Shown here: positions 1 to 8,488 of the stretch, in pieces
How positions within the stretch are numbered: the first letter of the stretch is position 1
Layout: each line of letters starts with the position of its first letter
NCBI RefSeq assembly: GCF_000143415.4
Contig: NW_003314629.1
Span: 1-8,488, forward strand
DNA from: Selaginella moellendorffii
Taxonomy: Eukaryota; Plantae; Lycopodiophyta
Direction: 5' to 3'
DNA: 8,488 bases
Notes under the pieces: generated by a model
Database searches by the model: none
What the model saw: the letters and a program-made list of their open reading frames with translations, nothing else
Told to the model about the DNA's origin: nothing
Translations under genes and position numbers: made by a program

Positions 1-1482
1 ATCGTAGAAATATGATAAACATGAGCTCCCATTGTTGACTACACTAAAACTCATTCCATGTGGTCGAAATGAATCCAAAAATTAGCCAAGTCTCCATCTC
101 CATCCATATCCATTTGTTATACAAGGTCCATATTAGAAGCAGGACCAAGGGTGGACATCTTAAAGATGAAAGGGCGTTGATTGTTTGAAGTCACTTGGCC
201 AACAAACAAAAGTTCCCATGAATAAACTCATAGGGACATTTTGTTTTTAACTCCAAAATTGCATCAATTCTAGATTGAAGTTTTCCATCTCACCCTTCTT
301 GCATCCAATTCTTTATTCTGCCAAAAAAAAAATGTTTCTATAGTGATAGTAGAGTTAAGTATTAATCTTATACCTGTTTAAATTTGTCACGGGTTTTATA
401 TTTCGAAGCAAGTCCTTCAAGCTGTTCTCTATGAACTATTTTTTGCTATCAGCTTATAGCAACATATCCACTATATAGTCCTTTAGTACAGATTATTGAA
501 CACACTTTGGAGTTGCAGAACTTTTTTTCCTAGCCTCTATAGTAATAGCAACTTTCAAATTGCAAAAAGAACCATGGCGGATTCCTTCCTCTATTACATG
601 TTGGTGGTATCCAACATACACTGCTGTTCTACTTAAACATCCATCTCGTGAAAGAAAATAATACATTTTTGCATTGCAACATGCTTGATACACAGGTGTT
701 GCCTTGCATTTGCAACATCTAAACCTTGTAGCAACCTCATCATGCCTAGACAGATTGATTGCTGAGCCTTCAAAGAAACACATATTTTTGCCATGATCAG
801 AAATGCATTTCTCACTGATACATTGAAGTTGTCCACCACAATAGACTATGGACACAAATCCATCAAAATGCGAGAACTGGGTTGTCTTTACTTTGCACCA
901 ATTATGTGGATCAAGACGCGTCTCCATACCCCTTTTCTTACTTGACGGACTGGCCGATGGAAACTCGAAAAATATATTCCCATTATAGGAAGAAAGAAGC
1001 TCCTCACCTCTTATGTACTAAAACTCCTTCAATTCCAACCATAATGATTGAGATTGCCGAAATGCCTTATCCACCGCTTCAAAAACTGGTCTAAAAGGAA
1101 CACACATACTTGTCTGGGAAGCTATGTTGGGAAGTTCATCTTCTTCACTTTCATCACTAGAGAGAATAAGACCTTCATCCTTCACTCCTTACACAGTTGG
1201 CTGTGAAATTGCTGCACTCTCCTCTACTCACTTCAGAGATCCTGTAAGTAGAATCTTTTGACCTGTACATCTATCAAGATCCCACTAAATCCCATTCTCT
1301 CCCACACCTCTGTTGAGAAAAATGGATTTTTCTATCTAATTACCCTTATCCCGACATACATTCTCCAATCTAATTGATCTCGACTTCAAGTTGAATCTTC
1401 TGCAGAGGAAGCTCTCTCCTATAACATTCTTAGAGAAAACAATTGGAGGCTCATGATCAAACTTCAAGTAGAATTCTCTCAT
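1..1482 (-). pseudogene. Mutator-like (MULE) DDE transposase pseudogene with N-terminal GCM/WRKY-like Zn-binding domain; continues beyond the left edge
   Basis: One frame runs from a candidate ATG at 1482 through in-frame stops into ...SSYNGNIFFEFP...METRLDPHNWCKVKTT...CGGQLQCISEKC...FRCCKC...C.AKMYY...VYVGYHQH (ORF 493-927, Cys/His spacing like GCM-type Zn domains). After a GT-AG intron (373-318) and one frameshift it reads ...RPFIFKMSTLGPASNMDLV*QMD...LANFWIHFDHME*VLV*STMGAHVYH, resembling the first catalytic Asp strand of MULE transposases. Family assigned by recalled motif similarity, not by a search. Confidence 0.7.
318..373 (-). other. Putative 56-nt spliceosomal intron in the MULE-like transposase
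   Basis: Minus strand reads AAC AG|GTATAAG...T-tract...GGCAG|A ATA AAG AAT TGG. Removal joins the frames as ...TNLN-R-IKNWMQ. Confidence 0.65.
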
Positions 1483-1858
1483 ATCTTCTCCTTGCTCGAG
1501 CACTTAGAAAAAATTTGGGGAGAAACTAACAAGAAAAAACAAAGATATTCTTTTGTATTGTGAGTTTTAATTAGTTGTGTCCTTGCAAAGGACAAAATAA
1601 TTATTTTAACAAAATATACAACCGTTTAGAATCTAGAGATATATGAGAATCTTAAAGAGCCACCCATATTAATTGTATAATTGATTGTGAGAGGAATAAT
1701 ATTGTTGAAATGAGTGGGTTATGAGTGAGAGGCATTGATTAATCATGAGAGTTGTAGCATTAATTGCTTGTTCTCCCTCTCATCTCCATGCTCTTTTCCC
1801 TTCAAAAGAGTTTCATTATTTTGTGATAAGTGAGGGAGAGTTAAACTCAGTCCCTAAA

Positions 1859-1897
1859 CCATTGATTGTGACTGTTGATCGTGACCATTGATTGTGA
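1859..1897 (+). repeat. 3 x 13-bp tandem repeat
   Basis: CCATTGATTGTGA / CTGTTGATCGTGA / CCATTGATTGTGA. All differences can be explained by CpG decay of a CCGTTGATCGTGA unit. Confidence 0.85.
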
Positions 1898-1906
1898 TTA
1901 TTAATT

Positions 1907-1930
1907 TTTAGGGTTTTATTGCTAGGGTTT
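1907..1930 (-). promoter_or_regulatory. Two telo-box motifs (AAACCCTA)
   Basis: TAGGGTTT at 1909-1916 and 1923-1930 (AAACCCTA on minus). An opposite-sense CCCTAAA is at 1852-1858. They lie about 430 bp upstream of the candidate transposase ATG. Confidence 0.5.
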
Positions 1931-2134
1931 GAGCAAGAAAGGTGAGAGAAAAACTCTTGAATCTCACAATGTGCTTCAAGATGCTTCTCAATTTGAATGC
2001 TAAATACTCTTCAAGACACTAAAAAGACACTCCTCAATCAAGGTATACCCCTCTCTGCTGCTTTTCCATTTCCCCATCTTTTGCTCCTAGCTTGCAAGCA
2101 ACTTGTGTTTTATGGCTATTTTGCGCTGGAATGA

Positions 2135-2270
2135 TCAAGAGCTCCACTATGCCGCTACTCCATTGTGATCCCTAGGGTAGGGTTGAGTCCCTTACCCTAA
2201 CATGCCTTAATATACCCTTGAGCCTCACTTTGACTGACATTGACCATGTGGTCAAAGCTGGTGCCTAACA
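2135..2270 (-). repeat. 3' LTR (distal ~100 bp missing)
   Basis: 2170-2270 matches 6492-6592 directly (92/101, ungapped). 2135-2167 matches 6252-6284 in inverted orientation (26/33, all differences transitions). Confidence 0.92.
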
Positions 2271-2283
2271 ATTCTTCCCCCCC
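2271..2283 (-). promoter_or_regulatory. Polypurine tract (PPT)
   Basis: Minus strand GGGGGGGAAGAAT immediately precedes TGTTAGG of the 3' LTR. Confidence 0.9.
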
Positions 2284-2343
2284 AACAAAGTCCTTGTCCC
2301 AAGGACGAGTTGTACCGGTGATCACCCTTCTAGGGAACCTTGC

Positions 2344-3135
2344 TCAAGCTCCTGGTCCATCTTCCACAGCCGTATACATCAAGGAGGCATTGGGCCCATC
2401 ACTCCGAGATAGTACACCTTTCAATTGGCTGATATAAAATACTGGATGAATTTTAACCCCAGCTGGCAACTGCACTTGATAAGCCGCTTTACCAATGGGC
2501 TCCAGCACTTCATATGGACCAACATATCGATGGGAAAGTTTATCACTCTTCTCTGTCCGTAAAGGCACCAAGGTATTCCACTGCTCACTTGACGGAAAGA
2601 TCACTCGCACAAAGACGAAATCACCCACCTTATATTCCCGGAATTGGTGATGCTCATTGGCAAACTTCTCCTCTCTATCCTGAGCTACTCGCAAATTCTA
2701 TTTGCACACCACTAGAATCTCATCAAGTTTCAAATGCAATCCTAACTCCACCGCTGTTCAAGGATGCCTTCCAAACATGGCAAAGTAAGGATTTAATTTG
2801 GTTCCACTGTGTTTGCTATTGTTGTAAGCAAATTGCACTAACAGAAGATATAGATCCCATTGTCCTTGCCTTTAACCAATGCTACAACGTAGCATATCCT
2901 CCACCACCTGATTCACATGCTCGGTTTACTGATCCGTCTGAGGATGATCTCCAATCAAGAGTTTCAAAGTCACTTACATAGCCTTTTCAAAACTTTTCCA
3001 AAATCCACTGGTGAACTTTGAATCTTGATCACTAATAATGTCCTCCAGCAAACCAAAATCAGGAAAAACCTTCTCCAAGTAAACTACAGTGAAGTCTGAG
3101 GCAATGATAGTCTTCTGAAGAGCCAACAACCACAC
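2344..3135 (-). pseudogene. Integrase core (distal part) and GPY/F C-terminal module
   Basis: VWLLALQKT...FGLLEDIISDQDSKFTSGFWK...HPQTDQ*TEHVNQVVEDMLR...QFAYNNSKHS...KLSHRYVGPYEVLEPIGKAAYQVQLP..VKIHPVFYISQLK, with internal stops. Confidence 0.92.
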
Positions 3136-3381
3136 GGGAAGAACACGTATGAGTTGATTAAGTGCAATTTTTATTGGAGGAATATGAAAACTAATATCCT
3201 CAAGTATTGTAAATCATGCAAGCTTTGTCAGTGGGTTAAGGTGCCACGGGAGAAGTTAGGGGGACTTTTGCAACCTTTACTTATTCCTCAGAGCCATTAG
3301 TGTAGTATCTCTATGGACTTCATCACTTGTTTGCCACAAACATAGAGGCAAAAGAAGCAAGTATAGGTCATATTGGATCGC
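3136..3381 (+). pseudogene. Inverted integrase segment (second half of HHCC Zn finger through first catalytic Asp)
   Basis: Plus-strand frame from 3136, 82 codons with no indel: GKNTYELIKCNFYWRNMKTNILKYCKSCKLCQWVKVPREKLGGLLQPLLIPQSH*CSISMDFITCLPQT*RQKKQV*VILDR. This is exactly the piece missing between minus-strand HD....HFG (ends 3380) and VWLLAL (starts 3135). The ORF track misses it. Confidence 0.95.
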
Positions 3382-5094
3382 CAAAATGACTGGCTTTGGA
3401 CGATCATGATAGTGGAATAAAATTTGAGTAATTAACGCATCCATCTGTGGCAAATATACATGGCCATTGTAATAGAGAATCCCATCCACCAATGAGAAAG
3501 GGGCTTCTATCTAGTCTTGCAAAGAGGCCACCTTAGCATCCTGAGCCTGAGCATACTCAACCAACTACCCAAACTTGCTGACCACCTTACTCAAGTGATG
3601 ACAAAATTGTGTTTGTAATGTCGTCACATAACGAACACGAGATAAAGCATCTACCACCACATTTGATTTCCTGGACGATACTCAATAGGAAACTCCCTAA
3701 AATCCATGAGTTTGACCATCCAACAAGCTTGCCTAGTGTTCAACTCCTTTTGTGTGAAAAGATACACAAGTGGTTTATGATCTTTCAACACCACGAACAT
3801 CATATGTGGAATAGTGTTGCTCCGCGGAATTCAAAGTTCGACTCTCATATGCAATAGGCTGTCCCTCTTGCATGAGAACTCCTCCCAGTGCATAACCACT
3901 CGCATCGCATATCACCTTGTAAAGTTTCGATGGATCAGCAATGCAAAGCATTGGAGTCTCGCTTAACAATCGTTTCAGTGCCACAAAACTCTCCTCTTGT
4001 GGCTTCTTCCACTCGAATGGCATATTTCTTGCGTAACAACTGCATCAAAGGAATAACCACCTCTGCAAACTTATGCTGGAAACATTGGTAGTAATTAGCT
4101 ATACTAAGAAAACTGTGCAACTCGGCCACTATACTCGGTGTAGGCTAATTTTCCACCATAGCCACCTTCCTTGGATCCGTTTTGACACCCTTAGATGTCA
4201 CAATATGGCCTAGATATTCCACCTCCGACTTTGCAAACTCACATTTGCTCTTCTTTGCATAAAGTTTGCTGTCTCGGAGTAATAAAAGAACCTTGCACAA
4301 TGCACCTTATGCTCCTCCATATTCTTGCTAAAAACAAGAATATTGTCCAAGAAAAATCTCCACAAACTCATGAAGATGATGCCCAAATACCTCTGTCATC
4401 AACTGACTAAATGTGGCTGGTGCATTTGTCAAATCAAACAGCATAACTGTAAACTCAAAATGTTCAAAGCTTGTGTTGAATGCCATCTTGGAGATAGATG
4501 CATCATCCATTGCAATCTAATGATATCCACTCCTCAGATCAATCTTGGTAAACAGTCATACTTCACCAAGCTTGTCTAGGATATCATGCACATGTGGCAT
4601 CGACATCTTATCCTTCACTGTCTTCTTGTTCAAAGCGCGGTAGTCAATACACATTCGCATTAAACCGTCCTTCTTCTTCACAAGCAAGACCGAAGCACCA
4701 AATAGAGACTTACTTAGCTGAATAATTCCAAACTTAAGTAACTCCTTGACTTATCGTTGAACTTCTTGCTCCTCCGCATAACTTAACCGAAATGGATGCC
4801 GGTAAATTGGCCGCGTCCTCGACTCCAATGTAATCCCATGCTCCACACCTTGTAATGGAGGCAACTTATGAGGAAGTTCAGATAAAATAACATCAAAAAA
4901 CTTGTCAAGTACATCCCATACTGTTGCTTCTCCCCCACACATGCCTTGGTCCCCCAAGTCACAAACAAACAGCAAGTAACTCGAAAGTGCTTTTCCATTA
5001 TGACAAGCCGCTTCAAAGATGTAGTAGAGAGTAGAACAACTGGTGGTTGAATGCCCTTGTCAAACCACACATCTTTAACACCATCATACTCCAG
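3382..5094 (-). pseudogene. pol: reverse transcriptase, RNase H and integrase N-terminus (frameshifted, with stops)
   Basis: LPP.QGVEHGITL...[22 protein letters not shown]...KIDLRSGYH*I...LTNAPATF...FLDNILVFS (YxDD box decayed to FLDN, 4342-4353)...KSKCEF..EVEYLGHIV...CDASGYALGGVLMQEGQPIAYES...DHKPL...YRPG..NVVVDALSR...ILFHYHD...HFG. Confidence 0.95.
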
Positions 5095-5595
5095 CTAGAC
5101 ACGCTTAATACTCCACTTTATCTTTGAATCCACCTTCACCAACCATGGCATCCCAAAAATGAGATCCACACGATGGATATCCACGAGATAAAAAGTCTCC
5201 AAAAGTGTGGTTTTGCTAACCAACACTTCCAGCTCCTCGACACAAGCATCGAAATGCTGAGCAGAGGTAGTTGCACCTTCCATCATGTATGGAAGAACTC
5301 CATGTATGACCAGGCCATGCTCCGCAACAAACTTTGCCGAAACAAAGTTGTCATCGCTCCCACTATCCAGTAAAATCCACACTAGATCGCCACGGAACAC
5401 ACCCTCTAGCACTAAAGCTGATTCACGAGTATCCTCAAGCTCCATCTTGTTCCATACACAGTTGAGTTGACGAGCAATGATCAAAAGTCTCTTCCTCCGA
5501 CCAGAATGGTCGTTCTCGTCATCCTCACACTGCAAAGTTTGCAACTTTTTAGTATCTAACTTACTGTGAGTAGAAGATTGGCCATTCTTCTGGTC
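5095..5595 (-). pseudogene. Retroviral-type aspartic protease
   Basis: ILLDSGSDDNFVS active-site motif and DLIFGMPWL motif. In frame with gag across a single TAG at 5596-5598. Confidence 0.92.
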
Positions 5596-6250
5596 CTACT
5601 GCTTGTTCTTCAACTGTGGACAATCAGCCTTGTAGTGTCCAAGTTCGCCACAATGATGACAACTTTGTCTATAATTCTTCATAAAGAACTTCTGCTTCTT
5701 AGACCCCTTTGCATCCGAAGTAGTCACCACTGACTTCAACTTGTGATGCTTGTTCCCATCCTTGTGTCCACGGCGATCATCACAACGATTCTCGACAAAA
5801 GGACTCCGCGAACGCTTGCGAGACTTGTGCTTGTCATTGTCAAGTCGACGAGCTGCATCAAAGAGCTCCTCCAAACTCTTTGTAGGCTGAGAATGACGCA
5901 AGTGGTGCCGCATGCTCTCACTATGTAGGCCATCAATGAAGTAGGACTTGTTCTGATCTGGATCCTTCGTTGGAACACGACTAATCAAGCGAGTAAGCTT
6001 CTTAATAAAGTCCCTGAGTGTCATTTTCCCTCGCTGGAAATGTTGAAGTTCTGTACGAGCATTCTTCACGTCGTAATGAGGGGCAAAATGTAAACGGAAA
6101 GCAGCCTCAAACTCATCCATGGTAGACACTGGTGGTTTCTTATCCGCAACACAGGACTCCTCAAGCCAATTCCACCATCGAAAACCCACATCACACAAAA
6201 CCATTGGAATAATCACTAAAGCCTCTGCATCTAGAGTTCCCCTAACAGCC
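5596..6250 (-). pseudogene. Gag (capsid-like domain plus CCHC zinc knuckle), N-terminus detached by inversion
   Basis: AVRGTLDAEALVIIPMVL...FRWW...FEAAFRLHF...ARTELQHFQRG...FIDGL; CHHCGELGHYKADC at 5620-5661. The first ~29 residues of ORF 5596-6336 are antisense LTR sequence, not Gag. Confidence 0.9.
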
Positions 6251-6251
6251 A

Positions 6252-6382
6252 CACAGTGGAGTGGTGGTGCAGTGGAGCTTTTGAGGTAGCTCGGGGGTGG
6301 TTGGGTGGTGAGGAACCTCAAGAGGTGGTGTAGCATAGTTTAGGGCGACTAGATTTCTGTCTTTTTGCGCCGGATCATAACA
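6252..6382 (+). repeat. Distal part of the 5' LTR, inverted
   Basis: Begins with the inverted match to 2135-2167 and ends ...GGATCATAACA, a canonical LTR end, 1 nt before the PBS. Confidence 0.88.
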
Positions 6383-6383
6383 T

Positions 6384-6394
6384 TGGTATCAGAG
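6384..6394 (+). promoter_or_regulatory. Primer-binding site complementary to the tRNA-iMet 3' end (now antisense to gag-pol)
   Basis: TGGTATCAGAG directly after ...ACA-T. Confidence 0.92.
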
Positions 6395-6406
6395 GAGTTA
6401 GTTGCG

Positions 6407-6491
6407 ATGGTCGACCAAGCTAAACGCTGGAATCCTATTGCCGATGATGGTGCCGATGAAGCTGTGGAGATTTGGACCATTCAAGTTCAAG
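6407..6491 (+). pseudogene. Original Gag N-terminus, inverted
   Basis: ATG 12 nt after the PBS: MVDQAKRWNPIADDGADEAVEIWTIQVQ(A). Resembles the xxxWxxxxE helix of retrotransposon Gag and would join AVRGTLDAE... if re-inverted. Confidence 0.8.
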
Positions 6492-6592
6492 CCCTAGGGT
6501 AGGGTTGAGTCCTTTACCTTAACATGCTTTAATATACCCTTGAGCCTCCCTTTGACCGACGTTGACCACGTGGTCAAAGCTGGCACCTAACA
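6492..6592 (-). repeat. Proximal (U3-side) part of the 5' LTR with promoter motifs
   Basis: Direct repeat of 2170-2270. Contains a TATATTAA box (6529-6536, minus) and the palindrome TTGACCACGTGGTCAA (6562-6577). Confidence 0.93.
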
Positions 6593-6824
6593 TCTTCATA
6601 ATTCTGTCTTTCTGCGTGCTCCATCCATAAATGCCTGCATCCAAATCCCCGAGACATCACTTGTATACCTTTGTGCATCTCCTTGCTATCTATCCTCCTT
6701 GTGCTTCTAGAACCACTAGCCTATTCCTCTTGCTAATGGTTTTATAGAAATACCTCCATGCTTTTGAACAATCTCTGATTTTGGGCGGCACTCTTGCAGG
6801 CTCTTTCAGCAATGTGACCATCTC

Positions 6825-7138
6825 CTTGGTCACAACTCCAATCGTTCTATCCTACAAGTTATCATAGTCATAAAACAAAAAACAAAAATGAACCACAGCA
6901 TCCATTTGAAGTGAGTCTGGATTTAAGAGATCGGTGTTTGTGGACAAACAAGACTATGTCGCATGCTTGCTTGATATCCAACAAGATCTTTGCTTTGAAA
7001 TGATTTTCTCTGTCCGATGGCTGATCACTTGCAGCCTGCAATGCACCACAAACCAACTGGAACACGTGGAAGATCTACCAGCGTGACATTTGGCAAAAGG
7101 ATTTTCAGTCTGATTTGCTTGTTGGAGACTCCTTTCTT
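6825..7138 (-). pseudogene. Dynamin-related protein (DRP3/DRP1-type) GTPase-domain gene fragment
   Basis: Across frames: KGVSNKQIRLKILLPNVTLVDLPRVPVG / DQPSDRENHFKAKILLDIKQACDIVLFV / NTDLLNPDSLQM / DRTIGVVTK. This is collinear with plant DRP3 ([39 protein letters not shown]...NTDLANSDALQ...RTIGVITK, from memory). G3 and G4 motifs are broken and intron remnants are present. Confidence 0.85.
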
Positions 7139-7280
7139 GTCACCAAGAACCAAAAAGAAGAAGAAAAACAAATCATAAGCTCACATTGTATGAGAAAGAA
7201 AGACACTGATCTACTTGTGGCTCCCGACTAAGAATGAAATACATTTATATTGTAGTTTATATTTAACTTTTAATCTTTAG

Positions 7281-8488
7281 TCAAATAGCATCTTTATGAA
7301 CAAACGTAGCCTCCACCAACCATGAATCAACGAAAGCCAAGATGTTATCTTTATCGATAACACCAAGCAAAGCCTTTGTGCCAAGATCCACTTTCATTTT
7401 CTTTTCACCTCTTCTAATAGAAGCTCGACTGCTGCACGCTTCCTCCCTCAAATAAAGGTTACCTAACTGCTTCTTCAGATTAACATCTGTAGAAACCAAG
7501 AGTTTAATGCACCCATTACGAGCTAACTCTCGAAGAGAGTCAGCACCAGTAACTTCAGTTGGGGTCGGTGTACTCTTGTGTTGGAAAAGCTTGTTCAGAT
7601 CCAAGGTATAAAAAGCATTATTGACTTCACCCTACAACAAAAGAAAAAAGTCCAATTACATCAAAAGATGACATGTTGCTTACCTGGTAAAGCGCCTTAC
7701 TTGTCTTAACTTGCACAAGAACGGGAACAAGGATCATCGGGTGTTGCTGCTGCGAGGTGGAGCAAGCAGTGTCAGTCTCTGAGACTTGTCCTTGACCACC
7801 TCCATCTCCCTCCGACATGTCTAGAAAAAACAAGGCGTCTGGCCCAAATCCGGATTCTCCTGTCCATAAAACGGATGGGAAAATGTCCCTCTCCTTGACA
7901 GCATTGATGTACTCCTGCAGAGTATATCTTGATGCGTTGACATCATACACATCTGAGCCTTTACTATGCTCGTGTCTCATCTGCGCCACTTGTTCACTGT
8001 GGATCCTTGGTTTCACAAGCTTCGCTCTTCTAGTGTAGATTTCTGGAATCTCTAACTCATGTGAAGTGACCGTGTACACACCATCTTGAAGAAACCTAGA
8101 GATCAAATTTGCAGGTTGCATCCCGTCCATTGCGTTTGCAATCATCTCCACTGCAATCATTTCGTATCCGTGCCCAACTCCGCTGCTACTTGACTGGGCG
8201 TTATAACAATAAGCAGTATCCGCTATACTCGATAGGCCTGCTGGTTCGCCGACAGTTAAATAGTGCCACAAAGAATGGAGAACCAGAGGCTCCTCAATAC
8301 GCAATAGAACGTTCGCTGTGTCTGACTCGTCCTTCCAAGAATCCAAATCTTGCATTTCAAGCGTCCGACGGCCATCCAACCTCGCTAGTCCGTATTGAAT
8401 TAAACTCAAGCTGGGGTTCTTGACAGCAACATACGTAGCATTCAATCCATAGAACTGATGGAAGAGTATAAGACTCAGTTTTTCGAGA
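7281..8488 (-). CDS. 3' part of a putative Crinkler(CR)-type NTPase+REase protein, PD-(D/E)xK nuclease domain; exons >8487-7684 and 7631-7281
   Basis: Frame is open from the window edge (LEKLSLILFHQFYGLNAT...). Motifs LIQYGLAR, IEEPLVL, GHGYE, GPDALFFL (GPD 7837-7845), VPVLVQVK (QVK 7705-7713), AFYTLD, IKLLVS, VIDKDNILAF match the pattern I recall for fungal/plant CR-REase proteins. Splicing joins ORFs 7627-8445 and 7281-7604 in frame with no premature stop. Confidence 0.72.
7632..7683 (-). other. 52-nt phase-0 spliceosomal intron
   Basis: CAG|GTAAGC...TTTTGTTGTAG|GGT GAA gives ...KALYQ-GEVNNAFYTLDLNK. Strong donor and pyrimidine-rich acceptor. Confidence 0.85.

Follow-up and report, generated by a model that had tools for sequence, protein, structure and literature searches.

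The window, by which we mean the whole stretch of 8,488 nucleotides that was analysed, contains a decayed Ty3/gypsy LTR retrotransposon that runs along the minus strand from ~6592 to 2135 and in which two short internal segments are reversed in place. One segment holds part of integrase; the other holds the end of the 5′ LTR, the primer-binding site and the start of gag. The two flips, their boundaries, the small losses of bases, the microhomology of 1 nt at each flip and the lack of inverted repeats can all be read directly from the one sequence in which they are known. We consider it probable that the element integrated normally and then underwent two local two-break chromosomal events, in each of which a piece of ~245 bp was turned and rejoined by non-homologous end joining (NHEJ).

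Structure and age of the element

Apart from the two flips, Pfam and colinear tblastn matches gave the domain order gag, protease, RT, RNase H, integrase and SH3 on the minus strand (Table 1), and by the same two methods no other flip was seen between gag and integrase. The RT and RNase H region gave colinear tblastn matches to the relatives P0106, P0086 and P0089. Pfam placed SH3_Tf2-1 from 2697 to 2347 on the minus strand and reported this domain only for 2347-2697, with no chromodomain detected at the integrase C terminus. The reading frame past SH3_Tf2-1 ended after ~25 residues, and the chromodomain that identifies the chromovirus clade was missing from the features found. The coding region was broken into many stop-free pieces in the ORF listing, the many stops indicating that the copy is long dead. 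With an LTR identity of ~91% and this number of stops, the element is old.

The sole long repeat in the window was a direct repeat of 101 bp (2170-2270 and 6492-6592; 92/101 identical). Because the polypurine tract GGGGGGGAAGAAT precedes the 2170-2270 copy, each repeat copy is the proximal part of one LTR. The LTR, which is ~234 bp long, has the ends TGTTA..TAACA, i.e. TG..CA. In the 5′ LTR a TATA-like sequence, TATATTAAA, is found at 6528-6536, 44 nt upstream of the junction 6491|6492; the proximal part of this LTR ends in a perfect 8-bp palindrome, CCCTAGGG (6492-6499), which abuts the same junction and is present in the 3′ LTR too. The distal ~70-100 bp of the 3′ LTR are absent or unrecognisable. 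The 5′ flank of the element is GAAGA; the 3′ end could not be placed, and a search for a target-site duplication of 4-6 bp found none. An ORF in the right flank matched only hypothetical proteins of Selaginella moellendorffii (47% and 65-83% identity).

Table 1. Features of the retrotransposon copy with its two inverted segments, in order along the element from its 5′ end (positions of the window).
Feature	Position	Strand	Evidence
5′ LTR, proximal 101 bp, starts TGTTAGG	6492..6592	-	Direct repeat with 2170-2270
Inverted LTR end, primer-binding site and gag start, 240-242 bp, 1 nt ambiguity	6250..6491	+	Inverted LTR match, primer-binding site, direct reading
gag remainder (Retrotrans_gag and CCHC zinc knuckle)	5599..6249	-	Pfam PF03732 E 2.5e-12, PF00098 E 1.3e-5
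Aspartic protease, DSGSD motif	5098..5595	-	Pfam RVP_2 E 1.6e-9
Reverse transcriptase and RNase H, several stops/frameshifts	3669..4975	-	Pfam RVT_1 fragments; RT_RNaseH_2 E 3e-20
Integrase N terminus to HH half of zinc finger (..LFHYHDRP and KPVIL)	3382..3510	-	Matches P0003 residues 69-108
Inverted part of integrase, 244-246 bp	3136..3381	+	Integrase_H2C2 match, tblastn plus-strand matches of nine relatives, alignment
Integrase core remainder (..IISDQDSKFTS..) and C-terminal SH3_Tf2-1, frameshifts	2347..3135	-	tblastn to P0106, P0089, P0017; alignment; Pfam PF24626 E 5e-19
Polypurine tract GGGGGGGAAGAAT	2271..2283	-	Adjoins 3′ LTR on its upstream side; read from sequence
3′ LTR, colinear, unflipped, starts TGTTAGG on the minus strand	2135..2270	-	Repeat match to 5′ LTR

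Inversion within integrase

The minus-strand integrase frame (..ILFHYHDRP-KPVIL) runs to 3382, and beyond this point similarity is gone. The plus strand carries what follows in the protein: positions 24-57 of Pfam Integrase_H2C2 matched the plus-strand translation of 3100-3297 (E 8e-9), and the plus-strand peptide reads GKNTYELIKCNFYWRNMKTNILKYCKSCKLCQ..ISMDFIT..VILDR. The flipped piece thus carries the CC half of the zinc finger of integrase together with the beginning of the catalytic core, the first catalytic Asp included (SISMDFIT). Intact integrase relatives were drawn from a library of 1.84 billion representatives with the flipped integrase piece as the query. In tblastn with the best of them, P0003 (60% identical), residues 14-108 matched 3669 to 3394 on the minus strand (E 9e-24), residues 114-189 matched 3136 to 3363 on the plus strand (E 8e-26), and residues 203-351 matched 2802 to 2404, again on the minus strand (E 3e-48). 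The same minus/plus/minus pattern, colinear with the protein, was given by eight other relatives (9/9 tested).

To five relatives we aligned the three integrase pieces of the window as separate rows. Where the HH piece meets the flipped piece, one residue was absent (~3 nt); where the flipped piece meets its continuation VWLLALQKTIIASD.., four residues were absent, the conserved 'LTKx' after VxVDR (~12 nt). The boundaries of this flip slide by 1 nt at most. It holds 3 stop codons, and so has decayed like the remainder of the element.

Inversion of the LTR end, primer-binding site and gag start

The second flipped piece comprises the distal 133 bp of the 5′ LTR (6250-6382), a spacer T, the primer-binding site, and the gag ATG at 6407 with 28 codons. 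The proximal 101 bp of the 3′ LTR run unbroken into 2169 to 2135. The 5′ LTR counterpart of 2135-2167 is inverted, at 6252-6284 (33 nt, 79%), and lies away from 6492. Reflecting 6252-6284 about 6250..6491 moves it to 6457-6489 and leaves an offset of 2 nt, equal to that in the 3′ LTR, which indicates that zero bases were gained or lost on the LTR side of this flip. The plus-strand LTR end, ..CATAACA (GGATCATAACA), extends to 6382 and is followed by one T. One base past the LTR end, at 6384-6395 on the plus strand, is TGGTATCAGAGG, which has a single match in the window and which we take to be the classic plant tRNA-iMet primer-binding site. On the gag side, the minus-strand frame from 6249 is off by +1/-2 nt relative to the flipped piece, corresponding to about 2 nt lost there or to an unrelated indel. 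A word-index protein search found no gag relatives within the length range examined; with no relatives of the gag N terminus for comparison, the case for this flip rests on LTR continuity and the primer-binding site.

Three other readings of this region were tried and rejected. Segment 6250-6491 as part of a second, opposite-oriented copy was ruled out, the segment filling exactly the coordinates missing from the minus-strand copy. Blurring of the right boundary by the palindrome CCCTAGGG was also ruled out, as alignment of the LTRs pins down the axis of reflection with 1 nt of ambiguity. The third reading, that the 3′ LTR too has its distal part flipped, came from a weak plus/plus match at 2097-2130 (restricted test, p ~0.008), which stems at least partly from the palindromic core TTTTGCGC/GCGCAAAA.

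The original prediction, made from the sequence, had proposed two in-place inversions in this copy with two breakpoints each. Both points were borne out, the inversions by the tblastn pattern in integrase and by the LTR reflection together with the primer-binding site, and the breakpoints by the location of both junctions of each (3136-3381 and 6250-6491). It had also held that either inversion alone would be lethal, and we agree that, judging from the parts displaced, each would inactivate the element. The integrase flip splits the zinc finger between its HH and CC halves and parts the first catalytic Asp from the second; the other flip leaves the promoter half of the LTR cut off from the LTR end, the primer-binding site and the start of gag. 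Since the 3′ LTR is unflipped at the homologous site, the LTR flip is not a feature of the family and arose after the two LTRs were made. As in addition no functional element could carry either arrangement, the flips are best read as private damage to the integrated copy.

Junctions and mechanism of the inversions

All breakpoints are internal to the element, at LTR position 101/102, at gag codon 29 and at two sites in integrase, and these positions fit neither autointegration, minus-strand strong-stop self-priming nor recombination between inverted copies. The flips had been predicted to have lost only a few bases, and this holds, although the losses differ between them: ~15 nt (3 + 12) at the integrase flip against ~2 nt (0 + ~2) at the LTR flip. 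Each flip shows 1 nt of junction microhomology. No inverted repeats of at least 20 nt were found near any of the four junctions, and within 40 nt of the junctions the longest inverted match was 6 nt, which is the chance level. The predicted absence of long flanking inverted repeats is thereby upheld, and the flanking repeats that characterise inversion mediated by inverted repeats (NAHR or hairpin) are lacking. A breakpoint motif common to all four junctions was likewise not found beyond the chance 6-mer CCACAC. We saw no duplicated or foreign DNA and no templated insertions at the junctions, and no filler longer than 1 nt.

Reversal in place without duplication or filler, with 0-12 nt trimmed and 1 nt of microhomology, argues for the scars of two double-strand breaks and classical end joining. 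The hallmarks of a two-break NHEJ inversion are all present, namely in-place reversal, both junctions, no duplication, microhomology of 0 to a few nt and small deletions. According to a review, two double-strand breaks repaired by classical NHEJ produce inversions, often with deletions at the junctions, and inversions in plants come about in this way whether they are induced or spontaneous (PMC10893937). We therefore postulate that the Ty3/gypsy element would first have integrated normally, after which two double-strand breaks in the integrated copy would have freed a piece of ~245 bp, and that this would have happened twice. Each freed piece would have been turned round and rejoined in place by NHEJ with 0-12 nt trimmed per joint, and the copy would also have decayed by many stops and frameshifts. 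In this scheme we infer three things, i.e. end joining as the repair route, the timing after integration and the independence of the two events.

Alternatively, the flips may derive from replication-based template switching (FoSTeS/MMBIR), in which a stalled nascent strand would copy ~245 nt backwards on the complementary template and then return, twice in one episode of low processivity. Both flips would then belong to a single event, with a length scale set by the single-stranded region at the fork. Two similar-sized flips close together and 1 nt of microhomology per junction pair are what such an episode could leave, and it is by template switching and MMBIR that microinversions have been proposed to arise (PMC8755829; PMC11566620). 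However, the human-chimpanzee microinversions documented for this route measure 17-33 nt, and inverted repeats, perfect or nearly so, invariably flank them (PMC8755829), while the flips here are ~245 bp and have no such repeats. Their joints also lack duplications and templated insertions, and carry net deletions of 12 and 3 nt. The flips thus fall outside the documented class of template-switch/MMBIR microinversions, a statement about the class and not about the mechanism, and as an origin for them we regard template switching as unlikely. End joining and template switching leave similar scars at this locus, by which the two are indistinguishable.

It is improbable that the flips are an artefact of assembly, cloning or amplification and that the plant chromosome is without them. 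The flips have been seen in one sequence only, and exact look-ups of junction-spanning ORFs in public collections came back blank: five ORFs of the window, including the one that crosses 6249|6250, were absent from the collection searched. In metagenome contigs, a 21-mer conserved between the two LTRs also had 0 matches. Against an artefact, the window has no Ns and no inverted overlaps at which an assembler could have mis-joined it, and the flipped pieces have decayed like the rest of the element, one having acquired stops and the other differing at 21% of its checked LTR bases. If the sequence comes from the S. moellendorffii Sanger assembly, as it presumably does, a single read would span a whole flip with both of its junctions, which makes mis-assembly unlikely.

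Sizes of the inversions

The retained lengths of the two flips, 244-246 bp in integrase and 240-242 bp at the LTR, differ by 2-6 bp. With the lost bases included, the original spacings of the breaks were ~246-261 bp and 242-244 bp, respectively. We put the chance of so close a match at ~1%, an estimate of our own that takes sizes as log-even within the 4.4-kb element, concerns n=2 and applies to a match that itself prompted the selection. Two small, near-equal flips within 3.4 kb are by this estimate a ~1% coincidence that counts against two-event end joining. Near-equal sizes are nevertheless most likely a coincidence or, at most, the result of a mild preference for short break spacings.

The original prediction had gone further and taken the similar sizes as suggesting a length-constrained or 'scrambling' process. 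That step is not supported: there are two events, their break spacings are ~246-261 against 242-244 bp, and 15 nt were lost in one and ~2 nt in the other. The 'scrambling' idea is unsupported speculation. A dedicated or chromatin-templated process that flips pieces of ~245 bp in silenced transposons, for example by paired cuts at nucleosome linkers, would explain the retained lengths but is highly improbable, given that it must be drawn from two events whose original spacings differ more than their retained lengths (up to 261 against 242-244 bp), whose junction scars are dissimilar and whose breakpoints share no motif beyond a chance 6-mer. We also think it very doubtful that Selaginella chromatin or replication sets a preferred length of ~240-260 bp for in-place flips of silenced transposon DNA. 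Were such a preferred length real, the cause could lie in pairs of breaks spaced by one nucleosome with its linkers, or in template switches confined to the single-stranded stretch at a fork, and both flips would be products of one process with a sharp genome-wide peak in size.

The copy has also been proposed as a silencing trigger. Transcription from the 5′ LTR would cross the flipped R/U5-PBS-gag piece in antisense, and on this a role in silencing could be built, although it is speculative. The copy contains no inverted duplicate able to fold into dsRNA by itself, and when the flipped integrase piece and gag were used as queries in word-index protein searches, no close family member that could serve as an antisense target was found in the length range examined.

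Comparison with known systems

Like plant Ty3/gypsy elements (Metaviridae) with a tRNA-iMet site, the element combines gag(CCHC)-PR-RT-RNaseH-INT-SH3 with TG..CA LTRs, the primer-binding site TGGTATCAGAG and a polypurine tract. It differs from them in its short LTR (~234 bp), in that a chromodomain and gag relatives were undetected, and in a closest integrase that is 60% identical.

Other retroelement copies with an internal inverted segment arise by autointegration and by L1 twin priming. The 'inversion circles' of autointegration have their junctions at the LTR tips and carry a target-site duplication, and twin priming occurs in non-LTR elements and inverts the 5′ end. In contrast, the breakpoints in the window are all internal, with none at the LTR termini where autointegration places them. 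The template-switch microinversions resemble the flips in that a short segment is replaced in place by its reverse complement, but the flips are about ten times longer and without inverted repeats.

The closest likeness is to two-break classical NHEJ inversions, spontaneous or induced by paired nucleases, in plants, with which the flips share in-place reversal, two junctions, small deletions, 0-1 nt of microhomology and the absence of flanking repeats or duplication (PMC10893937). They differ from these in that ~245 bp is small among the sizes usually catalogued and in that two occur in one element of 4.4 kb. This locus would gain in importance only if a census across the genome revealed that flips have a preferred length, which would point to a break spacing imposed by chromatin or replication. 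The flips are an ordinary kind of event, documented to the base, and the old LTR retrotransposon serves as the ruler, its known gene order and paired LTRs fixing both the breakpoints and the bases lost.

Element ends and inversion breakpoints

Recognisable similarity of the 3' LTR to the 5' LTR, which is ~234 bp long, stops after ~136 bp, and the region beyond (2040-2134) may include the 3' LTR terminus, at ..CCATAAAACA (2108). Within that same region on the 3' LTR side, no partner was found for the 5' flank GAAGA that would mark a target-site duplication.

Outside the colinear LTRs, two short stretches of the plus strand (see table) are similar to the final ~30 bp of the LTR (TTCTGTCTTTTTGCGCCGGATCATAA). 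In a restricted shuffling test for each, with both stretches chosen post hoc, the likeness gave p values of ~0.004 for the one near the 5' LTR and ~0.008 for the one past the 3' LTR. These stretches may be remnants of another copy, or may have arisen by chance.

One breakpoint of the in-place inverted segment at 6250-6491 is adjoined by a perfect 8-bp palindrome, CCCTAGGG (6492-6499), and the heptamer CACAGTG (6252-6258) sits 1-2 nt inside the other; both motifs are probably there by chance.

Flanking sequence

The left flank carries a short tandem array at 1858-1905, in which a ~22-nt unit (ACCATTGATTGTGA..) occurs three times at a spacing of 13 nt, so that its copies overlap. The cysteine-rich ORF in this flank had no Pfam match, and its exact look-up in the protein collection returned no entry. 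Pfam matches were likewise absent for the right-flank ORFs. These are 47% identical to SELMODRAFT_404915, and SELMODRAFT_406119 shares 83% identity across 7284-7631. The end of an NCBI gene model (P0152, 472 aa) lies at 8191-8487, and the remainder of the model runs past the window edge.

Features in and around the flanks of the element
Feature	Position	Strand	Remark
LTR-end-like stretch	6601-6633	+	8 nt outside 5' LTR start
LTR-end-like stretch	2097-2130	+	directly past colinear portion of 3' LTR
Cysteine-rich ORF, 144 aa	493-927	minus	no Pfam match
Right-flank ORFs	7281-8488	minus	relatives are Selaginella moellendorffii hypothetical proteins only
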